DNA from: Candidatus Thorarchaeota archaeon
GTDB lineage: Archaea > Asgardarchaeota > Thorarchaeia > Thorarchaeales > Thorarchaeaceae
Assembly (NCBI GenBank): GCA_048884785.1
Contig: JBHLQM010000003.1
Span: 66,887 to 130,886 of the forward strand
Length of the DNA: 64,000 bases
Direction: 5' to 3'
Shown here: positions 1 through 64,000 of the stretch, in pieces
How positions within the stretch are numbered: the first letter of the stretch is position 1
How the letters are laid out: each line of letters opens with the position of its first letter
Translations under genes and position numbers: made by a program
The notes under the pieces: generated by a model
What the model was told of the DNA's origin: nothing
Database searches by the model: none
The model's input: the letters and a program-made list of their open reading frames with translations, nothing else

Positions 1-237
1 GGTGCCGCTGTTGACCTTTCTCAGAATGCTATTTGGCAACTGCGATTCTACCTTGTCGGTGAAACTGAACGTTGGACATTGAGGATAGACACTGCTGGAT
101 CAATCATAGACTTTGACTTTGAGGATGTGCCATGTCAGAATTGTGTTGACTACACTCTTTTCATTGTAGCTGGACTTGCAGGGGCAATTGTGGCAATAGT
201 TGCGATAGCTTACGTTCTGAAAATCCGTCAGCGCTAG
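1..237 (+). CDS. 3' part of an exported protein with C-terminal membrane anchor (partial, begins before window)
   Basis: Open frame 1 from window start to TAG 235-237; ends ...VPCQNCVDYTLFIVAGLAGAIVAIVAIAYVLKIRQR* (TM helix + basic tail). Confidence 0.75.
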   Translation, partial: GAAVDLSQNAIWQLRFYLVGETERWTLRIDTAGSIIDFDFEDVPCQNCVDYTLFIVAGLAGAIVAIVAIAYVLKIRQR

Positions 238-668
238 CGTCTGTGATTATGTATGTTCTCAAAATTCGGCGGTAGAGAGAAAGTGAATAACTCTAGAAAC
301 TCTATACCTTTTATCGCACCAATTCTATCCGCCAATCTCTGAATACCCTTCCCATTTCCTCGTATGGTAATTATCTCAAAGCAGTGAGTTTTTGTTATGT
401 GAGTATGCAGTGTCGAGATGACCTCAGCTTCCGAATTATGTTGGTTTTTGAGAAGTTCCGCCATTACTCTTGGTTTGTGTTCATAAACAATATTCAGACT
501 TGCAAATCCCTGCACATCCGAGCTTTCCCATTCGTATTTTGAGATAAACAACCTCATTGCGTCTCGAATCGCCTCGGACCTTCCGATATACCCCTTCTGT
601 TCGATTAAGTCATCAAAATGCTTCAGTAAATCGTTTGGGATAGACACTCCGAATCTCTTGAGGCTCAT
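234..668 (-). CDS. nikR: Nickel-responsive RHH regulator NikR
   Basis: N-terminal RFGVSIP...RSEAIRDAMR ribbon-helix-helix; HxH-x6-C metal site (LHTHITKTHCFE); divergent from a Ni/Co ECF transporter. Confidence 0.92.
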   Translation of the reverse strand: MSLKRFGVSIPNDLLKHFDDLIEQKGYIGRSEAIRDAMRLFISKYEWESSDVQGFASLNIVYEHKPRVMAELLKNQHNSEAEVISTLHTHITKTHCFEIITIRGNGKGIQRLADRIGAIKGIEFLELFTFSLPPNFENIHNHRR

Positions 669-701
669 TGGTCTTCACTTCCGTCTTGGACTCCAGTTTT
701 G

Positions 702-750
702 GTAACACAACTCTACTCAATTAGTAGCACTTTTTCATAAGAAGTAACAC
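702..750. promoter_or_regulatory. Putative NikR operator (GTAACAC / GTAGCAC-N13-GTAACAC)
   Basis: Three GTA(A/G)CAC heptamers at 702-708, 724-730, 744-750 between nikR and cbiM; the last abuts TATA-like GTATATAG at 751-758. Confidence 0.6.
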
Positions 751-809
751 GTATATAGAAATTGTGGAAGGTTAGATTAGGAAATTTCGGAAAGGTGGAT
801 TAGGCTCTG

Positions 810-2585
810 ATGCACGTTCCTGATGGTATAGTGCCATTGTGGCTGCAAATTCTCATGCTTATAGCAAGCGCCATTATGATGACTATATCATTCAAGAAGA
901 TCAGTAGACGATTTGATGAACGACTAATCCCATTCATGGGGGTTTTGGCTGCTGTTATCTTTGCCGCACAACTAGTGAATTTTCCAGTACCTCCTTTCTC
1001 AAGTGGTCATCTTGTTGGTTCAACGCTTCTTGCAGTGATGGTTGGGCCTTGGGTTGCTATGCTAATTATGGCTCTTGTGTTGTTCGTTCAAGCTCTATAT
1101 GGTGACGGAGGCATTCTGAGCTATGGACTAAACGTTTTCAATATGGGTGTCTTTTCTGTTCTACTTGGGTATGGCTTGGCCGTGTTACTCTTCAGAATGC
1201 TGAGACGTCTTGTACATAAAGAGCGAGCAACCATACTCTCTGCTGGAACTGCATCCTTTTTCGTCACAATTGGCGCTGCCTTCATTCTTGGACTTCAACT
1301 ATTAACTGTGCCCGGGTTTGGGATCGAGGCACTATCGGCAATAACGGCTGTGCACATAATCGTAGGATTTGGCGAAGCAGTCCTGACTTCAATAATACTT
1401 CTCTATTTTGCAAAAGCAAATCCTCAGCTTGTAATGTTTCTGAGGGATACGCCAGAAGACGATGAAAGGGATGAATCTCTGGAGAGCCAAGAATCACAGT
1501 CTTCTGACCGCATTTTTCCAGTTAAACAAACCATTCCGATTGTTGCTTTTTCAATTATAGTGATCGCAGCATTGATTATTGGAGGAGTAGCTTCAGCGAA
1601 TCCTGATGGGTTTGAGTGGGCACTTTTCAGATATGCAGGCGTTCCAGAACCTGAAGCTGGATTTGATGGAATATGGAAGTTCCTCGGTGAAAGCAGTATT
1701 GCTGAAGTAGTATCTGGAGCTCTTGGTATTATTGCGGCCCTAGGTTTAGGAATACTTCTGTTCAGGAGAGCTGCACATGAGACAGACACACACAAACATT
1801 CGAGCAGATTCTTGCTTCCATTTGAAAACGGCAGAAGAGCAGCTCAGTTTTTCTCACCAACAGGTATGATTCTTTCTTCGATTGCATTGGCAGCCTTGGT
1901 TTCCATACAGGCGACGCTCTCGGTCGTACTTGTAATGATTGGACTTATTCTCACCGGAGGTTGGATTGCCCAAACACGTTGGCGTCGAGTAATATCTTTG
2001 GCTTTCAAGTTCGAGGTGATTATACTTTTCTGGATAATTTTCGAGCCATTTGTCTATGGTAGCACAGTTATTTTTACAGTTATGACGCCTTGGGGTCCTC
2101 TGAATGCCTACTCTGAGGGTCTATATTTTGGTCTATTGCTTGGTTCCAGAATGCTTGCAATACTACTCGTGTTCCTAGCAACTCTCTCGCATATGACACT
2201 GAGTGATTTTGTGGGTGCACTTAGATCTCTGAGGATTCCCGCATCCATTTTGGGTTCATTATTGATTATGTTCAGGTATGTTCCTCTTTTTATTGAAGAG
2301 CGAACGAGGATGCAGGATGCCCAGCTTCTTCGTGGATTCGATAGGGGAAGAAGAACAGAACGAATACGTTCTCTTGGGTATATGCTCGGTACTACTATCA
2401 ATCGCTCATTTGATAGAAGCATTATAACCTATGAAGCAATGAGTCTACGTGGTTTTGGAAAAGGTAGTATGGTCATTGGAGCCGGGTTCAAAAAAGCAGA
2501 TGCCCTTTTGCCTGTCTTGATTATTTCATTATTCGCGATCTCGCCGTTTGTTTTTCCATTAATATTGGAGGTTTTGATACTATGA
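810..2585 (+). CDS. cbiM: Fused Ni/Co ECF transporter: CbiM/NikM + NikN (PDGLE-type) + CbiQ/NikQ
   Basis: N-terminal MHVPDG and SSGHLVG (CbiM); central ASANPDGFEW (PDGLE); C-terminal T component with FRYVP..EERTRM..AQLLRG and AMSLRG motifs. Confidence 0.9.
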   Translation: MHVPDGIVPLWLQILMLIASAIMMTISFKKISRRFDERLIPFMGVLAAVIFAAQLVNFPVPPFSSGHLVGSTLLAVMVGPWVAMLIMALVLFVQALYGDGGILSYGLNVFNMGVFSVLLGYGLAVLLFRMLRRLVHKERATILSAGTASFFVTIGAAFILGLQLLTVPGFGIEALSAITAVHIIVGFGEAVLTSIILLYFAKANPQLVMFLRDTPEDDERDESLESQESQSSDRIFPVKQTIPIVAFSIIVIAALIIGGVASANPDGFEWALFRYAGVPEPEAGFDGIWKFLGESSIAEVVSGALGIIAALGLGILLFRRAAHETDTHKHSSRFLLPFENGRRAAQFFSPTGMILSSIALAALVSIQATLSVVLVMIGLILTGGWIAQTRWRRVISLAFKFEVIILFWIIFEPFVYGSTVIFTVMTPWGPLNAYSEGLYFGLLLGSRMLAILLVFLATLSHMTLSDFVGALRSLRIPASILGSLLIMFRYVPLFIEERTRMQDAQLLRGFDRGRRTERIRSLGYMLGTTINRSFDRSIITYEAMSLRGFGKGSMVIGAGFKKADALLPVLIISLFAISPFVFPLILEVLIL

Positions 2586-3340
2586 CATGTGCGATCGATT
2601 TCAGTCATGTTTTCTTCAGCTATGACAGCTTCAAGATGGAGGATATTAACCTCAAGCTGCATGTTGGAGAGCAGAAAGCAATAGTTGGTTTAAATGGGTC
2701 CGGTAAGACGACTCTTTTCAAATTACTTCTTGGTTTACTTGAACCAGACTCAGGTGAGATTTTTGTTTTTGACAAAAAACTGACGAAAAAGAATCTCTGG
2801 GAGATTAGGCAAGATGTAGGTTTTCTTTTCCAGAATCCAAATGACCAGCTGTTTGCACCTACGGTATGGGATGACGTGGCCTTTGGTCCTCGAAATCTTG
2901 GTTTATCAGAAATGGATGTGACTGAGAGAGTTCAGTGGGCCCTAGAACGGGTTGGAATGACAGGGTTTGAGAATAGGCCTGTAAACCAACTGAGTCACGG
3001 TCAGGCAAAACGGATTGCACTTGCAGGTGTCATCGCTATGCGTCCCAGTATATTGGTTCTTGACGAACCATTCTCCGGTTTAGATTTCAGAATGGTTATC
3101 AATATGATTGAAATCATCAAGAAACTACGCCAAGATGGCGTTACAATTCTTTTCACTACCCATAACAGCTTCTTCATTGAGAACTGGTCTGACTCAGTCG
3201 CAGTCATTCAGGAGGGAAAGATAGTGTATGATGGTCCAACCAGTGAGGCTATCACCGCCAGAATTGTCACTGACAACATTGGAGACTGGAGTAAGCTTAA
3301 ACAGACAATTCAGTCTCACAAGATTGCGCCTCTGGAATAG
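2582..3340 (+). CDS. cbiO: ECF transporter ATPase CbiO/NikO
   Basis: Walker A GLNGSGKT, FQNPNDQLF, LSHGQ signature, VLDEP; ATGA overlap with upstream gene. Confidence 0.92.
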   Translation: MTCAIDFSHVFFSYDSFKMEDINLKLHVGEQKAIVGLNGSGKTTLFKLLLGLLEPDSGEIFVFDKKLTKKNLWEIRQDVGFLFQNPNDQLFAPTVWDDVAFGPRNLGLSEMDVTERVQWALERVGMTGFENRPVNQLSHGQAKRIALAGVIAMRPSILVLDEPFSGLDFRMVINMIEIIKKLRQDGVTILFTTHNSFFIENWSDSVAVIQEGKIVYDGPTSEAITARIVTDNIGDWSKLKQTIQSHKIAPLE

Positions 3341-3499
3341 AATCTGCAGAGCGTTGAAGGTCTAAAGCGTCTAAAGAACAACAATCCATCTTTGATTTGA
3401 ATTCAAGGCGCAGCAAGCAATGAAGGAGCCACAAGACTGTATGATTCCTTGGGTTTTTCTAGAGTGAATCTTCATGCGTGGCAAGTATCTATGACATGA
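3341..3499 (+). pseudogene. C-terminal remnant of a GNAT acetyltransferase
   Basis: No start codon, internal TGA 3398-3400; reads ...GLKRLKNNNPSLI*IQGAASNEGATRLYDSLGFSRV..., matching GNAT motif B (N..A..LY..LGF). Confidence 0.5.
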
Positions 3500-3546
3500 T
3501 TCATAGAAACCCTTATCATCCAATTGGCAGGGTTTGCCATCCGAAT

Positions 3547-3634
3547 GCAGAGGTTGCCAAGCCAGGTTAAAGGCGTAGGGTTCAGATCCCTATCTCGTAG
3601 GAGTTCGCGAGTTCAAATCTCGCCCTCTGCACCA
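3547..3634 (+). tRNA. tRNA-Leu(CAG), intronless, encoded CCA
   Basis: Acceptor GCAGAGG/CCTCTGC + A + CCA; anticodon stem TAGGG/CCCTA with loop TT-CAG-AT; long variable arm; T arm GCGAG-TTCAAAT-CTCGC. Confidence 0.95.
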
Positions 3635-3752
3635 CCTCATATTCTGTTCTCCTACTCTCAATGTGGACTGGTTCTCGTAAAAGGAGTCCAATAACATAGA
3701 TTCATCGGATTGGGAATCTCTATCAGTCCTTAAAGTCAGTTTGAGAATTGCA

Positions 3753-4214
3753 TCACAAGTACTCGTTGCTGCTTTCTCCAGGTTCGGGCATCAAAAACAT
3801 GCTTTCCACTCGTTCTACACCATTGATTTTCTCAAGCTGCCCGGTCATGAAATGTGAAAGCTCATTCATGTCTTTTACTCGAACAATACAGACAAAGGTT
3901 GCTGGACCGGATGTCCAATATATCTCGTGGATTTGATTGAACTTGCTTAGAGCCTGATATATCTGTTCAGAAGAGCCTGGTTTCGAGGTTATGAGAACAA
4001 TAACTTGGATTTCATATCCCATTCTGCGATAATTCACGTCAATCGTGAAATGCTTGATCATACCCCTCTCCAGTAGTTTCTCAATTCGGTTCCGTACAGA
4101 CGAGGGGCTCATATTTACCTCTTTAGCAATATCTCTCAGTGAGCTTCTTGCATTCTTTCGAAGCATATCAATAATTTTGAAATCGTTATTATCTGGTTTA
4201 TCGACTGAGCCCAT
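3753..4214 (-). CDS. Lrp/AsnC family transcriptional regulator
   Basis: DFKIIDMLRKNARSSLRDIAKEVNMSPSSVRNRIEKL HTH + RAM domain. Confidence 0.92.
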   Translation of the reverse strand: MGSVDKPDNNDFKIIDMLRKNARSSLRDIAKEVNMSPSSVRNRIEKLLERGMIKHFTIDVNYRRMGYEIQVIVLITSKPGSSEQIYQALSKFNQIHEIYWTSGPATFVCIVRVKDMNELSHFMTGQLEKINGVERVESMFLMPEPGESSNEYL

Positions 4215-4305
4215 ATGTGCTATCCCATCCGATATAGAATTGGGAGTACCTACTAAGAGATAAATGCTAGGGGAGGTTTGCTAATAGGCTTGATAGACTT
4301 CATTT

Positions 4306-4701
4306 CTATTTCACACGAACAATGACCATCTTGCCCATTACATCCCACACTTCAACTTCTACATTATTCTCGATTTTGCTGGCAATGTCGGGGTCCGCTG
4401 GTTTCTCAACCTCATAAGTCGCATATGTTTCGGAATCCATGAGACTGAGGTTATCACCAAGATCCGCAATCACCGTTGCGCTTCGCTTGTCAATTAGAGG
4501 TACATCAACCATGCGGTCTGCAGGCATGATAACATTACGTTTTCTATTTGTGAAGAAACCTACCGCAGTAATGTTTGCCTTTGCAGCTCCATGTTTGCCG
4601 GGTTTTGATTTCTCAATAGTGAGGATGCGACATGGTTCGTCCTCGATTACAAAATATGCTCCCGGCTTGAGGCCTTTTACGACCGCTTTCTTGATACTCA
4701 T
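4306..4701 (-). CDS. eif5A: Translation factor aIF5A/eIF5A
   Basis: Hypusination loop SKPGKHGAAK; DVPLIDKR. Confidence 0.95.
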   Translation of the reverse strand: MSIKKAVVKGLKPGAYFVIEDEPCRILTIEKSKPGKHGAAKANITAVGFFTNRKRNVIMPADRMVDVPLIDKRSATVIADLGDNLSLMDSETYATYEVEKPADPDIASKIENNVEVEVWDVMGKMVIVRVK

Positions 4702-4853
4702 TCAATCACCATTCCATTGGTTTTACGTACCAGTGGCTTCACAAATCTTGGAGTTCTAATTATACTTTTTCTTTCTTTATATGATGTGCTACCTAGCAGA
4801 AAATGACAAGAGTAAAAGGGAACCAGATAGAGCACGAATACAGGTGCACATCC

Positions 4854-5735
4854 ATGTCAATTAAAACTAATCCTCAGATACTCAGTAAGAAGCGCTCCGT
4901 GGGCCTTGTATGCAAACCAGGAAAGCGAGATATTGAAGCAACCGCAAGCAATCTTGTAGACATTCTGATCAAGAAGGGTATCAAAGTCCTGGGTGACGAG
5001 GGTTCGTGCACGACTGTACACCAGAAGGTAGAGGTAACCAGCATATCAAAGATGGATGTGGATTTCGTGATTACAATTGGGGGTGATGGTACCATTCTCT
5101 ATACTCTTGGGCAATTGCCCGACAGAGAAACTCCCCTCTTCTGCATCAACACGGGAACTGTTGGCTTTATGACTGAGAGCAGCACCACAGATGCAGAAGC
5201 GGCATTGAATGAGATTCTCAACAACAATTGCATCATAGAGAATAGCGTCAACATAGCCTCTGGAGTCGGAAATCGTCGGTTTGAGGATGCTTTGAATGAA
5301 GTGTATGTTGTTTCTCGTATCCCAGGGAGGTTGCTTACATTCGATATCAGAGTTGATGGTATACAGATTGACTATGGAAGAGCTGATGGTGTGATGGTAG
5401 CCACTCCCAATGGATCATCGGCATATGCACTTGCTGCAGGAGGTTCAATTCTGACTCCTCGTGTTCATGGTCTAATGCTCGTGCCTGTATGTCCCCCCAG
5501 ATTTGAGCTAAAGTCAATGGTTATTCCCGATGATGGCCTGATCGAACTTGAACTAGTAAAAGATGACGCTCATGGACTGGCGGTGATTGATGGGCAGACA
5601 CAGTATGATGTCGCATACCATGAAGTAGTCTGGATAAAGAAATCAAAGGGTGTCAGCAGATTCATTCGGCTGAGTGACAACTACTATCACCGACTTAATA
5701 CTCGACTTGTGCCGCGAGCAAAAAAGGTGACCTGA
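4854..5735 (+). CDS. nadK: NAD kinase
   Basis: GGDGT, LNE, ADGVMVATPNGSSAYALAAGG motifs; start moved to ATG 4854 after AGGTG. Confidence 0.92.
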   Translation: MSIKTNPQILSKKRSVGLVCKPGKRDIEATASNLVDILIKKGIKVLGDEGSCTTVHQKVEVTSISKMDVDFVITIGGDGTILYTLGQLPDRETPLFCINTGTVGFMTESSTTDAEAALNEILNNNCIIENSVNIASGVGNRRFEDALNEVYVVSRIPGRLLTFDIRVDGIQIDYGRADGVMVATPNGSSAYALAAGGSILTPRVHGLMLVPVCPPRFELKSMVIPDDGLIELELVKDDAHGLAVIDGQTQYDVAYHEVVWIKKSKGVSRFIRLSDNYYHRLNTRLVPRAKKVT

Positions 5736-6251
5736 TTGGTTTCATACTTCATTGTTGATACTGGCATATTATTATCAAACTGGAGCATGACACAACCGGA
5801 ATCAACACTATTAACGACTAGGCGGATTGCCAACGAAATCAGAAACCGACCCAGCATTCAGCGATTGGAGAATCTTCTATCTACTGATAGGATAGTGATT
5901 GAAGAAGTAGAGGAGAAATGGATTGAACTAGCCCGTGTTTCAGCCCGAGAAACAGGTGACCTCTCTGTACTATCTCCATCGGATCTTGAATTATTAGGAT
6001 TGGTGATTAAAAAGCACCGAGAGGGATTCCAATTCACACTTGCATCCATGGATTTTGCAGTATTGAATGTGGCTAGCCATATTGGCGTCGGAATACTTAA
6101 TCCTATGGGGCAAATGAAACATCGAATTGAATGGGCAATGAAATGTCCTGCTTGTGGCCATAGAAGCGATAATACAAGGATGCTCGAGTGCGATATTTGC
6201 GGAACCAGAATGAAGAGAATTGCCAAAAAGACGAAGCGTCTTGAATACTGA
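5736..6251 (+). CDS. nob1: Nob1-like PIN endonuclease with Zn ribbon
   Basis: PIN residues VDT, E, LSPSD, SMDFAVLNVA; CPAC...CDIC. Confidence 0.85.
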   Translation: MVSYFIVDTGILLSNWSMTQPESTLLTTRRIANEIRNRPSIQRLENLLSTDRIVIEEVEEKWIELARVSARETGDLSVLSPSDLELLGLVIKKHREGFQFTLASMDFAVLNVASHIGVGILNPMGQMKHRIEWAMKCPACGHRSDNTRMLECDICGTRMKRIAKKTKRLEY

Positions 6252-6321
6252 ATTAGTAATACCTCAGTTATACTCGTCATTATGTTACGAATTTCCTTTT
6301 CATAAAGAGAGGTTAAGAATA

Positions 6322-6588
6322 ATGAGTCATCGAAGGGCACTCACTATCGACCGAGAGATCGATGATGTTAAGGCTCAGGTTAAGCGTGAGATAGATACGA
6401 TAAAGGACCTCATGAATAGCTATGACTATAGAAATTCGCCTGCAGGATGGAATGCACCTTTTCAGCTTCATCGACTCAGAAGAGCTCTCCGTATCCACTA
6501 TCTTGCTCTGAATATTCGTGATTCGACTCCTGTATCTCCAAGCATGAGGGAGTTGGTTTGGGAGATCGACCCCAACGAGAAGTTCTAG
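6322..6588 (+). CDS. Small hypothetical helical protein
   Basis: ATG 6322 after GAGG; 88 aa MSHRRALTIDREIDDVK...; fills the gap between nob1 and yjbQ. Confidence 0.55.
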   Translation: MSHRRALTIDREIDDVKAQVKREIDTIKDLMNSYDYRNSPAGWNAPFQLHRLRRALRIHYLALNIRDSTPVSPSMRELVWEIDPNEKF

Positions 6589-6591
6589 AAA

Positions 6592-7020
6592 TCATTCACC
6601 GATAAGTAGAAGCTCTACTTGTCTCCTGCGTGCCTTATTATCAAAATCTATGAATGTGACTTGCTGCCATGTTCCCAGTGTCATTTTTCCATTTACAAAT
6701 GGGATTGTAAGACTTGGCCCTAGAATTGAGGCTCGAATATGGGCGTGTCCATTTCCATCCCCCCAACGTAGATGATGTTCATAGACCGCATTTTGTGGTG
6801 CCAATTTCTCCATTGTGTTTGGGAAGTCCTTTAGAAGACCATCTTCATATTCGATTGTTGTGACTGCTCCCGTGGAGCCAGGACAAAACACGGTGCATAT
6901 CCCATTTTGCATACCGCTTTCTTTCACAACTCTTGAAACCTCATCGGTTATATCTAGCATATCACAATTCCCTCGTGTATTCAGGGTGAGAGTAGAATGG
7001 TACGTTCCCATAACTTTCAC
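6592..7020 (-). CDS. yjbQ: YjbQ/UPF0047 family protein
   Basis: GNGHAHIRAS, LGTWQ, DFD motifs. Confidence 0.92.
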   Translation of the reverse strand: MKVMGTYHSTLTLNTRGNCDMLDITDEVSRVVKESGMQNGICTVFCPGSTGAVTTIEYEDGLLKDFPNTMEKLAPQNAVYEHHLRWGDGNGHAHIRASILGPSLTIPFVNGKMTLGTWQQVTFIDFDNKARRRQVELLLIGE

Positions 7021-7071
7021 TACCGACTTTTAATGAAAAACTGACTATGTAATGGTATTCAGGATTTATTA

Positions 7072-8874
7072 CTAATCCGTCGCGTGCTTTTCAGTTCCTT
7101 TCTTTATTAGTGCCCTCAGTCGGTTTCCCCTGTCTAGAAGTTCGTCTTCTCTCTCCTGTAATGCAAGTAGAGCTGCGATATACTTGTCCTTCTGCAAAGC
7201 CTGAATGACCGCAATGGTACCAAGCATAACTTCATCGCGAGTGGCTCTTGCAATGTCATCCATATCCTGTACTAGCTCCGCAAGCTTCTGCTTGTTTTCA
7301 CTCCGTTTGTATGTGAAAAGAGTTTCATAGATAGTAAATAGGTCTTCAAATGCTTCCTTCATCTCACCTGCAATCTTGAATCCTTGAGCTGATTGCTCAA
7401 GTAAACTCGTTGCTTTCTCTCTAACCTCTGGTTGATTTATTTGAAGTGCTTCCTTTCCGGCTGTTCGCTTCCAGACAGTAGATAATTCATATACCTCAAG
7501 CTCTTCATAGTATTTCGCGGCTTCTTCAGCCTTTTCGCTTGCTATCCAATGAAATGATTCTTTTCGTTCAGAGTTACCTAGGTCGCCAGCGCAATCAGCG
7601 GCCTTGGTATAAAAACGTGAACTCTCTTCAGGGCTTCCAGCTGCCGCGTTCCTATCGGCAAGTTCAACGTACAAATCCACAGCCTTTTCTCGTTGAGCAT
7701 CTGCATCTGCTTCCTTGCCCGCCTCGCTGAGTACAGATGCAAGAGATTCTAGAGCCAATGCCTGAAGTTCCTTGTTCTCCTCCTTTTCTTCGTCATTAAC
7801 CTGGTTTTTGTAATACTGAATCACATCGTTGTAGATCTTATTTGCTTCATCGATACTTCCCCATTTTCTTAAACACATTGCTTGATAACGGAGGTATCGC
7901 ATCTCTGATTCTTTATCATCTTCTTTTGCAGCAGTTTCAGCTAGCTCTGAAAATAGCTCATTTGCCCTTTTGAACGACCATTTAGCCTTCATTGGACTTT
8001 TGACTTCAGTGAACATATCCCCTGCCTTTACAAGCAACGGCGCAACCACTTCTGGGGCGCCATCCATCTTAAGATAGGCTTCAGCAGCTTTGAACATCGC
8101 CTGATTTCTAGCACTTGTCAGGCGCTCCAGCTTATACACTTCTTGAGCCGCATCGTAAATGTTTCCAGCTTTTTCGTATAGCTGTATCTCTTCATAGAAC
8201 TCTCCTGCATCCAGCATCAATTTCGCGGCTTCAACGAATTCATCGCGTGTCTGCATAATTTGAGCCATCTCCGCTAATGCATTACCTGCTTCCAAATAGT
8301 TGTTATTCGATTTGGATTCCTCTGCCCATCTCTGTGCAACTCTCATGGCCCGTTCGTTGACTCGTGCACCCAATTCTTCATCGCCGACTGAATAGTATAA
8401 TCTGCCTATCTTCTTCAGAAGTCCGATTGTGTTTTTCAGCTCTCCTTGAGTTTCTCGTTCGTCCGCAAGATTCTCCAGAGCCTCAACGGATCTGAGTGTG
8501 ATGCTATTTTTCTTCTCCTCGGGAGCGAAATCAGTTGCTCTGGAGAAGAATTCCGAAGCTATTCTGAATTCGGATTCTGAAAGCGCGGTTTCAGCCGCTA
8601 GCATGTTTAACCGGACTATTTCTGGATGATATTCTTCTTTACCTTCACGCATGAGCATTAAAGTCGCTTTTTCGAAGAGGTTTAAGCAATCTTCCAGAAG
8701 ACCAAGTTCTTTTGCTAGAATCCCAGCTTTCTCAAATGTTCGAGCAGCATTTTCGTTTTCCTTCTTAGCTGAGAAGCTTTCTGCAACCTGAGTAAGAAGT
8801 TTTAGAGCAAGCTCTTTCTTGTCATCCTTAATTGCCTGCATCGCCTTCTGGAGCTTCTCTTTATCAGAGACCAC
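7072..8874 (-). CDS. Long SNAP-like/TPR alpha-solenoid protein
   Basis: Repeated A..fEkAa/AgE.Y helical pairs; likely GTG start 8874 after AAGGTGA (frame is open to 9009). Confidence 0.8.
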   Translation of the reverse strand: MVSDKEKLQKAMQAIKDDKKELALKLLTQVAESFSAKKENENAARTFEKAGILAKELGLLEDCLNLFEKATLMLMREGKEEYHPEIVRLNMLAAETALSESEFRIASEFFSRATDFAPEEKKNSITLRSVEALENLADERETQGELKNTIGLLKKIGRLYYSVGDEELGARVNERAMRVAQRWAEESKSNNNYLEAGNALAEMAQIMQTRDEFVEAAKLMLDAGEFYEEIQLYEKAGNIYDAAQEVYKLERLTSARNQAMFKAAEAYLKMDGAPEVVAPLLVKAGDMFTEVKSPMKAKWSFKRANELFSELAETAAKEDDKESEMRYLRYQAMCLRKWGSIDEANKIYNDVIQYYKNQVNDEEKEENKELQALALESLASVLSEAGKEADADAQREKAVDLYVELADRNAAAGSPEESSRFYTKAADCAGDLGNSERKESFHWIASEKAEEAAKYYEELEVYELSTVWKRTAGKEALQINQPEVREKATSLLEQSAQGFKIAGEMKEAFEDLFTIYETLFTYKRSENKQKLAELVQDMDDIARATRDEVMLGTIAVIQALQKDKYIAALLALQEREDELLDRGNRLRALIKKGTEKHATD

Positions 8875-9023
8875 TTGCTTCACCTTTGGAAATTGCTCTG
8901 GAGCATGTAGTTTCTCATCTTTTTCGAGCAGATATTGATTTTCATCATGTATTGGTGTTTGTATTGCGGGCGCAGAAGACTCATATATAACTCCCTCCAA
9001 GCCCTTCATTGTAAGGGATTCTA

Positions 9024-10130
9024 TTGAGCAATGGAGAACCCATCAGGGTCGGTCTGATAGGTACGGGAAATATCGGAAAGACTCATCTTACCGGTATCGC
9101 AGCCTTGAGAGAAGCAGGGCTACTTAATGTGAAGATTACTGCTTTATGCGATGTTGATTCATTTGCTTTGTCATCTGCAGGAGAACTATTCGATGTAGAA
9201 ACTCTCTATGAAGACTACAATGACCTTGTTCAGGATAATAATGTGGATGTTGTCTATGTCTGTACTCCAACGAACAAACATAGTGATATGGTCAGAGCAG
9301 CTGCAGGCGCGCGGAAACAGATATTCTGCGAAAAACCTTTGGCACATAGCGCCCCTCAGGCAAGAGATCTACTTGCCGTAGCTCAAGACGCTGGAGTCAA
9401 AACTACGGTAGGATTAGTACTAAGATATGATCAGTTCTTGTTGTATGCCAAGAAGTTAATTGAAGAGAAGGATTTCGGGAAGCCCATGCTCGCTCATATC
9501 AGGGACGATCAGAGATTTCCGGTGGATTATATATATTACAGTCAATGGCGTGGAACTAAGGCGCAGGCAGGTGGCGGGACACTTATCGAACACAGTATTC
9601 ATGATATTGATTTGCTTCGCTGGTTTTTTGGGGACGTAGAAAGCGTCTATGCTCAGGTAAACCATTTCTCGGAGAAGGAAGTTGAAGATCATGCATCGAT
9701 AATCCTAACTCACAAGGGCGGCACTGTAAGCACGCTAGATTCTATTTGGCATTGGGTTGATAGGCCAAATGAACGATTTATTGAGATGTTTTTCCAAAAG
9801 GGCTACATCAGTATCCGGCTTGAAACTGGAAATAGGTACCTTGAATATCAACTCGAGGGTGATTCTCCAATTCGTGTTTGGAAGGAAAATGCTGATGATG
9901 CACTTCTTGCAGAACTTGGATTTCACTCACGAAACATCTCACCAGAAGCATTGAATGCAATCACCTCCATAGGTACTGAACGATTTGCGGCGATGAGTTT
10001 CTCATTCCTGAAGGCCATCCAAAGCAATACTATTCCAACTCCCAGCCTACAAGATGCTGTTGCGGCTCATCGAGTTGTTGATGCCGCATACGAATCATCA
10101 AACCGACAGCATCCTGTACCTATTCTATGA
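9024..10130 (+). CDS. Gfo/Idh/MocA oxidoreductase
   Basis: GLIGTGNIG, CEKP, GGGTLIEHSIHDID. Confidence 0.92.
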   Translation: MSNGEPIRVGLIGTGNIGKTHLTGIAALREAGLLNVKITALCDVDSFALSSAGELFDVETLYEDYNDLVQDNNVDVVYVCTPTNKHSDMVRAAAGARKQIFCEKPLAHSAPQARDLLAVAQDAGVKTTVGLVLRYDQFLLYAKKLIEEKDFGKPMLAHIRDDQRFPVDYIYYSQWRGTKAQAGGGTLIEHSIHDIDLLRWFFGDVESVYAQVNHFSEKEVEDHASIILTHKGGTVSTLDSIWHWVDRPNERFIEMFFQKGYISIRLETGNRYLEYQLEGDSPIRVWKENADDALLAELGFHSRNISPEALNAITSIGTERFAAMSFSFLKAIQSNTIPTPSLQDAVAAHRVVDAAYESSNRQHPVPIL

Positions 10131-10146
10131 TATATGAAAAGATGCC

Positions 10147-11574
10147 ATGAAGACACCCTTAAGTAGCAAAAAAATCGTTCTAGATTTGAACATGAAGCCA
10201 ATTCAGCTTAAGGATGCCGACCCCTCGAACTATGATGCGATCATTGCAGGAGGAGGCGCAGGGGGTCTTCTCACTGGACTTTCACTTACAAACGAGGGAA
10301 AGCGAGTTTTAGTATTGGAGAAGGCCGACCGACTTGGAGGAGTATGGCATAGCTATTGGATTGATGGTTACAGAGTTGACAATGGGCTGCATGTTATAAC
10401 TCGCGTAAAAACAGGTGCTTTCGCTCGATTCATGAGAACATATCTCTCGCCGCCCCCAGAGTTCATCTTACATGATGGGTGGTACTTTCGAGTCAATGAC
10501 AAAGTTGGTACTATCCCTACAAGCATTGGTGAAACCCTCCGCTGGCCGTTAACAGGACTACGCGGCCGTTTTGGGCTTGCTAGGATTGGGGCTAAGATCA
10601 AAACGATGAAGCTTGATGAAATGAAGAAGTACAAGGATATATCATTCCTAGACTTCATGAAATCAAGAGGGGCAACAAATCAGGTTATGCTTGATGTAAT
10701 GCAGAGTGCAATATACATGGCTGCAGGTGTTGGCATTGAGAAAGCATCTGCATACGAAGCGCTTAGAACGCTCAAGGATACTGATAAAGAGTCTACCAAA
10801 TTAGAATCTGCAAAGCGGCTTCTCTTTGGGACACAAGACTATGATGAGGGATATGTACTCGGAGGAATGGAGGGTCTCATCAGGCGAGTCATCGAAGCCA
10901 TCGATGGAGATTATGTCCTAAATGCTCCGGTTGAGAAGATTCATGAATCAAATGGAGAAGTGGTTGGGCTGACCGTTGCAGGTAATAGAGTTGAGCACAA
11001 GTGCATTATCAGCAATATTCCTCTCTGGGCAATGAACAAGATCGTGGCTTCGGATTCAGAAGCGAACGCCAGGTTCTTTGAGAAATGGAGTAATATTGTG
11101 CCTACTCATGGACTAACAGTGTGGCTTGGCCTAGATAGAGTCATTATTGGAGACCGAAAGAATCGAGTACTTGTTCATCCAAATCCAAATAGATGGATTG
11201 TGTCCATATCTAGCTTCGACCCTTCAAGTGCTCCCGAGGGTAAGGAGCTTGTTGCGATAGCCATGATGAGTATACCCGGCAAAACAGTCCAAGAACAGGT
11301 GGATATTCTTAAGGGAAATGGGCTGGAAGAATACTACCCTGGCCTTCTTGAGAATATAGAGATGGAGCATGTTCAATCATCATATGCCACAAGAGCCCAA
11401 CTTATTCCAGGACAGACCGACCTTGACAGACCTGGGCCAAAAACTCCCATCAAAGGTCTCTACATTGTTGGGACTGACACTGCAGGAAGTGGAGTCGGCT
11501 TGCAGCAAGCTGCAAACTCAGCTGAAGGTGTAGTAGCTGCAATGAAAGCGGATAGAGCCTTGAGCTTTGACTAA
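10147..11574 (+). CDS. FAD-dependent oxidoreductase, phytoene-dehydrogenase-like
   Basis: GGGAGG...VLEK..LGG FAD motif; APEGK; TPIKGLYIVG. Confidence 0.85.
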   Translation: MKTPLSSKKIVLDLNMKPIQLKDADPSNYDAIIAGGGAGGLLTGLSLTNEGKRVLVLEKADRLGGVWHSYWIDGYRVDNGLHVITRVKTGAFARFMRTYLSPPPEFILHDGWYFRVNDKVGTIPTSIGETLRWPLTGLRGRFGLARIGAKIKTMKLDEMKKYKDISFLDFMKSRGATNQVMLDVMQSAIYMAAGVGIEKASAYEALRTLKDTDKESTKLESAKRLLFGTQDYDEGYVLGGMEGLIRRVIEAIDGDYVLNAPVEKIHESNGEVVGLTVAGNRVEHKCIISNIPLWAMNKIVASDSEANARFFEKWSNIVPTHGLTVWLGLDRVIIGDRKNRVLVHPNPNRWIVSISSFDPSSAPEGKELVAIAMMSIPGKTVQEQVDILKGNGLEEYYPGLLENIEMEHVQSSYATRAQLIPGQTDLDRPGPKTPIKGLYIVGTDTAGSGVGLQQAANSAEGVVAAMKADRALSFD

Positions 11575-12841
11575 ACAAAGGAAATCAATCGAAATGGACG
11601 AACTTAGTGAGTCAAAATCTGAGCAAACACTGCAAAACGGTGTAAGTAGGACCGTCCCATTATTGGGCCTTTTGACTCTCCTTACTATTGGAGCTGCGGC
11701 ACTACTTCATGTTAACCAACCAGAATTCATTCTTGATCGTTTTCCAGGTATAACAGAGTTTGATTATTCACTCTTTGATAGCATGCTTTACCTTTCCTAT
11801 TTGATTGTGGGAATCTTGACCGGTATATTCTCGGACCGGTGGAAGAAACGCAGACTCTTTGTGTTTGTTGGAGCTTTTGGTTCAATCCCGTTTTACTATC
11901 TCATGACAACGGCGCCATCCTACTCCCTGCTTCTTCTCTACCGCTTCATACAAGGGTCATTCACGGTTATGATATGGCAGACGATGATGACCATGGCGCT
12001 TGATCATTCCAACATACAGAACCGTGGAAAGAGCATGGGCGTTTTTGGAGCCTTTTTGGCTCTGGCGATGGGAATGGGTCCAGCAGTTGGAGGTCTAGTT
12101 GCATCTTATGGTGTCTTTATGCCATACTACACAGCGTCCGGGATTAATGTCGTTGTTCTCCTAATTGCATTTTTAGCGTTAAGGGAACCGCTACTCCCGA
12201 AGAGCAGACCCTCACTAGTTGAAAGCATCTCGATAGCTCGGAGGCAGCCGAGATTGTTTATTCCTGGGTTGTTCAATTTTATCGATAGGTTGCACATAGG
12301 CTTCATTCTAACTGCTCTGCCTCTATTCCTCTCTGTAGTACTTGGTGTATCAGAATCGCTGCGTGGAATGTCGCTTGCCATTTTTGCCCTGCCTTTCATT
12401 ATTCTGCAGTACCCTATGGGAAGATTCTCTGACAAACATGGTCGTTATGGTCCATTAATCATTGGAAGCATTGGGTATGGAATAACGTTGATGTTGGTAG
12501 GATACCTAGGTTCTTTTGGCTTTACGGTTCTCCTGCTAATGCTGGCCATTCTTGGTATATTCTCTGGAGTTACAGCTCCGCCTTCAATGGCTTTGGTTGG
12601 TGATGTTACTAGTCAGAATGATTCTGCAATGGCAATGGGGTTCTTCAATTTTCTGGGAAATGTCGGAATCACCGTTGGTCCTCTCCTGTTTGGAGTAGTG
12701 ATTCTATTCTCAGATTTTATTGCTGCTTTTGCGATAGCAGGTCTACTTGAGCTGGCAACTTTGAGTGTGAACCTGGTTCTCATCAGAATCCTATCTTCCC
12801 ACAAAAAGCAGCATTTTTATCCACGAAAACAAGCCAAATAA
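11567..12841 (+). CDS. MFS transporter
   Basis: About 12 TM; motif A GIFSDRWKKRR and GRFSDKHGR. Confidence 0.9.
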   Translation: MTKQRKSIEMDELSESKSEQTLQNGVSRTVPLLGLLTLLTIGAAALLHVNQPEFILDRFPGITEFDYSLFDSMLYLSYLIVGILTGIFSDRWKKRRLFVFVGAFGSIPFYYLMTTAPSYSLLLLYRFIQGSFTVMIWQTMMTMALDHSNIQNRGKSMGVFGAFLALAMGMGPAVGGLVASYGVFMPYYTASGINVVVLLIAFLALREPLLPKSRPSLVESISIARRQPRLFIPGLFNFIDRLHIGFILTALPLFLSVVLGVSESLRGMSLAIFALPFIILQYPMGRFSDKHGRYGPLIIGSIGYGITLMLVGYLGSFGFTVLLLMLAILGIFSGVTAPPSMALVGDVTSQNDSAMAMGFFNFLGNVGITVGPLLFGVVILFSDFIAAFAIAGLLELATLSVNLVLIRILSSHKKQHFYPRKQAK

Positions 12842-12845
12842 TCAC

Positions 12846-13226
12846 ATGCCGGTAACTGAAATAACTCTTGGAGTGTTACTCACTTTCATTGGGATGATTA
12901 TCTCTCTCATCATTGGCAGCCTTGGTGGTAAGGAATATCGCTGGTTGGTGCCTTCTGTTTTGCTGTTTGGAATTGGAATCCCCCTTCTGATGTTTTCTAC
13001 TTACCTCAGTTTTTCATCCCACGTTGTTGCGATTGATTGGCCTCGAAGTGCATTTTGGAGTGAACCATATTTGGCTTCAGCAATTGGATGCTGGGCTGGA
13101 GGATTCCTCGGCATCAAAGCAGGGTCGATTTGGTCACGAGATGATGATAGATCTTGCCTGCAATGTTCTCTAGTTCCTGTCTTTTTATTGCTTCTGGGAT
13201 CTATCATTCTTCTTGCTATGCCTTAG
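12846..13226 (+). CDS. Small 4-TM membrane protein
   Basis: Four hydrophobic segments; directly follows the MFS gene. Confidence 0.65.
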   Translation: MPVTEITLGVLLTFIGMIISLIIGSLGGKEYRWLVPSVLLFGIGIPLLMFSTYLSFSSHVVAIDWPRSAFWSEPYLASAIGCWAGGFLGIKAGSIWSRDDDRSCLQCSLVPVFLLLLGSIILLAMP

Positions 13227-13448
13227 TATTGGATTTAGTAGATTGGAGAAGAACCGAAGGATGTAGTTCCTTTCTCTGCACCAAAACTCATTTCTTCAAA
13301 TCCGAAACCTCCATAGGATAGATATCTGATTCGGTTTCTTTGAAAGAGATATCAGTCCCTGATTTGTGTAATGAACGAAACAGTTTTGTTACACCGATGT
13401 CGGGCAAAGATTAGTCAAGAGGCTTCTATTCCTCAGGAGTCAATTAAG

Positions 13449-14009
13449 ATGCCAATGATTGAGATTCGCTGGCACGGCCGTGGCGGGCAGGGCGGCGTTA
13501 CATCTGCCGAGTTGCTGGCAAAGGCAGCGTATTACGATGGTTTCAAAGGTGTGCAGGCATTTCCCTATTTCGGAGCAGAGAGGCGAGGGGCACCTGTTAA
13601 GGCCTTTACGAGAATCTCTGATAGAGAGATAAATGTAAGAAGTCAAATCTACGAACCCAATATTGTTGCTGTGCTTGATCCTGGGATTGTTGATTTAATA
13701 GATCCTGCAGAAGGTATCCAAGAAGATGGTATAATTATTATCAACACAACAAAGAAACCCTCCGATTTTCATTACGGTTCAGCCAAAGTGTGGACATATG
13801 ATGGAACTGGAATAGCGCTACGATATGGTCTCTTGGTCGCGGGTTTACCCGTCGTAAACACTACAATGCTAGGCGCATTTGCCAAAGCCACAAGTCTTGT
13901 TAAGTTGGACACAGTTCAGAGAGTCATCCAGGAACGATGGCCCGGAAAAGTTGGCGAGAAGAATGCCGTTGGAGCTAAGGAGGCCTACGATACCTGTACT
14001 AGCAAATAG
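13449..14009 (+). CDS. porC: Pyruvate/2-oxoacid:ferredoxin oxidoreductase gamma subunit
   Basis: EIRWHGRGGQG, FGAERRGAPV, VNTTMLGA; start set at ATG 13449. Confidence 0.92.
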   Translation: MPMIEIRWHGRGGQGGVTSAELLAKAAYYDGFKGVQAFPYFGAERRGAPVKAFTRISDREINVRSQIYEPNIVAVLDPGIVDLIDPAEGIQEDGIIIINTTKKPSDFHYGSAKVWTYDGTGIALRYGLLVAGLPVVNTTMLGAFAKATSLVKLDTVQRVIQERWPGKVGEKNAVGAKEAYDTCTSK

Positions 14010-14062
14010 CCTCGCTGTCTGTCCGTGAATAATAGTTGTAGCCTGTAAAATCACAATGTACT

Positions 14063-14836
14063 CTATGCAAACATCCTCTCGTATCCTTTTCGCGAAGCTT
14101 GCCCTCTTCTCATTCCTTCTACAGTTTCTGCAACTTCTCCCATCTGCTCACGTATTTTATCGCCACTCTCTTGGAGTTCAGTCACTTCAACACCAACATT
14201 GTAAAGTCTATTCAGGGCCTGGAGAAGCTTTACTGCACCTTCTGGGTCTGGAATCATAATGATTGCTGGAGTCAGTAATGCAAAGCCAACCATCGAACGG
14301 CAGAGAGTTTCTGACAAGATTGAGCCTGCGATTCCAGTTATTATTCCCTTCTGGAGAATCTCCATTTCGGAATCCGCCTCTAGGTCCTTGATTTTTTCTT
14401 CTTCGGATGCGTAAAGCACCTTTCTACTCAAAGGAAGACCTTGAACCGGTATCCCATCGAGTACAACGGTTTCTTTAACTCCAAGCTGGGCTGCCCAGTC
14501 AAGAAGAATTGAACTAACTTGGTACATTCCTTCTTCTGCAACAGGCAGCTCTGTTGTGACAACAAGAAGGTTCTTCTCCTCGCTCGCATAAATCCTAAAG
14601 GGATGCCTCAATCTTCCATCGATGAAGACTGATGCTGAGGGCATATACTTGGATCTCACGTGCGCAATTTCCTTCATCTTGAATTGCTCAATTATTGTAT
14701 TTGCAGCAATTGTTCCAACAACACCGGCAGATGGAAACCCACAGACCAATAGCGGCTGTTCTAAATCAACATCTACTGTCTGTACAACCTGCGCATCCGG
14801 AGCTCCCAGAATTTTCGCTTCGCACTCCTTACTCAT
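14063..14836 (-). CDS. PAC2 family proteasome assembly chaperone
   Basis: GFPSAGVVG, HPFRIY, PDPEGA motifs. Confidence 0.9.
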   Translation of the reverse strand: MSKECEAKILGAPDAQVVQTVDVDLEQPLLVCGFPSAGVVGTIAANTIIEQFKMKEIAHVRSKYMPSASVFIDGRLRHPFRIYASEEKNLLVVTTELPVAEEGMYQVSSILLDWAAQLGVKETVVLDGIPVQGLPLSRKVLYASEEEKIKDLEADSEMEILQKGIITGIAGSILSETLCRSMVGFALLTPAIIMIPDPEGAVKLLQALNRLYNVGVEVTELQESGDKIREQMGEVAETVEGMRRGQASRKGYERMFA

Positions 14837-14991
14837 CAGAAAATGACCTCCATTATCTATGGTAATATGCTACATTATTAAGTTTGGGCAATCGAGGATT
14901 TATCATGGGAATGAATTGAAAAGGATGGCATAGGATTCCTTTTTGGAATGAGTAGTGAATCAATGAATAGCCATCATAGGAGATAACTGCC

Positions 14992-16158
14992 ATGCGTTAC
15001 CGGACTCGAGATATACGTCCACCTCCGATAGTCAAACTTGCAGAGGTTGCGAAAAAATACATTGGCTCGTCAAACTTCTTAGATCTTGGACAGGGTGTAT
15101 CTGGCCATATACCGCCGAACAGTGTTCTGTCTGCTTTGGGTGAACGAATTTATCATCCTGCGACGCACAGATATACTCCTAATCAGGGGCATCTCGAACT
15201 TCGAGAAGAGCTTGCTCTCTATCTTCGTCAGTCCTCAGGAATTGACATTGACCCAGAAGGAGAATTAACAATTACTGCCGGAGGTAACCAAGCTTTTGCA
15301 AGTACAATCCTTACACTTGTGGAACCCGGTGATGAAGTGATCATGCCCTCTCCATACTACTTCAATTCAGTTATGGCCGTTCAACTTGCTGGAGGAATAG
15401 TAAAAGAAGTCCCTGTCAATCATGAGTTTCAGCCAACTCCACACGCAATCGAGGAAGCAATCACTGACAGAACAAAATGCGTCCTTCTTGTTTCGCCTAA
15501 CAACCCCACAGGTGCAGTATACGATCAAAGGACTGTAGATCATATTGTAGACATCTGTTTGCAGAATGATATTATTCTCATATCGGATGAAGCATATGCC
15601 CGGCTTGTATTTGATGATCATACTCACTATAGCCCTCGAAAAAGACGAGATGCTTCTGAAAATGTCATAGTCCTAGGTAGTTTCTCAAAGGATTTTGGAA
15701 TAAGCGGCTGGAGAATTGGGTATACCATTGGTTCACATGAGTTCATGGAGGAATTCCTCAAGGTTCAGGATACAATCTCTATCTGCGCTCCTACCGGTGG
15801 ACAGATTTTGGCCCTAGAAGCCCTGAAATCTGATTTGACTTGGGTAGAAGACGAGATCAATCGTTTGAGTCACCTACGTGAATTTGCATACCTTAGAATA
15901 CGCGAAATCGATGCCCTCGAAACAGTCGAAACAAAGGGCACTTTCTATCTCTTTCCAAAAGTGAAGGGGTGCAGAGATTCTCGGGCGTTGGTCCTCGATA
16001 TTCTGCAATCTACTGAAACCCTCGTACTTCCTGGGAGTGTTTTTGGAGAGGCCGGGGAAGGACATGTTAGAATCTCAATTGGTCCTTTGACACCCGATGC
16101 AGTGAATACTGCCTTTGACAGGCTAGCCAACTTCTTTGCTAGCTACAGTTCCGAATAA
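14992..16158 (+). CDS. Class I/II PLP-dependent aminotransferase
   Basis: PNNPTG, SDEAY, SFSKDFGISGWRIG. Confidence 0.92.
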   Translation: MRYRTRDIRPPPIVKLAEVAKKYIGSSNFLDLGQGVSGHIPPNSVLSALGERIYHPATHRYTPNQGHLELREELALYLRQSSGIDIDPEGELTITAGGNQAFASTILTLVEPGDEVIMPSPYYFNSVMAVQLAGGIVKEVPVNHEFQPTPHAIEEAITDRTKCVLLVSPNNPTGAVYDQRTVDHIVDICLQNDIILISDEAYARLVFDDHTHYSPRKRRDASENVIVLGSFSKDFGISGWRIGYTIGSHEFMEEFLKVQDTISICAPTGGQILALEALKSDLTWVEDEINRLSHLREFAYLRIREIDALETVETKGTFYLFPKVKGCRDSRALVLDILQSTETLVLPGSVFGEAGEGHVRISIGPLTPDAVNTAFDRLANFFASYSSE

Positions 16159-17447
16159 GCTTCCCACTCCCACTCAGTAACAATCTCATTGAGATAGTGG
16201 TTCCATTCCCTGCGTTTGATGGTAATGAACCTAGCAACTATCTCCTTGCCAATTCCGTTCTTTATCACATCATCCGCATCAAGAGAGTCCAAAGCTTCCC
16301 CAAGACTAGCTGGGAGAGCTACAATTCCAATACTCTTTTTTTCTTCTTCTGTCATGGTGAAAATGTCTTTGCTTGTTGGATCAATAGGAACTAGATTTTT
16401 GGCAACACCGTCCATTCCTGCAACAAGTATTGCAGAGAATAGTAGATATGGATTCGTCATCGGATCTGGGGACCGCAATTCTATAGCTGCCTTTTCGCTG
16501 GTTTCAAAGAGCGGAATACGGACAAGTGCTGTACGATTCATCATTCCCCAAGAGATGTAAACGGGTGCCTCGTGATGAGGTACTAGTCGCTTATAGGAAT
16601 TCACTGTAGGATTGGCAATAGCTGTGATTGCAGGGGCATGAACCAAGAGCCCTGCAATGAAGCTTCTTGCAAGATCTGAAAGGTCATTTGTGAAATCATC
16701 CCCAAAGAGATTCTTTTCGCCTTTCCACAATTGGAGATGACAGTGAAGCCCACTTCCAGCAGCATTCTCAAAGGGTTTGGGCATGAAGTTAACTGTAATT
16801 CCTGAATCCTCTGCAATAGCTCTTGCAATATTCTTGAATGCGATGAGGTTGTCCGCCATCGTCCGTATATCATCATAGTCAATTTCTATCTCTTGCTGGG
16901 ATTCCCCACCCTCATGATGAGCAACTCGGGGGACCATACCCACTCCCTGAATGGAACTTGCTATTTCAAGAAGAACATCCATTGCGGGACTAGCAGGATA
17001 GGTATCGGCGTAGGCACTAGTATCGAATTTTTCGCCTTCTGGCGTTACAAAGTGGAATTCAGGTTCAATTTTGATTCTCAGCGATGTGTCATCTTTCAGC
17101 AAGCTTTCGCATATTCGATGAAGAACCCCCCGTGAATCCGTAGGGTAGTATTCCTTGGTTCCCTTGGACCCTTTTTCACGAATAAAGCACATCACTGCCG
17201 CAGTTCTACGCAAAGAATATGGAAGCTCTACCAAGGATGCTGAATCGGGACTCATGCGAAGATCAGATGCCTCAACTCGAGAAAGGCCCACGATTGAACT
17301 GCCATCAATACTAGTTCCATTCTCTAGAATAGGATCCTCGCCAACTTCTGCAATGGAATCTGCCGGTTTACATGGCACAACCATTGCTTTAAGCCGACCT
17401 AGAATATCAACAGTACGAAGCTCAATATACTCAATTTTATCAGACAT
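16143..17447 (-). CDS. glnA: Glutamine synthetase type I family
   Basis: HHE..QQEI, FMPKP..GSGLHCH, NSYKRL, NRTALVRIP, IELRSPD. Confidence 0.88.
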   Translation of the reverse strand: MSDKIEYIELRTVDILGRLKAMVVPCKPADSIAEVGEDPILENGTSIDGSSIVGLSRVEASDLRMSPDSASLVELPYSLRRTAAVMCFIREKGSKGTKEYYPTDSRGVLHRICESLLKDDTSLRIKIEPEFHFVTPEGEKFDTSAYADTYPASPAMDVLLEIASSIQGVGMVPRVAHHEGGESQQEIEIDYDDIRTMADNLIAFKNIARAIAEDSGITVNFMPKPFENAAGSGLHCHLQLWKGEKNLFGDDFTNDLSDLARSFIAGLLVHAPAITAIANPTVNSYKRLVPHHEAPVYISWGMMNRTALVRIPLFETSEKAAIELRSPDPMTNPYLLFSAILVAGMDGVAKNLVPIDPTSKDIFTMTEEEKKSIGIVALPASLGEALDSLDADDVIKNGIGKEIVARFITIKRREWNHYLNEIVTEWEWEAYSEL

Positions 17448-17509
17448 CTAGTCAAGCCCCTGCCCGTGGGCATGCTGAAATCGCATAGCAGCTACTAAAA
17501 AACCTGTTC

Positions 17510-17833
17510 TTAGCCCCATAGTTCCTTATACCATGCTTCTGCATCATCCCTGAGTTCAAGTCTAATTGAACCCGTTGCAACACTAACCTCTTCCCCCTCC
17601 TTTATCTCAAAATTCAATGCGGATATGCGTATACCATTTTTCTCAAGGTGTACATTTCCAATATTTCGTGCATGAAGTCTAGCTATCCTCTTCCCTCCAT
17701 CAATCACAAGCATAAGATCCTCATAGGTAACATTAGATTTCATTTTGAACCTCTGATCCCTGAATTCGCCCATATGAATCTCAAGGTTTTCGAATTCAGC
17801 CTTGACTTCTTCTGCTTTCATTTTCCTCAGCAA
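17510..17833 (-). CDS. Hypothetical protein, possible PH-like fold
   Basis: Beta-rich 107 aa ending in an amphipathic helix DAEAWYKEL. Confidence 0.65.
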   Translation of the reverse strand: MLRKMKAEEVKAEFENLEIHMGEFRDQRFKMKSNVTYEDLMLVIDGGKRIARLHARNIGNVHLEKNGIRISALNFEIKEGEEVSVATGSIRLELRDDAEAWYKELWG

Positions 17834-17917
17834 TAGGTTGGAGCCGCTCCCTTTTGAATCTCATCATTAAAACAATCTAAAAACGCAAGATAGAAACATA
17901 CTTGCTTCTCATACAGA

Positions 17918-18742
17918 ATGAGTTCAATGCAACCAGGACTACATATAGGGACTAGTGGGTGGTCCTACAAGGAAGACTGGAAGGGAATTTTCTATCACCC
18001 TCACTCACCAATGCTTCAACAATACTTTTCATATTTTGATACAGCTGAGATTAATTCCTCCTTTTACTCACTGCCACGTCCTAGTGTTGTAGAACGACTT
18101 CGAACTGGTCTCCCAGAGAGCAAGTTCTTCACAGCCAAACTTCCAAAGGATGTAACCCACAACTGCAAACTCCACCTTAATGGAGAAGGCGGGGCTGTAT
18201 TGGAGAAATTCTTTGAACTAATGCATATCTTAGAACCACGTCTAGAAGCTTTGCTAATTCAACTGCCTCCTTTTGATATTAGCACAATGGGTGATCTCGA
18301 AACTTTCCTAGCCTCGCTTGATACCTCTTTCAGGTACGCAATCGAATTTCGCCATGAAAGTTGGTTGTCTTCTAACACTTGGAATATGCTTGAGAAGTAT
18401 CAAATTGCACACTGTGTTGTAGATGAACCTAAACTGCAAATTGACACACGCGTGACTACTGATTTTTCATATATCCGATGGCATGGGCATGGGGAGGATA
18501 TATGGTACAAATATCGGTATTCTCTTGAAGAGCTGGAAAAATGGAGGCCCTTGCTTTCCGAGATACATGGTCAGACTGATACTATTCTAGGGTATTTCAA
18601 CAACCATTTCTTTGGTTATGCACCCTTCAATGCACTTCAGATGCTTCAGCTATTGGAGAAAAGTAATCCATTGCAAGATGAGAAACTTGAGAAAATGAAA
18701 AAAGCTTTCTCTCAGCGGCAAACCACCTTGGATTTTTTCTAG
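17918..18742 (+). CDS. DUF72 family protein
   Basis: IGTSGWSY, EINSSFY, QLPP, EFRH, YIRWHG, YFNN. Confidence 0.92.
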   Translation: MSSMQPGLHIGTSGWSYKEDWKGIFYHPHSPMLQQYFSYFDTAEINSSFYSLPRPSVVERLRTGLPESKFFTAKLPKDVTHNCKLHLNGEGGAVLEKFFELMHILEPRLEALLIQLPPFDISTMGDLETFLASLDTSFRYAIEFRHESWLSSNTWNMLEKYQIAHCVVDEPKLQIDTRVTTDFSYIRWHGHGEDIWYKYRYSLEELEKWRPLLSEIHGQTDTILGYFNNHFFGYAPFNALQMLQLLEKSNPLQDEKLEKMKKAFSQRQTTLDFF

Positions 18743-19035
18743 CAGAACCCTTATTGCTACTCCCTTCCAATCTTTTCCTGATATGCTCACAGTCGCATTC
18801 ACATCGGAAATTCTGTATGTACTGCTTGCCTTGGTGGCATATTGGCTGGATAAGAAGAAACGCTTTGCTCTTTGAATGCTTAAACAGCTGTGTGCATGGG
18901 AACGGTAGTAACAAATTGTGTCCTCAAGTTGTGCCCCTATTTTATATACGTATATGAAGAGATTTCAATAGGTTGATACCTTGAGTTGTCACGGGATTAT
19001 ATGCCGTTGACTCTTTATGTTGAAAGAGGTTTAGA

Positions 19036-20115
19036 ATGATGAAACCAATAGATGATGATGATGCTACTAATAGGGATGACTCCGATGTAGCAGATGACTC
19101 ACTTGATGCAGAAACACCGACTATGAGACGACGTTCATCACACAGGCGAAGGTCAAAGGGAAAGGAATATGCTTCAACAATCAGTTTTGTAGCTTGGATA
19201 GCTTTCACAATAATTTGGCTGTTCTTCTTTGCAAGTACGTATTCTATCTTTGAGAATATAGCTATTGTATTCATTGCTTTATTGATCATTGGTGCGTTGA
19301 ATGCGGTTCTTTGGATACCCTCGGTTGAAGGAAAACGTCCCAAGGCGAGTGCTGTCAGTGGAGTCGCATGGATCATATTTCTGATCGTATGGATTATTTT
19401 CTTTGCAGCAAGCTTTGGATTCTATGAGAACATAGGGATCGCTGTTGCTTCGTTACTGTTCATTGGATTCCTGAATATGATGCTCTGGATGCCAACAGAA
19501 GGAGATTCTGGAGGAGGAAGAATTAGCGGAGGCGCAGCGGTATTATGGATGATATTTGCTGTGCTCTGGCTTCCATTTGCTAACGACTTTTCTGAAACTA
19601 TTTACAGTATAACCTTCTATCAGTCTGCTTCAATCTTCCTCGCATCACTCCTATTGATGTTAATTGTGGCAGTCGCACCATGGTGGGGTGAGATGTCAAT
19701 TACAATTGATAGAGAAATAGCGGCTGGAAGGAAACCAAAGGCAACTGTCGGAATGCTATATCTTTGGATTCTTACGCTAGTTGTTTGGATGTGGTTCTTT
19801 GCGGATCTGTATACAGGATACCAGAATGTTTCAGCAGTTCTCATTTCATTCGCCATATTTTGCGGTATTGTAGGCGGAATGTGGTATTCGTGGGCACGAA
19901 AACGAGACGAAGGGCCTGAGAGCTGGTTCTCTATAGGTCTTGCGTTCGCTTGGGTAATAACAATTGCACTATGGTTCTGGTTCTTTGCAGACTATTTCGA
20001 TGTCTATCAAAACGTTGCAGTATTCTTAGTATCACTATTAGGAGTCGCAGGTATAGGCGGCGCCGCGCAATGGCAAAAGTGGCGAGACTTCGAATCTATG
20101 GATTGGAAGGACTGA
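19036..20115 (+). CDS. Polytopic membrane protein with five tandem 2-TM repeats
   Basis: Five copies of W-x6-W-x-FFA...[FY][QE]N hairpin unit. Confidence 0.8.
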   Translation: MMKPIDDDDATNRDDSDVADDSLDAETPTMRRRSSHRRRSKGKEYASTISFVAWIAFTIIWLFFFASTYSIFENIAIVFIALLIIGALNAVLWIPSVEGKRPKASAVSGVAWIIFLIVWIIFFAASFGFYENIGIAVASLLFIGFLNMMLWMPTEGDSGGGRISGGAAVLWMIFAVLWLPFANDFSETIYSITFYQSASIFLASLLLMLIVAVAPWWGEMSITIDREIAAGRKPKATVGMLYLWILTLVVWMWFFADLYTGYQNVSAVLISFAIFCGIVGGMWYSWARKRDEGPESWFSIGLAFAWVITIALWFWFFADYFDVYQNVAVFLVSLLGVAGIGGAAQWQKWRDFESMDWKD

Positions 20116-20123
20116 AGACCACA

Positions 20124-20159
20124 AAAGGTAGGAGGTTTCCTACCTTTCTCTCCTTTTTT
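20124..20159 (+). terminator. Hairpin plus U-tract terminator
   Basis: AAAGGTAGGA-GGTT-TCCTACCTTT perfect 10-bp stem followed by CTCTCCTTTTTT. Confidence 0.55.
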
Positions 20160-20239
20160 ACCTAACACATGAAGACGTGTACATCTCGAAAGCCATATAA
20201 GCAGACCCACAGGTCGAAGCCAAGCCAGGTGGCTATAGT

Positions 20240-20704
20240 ATGAGCTTCGATATTAGAGCAGAGCCCTTTGTAAAATCCCCAGATGGTGCAAAGCCACGTA
20301 AGGGGCGCGGATTCACAAAAGAAGAACTCAAGGCAGTTGAAATCACAGTGAGTGATGCGCGAAATATGGGCCTTATTGTTGATACAAGACGGAGAACAGT
20401 CCATGAAGAGAATGTTGAGATTCTCAAGAGATATCTTAAGGAAATGGAGGAGTTAGTCGAGGCTATTCTCGCAGAGGAAAAGGCGGCACCCAAGGCACCC
20501 AAGGCACCTGAGGCATCTGATGCCATAGCTACCCTATCTAGTTTGAAGGCAGTGACAAAATCGGAAGCAGAAACTCTTGTTGCAGCAGGGATTAAGACCT
20601 TTGAAGACCTTGCATATTGTGAGATTCAAAAGGTAGCAAACAAGACCGGTATCTCAGACGATAGGCTTACCGAAATGGTCACGGCAGCTCTGAAAAAGGT
20701 TTAA
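20240..20704 (+). CDS. rpl13e: Ribosomal protein eL13 with C-terminal HhH extension
   Basis: RKGRGFTKEELKA, VDTRRRT..EENV; KAP repeat linker; HhH-like tail. Confidence 0.9.
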   Translation: MSFDIRAEPFVKSPDGAKPRKGRGFTKEELKAVEITVSDARNMGLIVDTRRRTVHEENVEILKRYLKEMEELVEAILAEEKAAPKAPKAPEASDAIATLSSLKAVTKSEAETLVAAGIKTFEDLAYCEIQKVANKTGISDDRLTEMVTAALKKV

Positions 20705-20738
20705 TCGTGCCAATTGGTCCTAACCTGGGGCTGATATA

Positions 20739-21839
20739 TTGGACTATGAGAAAATTCTTGAGATGCTTAGGAATCCTCCTAGTTTAGAGCCAATTGTTAT
20801 TCTACCGGATTTCTTCGTCGACCATTTTCTCATAACTGGCAAACTTGACGATTTCATTGAGAATCTCCGACATCTTGCCAATCAAGGTGGAGGGAATCTG
20901 CTAGGAACACATCAATTCATACGCCGAGGAGGAAACTCAGCAAATACCGCATCGGCATTGTATTCACTGGGATTAACTCCCAAGCTTATTGTAACAACAG
21001 ATGAGTATGGGAAACGACTGCTTGAGTCCCTGACTAGTGATAGACTTGATTTGAAGAATGTTCACACTGACGGATCTCTCTCCTCAACTGTATCCATTGA
21101 GGTTGAGCATGAAGGTCGTAGAGTGAACCTCATGGTCAGTGATAGTGGTTCAGCGGCATCATTTGGTTTCAATAATCTCAATGAGTCTGATCTGAACGAG
21201 ATTTCATCCGCAGGATTGGTAGCGCTTTTTAATCTTAATCACAATACACATGCAGTCGAATTGACCAAAGACCTGTTTTCCTATGTCAGGAATTCTGGGG
21301 AAGCAATCACCTACTTGGACGCAGGGGATCCCTCGGGGCGTCCCGCGATACTACGTCCGCTCGTTCACAATGTCTTTTCAGAAGGGCTTGTTGATATATT
21401 AGGAATGAATGAGAACGAGGCAGCTTGGTTTGCTTGGGCTGTGAGCGGCGGAGATGACAAGTGGAAAGCATCAGTTAGCGAGCCTGATAAATGGATGTCA
21501 GCGGCGCGGTATGTTTCGCTAGAAACAGGTGTTCAAATCAACCTGCATACACCATTCTTTAGCGCTGTAGTTAATGATGACTCAATAATAGCTACTCCGT
21601 CTTTTTCTGTTGAACCCAGAATTATGTGCGGGGCAGGTGATGCATGGAATGCTGGTAACATCTATGGGCTGGTGTCAAAGCTAGAGTCTAAAGATCGTCT
21701 CATATTGGCAAATGCCTTGGCGGCTCTCTATGTCTCAATGGGAACGGCTGAGCATCCTACACGAACTGAGATTATATCATTTCTTGAAAATAAGCCCATT
21801 TTGAGTAGACAGGGCAAAAAGTTACTTAAGCTTACGTAA
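20739..21839 (+). CDS. PfkB/ribokinase family kinase
   Basis: GGNSANTA, NENE, CGAGDAWNAG. Confidence 0.88.
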   Translation: MDYEKILEMLRNPPSLEPIVILPDFFVDHFLITGKLDDFIENLRHLANQGGGNLLGTHQFIRRGGNSANTASALYSLGLTPKLIVTTDEYGKRLLESLTSDRLDLKNVHTDGSLSSTVSIEVEHEGRRVNLMVSDSGSAASFGFNNLNESDLNEISSAGLVALFNLNHNTHAVELTKDLFSYVRNSGEAITYLDAGDPSGRPAILRPLVHNVFSEGLVDILGMNENEAAWFAWAVSGGDDKWKASVSEPDKWMSAARYVSLETGVQINLHTPFFSAVVNDDSIIATPSFSVEPRIMCGAGDAWNAGNIYGLVSKLESKDRLILANALAALYVSMGTAEHPTRTEIISFLENKPILSRQGKKLLKLT

Positions 21840-21886
21840 CTACTCAAACAAAGGTATCCGATGCTCTGGAGATGTGTTTACACGGA

Positions 21887-22813
21887 ATGGAATTAGAGCG
21901 TGTGCTAACAAAGCTCAGATATGATGAATCTGTTAGCGGCTATGCTCTCTTCACAAATGATGGTAGTCCGTTCCTTTCGTTCTCTCTCCCCGATGAGATT
22001 TTTCCTTTGATTCAGGGTACAATGAGAATACATTCAGATTCTCTCAAGATGATGAATGTTATGACAGGCGAGGGAATAGTTGTTCTAGCAAGAGTTGATT
22101 CCAATTGGGTGCTAGGAGTCCTATTTCTGGTCACTGAATCACTAGGAAGCGCACTCCAAAAGACGAGAAATGTGGTTGATTTGATGGAGTCCGTAGCACT
22201 CCCACCACCTCCTTCTCGCCCAGCGGAAGAAATACCATCCAAACCTGCTCCCGAACCTGTACAAACTGATACAAAACCTGCTTTGGTTGATACCCTGCTT
22301 GTTGATGAAACTGTCCCTATACCAATAGACGAAATTCTGGTAAGGCATGGCTGCACAGTGTTCAAAGGTCCATTGTATGCAGATGCCATGAAACTAGAGT
22401 CTCCGCTCAATAAAAAATTGAGAAAGAAGTGTGGAAATCTTGGCGTAGATCTTTGCCTCATGATTGACGACAAACGAACCGTCTTTAAAATGGCAGAGAA
22501 GTTGGGACGCGGCGTTGAGCAAGCAATTGAAGTCGTGACATGGTGTGTATCGAATCACATCATGCGGGTTGAATGCCCTGAAGAGCAGGCATTGGGAACC
22601 AAGGAGATCATCGAGCTCCCTCTATTTGAGGGGGATTTGAAGAAAGCACGGAAGGAGCACCGAGCCATTTTAGAACTCTGTGATGGAAACAGAACTCTCC
22701 AAGAAATAGCAGAAATACTCGGAATTCAATACTTCCAAGCATTGCAGAGCGTTGTGCCCTATCGTGGCAAATCTGTGCAATTCATTCGGAAGTCAAAAGA
22801 AATTCACGAGTGA
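21887..22813 (+). CDS. Roadblock/LC7-like domain + Pro-rich linker + two winged-helix domains (copy 1)
   Basis: LERVLTKLRYDESVSGYALFTNDG...GIVVLARV..WVLGVL...SLG Roadblock pattern; PPPPSRP linker; IDDKRTV and LCDGNRTLQEIA WH motifs. Confidence 0.75.
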   Translation: MELERVLTKLRYDESVSGYALFTNDGSPFLSFSLPDEIFPLIQGTMRIHSDSLKMMNVMTGEGIVVLARVDSNWVLGVLFLVTESLGSALQKTRNVVDLMESVALPPPPSRPAEEIPSKPAPEPVQTDTKPALVDTLLVDETVPIPIDEILVRHGCTVFKGPLYADAMKLESPLNKKLRKKCGNLGVDLCLMIDDKRTVFKMAEKLGRGVEQAIEVVTWCVSNHIMRVECPEEQALGTKEIIELPLFEGDLKKARKEHRAILELCDGNRTLQEIAEILGIQYFQALQSVVPYRGKSVQFIRKSKEIHE

Positions 22814-22828
22814 CGGAGGTAACGCATA

Positions 22829-23335
22829 ATGGGAATCAAAGGAATGATAGCATGGAATTTTATGACAGAAAAAATCTCAAAGACTCTCTATCAAGCGACA
22901 TATCGCGAATTGCAGAATCTCTTGATGGCAACTAGTACAAGCGTTGATGAAATCAACAGGAAGATGAAAGACATAGGCTTTCGAGTTGGTGAAACCCTAC
23001 TCATGGACTATGCTGATAGAATCCGAGAACACGCAGTCACATTCTCTGAATTCGCCAGCACACTTCAGTTGGCTTACAAAGTGAATTCAGGACAGTTATT
23101 CACCAACATTTGGATTAGTCCAGACAAGAAGACCATAAAATTCACTGACGACAACTGTCCGATCTGTGCAGGTGTTGTCATTACTGATATGCCAGCTCTA
23201 CAGTATTGCAATATTGTCAGTGGTGTGTTCGATGCAGTAATGAAGTTGAGAGGGTTCAGTGCCGAATCATATCAAGAGGCTTGCAGAGCCATTGGAGATG
23301 ATACATGTACCTGGACATTGAATCTTCGTGAATAG
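22829..23335 (+). CDS. Bet3/TRAPPC3-like V4R-fold protein
   Basis: TYRELQ...INRKMKDIGFRVGETL Bet3-like helix; V4R Cys set CPIC, C, EACRAIGDDTC; SD GGAGGT. Confidence 0.85.
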   Translation: MGIKGMIAWNFMTEKISKTLYQATYRELQNLLMATSTSVDEINRKMKDIGFRVGETLLMDYADRIREHAVTFSEFASTLQLAYKVNSGQLFTNIWISPDKKTIKFTDDNCPICAGVVITDMPALQYCNIVSGVFDAVMKLRGFSAESYQEACRAIGDDTCTWTLNLRE

Positions 23336-23404
23336 AAGTGACGGTTGTAGGCCATAGGCATAAAAGGTGTCAGGCAAAATATCCAAGATAGAGGAGGACA
23401 TGAA

Positions 23405-23923
23405 TTGGGACAGGCTCTCGGTATATTAGCTGGTCTGCTCACTGGTTTTATCATTGTGTTCTTGATCTTGACCTTTGGTCAGTTCATTCCTGCTGATGTA
23501 GTTAGCGTAAGCATTGTTAATGATTTTCTCTCTCGAACTGACTTGGAACTGAAACTGACGGTTGTCGCAACTGTACTATACCCTTCAAGTGTGACGACTA
23601 TCAATTTAGGTACATATGTTGGTTATGGAGCCCAAGGGAGTACTGTTCTCATGTTTCTTGCTTGGGGGACAGCTGGATTAATTGCAGGGCTTGTTTCCCG
23701 TGATTTTGTTCAGGGCATTTTTGCAGCCATTCTTGCTGTAGTCCTTGGTGCCTTTCTCACATGGCTTTTAGTCTTCTTTATCAGAAGTACAGACCCTCTT
23801 GCTTTGTTCAGTGGCGAGTCTATGCTGATTCTTGAAGTGGTTCTTGGAGGTGCCATCTATCCAGCAATCGCTGCTTTTGTAGGGGGTCTACTCGGAGGCG
23901 GCATCAGTAGAGAGCGACGGTGA
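23405..23923 (+). CDS. Gly-rich 4-5 TM membrane protein
   Basis: LAWGTAGLIAGLVSR and AAFVGGLLGG; SD GAGGAGG. Confidence 0.8.
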   Translation: MGQALGILAGLLTGFIIVFLILTFGQFIPADVVSVSIVNDFLSRTDLELKLTVVATVLYPSSVTTINLGTYVGYGAQGSTVLMFLAWGTAGLIAGLVSRDFVQGIFAAILAVVLGAFLTWLLVFFIRSTDPLALFSGESMLILEVVLGGAIYPAIAAFVGGLLGGGISRERR

Positions 23924-24478
23924 CTCGATTAAGATTCTTCCACAAACTGCACAAAGCATCGGCTTGGATTTGAATACAGTCCCACATTCGCAGACGGTTT
24001 CAATTCCATCTGGAGGAGCAATATCAGCGCTTTTCCGAATTTGCTTGAATGCAAGAACAAGTGGGAGAGCTGCTATCAGAGAAATAAGGGAGCTGACTGT
24101 GCCTGATACGAACATTAGCAGAAGGACGTAATTTCTATCGGCCATAGCCCAAAACGAGGGATCCTGTAGCAACATACCCGAAAGAGAAAGAATTCCCAAA
24201 ATCACGCCTACATAAACTAGTGAGCGAACCTGATTCCACTCTGAACGAGCAAAAGGTGCTGTAATGATGCCAACACAAAACCAAAGCAAAACTATACGAA
24301 TTGACTGGACACCAGCAAGAAGAATTCCAGGTGTTTCCACAAGGGTTTCTGCCCCCACAAAAAGAAAGGCGATGGAATCGAATGGGATTGGAAATCCGCC
24401 GAGCGTCTCTGGAATGATTAGATTCGATAGTCCTGCGCCAGCTATTGCTCCTATAATGCCTGCAATCAGATTTCTCAG
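23888..24478 (-). CDS. Membrane protein with C-terminal Zn ribbon, probable CTG start
   Basis: Frame is open 40 codons upstream of the tracked GTG, to CTG 24478 behind GAGGTG; adds TM helix RNLIAGIIGAIAGAGL; C-terminal CECG...CAVCG. Confidence 0.75.
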   Translation of the reverse strand: MRNLIAGIIGAIAGAGLSNLIIPETLGGFPIPFDSIAFLFVGAETLVETPGILLAGVQSIRIVLLWFCVGIITAPFARSEWNQVRSLVYVGVILGILSLSGMLLQDPSFWAMADRNYVLLLMFVSGTVSSLISLIAALPLVLAFKQIRKSADIAPPDGIETVCECGTVFKSKPMLCAVCGRILIESPSLSTDAASE

Positions 24479-24675
24479 TTCACATACACCTCTTCAAATC
24501 CAGATTGGTCTGTACTACAAGAGCTCTTAATGGTATCTGACCAATGTATATGCGTAGCGGCGTATTGAATCGCATTGAGAGAGAACCACACAACCGCAAT
24601 GCTTTTCAAAGGTTCTCGAAAAATAACCTATGCGCGCAAGTCCGCTAGTCGTTAGAGACCGTGAGGCAGGATAGT

Positions 24676-25647
24676 ATGTCAGCAGATTTAGAGCGAGCAT
24701 TGTCAAAACTCAGATTTGACGAACAAGTACTAGGTTACTCTCTTATGACAAAACAGGGACGGCCATTTGTAAGTTTCGCATTTCCTGATGAATTGTTTCC
24801 TCGTGTGAAGGATTCAATTAGTCTTTACAAGACCGATCTACGACTCATGACAATTGACACCGAACAAGGATTGGTTGTTTTATCCCCTGTTGATGATAAC
24901 TGGATTCTGACGGTTCTCTATGTCCCTGAGCTTCAACTGGGTCTTGCTATTGCTAAGACCAAGAATGTTCTCAGGCTTCTAGAAGGTGTTGAGCTGCCGC
25001 CTCCGCCTGATGAGTTTGAAGAATCAGCGGAAACCAATTTACAAGTTCTGGAGAGCATTGCCATAAAAGCTGCATCGACAGCCGCAGAGGAAGCAACCAT
25101 GGCACCTCTAAAGCCTGCCGAAGTAGTACCTCCAGAGCCAAAGCACGTAGAAAAATCTCCTGATGATTTCATAATTACCTCAAGCACGGTTCCTATGAGA
25201 GGCTCTACATATTCCAATTCCCTATCCTTGGATTCTGACCTATATAATCAAATGAAGGCAAAATACAGGAACTTCGGATTTGATGTTCTAATGCTTGTGG
25301 ATGGAAATATGGGCATTGTGGATATTGCAGATAGTATGTTCCAGCCAACTGAAAGAGTGATTGAGTGTCTCAAGTGGGCGGCATCAAAAGGTATTGTCGA
25401 TGTTCCATCTGCAGCGGTGCCCTCTGGAGAAGCACCGAAAACGAGGACTGGTCGTTTTGTGAAATGCCCTAAGTTTGAAGGAGATGTATCTCGAGTGGAT
25501 GGCGATGATGCAAAAATCTTGAAGCTTTGTAATGGCTCAAGATCCACTGAAGACATTGCCAAAACTGCTGGAGTCCAACAATCTCAAGTGATCAGTGTGC
25601 TTGCCAAGTATCGCAAGGACATTAAGATGATTGGCAAAACTATCTAA
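24676..25647 (+). CDS. Roadblock/LC7-like domain + Pro-rich linker + two winged-helix domains (copy 2)
   Basis: Paralog of 21887-22813: LERALSKLRFDEQVLGY, PDE.FP, VVLSPVDDNWIL, LPPPP, P.FEGD, LCNGSRS. Confidence 0.8.
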   Translation: MSADLERALSKLRFDEQVLGYSLMTKQGRPFVSFAFPDELFPRVKDSISLYKTDLRLMTIDTEQGLVVLSPVDDNWILTVLYVPELQLGLAIAKTKNVLRLLEGVELPPPPDEFEESAETNLQVLESIAIKAASTAAEEATMAPLKPAEVVPPEPKHVEKSPDDFIITSSTVPMRGSTYSNSLSLDSDLYNQMKAKYRNFGFDVLMLVDGNMGIVDIADSMFQPTERVIECLKWAASKGIVDVPSAAVPSGEAPKTRTGRFVKCPKFEGDVSRVDGDDAKILKLCNGSRSTEDIAKTAGVQQSQVISVLAKYRKDIKMIGKTI

Positions 25648-25668
25648 TACACTGGAGGTCTTTTCCTC

Positions 25669-26142
25669 ATGCCTAAAGTTGAGAATCCATTGCTGCTTAC
25701 CATATATACTCACATGGTTGAGAAAATCCTGGGGGAAACGAATAACATTGAAGAGGCGAATGAACATCTTCGAGGCGTAGGGCGTGAAATCGGGTCGCAT
25801 CTCTATCTTAATACTGAGATAGCGGATAAAACCAAGGATACAATCAATACACGTGAGGATGTAGCAAAGCTCGTGGATGTTGTATACAAAGTACTCTATG
25901 AAAAGAAACCTCAAGATGTCGATATGGACTCTGCAAGAGGTTCAATCCGCGTGAGCGACAGGAACTGCGTGTGGTGCCAAGAAGTGTCTCTTGAAGGGAT
26001 GAGAGGATTTGGCTACTGTGAGATATTCAGTGGCATCATGGAGGCGATTCTGGAATTCAAAGGGGTTCAAGCAAAAGTATTCCAAGAAATGAGTCGAGCC
26101 ACTGGATCTGATTTGTGTGTGTGGAACATCCGGCTAGCGTAA
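25669..26142 (+). CDS. Bet3/TRAPP-family V4R-fold protein
   Basis: HLRGVGREIG helix; CVWC, YCEIFSG, QE.SRATGSDLC. Confidence 0.82.
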   Translation: MPKVENPLLLTIYTHMVEKILGETNNIEEANEHLRGVGREIGSHLYLNTEIADKTKDTINTREDVAKLVDVVYKVLYEKKPQDVDMDSARGSIRVSDRNCVWCQEVSLEGMRGFGYCEIFSGIMEAILEFKGVQAKVFQEMSRATGSDLCVWNIRLA

Positions 26143-26216
26143 TGCACTCCTATATATCTGCATAAAGCACATATTCAGCACTGTAGAACTGAGTTCCGCT
26201 AGTCAGGTGAACATGA

Positions 26217-26765
26217 ATGTCCAAGCAAGAAGATGTTATTCCATGGTGGCACGGGAAGCTGAAAGAAAGAGATTTGATGCGTGCATTCTTTTCTAAGACT
26301 TGGAACAAAATAGGAAGTCGAATCGCTGTTATGTTCCCGGACCGAGTTCGAGACCTGTACTACAGTGCGGGACGTTTAGCTGGCCTTGAAGCACAGCGTG
26401 AATATTTCAAGATTGGCAAGCAAAAACCGCCGGGGGATTTCAAGGGGATTATTGAGTTCATAAAAATGTCATTGGAAACCCTCATTGTCCCCTTTGGTGA
26501 CATCAAGATTGCCAAACTATACAAACTCTGGCTAGATGAAGAAGCAATCATCGAAATCAAAGATAATCCATATGCAGAAGGAATCGAGAGTCCGGAGCCT
26601 TCATGTTATTTTCTGAAAGGATTCGTAGAATCTGTACTTGAGTATCTCACTGATTACAACAGAATTGAATATGAGACTCTCAATGTGACCGAAGATAGCT
26701 GTATTTCGACAGGGAAGGACCTTTGCTCATTCCATATCAAACTTAGCTATCCGCCAAAAGGTTAA
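26217..26765 (+). CDS. V4R domain protein
   Basis: YYSAGRLAG; NPYA, PSCYFLKGF, TEDSCISTGKDLCSF. Confidence 0.85.
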   Translation: MSKQEDVIPWWHGKLKERDLMRAFFSKTWNKIGSRIAVMFPDRVRDLYYSAGRLAGLEAQREYFKIGKQKPPGDFKGIIEFIKMSLETLIVPFGDIKIAKLYKLWLDEEAIIEIKDNPYAEGIESPEPSCYFLKGFVESVLEYLTDYNRIEYETLNVTEDSCISTGKDLCSFHIKLSYPPKG

Positions 26766-26844
26766 TGCATATAGTACAGATTTACTACAAACATAGCGCC
26801 TATAAATAAACGAAAACTAACACATCGGTAGGTGCAAGGAAAAA

Positions 26845-27591
26845 ATGGCAAAGAAGAAACTATTGCTCGTGCTAGTTCTTTCTCTAGTCACATCAGGCAT
26901 CGTCAGTTTCTTCATCTTTAACACTTTTTCTACAAATGCTGATATGGCAGTTAGAGATTTATCACTTTCAATGGGTGAGAATCAAGTCACTCTTGATCTT
27001 CAAATACTCTCTGCGCCATTTAGTTCTGGAACATCAGTATTGTTTCCCGGAATTCTAACAGAGGTCTTCTCTCCATCTACGATTTTCACACTTGCAATTG
27101 GAACTGTTGTTATTGATCGTCGTGGCGAGGAGCGTGCACCAAAGCTTAGAGATACTATTCTTAGTGAGATTCAGCAGAATCCTGGTATTCATCTCCGTGA
27201 GCTTCAGAGACTTGTTGGGTGTGCGATGGGTGCCTTGCAGTACCACTTGAGGTACTTGGAGTCTGACGGTGAAGTGACATCAACGAAAGTGGGTAATTCA
27301 AAACATTTCTTTCCCTCTGATTACTCCTCAAGCGATGATGTTCTCAAGGTAAGTGCAATGTCTAGGAATCCTACCATTCGAACAATCCTTTCGGAGGTAA
27401 TGTCGAAGGGCCGTGTGACTCAGGCTGAATTAAGCCGTACAATGTCACTGGACAAGAGCCTAATCTCGTATTATACTAGCAGTCTGCTAAAAGCCGATGT
27501 GCTAAACACAGTACGAGTATTTGGACGTGAACGTCCACTTGTAATGTCGGAGTGGGCGCATTCAATTATACAGAATATGGCTCTGGTATAG
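26845..27591 (+). CDS. Membrane-anchored double winged-helix transcriptional regulator
   Basis: N-terminal hydrophobic segment; NPGIHLRELQR..GALQYHL and TQAELSR HTHs. Confidence 0.8.
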   Translation: MAKKKLLLVLVLSLVTSGIVSFFIFNTFSTNADMAVRDLSLSMGENQVTLDLQILSAPFSSGTSVLFPGILTEVFSPSTIFTLAIGTVVIDRRGEERAPKLRDTILSEIQQNPGIHLRELQRLVGCAMGALQYHLRYLESDGEVTSTKVGNSKHFFPSDYSSSDDVLKVSAMSRNPTIRTILSEVMSKGRVTQAELSRTMSLDKSLISYYTSSLLKADVLNTVRVFGRERPLVMSEWAHSIIQNMALV

Positions 27592-27712
27592 ACAGATAGG
27601 CATACCCTCATGTTTATCTTAGCCTCGGCTGATACGACCCTATCTGAGGCGATTTGAAGGCAGAGTGTCTTTACCAGAGCAGCTATTATCTTTGAATTGG
27701 GAGTGAAATAAA

Positions 27713-28477
27713 ATGGATGATGATTCAATACTTGGACCTGATGAAACAGTATATGATTATGATGAGGATGAGATCTCTGAGTATTCACCTGAAGAGGTCA
27801 AATTCTCTGTTCGCTTGATCGACGTGTCTCGAAAATACAATCTTGGGAGGAGAACTATTGATGCTCTGGAACGAGTTTCTCTGGAGGTAAAACCCGGAGA
27901 GTTCGTGGTTATTTCAGGCCATTCGGGTTCTGGAAAGACAACCCTCTTGAACATGATTGGTGCAATCGACTACGCAACTGAAGGACGTGTATTTGTCATG
28001 GATGTTCCCATTGGAGATTATGATGAAACATTCAGGGCGAACTTCCGTCTCAATAATACAGGCTTCATTTTCCAGAGCTACAATCTTGTGTCAACACTTA
28101 CAGCCTTGGAGAATGTTATGTTTCCAATGCAGCTTACTGATGCGCCGCGGAAGGAGCTTCAACAAGAGGCAGAGATACTTCTTACTAGAGTCAATTTATC
28201 TGATAGAATGGACCACTTGCCTTGGCAGCTCAGCTCTGGCGAACAACAACGCGTTGCTGTGGCTCGGGCAATGGCAAATGATCCTCCGATTATTCTGGCC
28301 GATGAACCTACAGCTAATCTAGACTTGGATTCTGCAAAAATGATTCGAGAGATCTTTGCTTCTTTGAATAAAGAAGGCAAGACCTTGATTGTGATGACAC
28401 ATGATGAACAGATCATGAATCTTCCGGGCACTAGGCATCTGAAAATGACAAAAGGAGTGCTGAAGGAGAATGCCTGA
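27713..28477 (+). CDS. ABC ATPase, LolD/MacB type
   Basis: GHSGSGKT, LSSGEQQRVAVARA, DEPT. Confidence 0.92.
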   Translation: MDDDSILGPDETVYDYDEDEISEYSPEEVKFSVRLIDVSRKYNLGRRTIDALERVSLEVKPGEFVVISGHSGSGKTTLLNMIGAIDYATEGRVFVMDVPIGDYDETFRANFRLNNTGFIFQSYNLVSTLTALENVMFPMQLTDAPRKELQQEAEILLTRVNLSDRMDHLPWQLSSGEQQRVAVARAMANDPPIILADEPTANLDLDSAKMIREIFASLNKEGKTLIVMTHDEQIMNLPGTRHLKMTKGVLKENA

Positions 28478-30320
28478 ACAAGACTATGCATCTCAGGACC
28501 TCAAACGCCGTCCATTCAGAACCTCAATCGTTCTCATCTCACTGACAACTGTTGTTGCGAGTACCACATTTCTGTTTCTCTTTTCTAATGTAATGTTGGG
28601 TGTTACAACTTCACTGACTAGCTCTGGATTGAGTTCTGTGCTTACCGTATTCTTTGACACATTCATATGGGCTACACTGCTGCTGGTCCTTTTAATGGGG
28701 GTTGCCGTTGCATCGAGTAATCTATCCTTGGAGATTGAGAGTCGAAGAAGGGATATTGGCTTGATGAAGTCAATTGGCACATTAATGGACACCATATACG
28801 ATCATTTCATGGCACAGGCTGTAATTCTGCTTCTAGGAGGTATTGTACTAGGAATTGCCTTGGGAACTCTATTGTATTTTCTTGGTCTCCTATGGATTGC
28901 ATTTTCATTAACTGGAGTCCAGTTTGTTTTCTACTTCCCAGTACTGCAAATTGCGGTGCTGGTTGGTATTCTGCTGTTTGCAGGGTATTTTGCAGCTCAG
29001 AAGCCTATCTATGATGCAGTGCACGAATCGCCTATTTCAGCATTAAATCCAGAGATTGGAATGAAAGTTCGCCGTGTTGGGTATTTGGATACCTTTGGTC
29101 TCCCTTTCAAAATGGCTACCAAAGGAACAGGTCGGAGAATGCGAGGTACAAGACGGACGATTCTCACTCTATTTCTTAGCTTCACATTAGCCTCTGTGCT
29201 TTGGATTGGGGGTGGAGTCGTTGAAACAACAATGGATGCATATATTGTTCGGTCAATGGGTGAAAATATCATTGCCATAGGGTCCCCTGACCTGCTCGAC
29301 CAATATTATGATGCATATTCTCTCACTGGAACACCATTAAACGCATCCTTCAGCTTTCTAGAAAGCTCTGATATTATTCCCTCGGAACTCATTACTGAAC
29401 TCGAAGGCGAATCAGATATTGTAAATATCGAATCGAGGTTAGTTGACTATACTACAGTATCTGAAGGAGCCGCCGTAATTTGGAATCCAACACTTGAGCA
29501 ATATGAACGCATTGGAGGAGACCGCGCTGATTCTGCTTTGATTGTTGGCATCGACTGGCAAACTACGGTGTCTAATTGGTATTTCGAGGGAACTGAAATC
29601 GATGAGCAAACAGAGGTATGGCTTGGTGGTGGCATAGCCACAACACTCTTCGAGGATCCACTGGTTCAGTCACTTGGTGTGAGAGGAACATCTTTTGATG
29701 TAGAGGCAATTGCGTTTGATATTGGCAATGGAGGCATGGTTGCATTTGTGCCCATAGAAACACTGCAGAATCTCTACGGTGTCGATGGAGGTAATCTTCT
29801 ATTAGTCCAACTTAATAGATACTCGGAAGACATCTTCTCAACAATTGAAGCTATTGCCAATGATTATGGATTTTCTGCATTCAATCAGCAGGAAGTGCTA
29901 AACTCCAATCTCAGTATTATCGCCGCATACTGGAATTTAATGCAACCCATCCCTATAATGGCATTAATCGGAGCTTTTCTGAATTTGATGTATTATCTGC
30001 TAATATCAATATTCAGCAGATTCAGAGACTATGTTATTATGAGGTCTGTTGGAGCAAAACCTTCGTTCATTGCAAAGACTATGATGGCTGAGGGTATTGA
30101 TATTGGGCTGAAAGCTGGGATTCCTGCCATATTCACCGCGATAGTCTTCAGTCTATTCTTTCTAGTGCCTGAAGCAGCTATCCCGACATTAGCTTACATC
30201 CCAATATCAGCGGCAATTGTGCTGGGCGCCCTGCTGTTGGTTATAGCACTATCATCCATTCCTGTCTACTTGCTATTCTCAAGTAAATCTGACCTCAGAG
30301 TGTCCGAATTCGCAGTCTAG
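28470..30320 (+). CDS. ABC permease, FtsX/MacB type
   Basis: RRRDIGLMKSIG and RFRDYVIMRSVGA FtsX motifs; large extracellular loop. Confidence 0.88.
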   Translation: MPEQDYASQDLKRRPFRTSIVLISLTTVVASTTFLFLFSNVMLGVTTSLTSSGLSSVLTVFFDTFIWATLLLVLLMGVAVASSNLSLEIESRRRDIGLMKSIGTLMDTIYDHFMAQAVILLLGGIVLGIALGTLLYFLGLLWIAFSLTGVQFVFYFPVLQIAVLVGILLFAGYFAAQKPIYDAVHESPISALNPEIGMKVRRVGYLDTFGLPFKMATKGTGRRMRGTRRTILTLFLSFTLASVLWIGGGVVETTMDAYIVRSMGENIIAIGSPDLLDQYYDAYSLTGTPLNASFSFLESSDIIPSELITELEGESDIVNIESRLVDYTTVSEGAAVIWNPTLEQYERIGGDRADSALIVGIDWQTTVSNWYFEGTEIDEQTEVWLGGGIATTLFEDPLVQSLGVRGTSFDVEAIAFDIGNGGMVAFVPIETLQNLYGVDGGNLLLVQLNRYSEDIFSTIEAIANDYGFSAFNQQEVLNSNLSIIAAYWNLMQPIPIMALIGAFLNLMYYLLISIFSRFRDYVIMRSVGAKPSFIAKTMMAEGIDIGLKAGIPAIFTAIVFSLFFLVPEAAIPTLAYIPISAAIVLGALLLVIALSSIPVYLLFSSKSDLRVSEFAV

Positions 30321-30418
30321 GAAAGGAATAGTGACAATGACTGGGCAAGATGAAGAGTTCTCACTACACAAAGACATTCTAGTAAAGCGCAACGACCTAT
30401 CAGTCTAAGGGATGATGC

Positions 30419-32044
30419 CTAGATGTATCGTTCAAGTGTCTTGATGATTGCCTTTGCTCCTATGGTGTAAATATAAGGTCCCAATTTCGGACCACGATCA
30501 TCATTCAAGAGAATCCTATACAGTATTGTGAAGAAGTCTCTAGGTTTGATATCATATTGACGTGCTGTTTCAAAGATGCCTGTCTGAATATCATCTGCAC
30601 TGCTCGCCTCTTTTATTGCTTTAATGAGTGAAGCAATGGCAGTCTTCAGTTCTTCAGATAGTTCGACCTGAATCTCTTCAAGCTGTTTGAAATCCTTCAC
30701 CCAATTCTCAGCATATTGAACTCTATCTTCTATATCTTTCAAACCTCTGCCTTCCTGAAGATATCCATAATCCCTTAATCTAGATTCCACGAATTCTTCT
30801 CTGTTGACTTCTGGCGCAACAGATAGTAGATTCACTAATAGCGTGTATGGAACTTGAGTGGATCTTTCATCCGGGGGTTCAAGATGATGACAGTATTCAA
30901 ACAAACCTGACAGTTTTCTCTTTCTTGCCTGATTTCCTTCTTTTATTCTTCCAAAATATATGTCCTCTAGGTAATCAAGCTCCCTCATGTAATTAGGAAC
31001 GTCATCTACTGACAATGACCTGCTCCCTGTCATCCGCTTATATGTTAGAAGTGCTAGTGATTCAGCAGATCCATATCGGAACCACATCTGTGGAGTAAGT
31101 ACGTTCCCCTTGGACTTCGAGATTTTAGAACCCCCCTTATCTAGAAACATCTCATATCTGGCATGTGTTGGCGGTTCATACTGAAATATTTCTTTGCAGA
31201 TTCGATCATTGCAAATGACCGATTCAAAGATATCCTTTCCAAAGGCTTCAAAATCAATCTGCAATAGATCCCATCTCGCTGCGAATTCGACTTTCCACGT
31301 TAGTTTGCCTTCACCTTTCGCTACATTTGCATAACCATGGTGGTTGCAGCCACCCAGAAGCTTTCCTCTAATTTCATCCCCTTCACAAAGATACTCAACG
31401 GTCTTTTTCTTTGCGTCATACGCTATTGCTTTGGTAGTGTAGATTTTCCCACATTGTTTACAGATAGCATGATAGGGCAAGGTTGCTAGATACTTGTCTT
31501 GATTCGTTGTTTCCTTAATGATTTGACCCGCCAGCTGCGCGCTGGAGAGCAGGGTATTTACTTGTTTGGTCATCTTTCCAGATGTATACAATTTGTAGGC
31601 AGACATGGCAGTAAATTCGATTCCAGCTTCGCGTATCGAGTCTATAAGTAGTGAAGACATGTGTTCTCCGTAGCTACCATGGCAACCCCAAGTATCAGGA
31701 ATAGTTGAAACGGGTTTGCCTAGATGTTCTTTCAACTCAGCTGGGGTGCCAGCTGGAACTCTACGTAAGCCATCCATATCATCTGCGAAGGCAACATACT
31801 CCGCTGTCCTACCTACATCCTCCACTGCTAACTTGAACGCGTAAGCTCGCGACGCATCAGCAAATGAGCCTATGTGAGGGAATCCTGATGCACCCAGTCC
31901 ACTTTCAGTTCTTATCACATCAGGATGTTCACCAATAAGATTGTCTTTGCGGTTTATGACATCTAATGCTAGTTTGTCAATCCAAGTACCTCGACCAATG
32001 ATTTCGTCTGAGTCTTCTTCTCCGAAATCAAATCTATTAGTCAA
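30419..32044 (-). CDS. lysS: Class I lysyl-tRNA synthetase
   Basis: SGFPHIG, DDMDGLRRVP, KISKSKGN, GPKLG. Confidence 0.95.
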   Translation of the reverse strand: MTNRFDFGEEDSDEIIGRGTWIDKLALDVINRKDNLIGEHPDVIRTESGLGASGFPHIGSFADASRAYAFKLAVEDVGRTAEYVAFADDMDGLRRVPAGTPAELKEHLGKPVSTIPDTWGCHGSYGEHMSSLLIDSIREAGIEFTAMSAYKLYTSGKMTKQVNTLLSSAQLAGQIIKETTNQDKYLATLPYHAICKQCGKIYTTKAIAYDAKKKTVEYLCEGDEIRGKLLGGCNHHGYANVAKGEGKLTWKVEFAARWDLLQIDFEAFGKDIFESVICNDRICKEIFQYEPPTHARYEMFLDKGGSKISKSKGNVLTPQMWFRYGSAESLALLTYKRMTGSRSLSVDDVPNYMRELDYLEDIYFGRIKEGNQARKRKLSGLFEYCHHLEPPDERSTQVPYTLLVNLLSVAPEVNREEFVESRLRDYGYLQEGRGLKDIEDRVQYAENWVKDFKQLEEIQVELSEELKTAIASLIKAIKEASSADDIQTGIFETARQYDIKPRDFFTILYRILLNDDRGPKLGPYIYTIGAKAIIKTLERYI

Positions 32045-32188
32045 ATTAGCTCACCACTTTCAATCTATCTCAGTTATTCATTCTTTATAATAATAGTAGA
32101 TAGTTTCTTTCATAGCATGGAAGGAATTGCACAACACGTTTATTAACGGCATGAAAGTCGGCCAAAGTAGGCCCATGATGCTGGATTT

Positions 32189-32905
32189 GTGAGACTCATG
32201 CTCGGATCTTTAAGAGAACGCTACCAACGTGCAATGATGCCAGTTGGGAAGGTGCTCGCTCGTACAGGTATAACTCCCAATATGATAACAGGATTAACAG
32301 TCGTTGTTGCACTAGTTTGTGCTTGGTTTTTCATTATGGGTGACCTCTTGATTGGTCTTCTGTTTATGATATTGACTGTTGTCATGGATATGTTCGATGG
32401 TGCTGTTGCGCGTGCATCAGGTCTCGCGTCAAAATTCGGTGCTACATTTGACCACACTCTAGACAGGTATGCAGAGTTTCTGTTCATGCTTGGACTTATG
32501 ATGGGCCCAATTTACGTAGTATCTATCCCATGGTGGCCATATTCTGCAGGAGATACATTTGTACCATGGTTCTGGGGGTTCTTCACACTCTTTGGCATGA
32601 TAATGGCGAGCTTTGCACGTGCAAAGGCAGAGTCAGTTGGTGGAATGGAAAACTGCGCAGTTGGCATTGCCGAGCGGCAAGAGAAATTAATACTCACTAT
32701 TGCAGGAATTCTGCTTCTGGCTATTCCAACCACGAATATATGGATGGATTTCCTTTACATGCTATCATCATCTGCAGTTCAGCTATTCGTTTTTCTGAAC
32801 ATAACCAACATTCTGACTCTGTTCATAGTTATTGTGGGAATCCTTTCACATATTACTGTGGTTCAGCGATTAGTCTACGCCAAGAAAATGATTACACAAA
32901 AATGA
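32189..32905 (+). CDS. CDP-alcohol phosphatidyltransferase (archaetidylinositol-phosphate synthase-like)
   Basis: TPN, DMFDGAVAR...GATFDHTLDRY, RAKAES, ER. Confidence 0.9.
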   Translation: MRLMLGSLRERYQRAMMPVGKVLARTGITPNMITGLTVVVALVCAWFFIMGDLLIGLLFMILTVVMDMFDGAVARASGLASKFGATFDHTLDRYAEFLFMLGLMMGPIYVVSIPWWPYSAGDTFVPWFWGFFTLFGMIMASFARAKAESVGGMENCAVGIAERQEKLILTIAGILLLAIPTTNIWMDFLYMLSSSAVQLFVFLNITNILTLFIVIVGILSHITVVQRLVYAKKMITQK

Positions 32906-32909
32906 GAGG

Positions 32910-33839
32910 ATGACTCGAAAGATGTATGAACTTGTTGTGATAGGAAATCCCTATTATAACATCATTAGAACACCTCAATTCGAGACTCAGAACAGAATCC
33001 TCTCGGATCCTTCCAGCAATATTGCACGAGTCGCTTCCAAGCTCGGAGTACATGAACTAGTTCTTATTGGGGCGATAGGACAGGATTATCGAAACGCACT
33101 TGCTCAGGATTTAGAAGATTATGGCGTTCCTGAATACTATGCCATCGAATCTCCAACAACAGGTGGGTTTCATATCGATTGCCACCATGAAGGCCTTCCT
33201 GTTCTTTCTCTTCTAGAATCTGCTCGGGAGTTAAGAATTCGTGACATTCCTGAGGAATTCCTATCAGCCGAGAATATTGTGATTGCTCCGTCGCTAATGG
33301 AAACAAATGCGGAGATTATCGAGTGGATTTCCAACACTTCTGATGCATCAATCATTCTAGATACCCAGGGACTTGGTCGTCGTGTGAATCAGAATCGAGA
33401 GATAGAATTTCATCTCAATGGAGGTTTGGTAGAGAATCTCCTTGATTTGGCTACAATCGTGAAGATTGAGCGACCACTATGGAAACTGGTCACTGGCGAA
33501 ACTGATCCGCTATTAGCTGCAGAGTTTCTGGTAGAAAATGGTGCTGACATCGGAATAGCGATGTTATCCTCAATGGGTGCAGTTGTATATGATGGAAACG
33601 AATTCCTAATTGTGCCCACAGAAAAGAGGTTTGTAAGAAACATCATGGCGGCGAGTGATGCTTTTCTAGCGGCATTTGTGGTTTATTTAAGCCGCTCAGA
33701 TGACATGACCGAGCGAGCTGCCTTCGCTTCAGGGGCCGCAAGCACTGTCATGGAACACAGTTGTGTGGAGTTTGATATAATTCCAGAGGAAGTACATCAA
33801 AGGCAGCAAGCAATCATAGATCGTGTCGTCGTGAAATAG
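32910..33839 (+). CDS. PfkB-fold protein, inositol-kinase-like, degenerate GAGD motif
   Basis: PfkB layout, LDTQGLGR, MAASDAF in place of TGAGD. Confidence 0.75.
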   Translation: MTRKMYELVVIGNPYYNIIRTPQFETQNRILSDPSSNIARVASKLGVHELVLIGAIGQDYRNALAQDLEDYGVPEYYAIESPTTGGFHIDCHHEGLPVLSLLESARELRIRDIPEEFLSAENIVIAPSLMETNAEIIEWISNTSDASIILDTQGLGRRVNQNREIEFHLNGGLVENLLDLATIVKIERPLWKLVTGETDPLLAAEFLVENGADIGIAMLSSMGAVVYDGNEFLIVPTEKRFVRNIMAASDAFLAAFVVYLSRSDDMTERAAFASGAASTVMEHSCVEFDIIPEEVHQRQQAIIDRVVVK

Positions 33840-33844
33840 TACTT

Positions 33845-34195
33845 CTATTCAGTTAAATCAAAAACAAGGTTGAGTGTATCAGACAAGAATCTGCGAGCCT
33901 CTCTCATTGCAATCCTTCCATTATTCGTAATTTCATAGTACTTTCTGGGAGAGTCTGTAGCCTTTTGCTCTGAAACCAATCCATCTTTGATTAGTCTGTA
34001 TATTATTGCATATCCGCTGACAGTTGCTGGAGAGAATCCAAACCTATCTGTAACAAGTTTCTTTAGCTCATAGCCGTAGTGAGGTCTTTCTTGCAGTAGT
34101 CTGAGGATGTATATCCATAGCATCTCCTTTGTGAGTTTATTCACCAATCTATGAATCGCCCTAGGCTTTTCGCCTGATTCGTATTCCCCAGTCAT
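33845..34195 (-). CDS. PadR family regulator
   Basis: PHYGYEL, RKYYEITNNG; ATG 34195 overlaps the trmY stop. Confidence 0.88.
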   Translation of the reverse strand: MTGEYESGEKPRAIHRLVNKLTKEMLWIYILRLLQERPHYGYELKKLVTDRFGFSPATVSGYAIIYRLIKDGLVSEQKATDSPRKYYEITNNGRIAMREARRFLSDTLNLVFDLTE

Positions 34196-34794
34196 TGCTT
34201 TGACCTCTCCCAATGCGAAATAATCGATGCGACACAATGGCTCCCGAGGAGGCTCACTGGTCCCAGAGACACTGATTTGATTTTTAGTTTCACAATCATT
34301 TCTCTTGTCTGAGCATCGAAGCCTCGATGGTCTCCGACCATAAAACTGTATTGTGAAACTCCTTTCTTAAGCTTGATTGTGGAAAATGGCGCTCCTGATT
34401 CATCCAATACATACAAGTATGAATGATTAGAATCTTTGATTCCCTCCAGAACTGAAACAAGGGGACCTTCCATGAATCTGACAAAATCTGGAGGACTTCC
34501 CTTTAACGAATTCTTTAGAACTCGAGCCCACCAGACTTCACCACGACCAAGGCAAACCGGATCTGCTTTGATTTGAAGAATCTTGCTTTCCCCAATCGAG
34601 ACTATGGCTTCGATTTCTGAGGTTGCATTCGTATGAGGTGCCCAATCAAAGCATGCCGCAAGAGTTCTACAAAGAACATCTATTCTCATACCTGACCCAG
34701 GTAGGTCCTTGAAAAGAAAATCCCCTCTTGGATTAATTGAAGGGAAGATTAGGATGAATCTCAGACTGGTGGAGTCAGTCATTTGGAATACCAT
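34192..34794 (-). CDS. trmY: tRNA m1Psi54 methyltransferase (SPOUT)
   Basis: DLPGSGMRIDVLCR, LDESG, GDHRGF, SLGP..L..SHC. Confidence 0.8.
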   Translation of the reverse strand: MVFQMTDSTSLRFILIFPSINPRGDFLFKDLPGSGMRIDVLCRTLAACFDWAPHTNATSEIEAIVSIGESKILQIKADPVCLGRGEVWWARVLKNSLKGSPPDFVRFMEGPLVSVLEGIKDSNHSYLYVLDESGAPFSTIKLKKGVSQYSFMVGDHRGFDAQTREMIVKLKIKSVSLGPVSLLGSHCVASIISHWERSKQ

Positions 34795-34860
34795 CTAGTT
34801 TGCTATTTCGACGTCTAAAGCACTAATAGTTTTTGAATGGGCGGCATTTTGCAGCTGTAT

Positions 34861-35148
34861 TTACCGACGACTGAGGTGTGATCTTCTCTCAGTTGACTGT
34901 CTAATGTGTACCTTTCCAGTGTGAACTGCACAACTTACACAATAGGTTTCAGTAACAATTTTGCTTGGCACAAAACTACCACTTTGCCGTAACTCACGGG
35001 CCAGCTGATGGTCAACAGCACTCACTCTTCGAGTACGTTTCTTTGCCTTGTCAGCAGGCACGATTCTGCCGCATTTTGAACACTGCACATTTTTTGATTT
35101 GCCTGAGGCTCCCTTCGACCTGCCTCCGGATTTTCTTTTCTTAGTCAA
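34861..35148 (-). CDS. rps26e: Ribosomal protein eS26
   Basis: MTKKRKSGGR, VQCSKCGR.VP.DKA, YCVSCAVH. Confidence 0.95.
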   Translation of the reverse strand: MTKKRKSGGRSKGASGKSKNVQCSKCGRIVPADKAKKRTRRVSAVDHQLARELRQSGSFVPSKIVTETYCVSCAVHTGKVHIRQSTERRSHLSRR

Positions 35149-35221
35149 TTATACTCTTCCACCAGGAATCGATTCAATTCGGGCCAACCAGTTTGGCCTT
35201 AAAATCTTGTTCATATCGGTC

Positions 35222-36295
35222 CTACCAAAACCTGCCTACAATTTCTTCCACTTTATCCAAAACTCCAAGATTGGCGTCATCCAAAGACTTGACAGTTTCC
35301 CGTTGAATCTGGTCCTGAAGCTTTGGCATTTCCCTACCATCCAGACCATAGAGGAGGGCATGGATGGAAGGTCCGATGATAAGTGGGTTATAGCCTCCCT
35401 CAAGAACTGAAAATGATCCTCGAATCCCAAGCTTTTCTACAGTTTCATTAATGGTTTTTCCAATATACCAGAAGGTCGATGTATCGATATTCATATTTCC
35501 AACAGGGTCTGCATAATGTGAGTCAAAGCCGGCTGACAGTCCAATAATGTCCGGTTCAAATTTCAAAATGGATGGAATTGCAATTCTTTTGACAGCTTCC
35601 CGATATACCATATCTGAGGTTGCATCGATGAGTGGAATGTTAATATTCGTACCTACAGCCTCACCAAAACCCAATTCCTCATAATGTCCGATTCCGAAGT
35701 TTTCGTAGTCATACTCATGTATGCTGATGTACTGTACATTCTTATTAGCGTAGAATATGTCCGCAGTCCCATTACCAAAATGATCATCAAAGTCAAAAAT
35801 TGTGACGCGTTTGATATCAGAGGAATCCATCAGCTTCATCGTTGCTATAGCGATATTATTGAAGTAGCAAAGGCCCGCCGCGGTCGACCGAGAAGCATGA
35901 TGACCAGGAGGTCGCATCAGTGAAAATGCGTGTTTCACCTCGTTCCTAGCTACTAGTTCTGCGGCAAGAATAGCACCCCCCACAGATATCATGGCGGTTC
36001 TGTATAGATCAGGGCTTGCATGGGCAGACTCTCCTATGACTCCACTGCCAATATTGGACATGAGCCGAACAGACTCAACAAGATATGGAGTATGAACTTT
36101 GAGAATATCTTCTATATTCGCACGAGGCGCTTTCTGTTGATCGACTTCATTCAGGAGTCCTGTTTCCCTTAGGTAATGCTCTGCCATCTGAGTCCTTAAT
36201 GGAGCTTCAAAAGATTCCAAATTTGGTCTAGGAAAGGGTTGAACATGGTGATGTGATTTTGGGTGAGTGATTACAGCCATGCGATCTTTTTTCAT
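35222..36295 (-). CDS. Zn-dependent histone deacetylase family protein
   Basis: RPPGHHA, CYFNN, DFDDHFGNGT, SAGFDSH, LEGGY. Confidence 0.92.
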   Translation of the reverse strand: MKKDRMAVITHPKSHHHVQPFPRPNLESFEAPLRTQMAEHYLRETGLLNEVDQQKAPRANIEDILKVHTPYLVESVRLMSNIGSGVIGESAHASPDLYRTAMISVGGAILAAELVARNEVKHAFSLMRPPGHHASRSTAAGLCYFNNIAIATMKLMDSSDIKRVTIFDFDDHFGNGTADIFYANKNVQYISIHEYDYENFGIGHYEELGFGEAVGTNINIPLIDATSDMVYREAVKRIAIPSILKFEPDIIGLSAGFDSHYADPVGNMNIDTSTFWYIGKTINETVEKLGIRGSFSVLEGGYNPLIIGPSIHALLYGLDGREMPKLQDQIQRETVKSLDDANLGVLDKVEEIVGRFW

Positions 36296-36329
36296 TGCAT
36301 CCTCTCGCTGTGTTTTTTATTCCACTTGA

Positions 36330-37781
36330 TTAAATTGTTGCCTTTAGCGGGAAATCCTGTTCTAGAGGCAAAATGTAACTGTACAATATGTTCAGAACCC
36401 GGGCAGAAACATCAGTGGGTTTTGAAAGTAATTTCAGGCCGCGAATTCCATGATTCTTTATTAGGCTCCTAGTTAAATCTGCGGATCTTGTCCAATCCCT
36501 TTTTTCTTCAACCCATAAATAACCATCAATCTCATAGATTTCAGAATGTGCTCTTCTGAAGCCCTCAGCTTCTGGTATATCAATTGGAGGCCCTTTCCTT
36601 GAGTAGTGAGATGAAATCTCAGGGGATTCAACTACAAATCCAAGGGAATAGTGGTTTCTCTCGAAGTAGACCTCGAACAAGATTTCTCCAAATCTCCTCT
36701 CACCAGTTCTCTCATGCTCTAATATGCTGGTTATTTTTCTTCCCAGCCGATGAAGCTTGTCTCTCAAAACCGTGTAATGAACGGTGCCATCGGATTCGAA
36801 TTCGAATACAAATGAATGGGCCAGGAACCAATTTGGAGGCTTTTCCGCAGCAACCGGTTTTTCGATTATCAAATCAAAATAAGCTTCATCTGTTTTTGTC
36901 GAAACCTCCAGCAATCCGGCCGTTTGCTTTCTGAGCCATCGATACGATCTATCGGAGAAACTAGAAGCAACATTCCTATTGGTATCTGTTGGGTCAATAA
37001 TGAAGATCGAGTTGTCTCTGAATTGAGGTAGTTCTCGCAGCACCTGAAGATCTCTTTTCAGAGGATCAATAGGACATTCTTCAAGACTATTCAGTGCCAT
37101 CAAGGCATTCTTTAGACTTCCAGTTTGGAGTATTAAGATTTCTAAGGAATATCCTGTAAAACCCATTTGTCCTATGGCGCATGCATCAGCATAAACATGA
37201 CTTGCTCGAGCAAAAGATTTGAGAATTCTTACATCCTCTCTTAGCCTTTCAGTGATTCTTTCGCTGACATATCTAGTGTGATGAACTGTCCTATCAACTG
37301 CAGTAATTGGCCCCTCAGACGCCAATCTTTCTGCCGATAGATCAAAGCAGACAAGAATATCTACATCATTTCCCATGAATTCTAGAGAAAGGTATGGGTG
37401 TTGAGAGTAGGTCTTCTGCATGTGGCGAATTTTTAACTTCCGAAGAGCTGGTACGAACCACTTGTCAACTAGGAATTCAAGCTGCCTATCAAGCTCTTTT
37501 GATCTCTGTTTCGAATCTGAATCCAGTATGTTTCTGTAATCCTCTGGATCCATACCAACAAAAAGGTCGATATCACCAGCACCTCTTAGCTGAGTTTGCT
37601 TTTTGCCTGTTGAACCTTGAGGCTCAATGAATGAATATGCTTGATTAATCTCTCTCGAGTAATCATCCAAGGCCTCGGTCAATGTGCGAATTGCTTTGTT
37701 TTGAGATTCTATTTCCTCCTGGAGTGGAATGATACGGGCCAATAGTTTTTTGCGAATGGATGGAGGAATGAACTCTTGCAC
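36330..37781 (-). CDS. cca: Archaeal class I CCA-adding enzyme
   Basis: GS..K.T.L.G..DIDLF, QHPY, TAVDRT.HH, GFTGY, DPTD..RNVAS. Confidence 0.9.
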   Translation of the reverse strand: MQEFIPPSIRKKLLARIIPLQEEIESQNKAIRTLTEALDDYSREINQAYSFIEPQGSTGKKQTQLRGAGDIDLFVGMDPEDYRNILDSDSKQRSKELDRQLEFLVDKWFVPALRKLKIRHMQKTYSQHPYLSLEFMGNDVDILVCFDLSAERLASEGPITAVDRTVHHTRYVSERITERLREDVRILKSFARASHVYADACAIGQMGFTGYSLEILILQTGSLKNALMALNSLEECPIDPLKRDLQVLRELPQFRDNSIFIIDPTDTNRNVASSFSDRSYRWLRKQTAGLLEVSTKTDEAYFDLIIEKPVAAEKPPNWFLAHSFVFEFESDGTVHYTVLRDKLHRLGRKITSILEHERTGERRFGEILFEVYFERNHYSLGFVVESPEISSHYSRKGPPIDIPEAEGFRRAHSEIYEIDGYLWVEEKRDWTRSADLTRSLIKNHGIRGLKLLSKPTDVSARVLNILYSYILPLEQDFPLKATI

Positions 37782-37907
37782 TGTTTCGACCTATATCATG
37801 ATACATTACATACGCTATGAATCTTGACCTTCTTCGAACTTCGCGTAGGTTTAAAGAGCCAGATATCATGAACCCCTAATGCTGTCTTATAGCTGGGGCT
37901 GAGCATT

Positions 37908-38405
37908 GTGACAAAGATAATCCCTATTGTAATAACAATCCTTAGCGTAGGTGAGAAATTCCTGTTCCTCAAGCGGCGGAATCCACCATATGAGAATCTA
38001 TGGAGTCTTGTTGGAGGCAAGGTAAACCCTGGCGAGCATATATTCACTGCAGCAAAACGAGAAGTCATGGAAGAAACTGGATCGGCACATGTGTATGATT
38101 ACTCTATGAAAGGGGTAGTATCAGAGCGTCTCGTGAAACCGGATGGGGGTTTAGAGGCTCAGTTCTTGATTTTCGTTGGAGATGCCAAATTAGATTCTTT
38201 CTCAAAAACGCATGACGAGGGAGTTCTTTCGCTTTTCACTCTCAATGATCTGGAGATGATAAAGAATTCAATTCTTCCCTCTGATTGGGAGATGTTTTCA
38301 TCCTTCAGAAGTCTTGATCAGAATTGCATAAGATATTATGAAGCCGAACTTGTGCATGATGAAGGCAATTACACCCTTAACTACTACAGAGATGGTCTTG
38401 GTTGA
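37908..38405 (+). CDS. NUDIX hydrolase
   Basis: GGKVNPGE....AAKREVMEETG Nudix box. Confidence 0.92.
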   Translation: MTKIIPIVITILSVGEKFLFLKRRNPPYENLWSLVGGKVNPGEHIFTAAKREVMEETGSAHVYDYSMKGVVSERLVKPDGGLEAQFLIFVGDAKLDSFSKTHDEGVLSLFTLNDLEMIKNSILPSDWEMFSSFRSLDQNCIRYYEAELVHDEGNYTLNYYRDGLG

Positions 38406-39373
38406 AGGCTGGCGGAATCGAAATAGTACCACTTGCAGCAGAGAGTATGGGTGTAAGGTCTCTTTGCACGTATTTGCGAACGCCAGATGTTTCGATTCTT
38501 CTTGATCCCTCAGCCGCACTTGCTTTTCGTCCTCCATATGATCCGCACCCATATGAGTATCTAGCATTAGAATCATCACTGTCTAGAATCCGGCAGGTAG
38601 CCATGGATGTAGAGATTATAACTGTGTCACATTATCATTTCGATCATGTTCGACCTGGTATTACTGACTGGAGATACAACTTCAGTACTAGGGAGGAACG
38701 CCTTTCATTATATTCTGGAAAGAAGATTCTTGCAAAAGACGGCCGGGAAAATGTGAATGCATCACAAAGAAGACGTGCGTTCTATTTCGAGAAGGACTTG
38801 CGCGGAAAGGTTGAGATTGAATGGGCTGATGGCAAGAGATTCACCTTCGGTGATACTACTATCACTTTTTCTCTCCCGTTGCCACATGGTCCTGAAGACT
38901 CGAAATTGGGATATGTTCTCTCAACTTTGATTGAATTCGGGGATAGCAGATTTCTATTTGCTCCTGACGTACAGGGGCCTATAAGTCGCAAGACACTTGC
39001 TTATTTCCTGAAATTGGACCCTCATGTTGTAATTCTGGGAGGTCCGCCAATATATCTGAAACAATTCTCAGAACATGAATCCCAAGAAGCTCTCTATGCC
39101 CTAACGACCCTTGTAACTGCTGTAGATTATTTGGTTGTTGATCACCATCTACTCAGAACTACAGACTGGGAGCAGTGGATTAAACCAATACAGCTAGCTG
39201 CCGAACGTGCCGGCCATACAATAGGCACCATGGCTGATCTTGCTGGTCAAGACAGAACGCTTCTAGAAGCATCGCGCGAGGAATTGTATAGAACGAATCC
39301 TCCGAGTCAGGAGTTCGAAAGGTGGTTATCATCTTCAGATGAATACAAAACAGGGACTAGGCCACCAATATAA
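38402..39373 (+). CDS. UPF0282 metallo-beta-lactamase-fold protein
   Basis: AAESMGVRS, SHYHFDH, PHG, DVQGP, DHHLLR. Confidence 0.88.
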   Translation: MKAGGIEIVPLAAESMGVRSLCTYLRTPDVSILLDPSAALAFRPPYDPHPYEYLALESSLSRIRQVAMDVEIITVSHYHFDHVRPGITDWRYNFSTREERLSLYSGKKILAKDGRENVNASQRRRAFYFEKDLRGKVEIEWADGKRFTFGDTTITFSLPLPHGPEDSKLGYVLSTLIEFGDSRFLFAPDVQGPISRKTLAYFLKLDPHVVILGGPPIYLKQFSEHESQEALYALTTLVTAVDYLVVDHHLLRTTDWEQWIKPIQLAAERAGHTIGTMADLAGQDRTLLEASREELYRTNPPSQEFERWLSSSDEYKTGTRPPI

Positions 39374-39446
39374 ACTCAGATATTTTCGTAATCTTGAGGA
39401 CATCATAGCTTTGTTTTAGGGCAAATAAATCAACAGAACAATTGCT

Positions 39447-39722
39447 ATGGAATCGAATGATATGGGAATTGGCAATGACTTTGATATCACCACAGTGGGC
39501 TATCTACTTGGTGAGCTCGGCATTGAAATCCTGACCATGATTGCACAAGGCTGTAGCAATGATAGTGAAATCAAGCGACTTAGCACAATAACCTCCTCCT
39601 GTCTCGATATCAAGATTCCATTGCTCGAAACCCTTGGTCTGATTAGGATTGAGGGTGATATTTACATACTTGCAAAAAATGGTGTCACTGTGCTCAAGGA
39701 ACTGACGGGTTGGAGAGAATGA
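39447..39722 (+). CDS. Small winged-helix protein
   Basis: LETLGLI...YILAKNG wHTH wing pattern. Confidence 0.65.
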   Translation: MESNDMGIGNDFDITTVGYLLGELGIEILTMIAQGCSNDSEIKRLSTITSSCLDIKIPLLETLGLIRIEGDIYILAKNGVTVLKELTGWRE

Positions 39723-40129
39723 AGGAACTAACTGAGGGGTCAATTTCAAGGGTCATAAACGGTATGATATCAATCAGGGACTTCCAAGAAAGCGTTAATA
39801 TTCAGGATGGTTCTGTTGTCCTAATAGTCAGATCTCGAAGTGGATTTCTCAGAGTGATTCCTATAAGTGGTGGCTCAGCATGTCATGTACGTGTTTCACT
39901 TGACCTGACGTCATTTACTAGCACCTCTAGAATGCTATACGACACAATACGAGAAATGGATTTGAGGCTCTTGCATTCTACCGGTTTCTGTCCCTTTGAG
40001 AATGTTTGTATATGGGAAGGGTATTTTCTTGTCAAGGAAAGAAGCAACATTGAAGAGTTCATCAAATGGCTTCGTGGCCTAAATGTAGTACTCGAAATCG
40101 AGATTCTTCCTCTAATGGAAAAGGAGTGA
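39719..40129 (+). CDS. Hypothetical protein with C-terminal ACT-like domain
   Basis: LLHSTGFC...C.WEGY; ATGA coupling to upstream gene. Confidence 0.65.
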   Translation: MKELTEGSISRVINGMISIRDFQESVNIQDGSVVLIVRSRSGFLRVIPISGGSACHVRVSLDLTSFTSTSRMLYDTIREMDLRLLHSTGFCPFENVCIWEGYFLVKERSNIEEFIKWLRGLNVVLEIEILPLMEKE

Positions 40130-40151
40130 ATTGAACTAGTGGAGGTTTGCG

Positions 40152-40709
40152 ATGAGAATGGAAGATGAGAATGGTCTAAACTCCACAAGATCAATATTGC
40201 AGCGATTCAAAATCGCTGCGAGAGAAGCAGAGGAGAATCTAGTAAATGAAAACTACTCACAAGCAATGGCCCAGTTCTATGATGCCAGTCGTTCCGCAGA
40301 TGAAATGACAGAGCGATTTCTGATACTGCTTATGAGAACAGCTCCAAGTGATGCACATAGGACTTTGATTGTTGAATTTCTTAGCTGGCGTCTCCGCTAC
40401 TTTGCAGCTCAATATGACTATCATCTTTCTGTGGCACAGACCTTGTCTGGATTGCCAAGAGAGGAATGGATTGCACGCCTAGAAACAATTCTTGTTCTCT
40501 CTCAAAGCTTGGTTTCGAAGCTTCTACCCGTCCTTGATGAAACTGATGATGCAAATGTTGAATTTAGAATTAGAGAGCTTCTGACGGATTGGGTCCAAGG
40601 CATACGGGAATTAGTTTCAAAACTTCAGAGTTGGGGAATGGCGAGCGCACAAGCCGCGCAAGTCTTGGAGTGGGCGCTAGACAATGGTATTGACGCAAAG
40701 ACGAAATAA
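40152..40709 (+). CDS. All-alpha hypothetical protein
   Basis: 185 aa helical ORF after SD GGAGGT. Confidence 0.7.
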   Translation: MRMEDENGLNSTRSILQRFKIAAREAEENLVNENYSQAMAQFYDASRSADEMTERFLILLMRTAPSDAHRTLIVEFLSWRLRYFAAQYDYHLSVAQTLSGLPREEWIARLETILVLSQSLVSKLLPVLDETDDANVEFRIRELLTDWVQGIRELVSKLQSWGMASAQAAQVLEWALDNGIDAKTK

Positions 40710-40721
40710 CTGGTTGCCGAC

Positions 40722-40937
40722 CTAACTCTTCGATTTTCCTTCAATGCATGCGCAAGCAGCTTCAGTATCAGCCAATTGGTAATGGCTATCAACATAGCAA
40801 ATTAGATAGTGATTGTCATGTTTGATGATGATTGGAGCTGGGAATCTCTGAACTTTCTTCAGCTCAGATTTGGGTAAATCCCAAGAAATAGTTTCCTTGC
40901 AGACTGGACATTGTAGCCACTTCAGCCCTTCGGTCAT
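40722..40937 (-). CDS. Small Zn-binding hypothetical protein
   Basis: MTEGLKWLQCPVCK...FP.PIII.H..H.LI.YVD; the upstream extension in the ORF track does not look protein-like. Confidence 0.7.
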   Translation of the reverse strand: MTEGLKWLQCPVCKETISWDLPKSELKKVQRFPAPIIIKHDNHYLICYVDSHYQLADTEAACACIEGKSKS

Positions 40938-41111
40938 CAATACCACCATTTTGTGTAGGCGTAACTTAATGTGAGTGACTGCAATCGTACTAAAAACGTT
41001 ATCGTCACTCACTAGCAGCATGCAGCTCATGAAGAAATCTGCGCATGAGAAATCATCAACTAAAACCAATTTTAATCTTGCATGGGTGGACCCTCTGAGA
41101 ATCGAAGACAA

Positions 41112-41942
41112 TCACTCTTCCAAATCCATGTCCCAAGCTCCGGGATCTTCGAGATCCGTACTTAGAATTGGCCGTTTTCTCCTCGATAAATCCGCAAGGT
41201 CATACCTATCGCTATCTACTATTAGTTCCGAAGAGTCTGAATCTAGGTATGCTGGAATGTGACCTAACTCAATACCCCTCTCCACTATTCTTCTCACTTT
41301 GGTTTCTTCTAGCCCAGTGCTTTCTACAAGACCGCTTATTGTCACAGCAACTTCTGACTCCAAGGAAGCTCGAACAAAGCCGGCAAATGCCAGTAGGAAA
41401 AGGTCTCTGATTTTCTTGATTCCATCCTTATCCAGCACTCTTGTCAACGCAGCATCTATGTACATGTCTGCGTCTCCAAAGTGGTATTCGTTTAGCATTA
41501 GTGCAAGGTTGATCAGCTCTTTTGCTCTTCCTCTTGTCGTTTCAGCGGCCGCATGAATCAATTGTCGTGCAAGGTCTAGATCACCGCCGACAATCGCACA
41601 GAATGCACCATCAACAAAGAGCATAGGGTTCTTGTCCTCCTCAGCTGCATAGATGTACGCCTCTGACGCGATTTGATAGTCGATTTCGAATTTCTCATGC
41701 TCACCCTGCCTAATCCAGCTGTCTCCTGCTTCTCTCATAAACTCTGCCGCTTCAGTATATCGGTGCTCAAGCATTGCATGTTCATAGGCTCTTTCGAATG
41801 CTCCCGCCGCCTTACCGAAGAATTCCCATCTGGACCAGCATTTAGCCGCTGTATGAAATAATAAAATGGCCCCTTCATTCAAACCTTCTTTCGCTTTTGC
41901 ATCAGCATTCTGCTCTGCTCTTGTGCAATCAGATTTGTCCAT
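41112..41942 (-). CDS. SNAP-like helical repeats + PCI-type winged helix
   Basis: KAAGAFERA/EAAEFMREAG repeats; VTISGLVESTGLEETKVRRIVERGIELGHIPAYLD PCI-like end. Confidence 0.75.
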   Translation of the reverse strand: MDKSDCTRAEQNADAKAKEGLNEGAILLFHTAAKCWSRWEFFGKAAGAFERAYEHAMLEHRYTEAAEFMREAGDSWIRQGEHEKFEIDYQIASEAYIYAAEEDKNPMLFVDGAFCAIVGGDLDLARQLIHAAAETTRGRAKELINLALMLNEYHFGDADMYIDAALTRVLDKDGIKKIRDLFLLAFAGFVRASLESEVAVTISGLVESTGLEETKVRRIVERGIELGHIPAYLDSDSSELIVDSDRYDLADLSRRKRPILSTDLEDPGAWDMDLEE

Positions 41943-42013
41943 GCTTGCATGCGCCCCAGACTGCTGATTCTATCAGCAAAATACATCTAAACCTTTGGCT
42001 AAATTATGGGCGA

Positions 42014-42035
42014 AGGGTCGCTTTTTTGCGACCCT
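42014..42035 (-). terminator. 8-bp hairpin at end of ABC ATPase gene
   Basis: AGGGTCGC-TTTTTT-GCGACCCT. Confidence 0.4.
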
Positions 42036-42721
42036 CATCTAATCGAGCGGATGGCTCCATCGCTCATTCGAATGACTCTTTTGGCATGCTTGGTCAATTC
42101 CTCATTGTGAGTTACTAGCACAACTGTCATCCTTCTCTCTCGATTGAGGTGGGCAATCATTTTCATGATTCCTTCGCCTGTTTGAGAATCAAGATTTCCT
42201 GTTGGCTCATCACAGAAAAGGATTGGAGGATTATTCACCAGTGCTCGGGCAATTGCCACTCGCTGCTGCTCTCCACCTGAAAGCTGCATTGGTCTGTGGT
42301 CGCGTCGCTCAAGCATATCAACTTCTCGCAAAACCTCGAGTGTCATCTCTTCCTGCTTATCTTTGTGGAGTTCTTCAAATGGCCAAAGGACGGCTTCGAT
42401 GTTTTCATATGATGTAAGATCATCAATCAGAAGGAAGGACTGAAAGACAAAGCCTATCTTTTCCGATCTGACTTTTGGAAGGTCTCTTTCACTGATGAGA
42501 GTGACGTCAACACCATCTAGAAGAATTCGTCCACTTGTTGGCTGCTCAAGGCCTGCCATGACATGAAGCAATGTGGATTTTCCACAGCCGGAGGGTCCAA
42601 CAACTGCTATGAACTCCCCTGGTTGAATCTCCAGGTTGATATCTTTGAGGGCCGCAACGGTGTTTTTCCCTCTGCCATACTCCTTATTGACTTTCTCTAC
42701 ACGAATAATCGGATTTGTCAT
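42035..42721 (-). CDS. ABC ATPase, LolD/MacB/FtsE type
   Basis: [31 protein letters not shown]. Confidence 0.93.
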
Positions 42722-42725
42722 GATA

Positions 42726-43253
42726 TTATTCCTCCCTCAGAGCCCTCATGGGTGGAATACTCATGGCTCTTAGCTGTGCAAGAACCAAGCCCGGTATTTG
42801 AAGAATTACAATATAGAACAATGTTGTCGCCATTGGACCTGCATCAACTGCAATCATAGCATGAATTGACTGCAGCAGTGAACTACCAAAGTCGCCAAAG
42901 TAGGCCATTAGTCCAAGGATCTCAACACTCACCTGGAACACAATAAGAAATGATGAAAATGACACGAGCACTACTTCCCCTATCAGTAAAAGAAGTATCT
43001 CTGAGTTACTCCATGATACGCATTTCAAGATCGCAATATCACGTCGGCGAAATTGTGCAATCAATATAGCATAAATTGTTGATACAATGAATGCCATTAG
43101 TAAAGAAGTAACTGCCATACTGGTTTGTGAGAGACCCCGCGCAACATAGATGTACAGGACTGCGTAGATAATCATAAAGAATATCACCCTTCTCCTGGCG
43201 CGAAAAGCTATTTTCATACTCTTAAAGAGAATCCTGAAATTCAATAACTTCAA
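42726..43253 (-). CDS. Minimal 4-TM FtsX-like permease
   Basis: RRRDIAILKCVSW, IPPMRALREE; no large extracellular domain. Confidence 0.8.
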   Translation of the reverse strand: MKLLNFRILFKSMKIAFRARRRVIFFMIIYAVLYIYVARGLSQTSMAVTSLLMAFIVSTIYAILIAQFRRRDIAILKCVSWSNSEILLLLIGEVVLVSFSSFLIVFQVSVEILGLMAYFGDFGSSLLQSIHAMIAVDAGPMATTLFYIVILQIPGLVLAQLRAMSIPPMRALREE

Positions 43254-43346
43254 TCCTCCGTGGTGGCGTATTCATAATTTTGTTCTGCTATCACCTAATC
43301 ATTCTTTCGTGTACGAGTATATGAGCAGAACACCGAAGGGCAATTC

Positions 43347-43535
43347 CTATTCCTCGGTCTCTGAGGTCACATGTATCTGACCTGGCATGCCCTCTCTTGG
43401 CCAAAGTTCCTTCATTAGCAGGTCTCTTATTGCCACTCTGATGGCTTCACTGCGCGAAGGATACATGCCCAGCTCAACCAAGCGATCCAGTCCGTTTACG
43501 TATATCTCGCTCATCTTAACTGTAATCAAGTCCAT
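43347..43535 (-). CDS. Ribbon-helix-helix regulator (CdrS/aCcr1-like)
   Basis: ITVKMS...LDRLVELGMYPSRSEAIRVAIRDLL. Confidence 0.85.
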   Translation of the reverse strand: MDLITVKMSEIYVNGLDRLVELGMYPSRSEAIRVAIRDLLMKELWPREGMPGQIHVTSETEE

Positions 43536-43755
43536 TAGGAACTCACCCAACTAGGCTGAATGTCCCTTTGAGTTGATATAATCCCTTCGAAGAAATGGGT
43601 TTTTGCAAGGGAACTCGCGCCATTTTGCTTGGGGTATCCAATCGATAAAAGTCTAAATATGCTGCCCGTCTTGAAACTCTTGGTAGTGTGACTCTTAAAC
43701 CAAATATATCGATAAATCAACTGGGAACTAGGTAGACTACTGAGGATAACCACTA

Positions 43756-44289
43756 ATGAGCGACTCTTTCGATTATATGAGAAAGGTATGCATGATCGGA
43801 GCAGGTGGTAGTGGGAAGACAGCTATCGTGAATCGATTCCTTACACAGAAGTTCTCAGAGCAGTATATTGTAACTATCGGTAGTCAGTTTGCAGTCAAGA
43901 CAGTGGCAGTCATTAATGGACATGGGGATACAATTAGAATCAAGCTCTTGGTCTGGGACCTTGCGGGTCAGGAGCGTTTTGATTTCATACGGACGAGCTA
44001 CTATAAGGGCTCAAAGGGTGCCCTTCTTGTCTATGATGTAACAAGAAAAAGCACATGGATGGAATTACCAAAATGGATTGATGAGACCGAGAACGCTCTC
44101 GGGATGAGAATCCCCATTGTTTTGCTGGCAAATAAGGTTGATATCGTTGAGGATCGAGTTATCTCTCGGGAAATGGGTCTGCAGTTTGTTGAAGAGAATA
44201 ATCTGAATGGCTATCTTGAAACAAGCGCACTTTCAGGACAAAACATCGAAGAAGCATTCAGGCAGCTCGCTCAGAATACAATTTCCTGA
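43756..44289 (+). CDS. Rab-like small GTPase
   Basis: GAGGSGKT, TIG, WDLAGQERF, YYKG, NKVD, ETSA; no C-terminal prenylation Cys. Confidence 0.93.
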   Translation: MSDSFDYMRKVCMIGAGGSGKTAIVNRFLTQKFSEQYIVTIGSQFAVKTVAVINGHGDTIRIKLLVWDLAGQERFDFIRTSYYKGSKGALLVYDVTRKSTWMELPKWIDETENALGMRIPIVLLANKVDIVEDRVISREMGLQFVEENNLNGYLETSALSGQNIEEAFRQLAQNTIS

Positions 44290-44379
44290 ATAGGAGAAAT
44301 ATGTCTTCAACCAAAACACAATATAGGCTTGTTTTTAATGCCGAAGGCAACAGACATCGTAGCTGAGATGTGATGATAT

Positions 44380-45516
44380 ATGTCGGACAAATTAAACCTG
44401 AAATTCCTCGAAGCCCTCTGTAATTCCTTTGGTCCTAGTGGCCATGAAACAGAGGCGCAGAAAGTAGCTCATGAATATGGAAAGCAGTATGCTGATGAAG
44501 TTCTCTTTGACAGACTTGGTTCAGTTGTCTTCAAGCATGGCAATGCAGGCCCGAAAATAATGATGGCGGGCCACGTTGATGAGATTGGTTTTGTTATAAC
44601 AGAAATCACCAAAGAAGGCTATCTAAAATTCCACCAGCTTGGAGGCTGGTGGGACCAAACGCTACTGACACAAGAGGTCATTGTTCGTCCATTCAAAGAC
44701 GGAGAGAAAATAGTTGGTATAATTGGAGCCCCTCCACCGCATGTACTTTCAGCCGAGCAGAGGACGAAGATCGTCACCAAAGATGACATGTATATCGATA
44801 TCGGATGTTCCTCGAAGAAGGAAGTCGAAGAGCTTGGTATCCGGGTTGGAGACCCCGCTGTGCCGAGGTCCCTCTTTAGAACCATTCATCGGAAGCGGAA
44901 GGAAAAGGATGAAGATGACAAGAATGCTGAAGAGAAAACTGTTGATGTTCACCTGGCAATTGCAAAAGCATTTGATGATCGAATCGGAGTCTTCATAGTT
45001 GTAGAAGCTCTCCGTCGTCTATCTGAAAGAAACATTAAACATCCAAACATAGTCTATGCAGTATCAACTGTTCAAGAGGAGATAGGCCTGCGAGGTGCTC
45101 GTACGGCGGCACAAATGCTTGAACCAGATATTGGATTTGCTCTTGATGTTGACATTTCCGGAGACTCCCCCGGTTCTAAGGGACTCGTGCAGAAAATGGG
45201 CCACGGTGTGACCATTTCTGCAGGTGATGGTTCAATGATACCAAATCCGAAATTACGGAGATTTGTGATTGAAGTTGCTGAAGAGATGAAAATCAAGCAT
45301 CAACCTGCCTTTCTCAAATCAGGTGGCACCGATGCGGGAGCAATACATCTCTCTGGCATGGGCGCTCCTTCTCTCTTCTTAGGAATTGCGACACGCTACA
45401 TTCACTCACACCACGCAATGCTTGACCTGGGAGATGTAGAAGCTGCTGTAGAGCTTCTAGTGGAACTAATTAAGCGACTTGATCAAAAGACCATCGAGAG
45501 CTTTTCCACGCTATAG
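44380..45516 (+). CDS. M42 family (TET) aminopeptidase
   Basis: GHVDEIG, AFDDRIG, QEEIGLRGA, GGTDAG, RYIHS. Confidence 0.93.
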   Translation: MSDKLNLKFLEALCNSFGPSGHETEAQKVAHEYGKQYADEVLFDRLGSVVFKHGNAGPKIMMAGHVDEIGFVITEITKEGYLKFHQLGGWWDQTLLTQEVIVRPFKDGEKIVGIIGAPPPHVLSAEQRTKIVTKDDMYIDIGCSSKKEVEELGIRVGDPAVPRSLFRTIHRKRKEKDEDDKNAEEKTVDVHLAIAKAFDDRIGVFIVVEALRRLSERNIKHPNIVYAVSTVQEEIGLRGARTAAQMLEPDIGFALDVDISGDSPGSKGLVQKMGHGVTISAGDGSMIPNPKLRRFVIEVAEEMKIKHQPAFLKSGGTDAGAIHLSGMGAPSLFLGIATRYIHSHHAMLDLGDVEAAVELLVELIKRLDQKTIESFSTL

Positions 45517-45574
45517 AACCAAATCAAGGACATCAACCAGTCGAAAGACGGGCTGATGTTCTTTCTGGTTTTCT
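45517..45574 (+). terminator. Long GAAA-capped hairpin between convergent genes
   Basis: AAGGACATCA (45526-35)/TGATGTTCTT (45554-63), apical GTC-GAAA-GAC, outer AACCA/TGGTT, then T-rich. Confidence 0.45.
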
Positions 45575-46663
45575 TTATCGCTCTCGTTTTCCTTCAATAA
45601 ACTCATCAACGCGTTTTTGGGCTTCAAAATCATCGATTTGATAGCGAGGATGCTTGAAGCTATATGAACTGATACTCGAGAGTTCTCCACCAATTCCACG
45701 ATCGAGTGCAATCTTCACAGCTCGAGCAACATCAATGATAACGCCCCCGCTGTTTGGCGAGTCTTGCACCGAGAGTTTCAGGTCGAGGTCGATTGGGAGG
45801 TCCCCAAATGCCTTCGATCTCATGGTGATATAGCAGACCTTGTTATCCCCGAGGAATGGAACATAGTCACTCGGACCAATCTTGGTTGGCAACTCATAAT
45901 CCACGCAGCTTGTCACGGCCTCAGTCTTGCTGATTCGCTTTGACTTCAACCGGTTTTCTACTTGCATATTTTCAAAGTCGGTATTTCCACCAATGTTAAG
46001 CTGATAGGTGCTTTTCAGAATAAGCCCTCTTTTGTCAAACAACTGTGCAAGAACGCGGTGAAGGATTGTTGCACCCAGTTGGCTCTTAATATCATCGCCG
46101 GCTGCTGGAATTCCTTTCTTTTCGAATGCCTTGGCATATTCTGAGTTAGGATCAGATACAATGAACTCGGGTATCGCATTGATGAAACCTATTTCAGCAT
46201 CCAATGCCGCTTGAGCATAGATCCTGGAACCTTCAGCGCTTCCTACAGGCAAATAGGAAACAAGCATATCCGCCTTTGCTTTTCGTAGTTCCTCTGCAAC
46301 ATCGACGGGTTCAATCTCATTTTCATCATATGTAAAGAATGACTCTTTCATATGAGGAGCCACACCATCAGAAATAGGTCCTGGAAGTACTTTTACTCCA
46401 ATCTTTGGCACATCAGGGGCGAAAACGGCACAGCAGTTTGGCTCTGCCCACATTGCATCTGCAATATCTAATCCAATCTTCTTTCGATTAACTTCGAACG
46501 CGGCAACGAATTTTAAATCCTTTGGGAAATAGCCTCCAAAGTCTACATGCATGAGCCCTGGCACTTCATCATCTGACTTAGCATTCCTATAATAATGGGT
46601 GCCTTGAATAAGAGCTGATGCACAGTTTCCGAGACCTGCAATTGCGATTCTGACGTCACCCAT
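45575..46663 (-). CDS. ino1: myo-inositol-1-phosphate synthase
   Basis: GLGNCASAL, YLPVGS, GDDIKSQ.GAT, QLNIGGNTDF, DSPNS. Confidence 0.95.
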   Translation of the reverse strand: MGDVRIAIAGLGNCASALIQGTHYYRNAKSDDEVPGLMHVDFGGYFPKDLKFVAAFEVNRKKIGLDIADAMWAEPNCCAVFAPDVPKIGVKVLPGPISDGVAPHMKESFFTYDENEIEPVDVAEELRKAKADMLVSYLPVGSAEGSRIYAQAALDAEIGFINAIPEFIVSDPNSEYAKAFEKKGIPAAGDDIKSQLGATILHRVLAQLFDKRGLILKSTYQLNIGGNTDFENMQVENRLKSKRISKTEAVTSCVDYELPTKIGPSDYVPFLGDNKVCYITMRSKAFGDLPIDLDLKLSVQDSPNSGGVIIDVARAVKIALDRGIGGELSSISSYSFKHPRYQIDDFEAQKRVDEFIEGKRER

Positions 46664-46733
46664 GGTATCACCTTAGTCACTATTATATGACCAGAGAATA
46701 CTTTAATTCTTTTAAAACCTTCGCGGTACGGTC

Positions 46734-47564
46734 CTATGCTTGCTCTTGGTCCTGATCACTGGCGCCATGCTCTATATCTATAGTATAGATGCTGAATAGA
46801 AGCTTCTTCGCCAATCCCACTGTTTTTGGACCTATTCCAGGGATATCGCCCCACTCATCTACATGAGATATGGCTTCCATAGGGGTCTTGTACTTCGCTA
46901 GAATACTCCGAGCTCGAACAACATTAACGCCTGGAAATCCTGCCATGAAGAATTCCTGCTCATCATTCTGTGTATCCAGTCCCTTTCGAGTTCGTATTAC
47001 TGGTAGCCTTTGCCCTGAACGGTCCTTCAACTTACCCTCACCAGTAATTACTCCATAAAGTAGTCCTGCAGAATGCAATGCATTGAATCCTTCAATAATC
47101 TCAATGCCTCTCTCTCTAATACTATCAATTAATGCATCAAGTGACGAGGGATGTATGAAGCTAACACGTTCCATAGTCACAAAGAATGGCCTGTTCTTTG
47201 TCTTTTTGGTGCTGAACGGCACATAGACGCATCCTTTCATCGGGTCTCTGCGAATCGCCAGTATGTTTTCTATCAACACGTACGGTCTATCATACTCAAG
47301 TAATGCATCCAGCTGCTTAGTTAGTCTTGGAACTCCAGAACTACTACCCTTCAGAGTGTTCACTAGATCACTGACTGTTTTTCTCTCAATGGCAATTCCA
47401 TCTGGACCAAGCACATCGCCAATTGGTATCTTTTGGACAACGTATTGAATGCCATCTTTGTCAAGCATGCTCATCAGGTGTTTTATTGAATTGATGCCTT
47501 TTCCACCTGTTTCATGAACATCTATTACAACTTCTGGCACATTTCCAAAGAGATCGGTTTGCAT
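46734..47564 (-). CDS. xpf: Short XPF/ERCC4 structure-specific nuclease (nuclease + HhH2)
   Basis: IDVHE, GD, ERKTVSDL, FPGV and IPGIG HhH. Confidence 0.85.
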   Translation of the reverse strand: MQTDLFGNVPEVVIDVHETGGKGINSIKHLMSMLDKDGIQYVVQKIPIGDVLGPDGIAIERKTVSDLVNTLKGSSSGVPRLTKQLDALLEYDRPYVLIENILAIRRDPMKGCVYVPFSTKKTKNRPFFVTMERVSFIHPSSLDALIDSIRERGIEIIEGFNALHSAGLLYGVITGEGKLKDRSGQRLPVIRTRKGLDTQNDEQEFFMAGFPGVNVVRARSILAKYKTPMEAISHVDEWGDIPGIGPKTVGLAKKLLFSIYTIDIEHGASDQDQEQA

Positions 47565-47566
47565 CC

Positions 47567-48232
47567 CTATTCCTCATCAAAGAGTGTTAGGACTGCTGCC
47601 ATTGAGACTTCTCTCGCTAGTTTTTCATCATTTGCTGAGCCAATCACAACAACATCGTTATCCTTCACACGTAGGCTCTCTAGTATTAAAAGGGCCTCTG
47701 CCTCATATTCAAAAAGTATATTGAAATCATCGGGAGGCATTAGAAGCATTCCATCCTTTTGAACAAGCGTTGTTGCCCCAGCCTGTCCATATCCTCCCCC
47801 TTGAATTATGGCCTCGTCTCGTTGTCTAATACCATCTTTAACAGCTGTTGCTTTATCTTTTACCAGATTTGCATAAGCACTGTTATGAATTACAAGAGAA
47901 CCAAGACTGAGGGCCAGGCCAATCGGCACATCGTTGGTTATCCTGTCAAAGAGATTTCTACCTTTTGATGTAAGTTTCTGACCTTGCTTGCCTTCCGCCG
48001 TTATATAGCCTGCTTCTGTTAGCCTTTTCAACAGTGTACGTGCGCTTCCTTCTCCGACAGACATCTGTTCGCAAAGCTCGTATCTCCCCAATGGCTGTTC
48101 CCTGCCTATCATGATTAATGCAACAACTACATGATGTGGTCTGAAAGTGGGGGAAACTCGACCATCTGCAGGTTGAGCAATTTGTATTATTTCCTGCAAC
48201 CAAGACAAAGTATCACAAGCTCCATATTGCAT
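47567..48232 (-). CDS. wHTH protein, DUF4443/DUF2111-like
   Basis: PLGR..L...GEGSARTLL HTH; GIRQRDEAI..G..GATT; true start may be slightly downstream. Confidence 0.75.
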   Translation of the reverse strand: MQYGACDTLSWLQEIIQIAQPADGRVSPTFRPHHVVVALIMIGREQPLGRYELCEQMSVGEGSARTLLKRLTEAGYITAEGKQGQKLTSKGRNLFDRITNDVPIGLALSLGSLVIHNSAYANLVKDKATAVKDGIRQRDEAIIQGGGYGQAGATTLVQKDGMLLMPPDDFNILFEYEAEALLILESLRVKDNDVVVIGSANDEKLAREVSMAAVLTLFDEE

Positions 48233-48248
48233 TCACAAGCAATCACTT

Positions 48249-48851
48249 TTATTCTTCTCCCTCTAGCGTGAGAGATTTGTTTTCCACCTCTGCCAGAGCC
48301 AGATTGAATTGTTCACTAATCACTCTATGCAGGCGAGGTACAACTGATGCAAACAGTATTGCATTTGAAACAACATGCACAATCATGAATGGAAGTCCTG
48401 CTACTAATGCAATAAGAAAAGGAACACTGAAAGTGAGAGAATACCCAATATTTGTAACAAAATCAAAGATGGCTGTAACTACAAGACCTATGCATCCAAT
48501 CTCAATAGGTGAGAATAATTCTTTGTATACAGATTTCCTTGGTTGACCTACAATCGAACCAGCTATTACAACATAGATCCAACCAATGACCTGTGAGAGC
48601 CATATTGAGGGTATGAAGCCGCCCCATGGATTGAGGGTACCAAATACAATTGAAGTGATTAATGTGCTCCAGAAGGCCATCTGGAGCCCAAAGATATAGG
48701 CTGTCAGAAAGAGGACGATTGTTCCGAACTCCACATTGGGAATAAAGACTACGCTATAATTGCCAACAATAGCCAGCGCGGTCATTGTTGCCGTTATTGC
48801 AACCCATCTTGTGCTTCCGGTTGTCAATCGGCCTCGATCTTCAGCCATCAC
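48249..48851 (-). CDS. ECF transporter S component (CbrT-like)
   Basis: A.M.AL, IPNVE, W..SQ..GW, G.PF...H..SN; 6 TM. Confidence 0.8.
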   Translation of the reverse strand: MMAEDRGRLTTGSTRWVAITATMTALAIVGNYSVVFIPNVEFGTIVLFLTAYIFGLQMAFWSTLITSIVFGTLNPWGGFIPSIWLSQVIGWIYVVIAGSIVGQPRKSVYKELFSPIEIGCIGLVVTAIFDFVTNIGYSLTFSVPFLIALVAGLPFMIVHVVSNAILFASVVPRLHRVISEQFNLALAEVENKSLTLEGEE

Positions 48852-48853
48852 GT

Positions 48854-49609
48854 CTACCCTCGGTCTTTCCGCCTTTTCCTCAATAATGAAACTCCAACAA
48901 TAATGATGATACCTATACCCGCTGAACCAAGTGCTATTGGCACCAATCCTGACGGGGCTGAAATGGAAACAAACTCTAGCACCAAGGAATATGGCACACC
49001 GAATGAATAGGATGTATTTGCCTGCATGAGAATGCCCGTTGCAGTATCATACGCCAGGAAGGTTTTTTGGGGTTCTCCAAATCCAGTCGGATCTTGCGTA
49101 TAATTGAAGGCTACCCAGTTGGACATTCTCCCATTGATTTCTAGGTTCAGATAATATATTTCCATGGTCCCATTCAAATAGTTGCCATACACTCTTTGAG
49201 CCGATTCCTCGGCTATAGTCGTAAGTTCATCGATGTCCTCTGCGCTGTTTTTGACCACAAAACCGGGAAGGAATGGGGTGAATCCAGCCACGCCTAGCAC
49301 GAGGTCATTCGCGATGTCTGTATCATTTGCCGCCCATGAATGATTGCCTAGTGTGATTTGCCCTACAACGTCATCACCAATCGAGGTGACTGTGAAGAGC
49401 ATTTCACTGTCGGCAGATGCAATCCACTTTCCTGTTCCAGACCAATATAGCGAGAACGGAACCTCTGATGATTCGATAACTCTCCAAGAGATTGTCACGT
49501 TACCAAGAGGCCCTGGGGCAATTGCACTGCTATATCCATTCGAACCCGCCACTGGCAAGGAAATAATCAGCGAAAGCAGAAGAGGTACTAAGAATATTGC
49601 TCTTTTCAT
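48854..49609 (-). CDS. Exported protein with C-terminal TM anchor
   Basis: Signal peptide, YDTATGILM, TM followed by RKRRK. Confidence 0.8.
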   Translation of the reverse strand: MKRAIFLVPLLLSLIISLPVAGSNGYSSAIAPGPLGNVTISWRVIESSEVPFSLYWSGTGKWIASADSEMLFTVTSIGDDVVGQITLGNHSWAANDTDIANDLVLGVAGFTPFLPGFVVKNSAEDIDELTTIAEESAQRVYGNYLNGTMEIYYLNLEINGRMSNWVAFNYTQDPTGFGEPQKTFLAYDTATGILMQANTSYSFGVPYSLVLEFVSISAPSGLVPIALGSAGIGIIIIVGVSLLRKRRKDRG

Positions 49610-50121
49610 AATCGATTCATTCTCCTCATGGTTGTTAGGTAGAGTATTCCCAAGAAGGAAGGTCCAATAATGAGCAGAGAGAGAATACCTATGATGGCAG
49701 TGGGATCATTGTAGGACGTTGTAGGCGGAGTGAAACTGGACGAAGTCCTTCTCCATACTATGTGATCACCATTTTCAACTGACATTAGGTTGGCCGCAAC
49801 TGGCGCAAATTGGTCATTTATCCAATATTGCCAATAGAGACCTAGCTCATCATCATTCTGCACACCCTCAATCGATACAACATATGCATAGATTCCATAC
49901 CATTCAACGGTTATATCCATTTGAGACTGTGTCACATTAAGGACGTTGGTTCCTTCAAGGTTTGAGAAGTGACTGATTGTGCCATTTCCAAAATCAACTT
50001 CGAGTTCAATGCCCGTTGCCATTGAAGTCATAAATGACTCATTAACCACTGGGTATTGCACAACAGATGCATTTGCTATAATCAGCATAAGAGTAAGCAG
50101 TTTTGCAGCAAGCACAATCAT
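49606..50121 (-). CDS. DUF4430 (transcobalamin C-terminal-like) surface protein
   Basis: YVVSIEGV.N...YWQYWIN....V.A.....NGD.I.W; C-terminal TM. Confidence 0.85.
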   Translation of the reverse strand: MIVLAAKLLTLMLIIANASVVQYPVVNESFMTSMATGIELEVDFGNGTISHFSNLEGTNVLNVTQSQMDITVEWYGIYAYVVSIEGVQNDDELGLYWQYWINDQFAPVAANLMSVENGDHIVWRRTSSSFTPPTTSYNDPTAIIGILSLLIIGPSFLGILYLTTMRRMNRL

Positions 50122-50200
50122 TCAGCTCATCGTAGGATAGGTTATCCTACGAAATGATTTGGATTATAACTCTTACTAATAGGATAATTGTATCCAGTAA

Positions 50201-50456
50201 GAAGGTGCTTCCAGGAATAGAGGTATTTGTGAATCGACTGGACACAAGAACTCTGCAAGGGGACCTTAGACCCAAAATGGGTACTATTGAACGAACGAAT
50301 GCAGATTGCGCTAATGACGCAAATCGCAATCGCAGTCTTTCAAACATGGGAAGTGTCCAGTCGATTTTTCACTGATGAATCGAAGTGATTCAACCATAAT
50401 CTTGCGATTATTCCCCGTTCATCAGTCCCCTGACGCAATCTGATACTGGAATCTTC
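50201..50456. ncRNA. Candidate structured RNA (unassigned family)
   Basis: 14-bp, 9-bp, 9-bp and 7-bp perfect complementarities plus an end-closing stem within 260 nt of intergenic DNA. Confidence 0.5.
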
Positions 50457-50546
50457 CCTATATTTAGTTTTGCTGATTATTCACCGAAGCATCTAAAACT
50501 GACTAATAGGAAAACGCATCGTGCAGTAGTCAGGAGATACATCTAT

Positions 50547-51185
50547 TTGAGCGAAATTGTTCCGCGAAAATACCCGGGATACCTGTTCGTGCTGGAAGGC
50601 ATTGATGGGGCCGGTAAAACAACGATATGTGACAGGGTAGTTTCGTATCTTCTACAGGAACGACTTGATGTAATTCGGCTCCGAGAACCTACCAATGAGA
50701 GTCCTTGGGGTCAAGAGATTCGGATTCGCTCGCCAAAAGGAGAATTGACTAGTTATGAAGAACTGGACCTATTCATACGCGACCGTGATTGGCATGTTAA
50801 GAACAGAATAATGCCGTCTCTCAAGGCTGGAAGGATTGTCTTGATGGATCGCTACTTCTTCGCAACTGGTGCATATCAATCCACAAGCACTGGAATTCAC
50901 TGGAGTGAGATTCTTAGACGGAACCGTGAAGAGATTCACGCGCCTGAGCCTGATATTATTTTCATACTCGACATACCTGCAGAAATTGGCCTTGCAAGAG
51001 TTATGAATGATCGAGGTGAGCCCAATCTTCAATTCGAGCGATTGGAACGGTTGGTAAGGGTGCGTGAGGCGTATTTGGAAATGGTTGAGAATGATTCAGG
51101 AAGATATATTGTGGTAGATGCAACAAAACCCATTGAGAATGTTGAAGCTGAGATTGTGAAGGCAATCTTGGAGTCCATTCTATAG
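50547..51185 (+). CDS. tmk: Thymidylate kinase
   Basis: LEGIDGAGKTT, REP, MDRY..AT.AYQ, PD. Confidence 0.92.
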   Translation: MSEIVPRKYPGYLFVLEGIDGAGKTTICDRVVSYLLQERLDVIRLREPTNESPWGQEIRIRSPKGELTSYEELDLFIRDRDWHVKNRIMPSLKAGRIVLMDRYFFATGAYQSTSTGIHWSEILRRNREEIHAPEPDIIFILDIPAEIGLARVMNDRGEPNLQFERLERLVRVREAYLEMVENDSGRYIVVDATKPIENVEAEIVKAILESIL

Positions 51186-51346
51186 ATTTCTCTACAAAAA
51201 GCGAAAATAATGCCTAATTGCGATTAATAATGGAGATTTCCGGAAATGCGAATTATCTAGTGACAAGCTTTTTTAGTGACACACTCAGCATCGTTACAGA
51301 GATTATCTCCTACAAAAACACACAATGGGACCGGGAGAATTGAAAA

Positions 51347-52486
51347 ATGCCTGTCGCAATGCTGTTAATCGACTGGGATTCGAAGATTGGTGCTGTTCTC
51401 AAAGCAAAAGTTCCAGGGGACTTTGCTGATTACTATCGTGAGGATCTGAATACTGAAATTATGCGTATCTTTACTTCACATGCTATGGGTGATGCGACTG
51501 CGGGTTTCTCGTCGTTGAGCGTTCGCATCGGAGGCGAGGAATACAACGTTGCCTCATACTATACTGGAATCGTCAGGGAAGAAGAGCAGTATTGCATATC
51601 GCTCTTGCTAACCCCGTCAGAAGATGCAAAGACATACGAGGCAGCGATTACTTCAGTAGTGTCTCCAATTACCACTGCAGTCGTTTCAATGACTGATGCT
51701 GAACTGCAAGCTGAATTAGATAATACCTACAGACGAATTATACGCTTGGCGGGCATGACCGATGAGTCGCGGCTGGCCCGACTCTTTGCTGATGAAGTAT
51801 ACCGGGCTGTCTTTCCAAAGCTTTGGAAGGGAGGTATTACGAAAGAAGACCTTGAAGAATGGCTGAAGATGGTTACGGGTCTGCCCAGTGTAAGCGTTGA
51901 TTCAATTGTTGCGCCATTTGAGGAGCTTGGTATTGTCAAAACCGAGTGGGTTGATGAGATCGGAAGAACCTGCGTCTTCATGATCAAGGATATGGAGGTA
52001 TTTAGGGCCCCACCTCTGGTTTCCATGGAATCAGCATCCTCTGTCCTTGATCCAGAGCTTGCTGCTGAGTACAAAAGCGAGGTTTTGGAATTTCTTACCG
52101 AATGGCAGAAGACTCCAGAGGATACTGTTGCCATCGCAGAAATACTTGCTGATCCTGATGCGTACGATACACTCAGCGTACTGCGACGTCAACCAACCAA
52201 TATCTCTGAACTTGAAGCCACACTAGGAATTCCCCCCAAAGAGCTCAAACAAGCGATACAATTGTTGAAGAAATATAGGGTGGTTGCCGAGAAGAGAAGA
52301 AAGGGCGCCTCGGGCGAGTATGACAAGTGGCTATTCCTACTGAATGATATTCGTGTTAGGCTGTTCTTCCCAGAATACTTCCTGAACACACTTGTGACAG
52401 ATTTAGAAAAAACTCCTGATGACTCGCGCCTGATGGAAATGGTTCATCAACATCTGCGTCTGCTAAGGGATAACTTTCCAAGATAG
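51347..52486 (+). CDS. Longin/uDENN-like domain + tandem winged-helix protein
   Basis: LLIDWDSKIGAVLKAKVP N-terminal hairpin; beta-rich longin-size domain; two WH-like segments. Confidence 0.7.
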   Translation: MPVAMLLIDWDSKIGAVLKAKVPGDFADYYREDLNTEIMRIFTSHAMGDATAGFSSLSVRIGGEEYNVASYYTGIVREEEQYCISLLLTPSEDAKTYEAAITSVVSPITTAVVSMTDAELQAELDNTYRRIIRLAGMTDESRLARLFADEVYRAVFPKLWKGGITKEDLEEWLKMVTGLPSVSVDSIVAPFEELGIVKTEWVDEIGRTCVFMIKDMEVFRAPPLVSMESASSVLDPELAAEYKSEVLEFLTEWQKTPEDTVAIAEILADPDAYDTLSVLRRQPTNISELEATLGIPPKELKQAIQLLKKYRVVAEKRRKGASGEYDKWLFLLNDIRVRLFFPEYFLNTLVTDLEKTPDDSRLMEMVHQHLRLLRDNFPR

Positions 52487-52586
52487 ACACGCACACCCTA
52501 TCAGGGAATCAATTAGTCTTCTTCATCCTTGAAGGTATCATTTGCATGAATATCTTTAACTCTCTTTGGTTCAATGAAGATATGGC

Positions 52587-53150
52587 ATGAATACGAGAAC
52601 TAGGTTTCTATTTCTTGGATGTGTCATTTTTATTCTACTTGGATTACTACTTGTGGCACTTCCCCGAGAACGGTTGCTCTCTAATGAGGAATACACACCT
52701 CTACAGGCATATCCCACATACTACTATACGAGTTTCACAGTGGAGAATGCCGATTCAAACGCAGTGATTCGTATTAATCTCGACGTAGAGCGCGGCGGGA
52801 ATTTCTCTCAATATTCAACCATGTGGATTCTCTATCAGCTCACACAATTTCAGTTTGAGGAAAGCTTCAACATAACTGAAGTTTACAACATAATGCACAG
52901 TGGAGACTGGAGCGAAAACTGGACAGTCCACTATTTCTGGTTAGGCGGGATTCTCGGCGACTATATACTGCCCTCTGGAGAGCCTATTCCTCCTAGTGCC
53001 TATGTCTTTGTATTTTGGATTGAGCCCGAAGACCCAATAATGGGTTGGTCTGCCACCCTCACAATATCTCTGCAGACAAGTATACTCACATCGTCTCCTT
53101 TGATACCCACATCCTCTCCTTTGAAATGGCTCTTCAGGTCAGGTCTTTGA
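52587..53150 (+). CDS. Hypothetical protein with N-terminal TM anchor
   Basis: TM then aromatic beta-rich domain. Confidence 0.65.
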   Translation: MNTRTRFLFLGCVIFILLGLLLVALPRERLLSNEEYTPLQAYPTYYYTSFTVENADSNAVIRINLDVERGGNFSQYSTMWILYQLTQFQFEESFNITEVYNIMHSGDWSENWTVHYFWLGGILGDYILPSGEPIPPSAYVFVFWIEPEDPIMGWSATLTISLQTSILTSSPLIPTSSPLKWLFRSGL

Positions 53151-53212
53151 TGTTCATTTGAGAGTCCATTCTGGCTAACTATTTATCTTATCTTGGGAGC
53201 TGGAATTATTTG

Positions 53213-53574
53213 GCAGAAGGTGATACAAGTGAGAATATAACACTCCCTTTTACCGCTTGACGTATTATGGGATGTCCTTTCGTATTTTGGAACACTAGGA
53301 AGGTTCATATGTGCAAGTTTCACCCTGCAGAATGTATCACTCAGGTGATACACCTTCGAAGCCAACAGTGTTGAGCCTCGGATCCCCCGTCATAGGAACT
53401 CGCATTCGCAACACACGGTTACGGTCCCTAATTGAGTTTCTAACGCATTGGTCCCTTCTGAGCTGTAAAAGCTCGGAACTTGCGCATAACTGATTTCTTC
53501 CGGGCGCTCAGTGCTGAAGGCATCCACGGATGCGGGACTTCGGTCCCGTTTCCAATCGAAGTCCACTCTTCTGT
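53213..53574 (+). ncRNA. Candidate ~360-nt structured RNA (unassigned family)
   Basis: End-closing stem, C(UUCG)G hairpin, several 7-9 bp stems with G-U pairs on +, TATA-like box about 28 nt upstream. Confidence 0.55.
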
Positions 53575-53692
53575 GTATACTACCTGCGATAAATTAGGCA
53601 TTATAGACAAGATTATCTCATAAGCAGAGGGATAGAATTTTGATAACGACTGTAGCCGCAGCCATGCCGACTATTTCCAATGGTGATATGTT

Positions 53693-55675
53693 GTGATCCA
53701 CAATACATTCCTCATTCGAGCTTCGACCAACGAGATTCTAGCAAGCACACAATACTGGCCTGTTGAAGTCGACAAAGCAGCTCTGAATGAATTCATTGCA
53801 ACTCGAGAAGAACTTCGTAAAGAGGATTCAACACTGGCAAACTTTCCATTGATTATTGGAGACGACAAATTTCAGGGTCGGGACTTGGCTACAGATGTGG
53901 TTCTTATTTTTGTGACTGATAAGGGGGAGGACGAATCTGCAATTGGAGATCGACTAGATTCTGCAGTATCCTCTTTAAGAAAGCGACTTGCAAAGAAAAG
54001 CCTACCAGAAGTATTGGATACTTTCGGGTCTATCATCGAGCCTTCCATCATTACTCGTTTGAAGATTGCCCTGGTTGGAGAAGGTGGTGTCGGAAAAACT
54101 ACAACCCTTCACCTCCTCATGGGGGACACACCCCCACTTCAATACGTACCAACAATCGCACTTAACCTTGAAACGGTTGAGAACATCCGTTTTGGAAACT
54201 ATTCACTTGTGCTTTGGGATTTTGCTGGCCAGGAACGGTTCAGAAATCTCTGGAAATTCTACTTCCATGGAGCAGACGTCATCTTCCTAGTATGTGATTC
54301 ATCCCTGCGGAACGTCATTATTAGCAAAGATATTTACAAACTCATTAAGCGCGATGCACCTAAGGTGCCTGTATTTGCTCTTGCGAATAAACAAGATAAG
54401 CCCAATGCGATGAGATCTGAGGTTGTACAGAAGATATTGGGCATTCCCACATACCCCATGGTAGCAATCGACAAAAGTCGTCGAGATGAGATGCTGCGGA
54501 TACTAATGACCGCTGCTGCACAGTTTGTTGGTGTCGTTCTTCCTGACTTACCAGCATCTGAACTTCTGCGATTTACTGATGAAGCAACAGCAGGTGCAAT
54601 AGAGACTGAGCAGCTAAGCTCAATGAAGGAGATTGAAGAAGAAGAACAAGAAGCTGATGTTGAGGAAGTTTTCGTCGATGAGGAGGGTCATATTCTAACT
54701 GCAGAAGAGATGGAAGGAGAATTTGACTACGAAATTGTTGAAGAAGTCATTGAAGTCGATGAAGAGGCAAATGAAATTGAAGCGGATGAATTAGAGGTGG
54801 CCTCGTCAGAGGAGATGCTCGATGCTCCGGTCGAAATGACTGATGAAGTTTCAGAGGCTGCAATTCCTGAATCCGAAGAAGAACCCACTATGCCAAAAGC
54901 TATGCTTGAACAAGAGATAGCTACTGAAGCCACAAAAGATGAGGCTGAGATGCCTGTTGAGCCCGAAGACACGAGGATTTCGGACTCTGAACCAATCACT
55001 GAATTTGCACCTCCTACCGAAGAGGATATAGCTGATATTGAAGTTGATTTGACTGCTGAGGAGGAACCCACTTCCAAGCTGGAGGAGCCAGCCGAAACCT
55101 CCACTGAACATTGGGTTGAGGATATTGAAGAAGAAGTACATTCTGATGTTGATGAAGACATCACAGTACAAGAATCACCAACTCCTGAGCCCAGCCTTGA
55201 AACATCTCCAGAGGCTTCAAAATTAACTGAGGCATGGGAGCTTGCTACAGTGTCAACTGATGATAGAGATGAATCAGCTGTTTCTATTGAAATGACAGAG
55301 GATATGTCGGAAGAAGCAATAGGAGAACATCCTGTCGAATCCGATGATTCGCGCAGAATGGCCAAGGATTTAATCTCAGAAGCGCTTGATGCAGATGATA
55401 TTATCGCGGCTGAAATTGAGAGAGTTTCGGAAGATGAATTGCATATAGCTCTTGAGGCGTTTTCAAGTGATGAAACAGTTTCAAAAGATGAAGAAGAGAA
55501 CGAAGTTTCAACCGAACAGATTGCCCAGGAGGCTTTGAAAGAACTTGAAGACATCTTGGGTCCTGTGGACGAGCAAACGTCTTTGGATGAAAAAGCAGAC
55601 ACAGATGATGTAGAAGAGGACCTCGATGCCCTAGACACATTGTTTGCGATGATGTTTGGGGATGATGACAAGTAA
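53693..55675 (+). CDS. Longin-like domain + Arf-like GTPase + long acidic disordered tail
   Basis: GEGGVGKT, YVPT, WDFAGQERFRNLW, NKQD; ~120-aa N-domain; ~360-aa Glu/Asp-rich tail. Confidence 0.88.
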   Translation: MIHNTFLIRASTNEILASTQYWPVEVDKAALNEFIATREELRKEDSTLANFPLIIGDDKFQGRDLATDVVLIFVTDKGEDESAIGDRLDSAVSSLRKRLAKKSLPEVLDTFGSIIEPSIITRLKIALVGEGGVGKTTTLHLLMGDTPPLQYVPTIALNLETVENIRFGNYSLVLWDFAGQERFRNLWKFYFHGADVIFLVCDSSLRNVIISKDIYKLIKRDAPKVPVFALANKQDKPNAMRSEVVQKILGIPTYPMVAIDKSRRDEMLRILMTAAAQFVGVVLPDLPASELLRFTDEATAGAIETEQLSSMKEIEEEEQEADVEEVFVDEEGHILTAEEMEGEFDYEIVEEVIEVDEEANEIEADELEVASSEEMLDAPVEMTDEVSEAAIPESEEEPTMPKAMLEQEIATEATKDEAEMPVEPEDTRISDSEPITEFAPPTEEDIADIEVDLTAEEEPTSKLEEPAETSTEHWVEDIEEEVHSDVDEDITVQESPTPEPSLETSPEASKLTEAWELATVSTDDRDESAVSIEMTEDMSEEAIGEHPVESDDSRRMAKDLISEALDADDIIAAEIERVSEDELHIALEAFSSDETVSKDEEENEVSTEQIAQEALKELEDILGPVDEQTSLDEKADTDDVEEDLDALDTLFAMMFGDDDK

Positions 55676-55762
55676 AAACCATTGGAATAATCCAGAATTA
55701 GTTGCCAGTGCGGAAGACTGATTTGCCAGTTCGACCCCTTTTGAAAGCGGGTTTTTCAGTAT

Positions 55763-56125
55763 ATGAAGCTCAATGAAGTTGAAATTGGCAAGAATGTTCC
55801 CGAGCTTATCGTTCGGATTGTGTCAATAGCTCCTGCTAGGATTGTACCAACTAAGAGTGGCAGAAAAACACAATTGACTGAAGTTCTGGTAGCTGATGAA
55901 ACCGGTACAGCCATTTTGTCCCTCTGGGGATTCAGAGAAGGACAGGGCCTATCTGCAGGAAAAATAATCAAAATAAAAGATGGATGGGCAAAGGAGTGGC
56001 AGGGAAAGATGCAGCTCACCCTTGGACGCGCCGGAACAATGGAAGAGCTCCCCGATGATGGCTCCATGCCTCAAACAAAGGATCTTCTTACTGAAACCGA
56101 CAGTTACCGCGGTGACACCATATAG
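55763..56125 (+). CDS. ssb: Single OB-fold ssDNA-binding protein
   Basis: VADETG...LSLW, IKDGW.KEWQGKMQLTLGR. Confidence 0.88.
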   Translation: MKLNEVEIGKNVPELIVRIVSIAPARIVPTKSGRKTQLTEVLVADETGTAILSLWGFREGQGLSAGKIIKIKDGWAKEWQGKMQLTLGRAGTMEELPDDGSMPQTKDLLTETDSYRGDTI

Positions 56126-56144
56126 TTCTCGGCAAGGTGACTGT

Positions 56145-56642
56145 ATGACATTTGCGTATCTCTCAGGGCCGATTATCCATGCCAATCTCCGGAAGGATGA
56201 GTTCTATCAGGCAATTGTCAATTATTTAGAATCCAGAGGTATCAGGGTTTTCGCCCCACAGTTTTTGAAGTCCGATGATCCTGCTGAAATCTATACTCGT
56301 GATGTGCAACAAGTACGGAAGTGCGATTTCTTGATTGGGGAAGTATCGAATCCCTCTTTGGGTGTCGGAATGGAGATTATGCTTGCGATCGAGCTTGGAA
56401 AACCTGTGATCCTATTTAGAAATCGGAGTTCTGAGAATCTCTCTCGAATGGTGCTGGGTGCAGATGGGAAGGTATTGTTTGAATATTCATCGATTGACGA
56501 AGTGATTGAGAACCTTGAAGGAATTAATCTAACTGCTTTGACGATTTCCACATGCCCCCTATGCCCCTCAAAAGTTGGAGAGCTTACCAATAACCGGGTT
56601 CGCTGCATCAGTTGCAGTGCATACAGCTCCTATGGAGGATAG
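56145..56642 (+). CDS. Nucleoside 2-deoxyribosyltransferase-like protein with Zn ribbon
   Basis: YLSGP, IYTRD, EVSNPSLGVGME, LSRM; CPLC...CISC; ATG 56145 after AGGTGA. Confidence 0.85.
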   Translation: MTFAYLSGPIIHANLRKDEFYQAIVNYLESRGIRVFAPQFLKSDDPAEIYTRDVQQVRKCDFLIGEVSNPSLGVGMEIMLAIELGKPVILFRNRSSENLSRMVLGADGKVLFEYSSIDEVIENLEGINLTALTISTCPLCPSKVGELTNNRVRCISCSAYSSYGG

Positions 56643-56645
56643 CAC

Positions 56646-57596
56646 TTGGAGCGAGTTCCTGAGAAGGTGGAATCGAGCCGGTCTCAAGTAATTCTTCTCC
56701 TTCTACTTTCTGTTTCCATGGTATCATCTGCTAGCATTCTGATAAGGTTCAGTCAGTCTGACCCATTGGTAATCGTGTTTTGGAGAACTCTCTATGGAGC
56801 CATTGTCATGGCTTCTCTTGGTGTGGTTCGAAAGGATGGACATGCGCTTAAGGGTCCAATAATGAAGAGGAACTGGCCATGGATTATTGCTGTTGGTGTG
56901 GTCCTTGCCTTTCATTTCTCAACTTGGTTCAGTTCTTTGTTCATGACAACAGTAGCTGCCAGTGTCGTGCTAGTAAATACATCACCGATTTTCACTGCAA
57001 TTCTATCAACTGTGTTTCTTGGAGAAGCACTACGACGGCGCTCGTGGCTGGGAGTGTTGGTTGCGGTTTCCGGAGCTATCGTTTTGGCATGGAGCGATTT
57101 TGAATCCGCGGGAACAGGAGCTGTCATGGGTGACATGTTGGCTTTGATAAGCGGATTTCTTCTGGCAGTCTATTTCATCGGAGGAAGGCGATATGCTAAA
57201 GGTCTCCCCATTTCTATCTATACCTCTGTTGTTTACCTAACGGCTGCGTTGGTGACATTGGCTCAGTGTTTGATTTTGGGAATTGATGTCATTGTTCTTG
57301 AACCTACAGAGATACTCATATTCATCGCCCTAGCCATATTTCCAACCGCCTTGGGACATTCTGTAAACAATTACCTTCTTACCCTTGTTCCTGCCTATGT
57401 TGTTTCATCCGCGGTTCTTGGAGAGCCAATAGGAGCTACGATTCTTGCTGTGATATTTCTTGGTGAGATTCCCAGCCCGTTCACTCTTATTGGGTTTGCA
57501 GTCATTTTAATTGGAATCTCTCTTGTTTTGGCAGATATTGCCGCCGCGCAACGTAAACGAGATACATTAACCCTTAATGACACCGAGGGGTCGTAG
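56646..57596 (+). CDS. DMT/EamA transporter
   Basis: 10 TM in two EamA halves; EPIGA. Confidence 0.9.
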   Translation: MERVPEKVESSRSQVILLLLLSVSMVSSASILIRFSQSDPLVIVFWRTLYGAIVMASLGVVRKDGHALKGPIMKRNWPWIIAVGVVLAFHFSTWFSSLFMTTVAASVVLVNTSPIFTAILSTVFLGEALRRRSWLGVLVAVSGAIVLAWSDFESAGTGAVMGDMLALISGFLLAVYFIGGRRYAKGLPISIYTSVVYLTAALVTLAQCLILGIDVIVLEPTEILIFIALAIFPTALGHSVNNYLLTLVPAYVVSSAVLGEPIGATILAVIFLGEIPSPFTLIGFAVILIGISLVLADIAAAQRKRDTLTLNDTEGS

Positions 57597-59012
57597 TCGC
57601 ACGGCTTTTGTGGCAATGCCGAGTTCATCCGATACGCGTACGACCTCATCAACATCCTTGTATGCTCCGGGGGCTTCCTCTGCAATTACAAGCCCTGAAG
57701 TAGCCTTAACCAGAATTCCCTCTCCTGCAAGAGCGGACTGCACTTCCTTTCCAAAGTAAACCTTCTTTGCCTTAGATCTGCTCATGAAACGTCCTGCTCC
57801 ATGCGCTGTGGAGCCAAATGAGAGGCTCATTGATTTTTGATTGCCTATCAAGATGTATGATGCGGTTCCCATCGTACCCGGGATAATAACTGGCTGGCCG
57901 ACGTTTTTGTATTCAGCCGGTGTTTCAGGGTGCCCAGCAGGAAATGCTCTTGTAGCTCCCTTCCGGTGAACAACAACCTTTCTTCTTTTGCCTTCAATAT
58001 CATGCTCTTCGACTTTTCCCATGTTGTGGGCAACATCGTAAATTAGATGCATATCCAAATCCTCTGGAGAGCCACCTATAACTTTGGAAAATGCCTCCCT
58101 GGTCCAATGCATCATTGATTGTCTGTTCGCAAATGCGTAATTCGCCGCAGCACTCATCGCCCCAAGATATGCCTGACCTTCTGGAGATGTTGTAGGGGCA
58201 CTACACAATTCTCTATCGGGGAGATCGAGATTGTATTTTCTCATTGCACTTGTCATGATCTTGATATAATCCCCACAGACTTGATGTCCGAGCCCACGAG
58301 ACCCGCTGTGAATCATGACCATTACCTGTCCTTCTCTTGTTATGCCCATTGCTTTTGCAGCTTCATTATCGTAGATTTGATCCACTATCTGTATCTCTAG
58401 GAAATGATTTCCTGAGCCCAGCGTTCCAACCTGCGAGAAGCCTCTTTTCTTTGCCTCTGTAGAAACCTTGCTTGGATCTGCAAGTTCGATTCGGCCATTT
58501 GCCTCTTGATGGTCTAGGTCTTCCTCCCATCCATAGCCATTTTCAACTGCCCACTTTGCTCCTCCTTCCAAGACCTCATCTACACCACGACTGCCTGAGA
58601 AACTAATTTTGCCTTGCTTTCCTACACCAGTTGGAACAGTATCCCAGAGCTGGTTGATTAGATCCTTCATCTTATCCTTGACGTCGGTATAATCGAGATT
58701 AGTGCGAACGGCGCGGACACCACAGTTGATATCATATCCTACGCCTCCAGGAGAAATCACACCAGATTCATAGTCAGTTGCAGCCACGCCTCCAATTGGA
58801 AATCCATAACCCTGATGTCCGTCTGGTAGAACAATGCTGTGAGTATATATCCCCGGAAGACTTGCAGTATTAGCGGCCTGCTCGAATGTTTTGTCTTGTC
58901 GCATCTTTTCTACAAGATTCTCGGATGCGTAGATTCTTGCAGGGACTTTCATCCAAGGGTGAGTCCCTTTTGGAATTTCAAAAATATTGTCAGCAATCTT
59001 GCGAATCTGCAT
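57567..59012 (-). CDS. rtcB: RNA-splicing ligase RtcB
   Basis: PDGHQGYGFPIG, DINCG, GSGNHF, HSGSRG, HRKGATRA, STAHGAGR. Confidence 0.96.
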   Translation of the reverse strand: MQIRKIADNIFEIPKGTHPWMKVPARIYASENLVEKMRQDKTFEQAANTASLPGIYTHSIVLPDGHQGYGFPIGGVAATDYESGVISPGGVGYDINCGVRAVRTNLDYTDVKDKMKDLINQLWDTVPTGVGKQGKISFSGSRGVDEVLEGGAKWAVENGYGWEEDLDHQEANGRIELADPSKVSTEAKKRGFSQVGTLGSGNHFLEIQIVDQIYDNEAAKAMGITREGQVMVMIHSGSRGLGHQVCGDYIKIMTSAMRKYNLDLPDRELCSAPTTSPEGQAYLGAMSAAANYAFANRQSMMHWTREAFSKVIGGSPEDLDMHLIYDVAHNMGKVEEHDIEGKRRKVVVHRKGATRAFPAGHPETPAEYKNVGQPVIIPGTMGTASYILIGNQKSMSLSFGSTAHGAGRFMSRSKAKKVYFGKEVQSALAGEGILVKATSGLVIAEEAPGAYKDVDEVVRVSDELGIATKAVRLRPLGVIKG

Positions 59013-59167
59013 TCTTATACACCTTCAATGGGCAGCATTTAGGCAATCCACCTAGATGTGCTATAAGCGTTGTGAAGTGTCATTTTACGTGAGTGTTAAA
59101 TAGCACCTGTTAGCTCTACGTGTCTGGGGTTATTCAACCTACAGCAAAAGGAGGTCTGATGCAATAA

Positions 59168-60202
59168 GTGACCAATGTGCGTCTTACTGCAATGGTTGAT
59201 ACTCACGGCTGAAGTTGCAAGGTCAAACAGGCTGATTTGACACGGCTACTACAGAAGGCGGGATTGCTTCCTGAAAACGCACAATGCTATGACCTTGTGG
59301 GAGAGGATGCTGTTGTTCGTGTCTTGAATGCAAACACAGCAATTGTTGAGAATGTGGACGTCTTTACGCCTATCCACGACGACCCCTTTGTTCAAGGAGA
59401 GATTGTGGCGTGCAATGCAACAAATGATGTCTTTGCAATGGGTGTTACAGATGTTGTTTCTCTTCAGGCATTTCTTGCATATCCTCCTGATCTACCAGAG
59501 GCAATACCTGTTGGTGTGTTGCGAGGCATGAGTGAATTCATGAAGCGCCTTGGTGCAATGCTGACTGGAGGACAAACAATCAAGAATCCAGTTCCTGTCT
59601 TTGGCGGAATCTGTATGGGCGTGATCCATCCAAGTAAGGTAGTCTATTCGCGAGGTGCCAAGGATGGTGATGCTGTTTTGCTGACAAAACCTCTCGGCAT
59701 CCAGCCTGCAATGAGGTCGTATCGTGATCTCCAGGATGAGAAACGAAACGTGCTTCTTCAGTCATTCGAGGAAGCCTCGCTCAAACATATCCAGGACATC
59801 GCTGTCAGGATAATGACTAAAAGCAATCTGGAAGTGGCTCAAGCCATGCAGGAGGTGTCCGTTCATGCGGCCACTGATGTCACAGGGTTTGGCATTCTTG
59901 GGCATGCTGGAAATGTTGCTTCGCTCAGCTGTCTTGATGTCATAATTGATTCAGTGCCTGTGATCCGAGGAACTCTCCGCCTTTCGGAATTCTTTGGTCA
60001 TAAGTTGGCTCTCGGAGCTGGAGCCGAAACGGCTGGAGGGATGCTTGTCTTCCTTGAATCCAATAAGTCACATGAATTCATTGAATTCCTCCGTGAAAGA
60101 GGGCTTCCCTGTTGGCCTATTGGGTATGTGAAAAAAGCCGTGGGAGAACCTTCTGCCGCTTTTGCAGAAGATATTCAGTTCATTGAGACCGAGTTCCCAT
60201 GA
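59168..60202 (+). CDS. selD: Selenophosphate synthetase, selenocysteine-containing (UGA at 59210-59212)
   Basis: GTG 59168: MTNVRLTAMVDTHG-U-SCKVKQADL in frame with GEDA, VDVFTP, NDVFAMG, GGQT, LTKPLG, TDVTGFG, ETAGG. Confidence 0.92.
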
Positions 60203-60264
60203 AGATGTTCGTAAACCGTATGAGGGTCGATGTCTGAGGATTGCCGTCGCAAGCGGCTGGTCTC
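60185..60264 (+). promoter_or_regulatory. Eukaryote-type (form II-like) SECIS element overlapping the selD stop codon
   Basis: ATGA (60199-202)...TGAG (60235-38) core; GATGTTCG/CGATGTC stem; unpaired AAA; CC/GG mini-stem; basal GAGACC/GGTCTC. Confidence 0.75.
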
Positions 60265-60270
60265 GTTCTT

Positions 60271-60440
60271 CTACTTCTCGTCTAGCCGGCGATTCAGTTT
60301 CTCAAACAAGTCACTTATCCCCTCTAGTGACTTAACATCAAATTCAGAATCGATGAATTCCGAAGTTCCGGAATCTCCTCAGGTTTTGTGTCATTGAATA
60401 ACCAGAATTCCTCATACTCCACCTGTTTGGGATCACCCAT
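60271..60440 (-). pseudogene. Small (~56 aa) acidic protein split by a 1-nt deletion, or a sequencing error
   Basis: MGDPKQVEYEEFWLFNDTKPEEIPEL then frame change to EFIDSEFDVKSLEGISDLFEKLNRRLDEK*; 170 nt = 57 codons minus 1. Confidence 0.4.
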
Positions 60441-60702
60441 CAATCGATTAACTCCAATGTGATATTCAGATAATAATACGCTAATTGTCGATATTATGAT
60501 TCCTATTCATATCGTCAGATGACCTACTGTTTCTCCAGATACGTTATTACAATAATTCGAAGATATATAACAAAGGGGGTAGAGTACGGCAAACCATTTA
60601 ACGACACATAGATACCACAAGTTTAGTGCTTTGACAGCACAGGACGTGCTAGTCAATCAAAGTGGTGTAAACCACGAAAATAAGGAAAACTCCTGAGAGG
60701 CT

Positions 60703-61413
60703 ATGGTTCGCATGAAGATTGTTGTGACAGGTCCTTATGAGTCTGGAAAAAGTCTGTTGATTCATCACTTAACAAATGGTGCATGTATCAATGTAGAGAG
60801 ACGTGGAACTACAATAGCAATGGATCATGGGCTTACAAACATCGACGGAATGAACGTGTTTCTCTTTGGTACGCCTGGTCTGCTGCGATTCAGGACAATG
60901 CGCAAGATTCTAAGTTCTGGTGCGGATGGTATTGTTTTTGTTGTAGACTCGAAAGATCCGGAGTCTGATGCTCGGGCAAAATTATTCTTCCGTGAAATCG
61001 CATTCTTTCTTCCAGGAGTTCCCTGTGTTGTTGCTGCAAATAAACAGGATCTTCCCGAAGCTAGACCTGTTGATCAATTAAGAGATAGTTTGCGTTTTCT
61101 CGCCGGCCTTCCGGTGATTCCAGTATCTGCAAAGACTGGGAAAAATGTCGATAGCATGTTGCGAACATTGCTTTATCTGTCAATGATGCAATGGAGCTCG
61201 GTCTTCGGGAAATTTGCGGAATACAGCGGAGCATCAGATGGTCTTTCAAAACTTATGGAAGACCTGAAGGTTCAGAGAGACCAGGCTGTGGGTTATCTTC
61301 GTCGTTTTGAACTCAGAAAACTGTTGACTGTTCAAATTGGCGACGAAGTCTTTAATATCAACGATTCAGTTCGTCCACTTCTTGAGAATCCTGTACTTGT
61401 TATGCGCCGCTAG
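60703..61413 (+). CDS. MglA/CvnD-like small GTPase with C-terminal HTH-like extension
   Basis: GPYESGKS, TTIAMD.G, LFGTPGLLRF, NKQD, SAK. Confidence 0.88.
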   Translation: MVRMKIVVTGPYESGKSLLIHHLTNGACINVERRGTTIAMDHGLTNIDGMNVFLFGTPGLLRFRTMRKILSSGADGIVFVVDSKDPESDARAKLFFREIAFFLPGVPCVVAANKQDLPEARPVDQLRDSLRFLAGLPVIPVSAKTGKNVDSMLRTLLYLSMMQWSSVFGKFAEYSGASDGLSKLMEDLKVQRDQAVGYLRRFELRKLLTVQIGDEVFNINDSVRPLLENPVLVMRR

Positions 61414-61477
61414 TACAAGCAGAAAGAAACAAAAGCACTACAATTCCTTCCCTTTTGTGCCAATAGAGGTGTGAGCC

Positions 61478-62350
61478 TTGAGTGATGATGAAACCTCAAT
61501 TGAAGATATGGATCCTGCTGAGCTATTAGAACAGGCGGAAGCTGCAGAACAATCTGGCGAAAAGGAAGTTGCTGCAAAGATATACAACGCAGCTGGTAAC
61601 ATCTACATGTCTGTAGCTGAATACGAAGAGGCTCATCCATGTTTTGAGAAGTCTTTAGGTCTGTATAAGGAGCTGAAAGATGAAACCGGCGTTAGCGATA
61701 CAATGTATAACCTAGGTGTAGCTCAGATTAACCTAGAAAAATGGGACGAAGCAGTTGCTACATGTACTACTGCTGTAGACTTGTTTAGAAAGATGAATAA
61801 TGCTGATGGAGAAGCGGATGCAGTCTATGGTCTAGCTCTCGCAACTTTAGGCCAGGGCGGATTCGATCAGGCACTTGAGCTTTTCAAAGAAGCCCAAAAG
61901 GCATACAAAAAGGCTGAGAATGAGCAAGGCGTTGCTAGCACTATTATGGACATGGGAAGTGCATACGCCGATCACGAAGATTGGGAGAATGCTGAAAAGA
62001 CCTTCAGAAAGGCCCTTGCAGTCTACCAAGAGATTGATGATAAGGCAGGGATTGCGGATGCCCTATCACTTCTTGGCGATATTGCTGAAATGAAGAATAA
62101 TCAAAAGAAGGCAGCGGAGCATTTTGTTGATGCAGCTCAATGCTACCTCGAGGCTGAAATCTATGATATTGCCAGAGAGGTATTGGACCGGGCAGAGCAA
62201 AAGATGTGGGACATTCCCAAGGCAACCAGAAGGCGACTCAGGCGTGTCATAGATGATGTGAGAGATGCGCTACCGGAAGAAGTCGAATCTGATGACGATG
62301 ATGAAGATATAGATGAGGATTTGCTTGAATTCACAGATTTCGACGAGTAA
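61478..62350 (+). CDS. TPR protein with acidic termini
   Basis: About five 40-aa TPRs (G.A....NLG...A...F.KAL..Y). Confidence 0.9.
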   Translation: MSDDETSIEDMDPAELLEQAEAAEQSGEKEVAAKIYNAAGNIYMSVAEYEEAHPCFEKSLGLYKELKDETGVSDTMYNLGVAQINLEKWDEAVATCTTAVDLFRKMNNADGEADAVYGLALATLGQGGFDQALELFKEAQKAYKKAENEQGVASTIMDMGSAYADHEDWENAEKTFRKALAVYQEIDDKAGIADALSLLGDIAEMKNNQKKAAEHFVDAAQCYLEAEIYDIAREVLDRAEQKMWDIPKATRRRLRRVIDDVRDALPEEVESDDDDEDIDEDLLEFTDFDE

Positions 62351-62434
62351 TCAGAGCATACTATTGGCATGCGGGAAAACCCTATTTGGAAATCTTATCT
62401 TCCTGAGGATTAGTTGATATAGGAGTGTCCATGC

Positions 62435-64000
62435 TTGAATGAGAAACGCGCGCCTGCAATTTCCCTCGTCACTGTGTTTATGCTAGTCTTATCTTTCTTT
62501 TTTCCCCTTGGAATGCAGTTCACTATCTCAAATGTGACTGATTCAGAAATTCAACTTAGAAGTACTCGGCAAATCAGTGATGTTCCTGATGATGCAATAC
62601 CTCTAAGTCGCGCAGTATTTGTAGGGTATGATCCTGATTCCTATATCGACGACTTTGCCTATATGGCAGCTGTGCCCTCATCAATATTCTACTATGGGGG
62701 AAACAAGTATGTATCTCCTCTTCTGTACACAGGAGGCACATCTACAGAACAGTGGCTAATCGAGGACTGGAATGAATATCTTGCCGCTGATGGAGGCGTT
62801 TCTCAGGTTTTTTCCATTGGTGATGTTGACAAAGCACAGATTATGATGATACAAGAAACTCTAGGAGCTAGAGTGTACCCTCAAATAACTGGCACATCCG
62901 CTGCAGAGCTTGCCGCGAAAATTGCTATCAACGATTGGAAATCCTCTGATACAGTTGTTCTGGCACTCGCAAAAGATGATTTTGCAGAACCTACCATCAG
63001 CACAGGGCAGTTCTCCCACACATTTAGCAGCCCTTCTGTGCAACTCCTTGACACTTCAACAACGATAAGTACCACGCTTCCAAAGGAATTCGAGTTCACT
63101 CCCCCATCAGGTACTGGATGGATAGAAGGGGCATTGAATTGGACTGGAAGTGAGATATTCACTCATGTCCTGAAAGACCCGCTAGGTCGCTCAGTGGACT
63201 ATTCTATCTATTCCCAAGTGGTTTTTGAACGGAATCCTGCACTGGGTTATGTCAGCTCGCCTCTCCCTCTGTATTTCTGGTTGCCAATGAGTTTGGCAGG
63301 TGACTGGAACGTCACCATGAATCCTCAGAATCAAATAAATCGAGATATTGTCATAAATGTGAATGTGAAGTATCACCCCGGCTTCTCTGAAACTATCTCT
63401 GTCCCTCAAGGAGCGAAATGGCTTAATGTAACAGCAACCTGGGATAATGCAGGTACGAATGTACACATGGCTTTGATTGATCCTACAGGCAAAATGGTGA
63501 TGTGGGCGCCTGCTGAGAGTCTACTTGGCGGCGCAGGCAGCAAATTCATGAACATGCCATATCCAATGACAGGTGATTGGACATTCATTGCATCATGGGT
63601 TGATGCTGTTGAGGAGAATAACAATGTTCAGGTCTCTTGGGCAATTGAATCTCTTCCCTCGGATTTGCAGCCATATTTAGAATCTGCGGCAAATGGTGCT
63701 GTTTTGGCTTCATTACTAAATGCTCCACTTCTCTATGTCGATTCTGGGTCAATTCCTGATCCAACAAGGTGGGCTATCAATAGGCTTGGAGCATCATCTG
63801 CAATTCTAGTAGATCCGACTAGCTTTCATTCATCGTCTCTCATTTCGGAGATTACTGATATCATGCTTCTGAGCAATATTAGCACATATCCTATGCTGGC
63901 CGATTGGATCCAATCGCTGTCAGGAGAAATGGATGTAGTTCTGACGGTACCTTTAGGAACTGGTGATGAGCTCTTTGCTCCCTCTGCCTATTCTGCTGCT
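62435..64000 (+). CDS. Large exported surface protein with cell-wall-binding-repeat-2-like segments (partial, runs off window)
   Basis: TTG 62435 after AGGAG; signal peptide; I read no stop before 64000; SAANGAVLASLLNAPLLYVDSGSIP motif; missing from the ORF track because it lacks a stop. Confidence 0.8.
   Translation, partial: MNEKRAPAISLVTVFMLVLSFFFPLGMQFTISNVTDSEIQLRSTRQISDVPDDAIPLSRAVFVGYDPDSYIDDFAYMAAVPSSIFYYGGNKYVSPLLYTGGTSTEQWLIEDWNEYLAADGGVSQVFSIGDVDKAQIMMIQETLGARVYPQITGTSAAELAAKIAINDWKSSDTVVLALAKDDFAEPTISTGQFSHTFSSPSVQLLDTSTTISTTLPKEFEFTPPSGTGWIEGALNWTGSEIFTHVLKDPLGRSVDYSIYSQVVFERNPALGYVSSPLPLYFWLPMSLAGDWNVTMNPQNQINRDIVINVNVKYHPGFSETISVPQGAKWLNVTATWDNAGTNVHMALIDPTGKMVMWAPAESLLGGAGSKFMNMPYPMTGDWTFIASWVDAVEENNNVQVSWAIESLPSDLQPYLESAANGAVLASLLNAPLLYVDSGSIPDPTRWAINRLGASSAILVDPTSFHSSSLISEITDIMLLSNISTYPMLADWIQSLSGEMDVVLTVPLGTGDELFAPSAYSAA

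Follow-up and report, generated by a model that had tools for sequence, protein, structure and literature searches.

A candidate stand-alone structured RNA gene of Thorarchaeia with a bulge-helix-bulge motif at the base of its long stem

Results

Genomic context of RNA1

The element studied here, which we call RNA1, lies on contig C3 of a 3.6-Mb MAG, within a 64-kb stretch of DNA that was analyzed as a whole (the window; all coordinates are positions within it). It occupies a gap of 426 nt between plus-strand tmk and a minus-strand operon with genes for DUF4430, a 251-aa protein, an ECF S-component, and a DUF4443 winged-helix protein. We take this operon to serve B12 uptake on the basis of the Pfam matches to DUF4430 and the ECF S-component together with general knowledge, and searches of the PDB did not confirm the B12 assignment. 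RNA1 is very probably a stand-alone, previously uncatalogued structured ncRNA gene of Thorarchaeia (Asgard archaea), and as predicted from the sequence it points away from tmk and does not depend on the downstream operon (Table 1).

Table 1. Features of RNA1 and its surroundings in the window.
Feature	Position	Strand	Remarks
Operon promoter (TATA 50164-69) and palindromic putative operator (50133-49)	50133..50176	-	Not part of RNA1
Predicted RNA1 precursor, ~220 nt	50215..50437	-	Ends estimated from TATA spacing and conservation limits; start about 50436 +/-3, 3' end approximate
3' arm of inner stem (50245-33), BHB central helix (50232-29), and second 3-nt bulge (50228-26)	50226..50245	-	Predicted cut between 50227 and 50226
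Predicted excised circle, 140 nt	50227..50366	-	Estimated from BHB geometry; 107-171 nt in homologs
Near-invariant 19-nt core	50247..50265	-	First 12 nt recur in RNA2 of several genera; insertion site in homolog L249
Variable hairpin	50270..50282	-	Absent in genus g7
Conserved inner domain	50287..50352	-	Pyrimidine tract, invariant CUGCGA (50335-30), irregular hairpin arm, UUCG repeats (50301-50287) at its end
5' arm of 13-bp inner stem	50353..50365	-	Two-sided changes at 8 of 12 pairs (25 copies)
BHB strand 1	50366..50372	-	Central helix 50372-69, 3-nt bulge 50368-66; predicted cut between 50367 and 50366
Leader hairpin	50377..50391	-	Conserved in own genus, 100% of cells paired
Leader G-tract, crossing pair with C-tract 50258-64	50425..50431	-	Pairing possible in 22 of 22 homologs tested; compensatory extension in homolog L012
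BRE/TATA-like promoter of RNA1	50459..50471	-	AT-rich box at near-constant distance to RNA 5' end, spacer sequence variable (25 homologs)
RNA2, second structured RNA	about 53299..53560	+	No Rfam match; own TATA-like box; 3 kb from RNA1
RtcB RNA ligase gene	57567..59012	-	Candidate ligase, 7 kb from RNA1; linkage may be incidental

A preliminary description of this locus had proposed an unassigned structured RNA, which holds up in that the fold is conserved and covarying (see below) and that Rfam contains no match to RNA1 either at the gathering threshold or at E<=10. When the unpermuted sequence was scanned, the Rfam models of RNase P RNA, SRP RNA, and 5S rRNA did not match RNA1 either, and the canonical genes lie elsewhere in the genome. 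Searches with blastn against phages and plasmids came back empty, and none of the RNA1 motif matches in viral contigs and bacterial genomes extended to the full model. Our literature searches found no paper describing RNA1 and no description of any new ncRNA family for this lineage close to the origins of eukaryotes.

Distribution of RNA1

RNA1 is single-copy in its own genome, and every carrier has one copy at one syntenic site beside tmk. Within one Thorarchaeia family, a covariance model located it in 26 of 86 genomes, representing 6 of 16 genera. The gap between tmk and the DUF4430 gene measures 419-584 nt with RNA1 versus 132-297 nt without it, so that promoter and RNA1 appear to be present or absent as one cassette, and the two genes mostly are still neighbors where RNA1 is missing. 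With models R1 and R2, RNA1 was not found in 124 Asgard genomes outside the family, at a sensitivity limited by the first-look filter, and 10 near-complete genomes of cassette-less genera gave no match (sensitivity again filter-limited, no positive control). A record titled Hermodarchaeota (L085) holds a copy with a core identical to that of genus g3, which probably reflects a labeling difference and not a wider host range.

The set of carriers requires 6 changes on a poorly resolved tree (trees of five neighboring proteins resolve poorly between genera), at least 2 of which are forced by strong branches. Since there is a single insertion site, ancestral presence followed by repeated loss is the simplest reading of this history. 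One copy, in genome G013 (locus L292, 560-2760), has lost its 5' half. On that locus, two ORFs without confident Pfam match stand between RNA1 and the gene of a 379-aa protein (see below), and tmk was not found there. This truncation and the patchy presence of RNA1, which is absent from 10 genera of the family, imply that RNA1 is dispensable as judged from its genomic record.

Strand, promoter, and conserved fold

The preliminary description had listed five inverted repeats, all of which are exact reverse complements, as well as TATA-like boxes for both strands, which are both present. It had offered a stand-alone ncRNA on the plus strand as one of two options; the stand-alone part of this proposal stands, while the strand has to be reversed. 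Read on the minus strand, the one-sided changes in the long stem comprise 13 G-U pairs versus 2 A-C mismatches, and this polarity together with the spaced TATA box places RNA1 on the minus strand. The near-constant distance of that box further suggests a start near 50436. Next to tmk, a 14-nt motif at 50483-50496 (+), 45-70 nt upstream of the gene, is conserved in most genera and probably represents the tmk promoter.

RNA1 is predicted to fold with unusual stability on either strand (z = -3.98 for minus, z = -3.32 for plus; 0 of 200 shuffles as stable). Of the pairings proposed earlier, the 14-bp stem covaries across homologs, and the crossing pair of 50425-31 with 50258-64 can form in every homolog tested. 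Other elements gave way to a revised fold: within the genus, the hairpin with the GCAA loop has 39% of cells paired compared to 94.5% for the revised model, the 9-bp stem of 50371-79 with 50418-26 reaches 71%, the pairing of 50302-10 with 50434-42 reaches 73%, and the end stem has 60% and 38% of cells paired, so that none of the four is kept as such across the genus. With a start near 50436, this end stem and the 50434-42 strand would also come to lie at or outside the 5' end of RNA1. The revised fold has 94.5%, 93.2%, and 95.5% of cells paired, values that were reached by 0 of 500 shuffles and compare to no more than 45% for slid controls, though the shuffle control overstates significance because RNA1 homologs are kin and not independent.

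In genera g3, g9, and g15, a second leader strand forms a 6-9-bp helix just downstream of the G-tract helix, with 100% of cells paired in a computation that set the G-tract helix one base off register. The invariant CUGCGA has two possible partners, either 50253-58 or the UUCG-repeat arm. One homolog, L043, breaks the helix with 50253-58 and keeps the pairing with the repeat arm, but the data barely decide between the two because CUGCGA is nearly invariant. We had also considered reading the UUCG repeats as a telomerase-like template and rejected this idea, as there are no repeat arrays, no RT, and the repeats pair in the irregular arm. Resemblances to U6/U4, to group I/II intron cores, to RNase MRP, and to omega-RNA were likewise set aside as coincidences between short motifs.

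A bulge-helix-bulge at the base of the long stem

The base of the long stem forms a bulge-helix-bulge (BHB; 50372-50366 / 50232-50226), the motif of the archaeal tRNA-splicing endonuclease EndA, which the preliminary description had passed over. Its second strand runs from the inner stem through the 4-bp helix and the 3-nt bulge into the outer pair or pairs. An anchored scan found the 3-nt first bulge, the 4-bp central helix, and the inner helix in 27 of 27 full-length copies, with at least 1 outer pair in 24, at least 2 together with the second bulge in 21, and at least 5 in 11 of them. This geometry is kept while the central helix takes 11 different sequences and its register slips by one base between lineages. 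A scan that did not presuppose the motif, and that mis-anchored several copies, found full 4/4 pairing only at a bulge length of 3 (14 of 26 copies, compared to none at six other lengths). The genomic background frequency of the BHB geometry, taken over 75,539 stems, is 0.5%, or 0.07% if 2 outer pairs are included. The outer helix of genera g3, g9, and g15 has two-sided changes at 6 of 10 pairs. In the own genus it spans 0-4 bp, with 1 bp in this genome amounting to a relaxed motif, so that cleavage would need relaxed recognition.

This genome encodes two EndA paralogs and RtcB. Asgard EndA has been described as an (alpha-beta)2 enzyme with an L1 loop, the type that cleaves relaxed motifs (PMC5829648). 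We therefore expect, with good though incomplete confidence, that the RNA1 precursor is an EndA substrate.

One homolog (L249, ~1667-1812, -) carries a 31-nt insertion of BHB type inside the invariant core, a candidate intron outside tRNA, rRNA, and cbf5. It combines a 9-bp stem and a 4-bp central helix with two 3-nt bulges ending in A, its size matches the tRNA introns of the genome studied here, and the invariant core is exactly regained when the insertion is cut out. The chance of such a helix match is ~1.6% per register, and we regard the insertion as a putative BHB intron that is supporting but not decisive.

RNA1 and the neighboring operon

The preliminary description had envisaged a riboswitch-like leader for corrinoid uptake, and this reading, in which RNA1 would regulate the DUF4430/ECF-S operon as a corrinoid riboswitch or attenuator in its leader, would fit the arrangement in most carriers, where RNA1 immediately precedes the operon on its strand. 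Against it, a TATA box and a palindrome belonging to the operon itself lie after RNA1, and these precede DUF4430 in nearly all loci examined, RNA1-less genera included; 10 genera have the operon without RNA1, and the two are apart in four genomes. In these four (G003, G004, G006, and G014), the operon is found elsewhere together with its TATA box and palindrome. RNA1 is still beside tmk in G003 and G006, followed by a palindrome and DUF4443, as it is also followed in G004, while in G014 it is still beside tmk and followed by a PAS/histidine-kinase gene. No cobalamin riboswitch was found in this genome, and RNA1 has no match to RF00174 and no B12 box, the latter in agreement with what had been noted before. 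A riboswitch function of RNA1 is therefore extremely improbable.

The operon is instead likely controlled by a DNA-binding protein at the putative operator palindrome, possibly DUF4443 itself. DUF4443, too, is preceded in three genomes by a TATA box with the palindrome right after it. The palindrome has three further copies in the genome (G000 C9:68052, C12:44882, and C21:25799), and one of the four lies between convergent genes.

A second structured RNA in the neighborhood

A further structured RNA, RNA2, is single-copy and was found in 22 of 26 family genomes examined, including genera without RNA1. Like RNA1, it has no Rfam match at the gathering threshold or at E<=10. A long-range pseudoknot is possible in RNA2, which also has a U-rich single-stranded tract, and the 12-nt motif of the RNA1 invariant core recurs in the RNA2 of several genera. 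Its closing stem has no conserved BHB, with a perfect one in a single homolog (L231). Profile cross-matches between the two RNAs are weak, with E about 0.006 by nhmmer and 1.1 by CM, and leader-to-RNA2 pairing in trans was no better for own-genome pairs than for cross-genome pairs. Paralogy or a common partner of RNA1 and RNA2 is plausible from these similarities, and we put the chance of a shared partner somewhat short of even.

The surrounding genes include one for a 379-aa protein without Pfam match (51347-52486 and 53693-55675, +, with its neighbor) that shows 83-95% identity across most of the family; its neighbor encodes an Arf/Roc-like GTPase whose acidic tail is long. A 187-aa ORF without Pfam match (52587-53150, +) separates the 379-aa gene from RNA2 and is not at this position in the relatives compared.

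Discussion

The overall explanation that we favor, at a confidence modestly above even, is a stand-alone RNA1 gene whose transcript would be spliced to a circle of ~140 nt, with the leader as a clamp and a partner shared with RNA2. The precursor of ~220 nt would be cut at both bulges by the two-subunit EndA, and ligation by RtcB would yield a covalently closed RNA of ~140 nt as well as a short leader-trailer product. In the precursor, the leader G-tract would pair with the invariant core. The leader would most likely act as a clamp during folding; after splicing it would either remain attached as a second strand or release the core. The weakest step concerns function, where the most likely role would be that of a stable, dispensable RNP component or a decoy presenting the short motif of RNA2, such that the circle may be a stabilized accessory or decoy engaging the same protein or RNA partner as RNA2. 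A bolder proposal, which we consider rather unlikely, is that RNA1 and RNA2 form a pair of related stable RNAs of Thorarchaeia that constitute a new RNP or RNA-RNA system, with RNA1 as a dedicated circular-RNA gene whose spliced leader would be held on the circle by exon-intron pairing to give a two-piece RNA with its own activity.

The main rival to the circle arises from the pairing of the leader with the core: The whole pseudoknotted transcript of ~220 nt, or a nicked two-piece form held together by that pairing, could be the functional RNA, while the BHB would only trim an end, control turnover, or be a protein-binding shape. Every copy has leader strands that pair with the invariant core, the outer helix has just 0-1 bp in 6 of 27 copies, and a similar long stem occurs in RNA2, where no BHB is conserved. 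However, the exact 3-4-3 geometry is kept across all 11 helix sequences and the register shift, and the excised part holds most of the invariant residues. The latter makes the circle the likelier working form of RNA1, by a narrow balance of probability, and leaves the uncut or two-piece form with a minor but appreciable chance. The opposite division would make an ordinary BHB intron of the 140-nt part, with the spliced leader and trailer (~75-90 nt) as the product, such as a hidden tRNA or a small RNA; this appears quite improbable: The geometry is that of tRNA introns, of which many are hidden in Asgard tRNA genes (bioRxiv 10.64898/2026.10.13.758758), but these exons would be the least conserved part of RNA1. 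Testing RNA1 as an intron-containing, split, or permuted tRNA did not reveal a cloverleaf with T-arm and acceptor after splicing, and ARAGORN at lowered threshold made inconsistent calls only, for spliced exons or doubled circles, with no T-arm.

If the circle is the product, it could also be a guide RNA pairing with rRNA or tRNA, since circular intron-borne guides have precedent in the C/D guide of the tRNA-Trp intron (PMC12558985) and RNA1 has single-stranded invariant tracts. Conserved C/D or H/ACA boxes are missing though, as is the target complementarity of 10-21 nt expected of such guides: complementarity to 16S, 23S, RNase P RNA, SRP RNA, and tRNAs is short and not common to homologs, making a guide function very improbable. 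Searches for protein partners were similarly negative: TROVE was found in 0 of 41 genomes (Ro60 as partner of a Y RNA), and the reverse transcriptase RVT_1 in 3 of 41, none in the own genome (retron or RT template). The latter does not co-occur with RNA1, which speaks against an element acting at the level of DNA (a MITE, an IS200/IS605 end, or an omega-RNA remnant), which might otherwise be suspected from the terminal inverted repeat, the patchy presence, and the truncated copy in G013. A MITE dispersed with target duplications had been raised before as an alternative, but each genome has a single copy, always at the same syntenic site, the mismatches are G-U and not A-C on one strand only, and neither phages, plasmids, nor viral contigs hold a homolog. 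We regard a DNA-level element as the least probable of all these readings.

If our interpretation is true, a separately promoted, conserved gene for a circular structured RNA widens the uses of archaeal splicing. To our knowledge, the known BHB substrates are tRNA, rRNA, cbf5 mRNA, and one permuted SRP RNA. The analysis also corrects a tempting wrong call, as a DNA palindrome and not a riboswitch seems to govern the neighboring transporter operon, and it uncovers with RNA2 a family-wide RNA that is absent from Rfam.

Among known systems, RNA1 resembles the cobalamin riboswitch (RF00174) in its place upstream of DUF4430/ECF-S genes, but differs from it in sequence and structure and in not being linked in cis to the operon. 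It shares with pre-rRNA processing stems a long stem with a BHB that would release a circular RNA and join leader to trailer, yet it encloses 107-171 nt of non-rRNA, and 5S rRNA is encoded elsewhere. With RNA2 it has in common the own promoter, a long closing stem followed by a C-tract, the 12-nt motif, and the neighborhood, while RNA2 is family-wide, has no conserved BHB, and possesses an extra 3' domain; homology of the two is not statistically established. Archaeal BHB introns (in tRNA, rRNA, and cbf5, including the circular tRNA-Trp intron with its C/D guide) are similar in splice-site geometry, in the predicted circular product, and in carrying conserved information in the excised part. 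Unlike these, RNA1 has no recognizable host RNA, its own promoter, no C/D boxes, and complex crossing pairings. The circularly permuted SRP RNA of Thermoproteus is described as the product of a stand-alone gene whose short leader and trailer form a BHB (Plagens et al. 2015, as cited in PMC7758197), and the predicted RNA1 precursor is similar in that the splicing machinery would make a circular functional RNA and not a discarded intron. RNA1 differs from it in having no Rfam match and a separate SRP RNA on contig C19, in the pairing of the leader with the core of the circle, and in being dispensable in 10 genera. The processing route is a known one, and the RNA family is new.

Follow-up and report, generated by a model that had tools for sequence, protein, structure and literature searches.

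Does the non-coding gap between a species-specific 187-aa open reading frame (52587-53150) and a gene for a longin-Arf-like GTPase encode an RNA, and if so, what might that RNA do? The gap lies within a 64,000-nt stretch of DNA (the window) from the 3.6 Mb genome of a member of the Thorarchaeota (Asgard), with a strongly conserved gene of 379 aa further upstream. An earlier note on the window had read 53213-53574 as a structured RNA of about 360 nt, either an undescribed ncRNA or a switching leader of the GTPase gene. Comparative sequence evidence indicates that the gap holds a real, uncatalogued ncRNA gene, here called RNA A, of about 220-240 nt and not 360. The gene, its boundaries, its structure, its distribution, a conserved site complementary to it and a paralog, RNA B, were established computationally; coordinates are collected in Table 1.

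Table 1. Positions in the window of RNA A, its paralog RNA B, and neighboring genes and sites.
Feature	Position	Strand	Remarks
RNA B, paralog of RNA A	50229..50436	-	5' hairpin, P1, box, homologous P2, shared motifs
RNA B P1	50353-72/50229-45	-	covarying
RNA B box	50247-65	-	
RNA B AGGGGAC	50425-31	-	in 5' hairpin
RNA B TATA-like box	50459-66	-	
Candidate target site GGGACCG (51327-33), abutting SD (GGAG)	51327..51337	+	5' leader of 379-aa gene
Candidate target gene, 379 aa	51347..52486	+	longin + winged-helix; NPRL2/GATOR1-like architecture
RNA A promoter	53295..53311	+	purine-rich BRE + TCWTATG TATA-like box; box in 64/72 homologs
RNA A, ncRNA gene	53334..53572	+	inferred start 53334; 3' hairpin ends at 53553, then pyrimidine-rich tail
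Optional 5' hairpin	53334..53351	+	variable; missing in several genera
P1, 5' strand	53368..53382	+	partner 53498-53511
Box 1, unpaired C-rich motif UCCCCCGUCA	53383..53392	+	C-run conservation 76-100%; mean predicted unpaired probability 0.65
P2 hairpin (53395-401/53434-40)	53395..53440	+	large loop holds box 2; 97% of cells paired
Box 2, CGGUCCC	53422-28	+	in P2 loop; GGUCCC conservation 82-94%
Box 3, UUGGUCCC	53448..53455	+	extended to GGUCCCCUUGCA in several genera
Variable hairpin, then box 4	53457..53486	+	hairpin loop often bears additional UCCC
Box 4, ACUUGCGCA	53478-86	+	follows variable hairpin
P1, 3' strand	53498..53511	+	partner 53368-53382
3' terminal hairpin	53528..53553	+	opened by conserved GGAUGCGG
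Longin-Arf-like GTPase gene	53693..55675	+	downstream neighbor only; own promoter region

Extent and promoter of RNA A

Neither the window nor ten homologous loci gave an Rfam match at gathering or E-value thresholds, and the homologs covary, in keeping with the earlier proposal of an undescribed ncRNA. All the segments listed in that proposal lie at the coordinates given for them, and 53213-53574 folds better than shuffled sequence (z = -4.4, 0/100 shuffles); the trimmed RNA, 53334-53570, gives z = -5.0. The proposed size did not survive comparison. Its first 120 nt consist of unconserved spacer and RNA A's own promoter. The region 53213-53290 is not conserved, and at positions equivalent to the supposed terminal stem (53213-22/53564-74) the longest helix is usually one of 4-7 bp (58/71 homologs). 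In 11 genomes, fewer than 154 nt separate the end of the upstream CDS from the RNA A core, so that an RNA of 360 nt would overlap it. A TATA-like box placed at 53180 is not conserved among homologs, the repeat of AGGTGATACA is specific to the source genome, and the same is true of the competing pairing 53535-43/53556-64.

The promoter resembles those of the tRNA, SRP RNA and RNase P RNA genes of the same genome. Downstream of the TCWTATG box, T occurs at +22 in 48 of 64 homologs and G at +23 in 45 of 64; this Y-G initiator at a fixed distance places the start of RNA A at 53334, which coincides exactly with the first base of the 5' hairpin. The 3' end falls at about 53555/53572, and lengths across the family range from 180 to 264 nt. 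A scan for sigma-70 promoters was set aside as irrelevant to an archaeal host. Immediately 5' of the BRE, at 53275-53290, an inverted motif of the form TTCG-N-GAA is conserved in several genera and is a possible activator site.

RNA A does not appear to be a small protein gene: homologs share no conserved frame, the longest Met-initiated frame varies from 3 to 91 codons, and the lengths of the core are spread over all three frames. To read RNA A as a divergent RNase P/MRP or SRP RNA is scarcely credible. That reading draws on the likeness of one 10-mer, AGGAAGGTTC, to RNase P CR-I, but the segment proves to be promoter DNA (BRE and TCWTATG box), homologs do not conserve the CR-V-like segment, the alignment shows no evident P4 pseudoknot, and a canonical RNase P RNA (162 bits) is encoded on another contig (C48). 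The SRP RNA is located on another contig as well, and RNA A has neither an Rfam match nor the helix 8 motif of SRP. Archaeal RNase P RNA (RF00373) and SRP RNA (RF01857) are like RNA A in being single-copy, family-wide, strongly structured and served by a similar promoter type, but RNA A has none of their conserved regions or architecture.

Distribution and synteny

Homologs of RNA A occur at the same locus in 80 of the 86 genomes of the Thorarchaeota family, 77 recovered by a covariance model and three more through synteny or a second model, with a single copy per assembly in every case but one. By BLAST, 16 of 36 family genomes had homologs, aligned only over about 53260-53555 plus the GTPase promoter region. 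A pattern derived from RNA A matched 16 of 185,579 species genomes, of which 14 are Thorarchaeota and the other two belong to the same family. In a genome of the sister family (G037), the flanking genes are direct neighbors and the locus has no RNA. Covariance model R2 matched none of 40 other Asgard genomes nor G037; since it also missed the RNA-bearing genome G019, the result for other Asgard genomes reads as not found rather than absent. Pattern searches of viral contigs gave no match, and in two loose pattern searches across the phylum, controls matched equally often. Three matches of a 17-mer in another Asgard family were a coding site in glutamate dehydrogenase. A MITE or other mobile repeat was rejected: dispersed copies were not found, and RNA A is single-copy at a fixed locus. 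As RNA A appears lineage-restricted, the data do not show it to be an ancestor of any eukaryotic RNA.

The synteny bears on the proposal that RNA A is a riboswitch or attenuator leader of the longin-GTPase gene. In 57 of 72 loci RNA A does lie 140-320 nt upstream of that gene and shares its strand. In 10 genomes, however, the distance to the start of the GTPase gene is 1.1-1.2 kb, and where this interval was inspected it holds a reverse-strand ORF; in another two, RNA A is followed by a convergent gene. The alternative pairing lacks conservation. Ahead of the GTPase gene stand a terminal hairpin, a U-rich tail and a separate, conserved promoter-like element, and G037 has the flanking genes without the RNA. 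We consider the leader reading extremely improbable.

Several changes have affected the locus. The 187-aa ORF, with a hydrophobic N-terminus and no Pfam match, is missing from the locus in all 16 relatives checked and, judging by that comparison, is a recent insertion between the 379-aa gene and RNA A. A transposase-like insertion separates the 379-aa gene from the RNA A promoter in G399 (L106). The near-palindrome AGATTATCTC occurs at 51300-51309, ahead of the 379-aa gene, and at 53610-53619, ahead of the GTPase gene; the latter copy is kept in the genus, and G037 has a similar one.

Expression evidence

Sixteen RNA runs from 14 studies contain words of the stretch. In three of four runs examined (three studies), close relatives' contigs begin at 53352-53364, show no loose 5' end, and reach about 53521. 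Contigs from RNA libraries cannot show strand, ends or level, and such libraries may hold DNA, so these metatranscriptome contigs are compatible with a discrete RNA A and are no proof of it. We infer that RNA A is transcribed as a discrete RNA. Because this stretch itself guided the choice of runs, and because coding DNA of the relatives reaches only 73-79% identity, under the 80% cut-off, missing contigs for the flanking genes and for RNA B are uninformative.

A covarying scaffold with conserved C-rich boxes

The main covarying helix, P1, was overlooked in the earlier note and first detected by RNAalifold with no prior structure supplied. Across 71 distinct sequences, P1 shows double-sided changes in all 13 of its 13 pairs, with 88.9% of cells paired, and P2 shows them in 5 of 7. 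For the two helices together, 91.7% of cells are paired, compared to 75% after shuffling and at most 50% in slid registers, and the covariation score is 0.518, compared to 0.22 and no more than 0.14, respectively; the alignment, having been fitted to the tested structure, leans towards it. G-U pairs favor the plus strand. Among helices drawn earlier, that at 53393-401/53434-42 is conserved as P2, and the 3' hairpin is conserved across homologs, opening at 53528. Two further hairpins, 53333-52 and 53458-76, are genuine yet vary between lineages.

Sequence drifts in the helices and stays fixed in short single-stranded boxes. The boxes are mostly 80-100% conserved, even though four-fold degenerate sites of the neighboring gene are saturated (33-37%) even within the genus. 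The scaffold helices expose two to four near-invariant UCCC/GGUCCC boxes, mostly unpaired by prediction (mean unpaired probability 0.71 for GUCCC of box 3), and inserted loops bring additional UCCC motifs. Each RNA A core has an average of 3.2 UCCC compared to 0.25 GGGA, so the boxes are without a partner in cis. An expanded variant in one relative (G021, L188:912-1135) has about five GUCC/GUCCC-type repeats.

The paralog RNA B

The earlier note had linked RNA A to an element near 50201. That link is real through GGUCCCCUUGC, GAGUUCU and CUUGCG, which occur there on the opposite strand, although the 9-mers cited for it lie outside the conserved parts. A whole-genome scan for clusters of these motifs found only RNA A and RNA B in non-coding DNA. 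RNA B was detected in 25 genomes from six genera. Its box is complementary in cis to its own 5' AGGGGAC, with a mean energy of -13.0 kcal/mol compared to -6.6 for shuffled sequences (23 genomes), and the flanks of the two partners co-vary, which suggests that the box works by RNA pairing. RNA A has no partner of this kind in cis, so its partner should be in trans. At 50255, inside the element that proved to be RNA B, stands the genome's one exact complement of the extended box 3 of RNA A. Trans pairing of the two RNAs reaches 12 bp in the source genome and is not consistently better than the cis pairing of RNA B.

In one genome (G013, L227), a transposase-like insertion truncates the 5' half of RNA B. 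A 19-bp palindrome at 50132-50150, downstream of the TATA-like box of a DUF4430/ECF transporter operon, is seen in several relatives and has four further copies in the genome; it resembles operators of the DtxR/IdeR type.

Candidate partners in trans

One possible partner is 16S rRNA. Box 1 can form 10-12 bp with the 5' strand of helix 28, beside the central pseudoknot, in most variants, so that RNA A might be a U3/snR30-like guide in ribosome assembly or its regulation. Sites of 11 bp turn up in 13 of 400 shuffled 16S sequences and at 10 places in the whole genome, and single-copy conservation across the family fits a housekeeping role. Against this, the match is post hoc, one of 12 box-by-rRNA tests, and pairs a pyrimidine run with a G-run. 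A second strong match, to h6, is lost in relatives and failed covariation, and G029 keeps the 16S loop where the RNA has changed. No C/D, H/ACA or K-turn motif was seen in the alignment columns or by Rfam, box 1 of RNA B does not fit, the RNA was not found in the other Asgard genomes searched, and RNA A shows no excess complementarity to 23S, RNase P or SRP RNAs. We judge the guide reading very unlikely. The 16S genes of relatives (L057-L085) themselves have numerous insertions, each exactly 30 nt long and resembling a hairpin mini-intron, at about eight fixed sites, and also introns of 740-900 nt near E. coli position 908.

Another candidate came from listing the translation starts of the source genome that carry GGGAC. 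In the leader of the 379-aa gene, GGGAC lies at -19 to -22, touching the Shine-Dalgarno (SD) sequence, in 48 of 58 family genomes and 10 of 13 genera, with near-variants in four more. The 23 nt that precede it are identical between genera at a level of 0.26, which is random. Controls carry GGGAC in 1 of 57 cases (GTPase leader), 1 of 85 and 28 of 1952, for a background of about 1%, and in G037, with no RNA at the locus, GGGAC is missing from the neighbor's leader. The motif is non-coding and sits well within the inferred leader, not at the initiator; a general preference for GGGAC at initiators was not borne out.

The protein of 379 aa has no Pfam match. Its AlphaFold2 model (pLDDT 87) has a longin-like N-terminus followed by winged helices, and Foldseek returned weak matches to GATOR1/SEA/FLCN chains (E about 2e-3, TM about 0.25).

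The predicted duplex of RNA A with its cognate leader averages -12.7 kcal/mol, compared to -5.5 and -5.2 for control segments, and spans 7-13 bp across the family, the seed in the source genome being only 7 bp. RNA-target covariation was not significant by genus-level permutation (p = 0.17; p = 0.37 among genera with the site). Four lineage-specific compensations, picked by eye, are GGGACUG with AGUCCC in a subclade of genus g6, GGGACCUG with CAGGUCCC in g9, AUGGGACCG with CGGUCCCAU in g2, and UUCGUACG/CGUACGAA against UUCGUAGG/CCUACGAA in g12. The 5' GGGGAC of RNA B is able to pair with the same box as the leader GGGAC. Genera g5 and g13 retain the boxes and have no GGGAC site in the neighbor's leader. 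In g12 (L177-L179), that leader is longer, with repeated ACGT-containing units and no GGGAC, and box 1 complements a hairpin within it instead. Genome-wide, translation starts included no outlier and showed no excess of pairing over coding controls. As other targets, aEF-1beta was rejected because its site encodes Gly-Pro codons of the upstream gene, and endonuclease III and a longin paralog on contig C6 were also rejected.

As its boxes match a conserved site beside the ribosome binding site (RBS), RNA A probably controls the 379-aa gene by base pairing; both the pairing and its effect are predictions from sequence. The same complementary site would serve equally if RNA A were a cis element, carried as the 3' UTR of a read-through transcript of the 379-aa gene and paired with that transcript's own 5' leader, in which case a long-range 5'-3' contact would control translation or decay. 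The 379-aa gene lies directly upstream of RNA A on the same strand in 71 of the 72 loci examined, and RNA A often begins 63-280 nt past its stop codon. RNA A nevertheless has a conserved promoter to itself, the source genome, G015, G355 and G399 have insertions of 0.6-1 kb between it and the gene, and genera without the leader site retain the boxes. This makes the cis arrangement distinctly unlikely.

We regard as unlikely a CsrB-like sponge or scaffold, in which GUCCC/CUUGC repeats would bind an RNA-binding protein and the leader motif would be kept for some other reason. Variable copy number of the motifs, their occurrence in inserted loops, their different arrangement in the two paralogs and the non-significant RNA-target covariation would all suit it. 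A sponge, however, would mimic its target in the same sense, whereas the conserved leader site is complementary, and the RNA B box has a co-varying RNA partner. Ro60 was not found, and each genome has only two or three short KH-domain proteins, the same as in the sister family. A Y RNA/YrlA reading was rejected, as a search for its partner Ro60 (TROVE) matched 0 of 5 genomes, with a control matched in 2 of 14.

Proposed mechanism and relation to known RNAs

The reading we favor, to which we assign somewhat better than even probability, is that RNA A acts in trans as a C-rich multi-seed sRNA, functioning like RsaE/RoxS/LhrC. RNA A would be transcribed independently as a free-standing RNA, in which P1, P2 and the terminal hairpins make up a scaffold that may drift in sequence while pairing is kept. 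The scaffold would hold two to four short C-rich boxes single-stranded, as redundant seeds for GGGAC sites in mRNA leaders. At the best-supported target, the leader of the adjacent longin/winged-helix gene, a duplex of 7-13 bp beginning at -19 to -22 would contact the SD sequence and most likely reduce ribosome loading, the sign being putative. Boxes 1 and 4 and the GGAUGCGG stem are given no partner in this scheme, and near-universal conservation throughout a family exceeds what is usual for an mRNA-targeting sRNA; both points weigh against it.

RsaE/RoxS present unpaired UCCC motifs on a stable scaffold, and these bind G-rich sites in mRNA leaders (PMC2790875); RoxS in addition binds one mRNA at its extreme 5' end (PMC5419742). 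RNA A is like these RNAs of Staphylococcus and Bacillus in having several unpaired, conserved UCCC motifs, a helical scaffold with 5' and 3' hairpins, and predicted pairing at the SD region. It differs in being archaeal, about twice as long and multi-branched with a long closing helix, in having no sequence or Rfam match to them, and in that its seed GGUCCC complements GGGAC upstream of the SD and not the SD core. LhrC1-5 of Listeria monocytogenes have three redundant UCCC sites each, which bind a G-rich stretch upstream of the start codon (PMC4132741). They share with RNA A the paralogous copies and the redundant UCCC in loops and linkers, but they are not homologous, and RNA A has a single divergent paralog with its own complementary 5' motif. 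Because there is no homology to RsaE, RoxS or LhrC, RNA A would work like them and not be a member of their families.

Masking of an RBS by an archaeal sRNA has a precedent in sRNA162 of Methanosarcina mazei (PMC3510493). A single-stranded region of sRNA162 masks an RBS and the RNA also acts on a neighboring gene, as is proposed for RNA A; the abstract on sRNA162 mentions no repeated C-rich seeds, sRNA162 is not homologous to RNA A, and the neighbor of RNA A is by contrast on the same strand and not overlapping.

RNA A, then, has its own promoter and 3' hairpin by sequence, conserved UCCC motifs predicted to be unpaired, and a complementary site in an initiation region. It is most simply described as a ncRNA family that is both real and new, which predicted function places among C-rich sRNAs, with a specific candidate target. 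Our literature search found no description of RNA A, nor of any Asgard sRNA with a predicted target. For this family there are a structure supported across about 80 genomes, a paralog, and a well-defined candidate site of 7-13 bp, testable in vitro with no need to culture Thorarchaeota. If the proposal is true, a longin/NPRL2-like partner of a small GTPase is under RNA-level regulation in an Asgard lineage, by a C-rich multi-seed strategy best known from Gram-positive bacteria.

A second candidate target

In a gelsolin-like gene (G000:C16, start 43139), so named from a weak atlas lead only, GGGAC occurs at the putative +1 in 11 of 27 other genomes, including those of g5 and g13. RNA A might bind the first nucleotides of this mRNA and could there protect the 5' end instead, a site that resembles the mRNA 5' end bound by RoxS. 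Alternatively, GGGAC may be a gene-specific initiator element. A broader reading, which we hold tentatively and think doubtful, is that RNA A and RNA B tune eukaryotic-signature proteins in an Asgard circuit. RNA A would act through differently flanked boxes, CGGUCCC on the NPRL2/GATOR1-like longin regulator encoded beside the Arf-like GTPase and UUGGUCCC on the gelsolin-like mRNA. RNA B, holding both a seed and a target mimic in its 5' loop, would be a self-locked switch or a decoy for RNA A. Many of the gelsolin-like orthologs (L278 homologs, L283-L309) have no in-frame ATG, GTG or TTG at the aligned start, where ATT/ATC-like codons follow a strong SD sequence, a possible case of non-canonical initiation.
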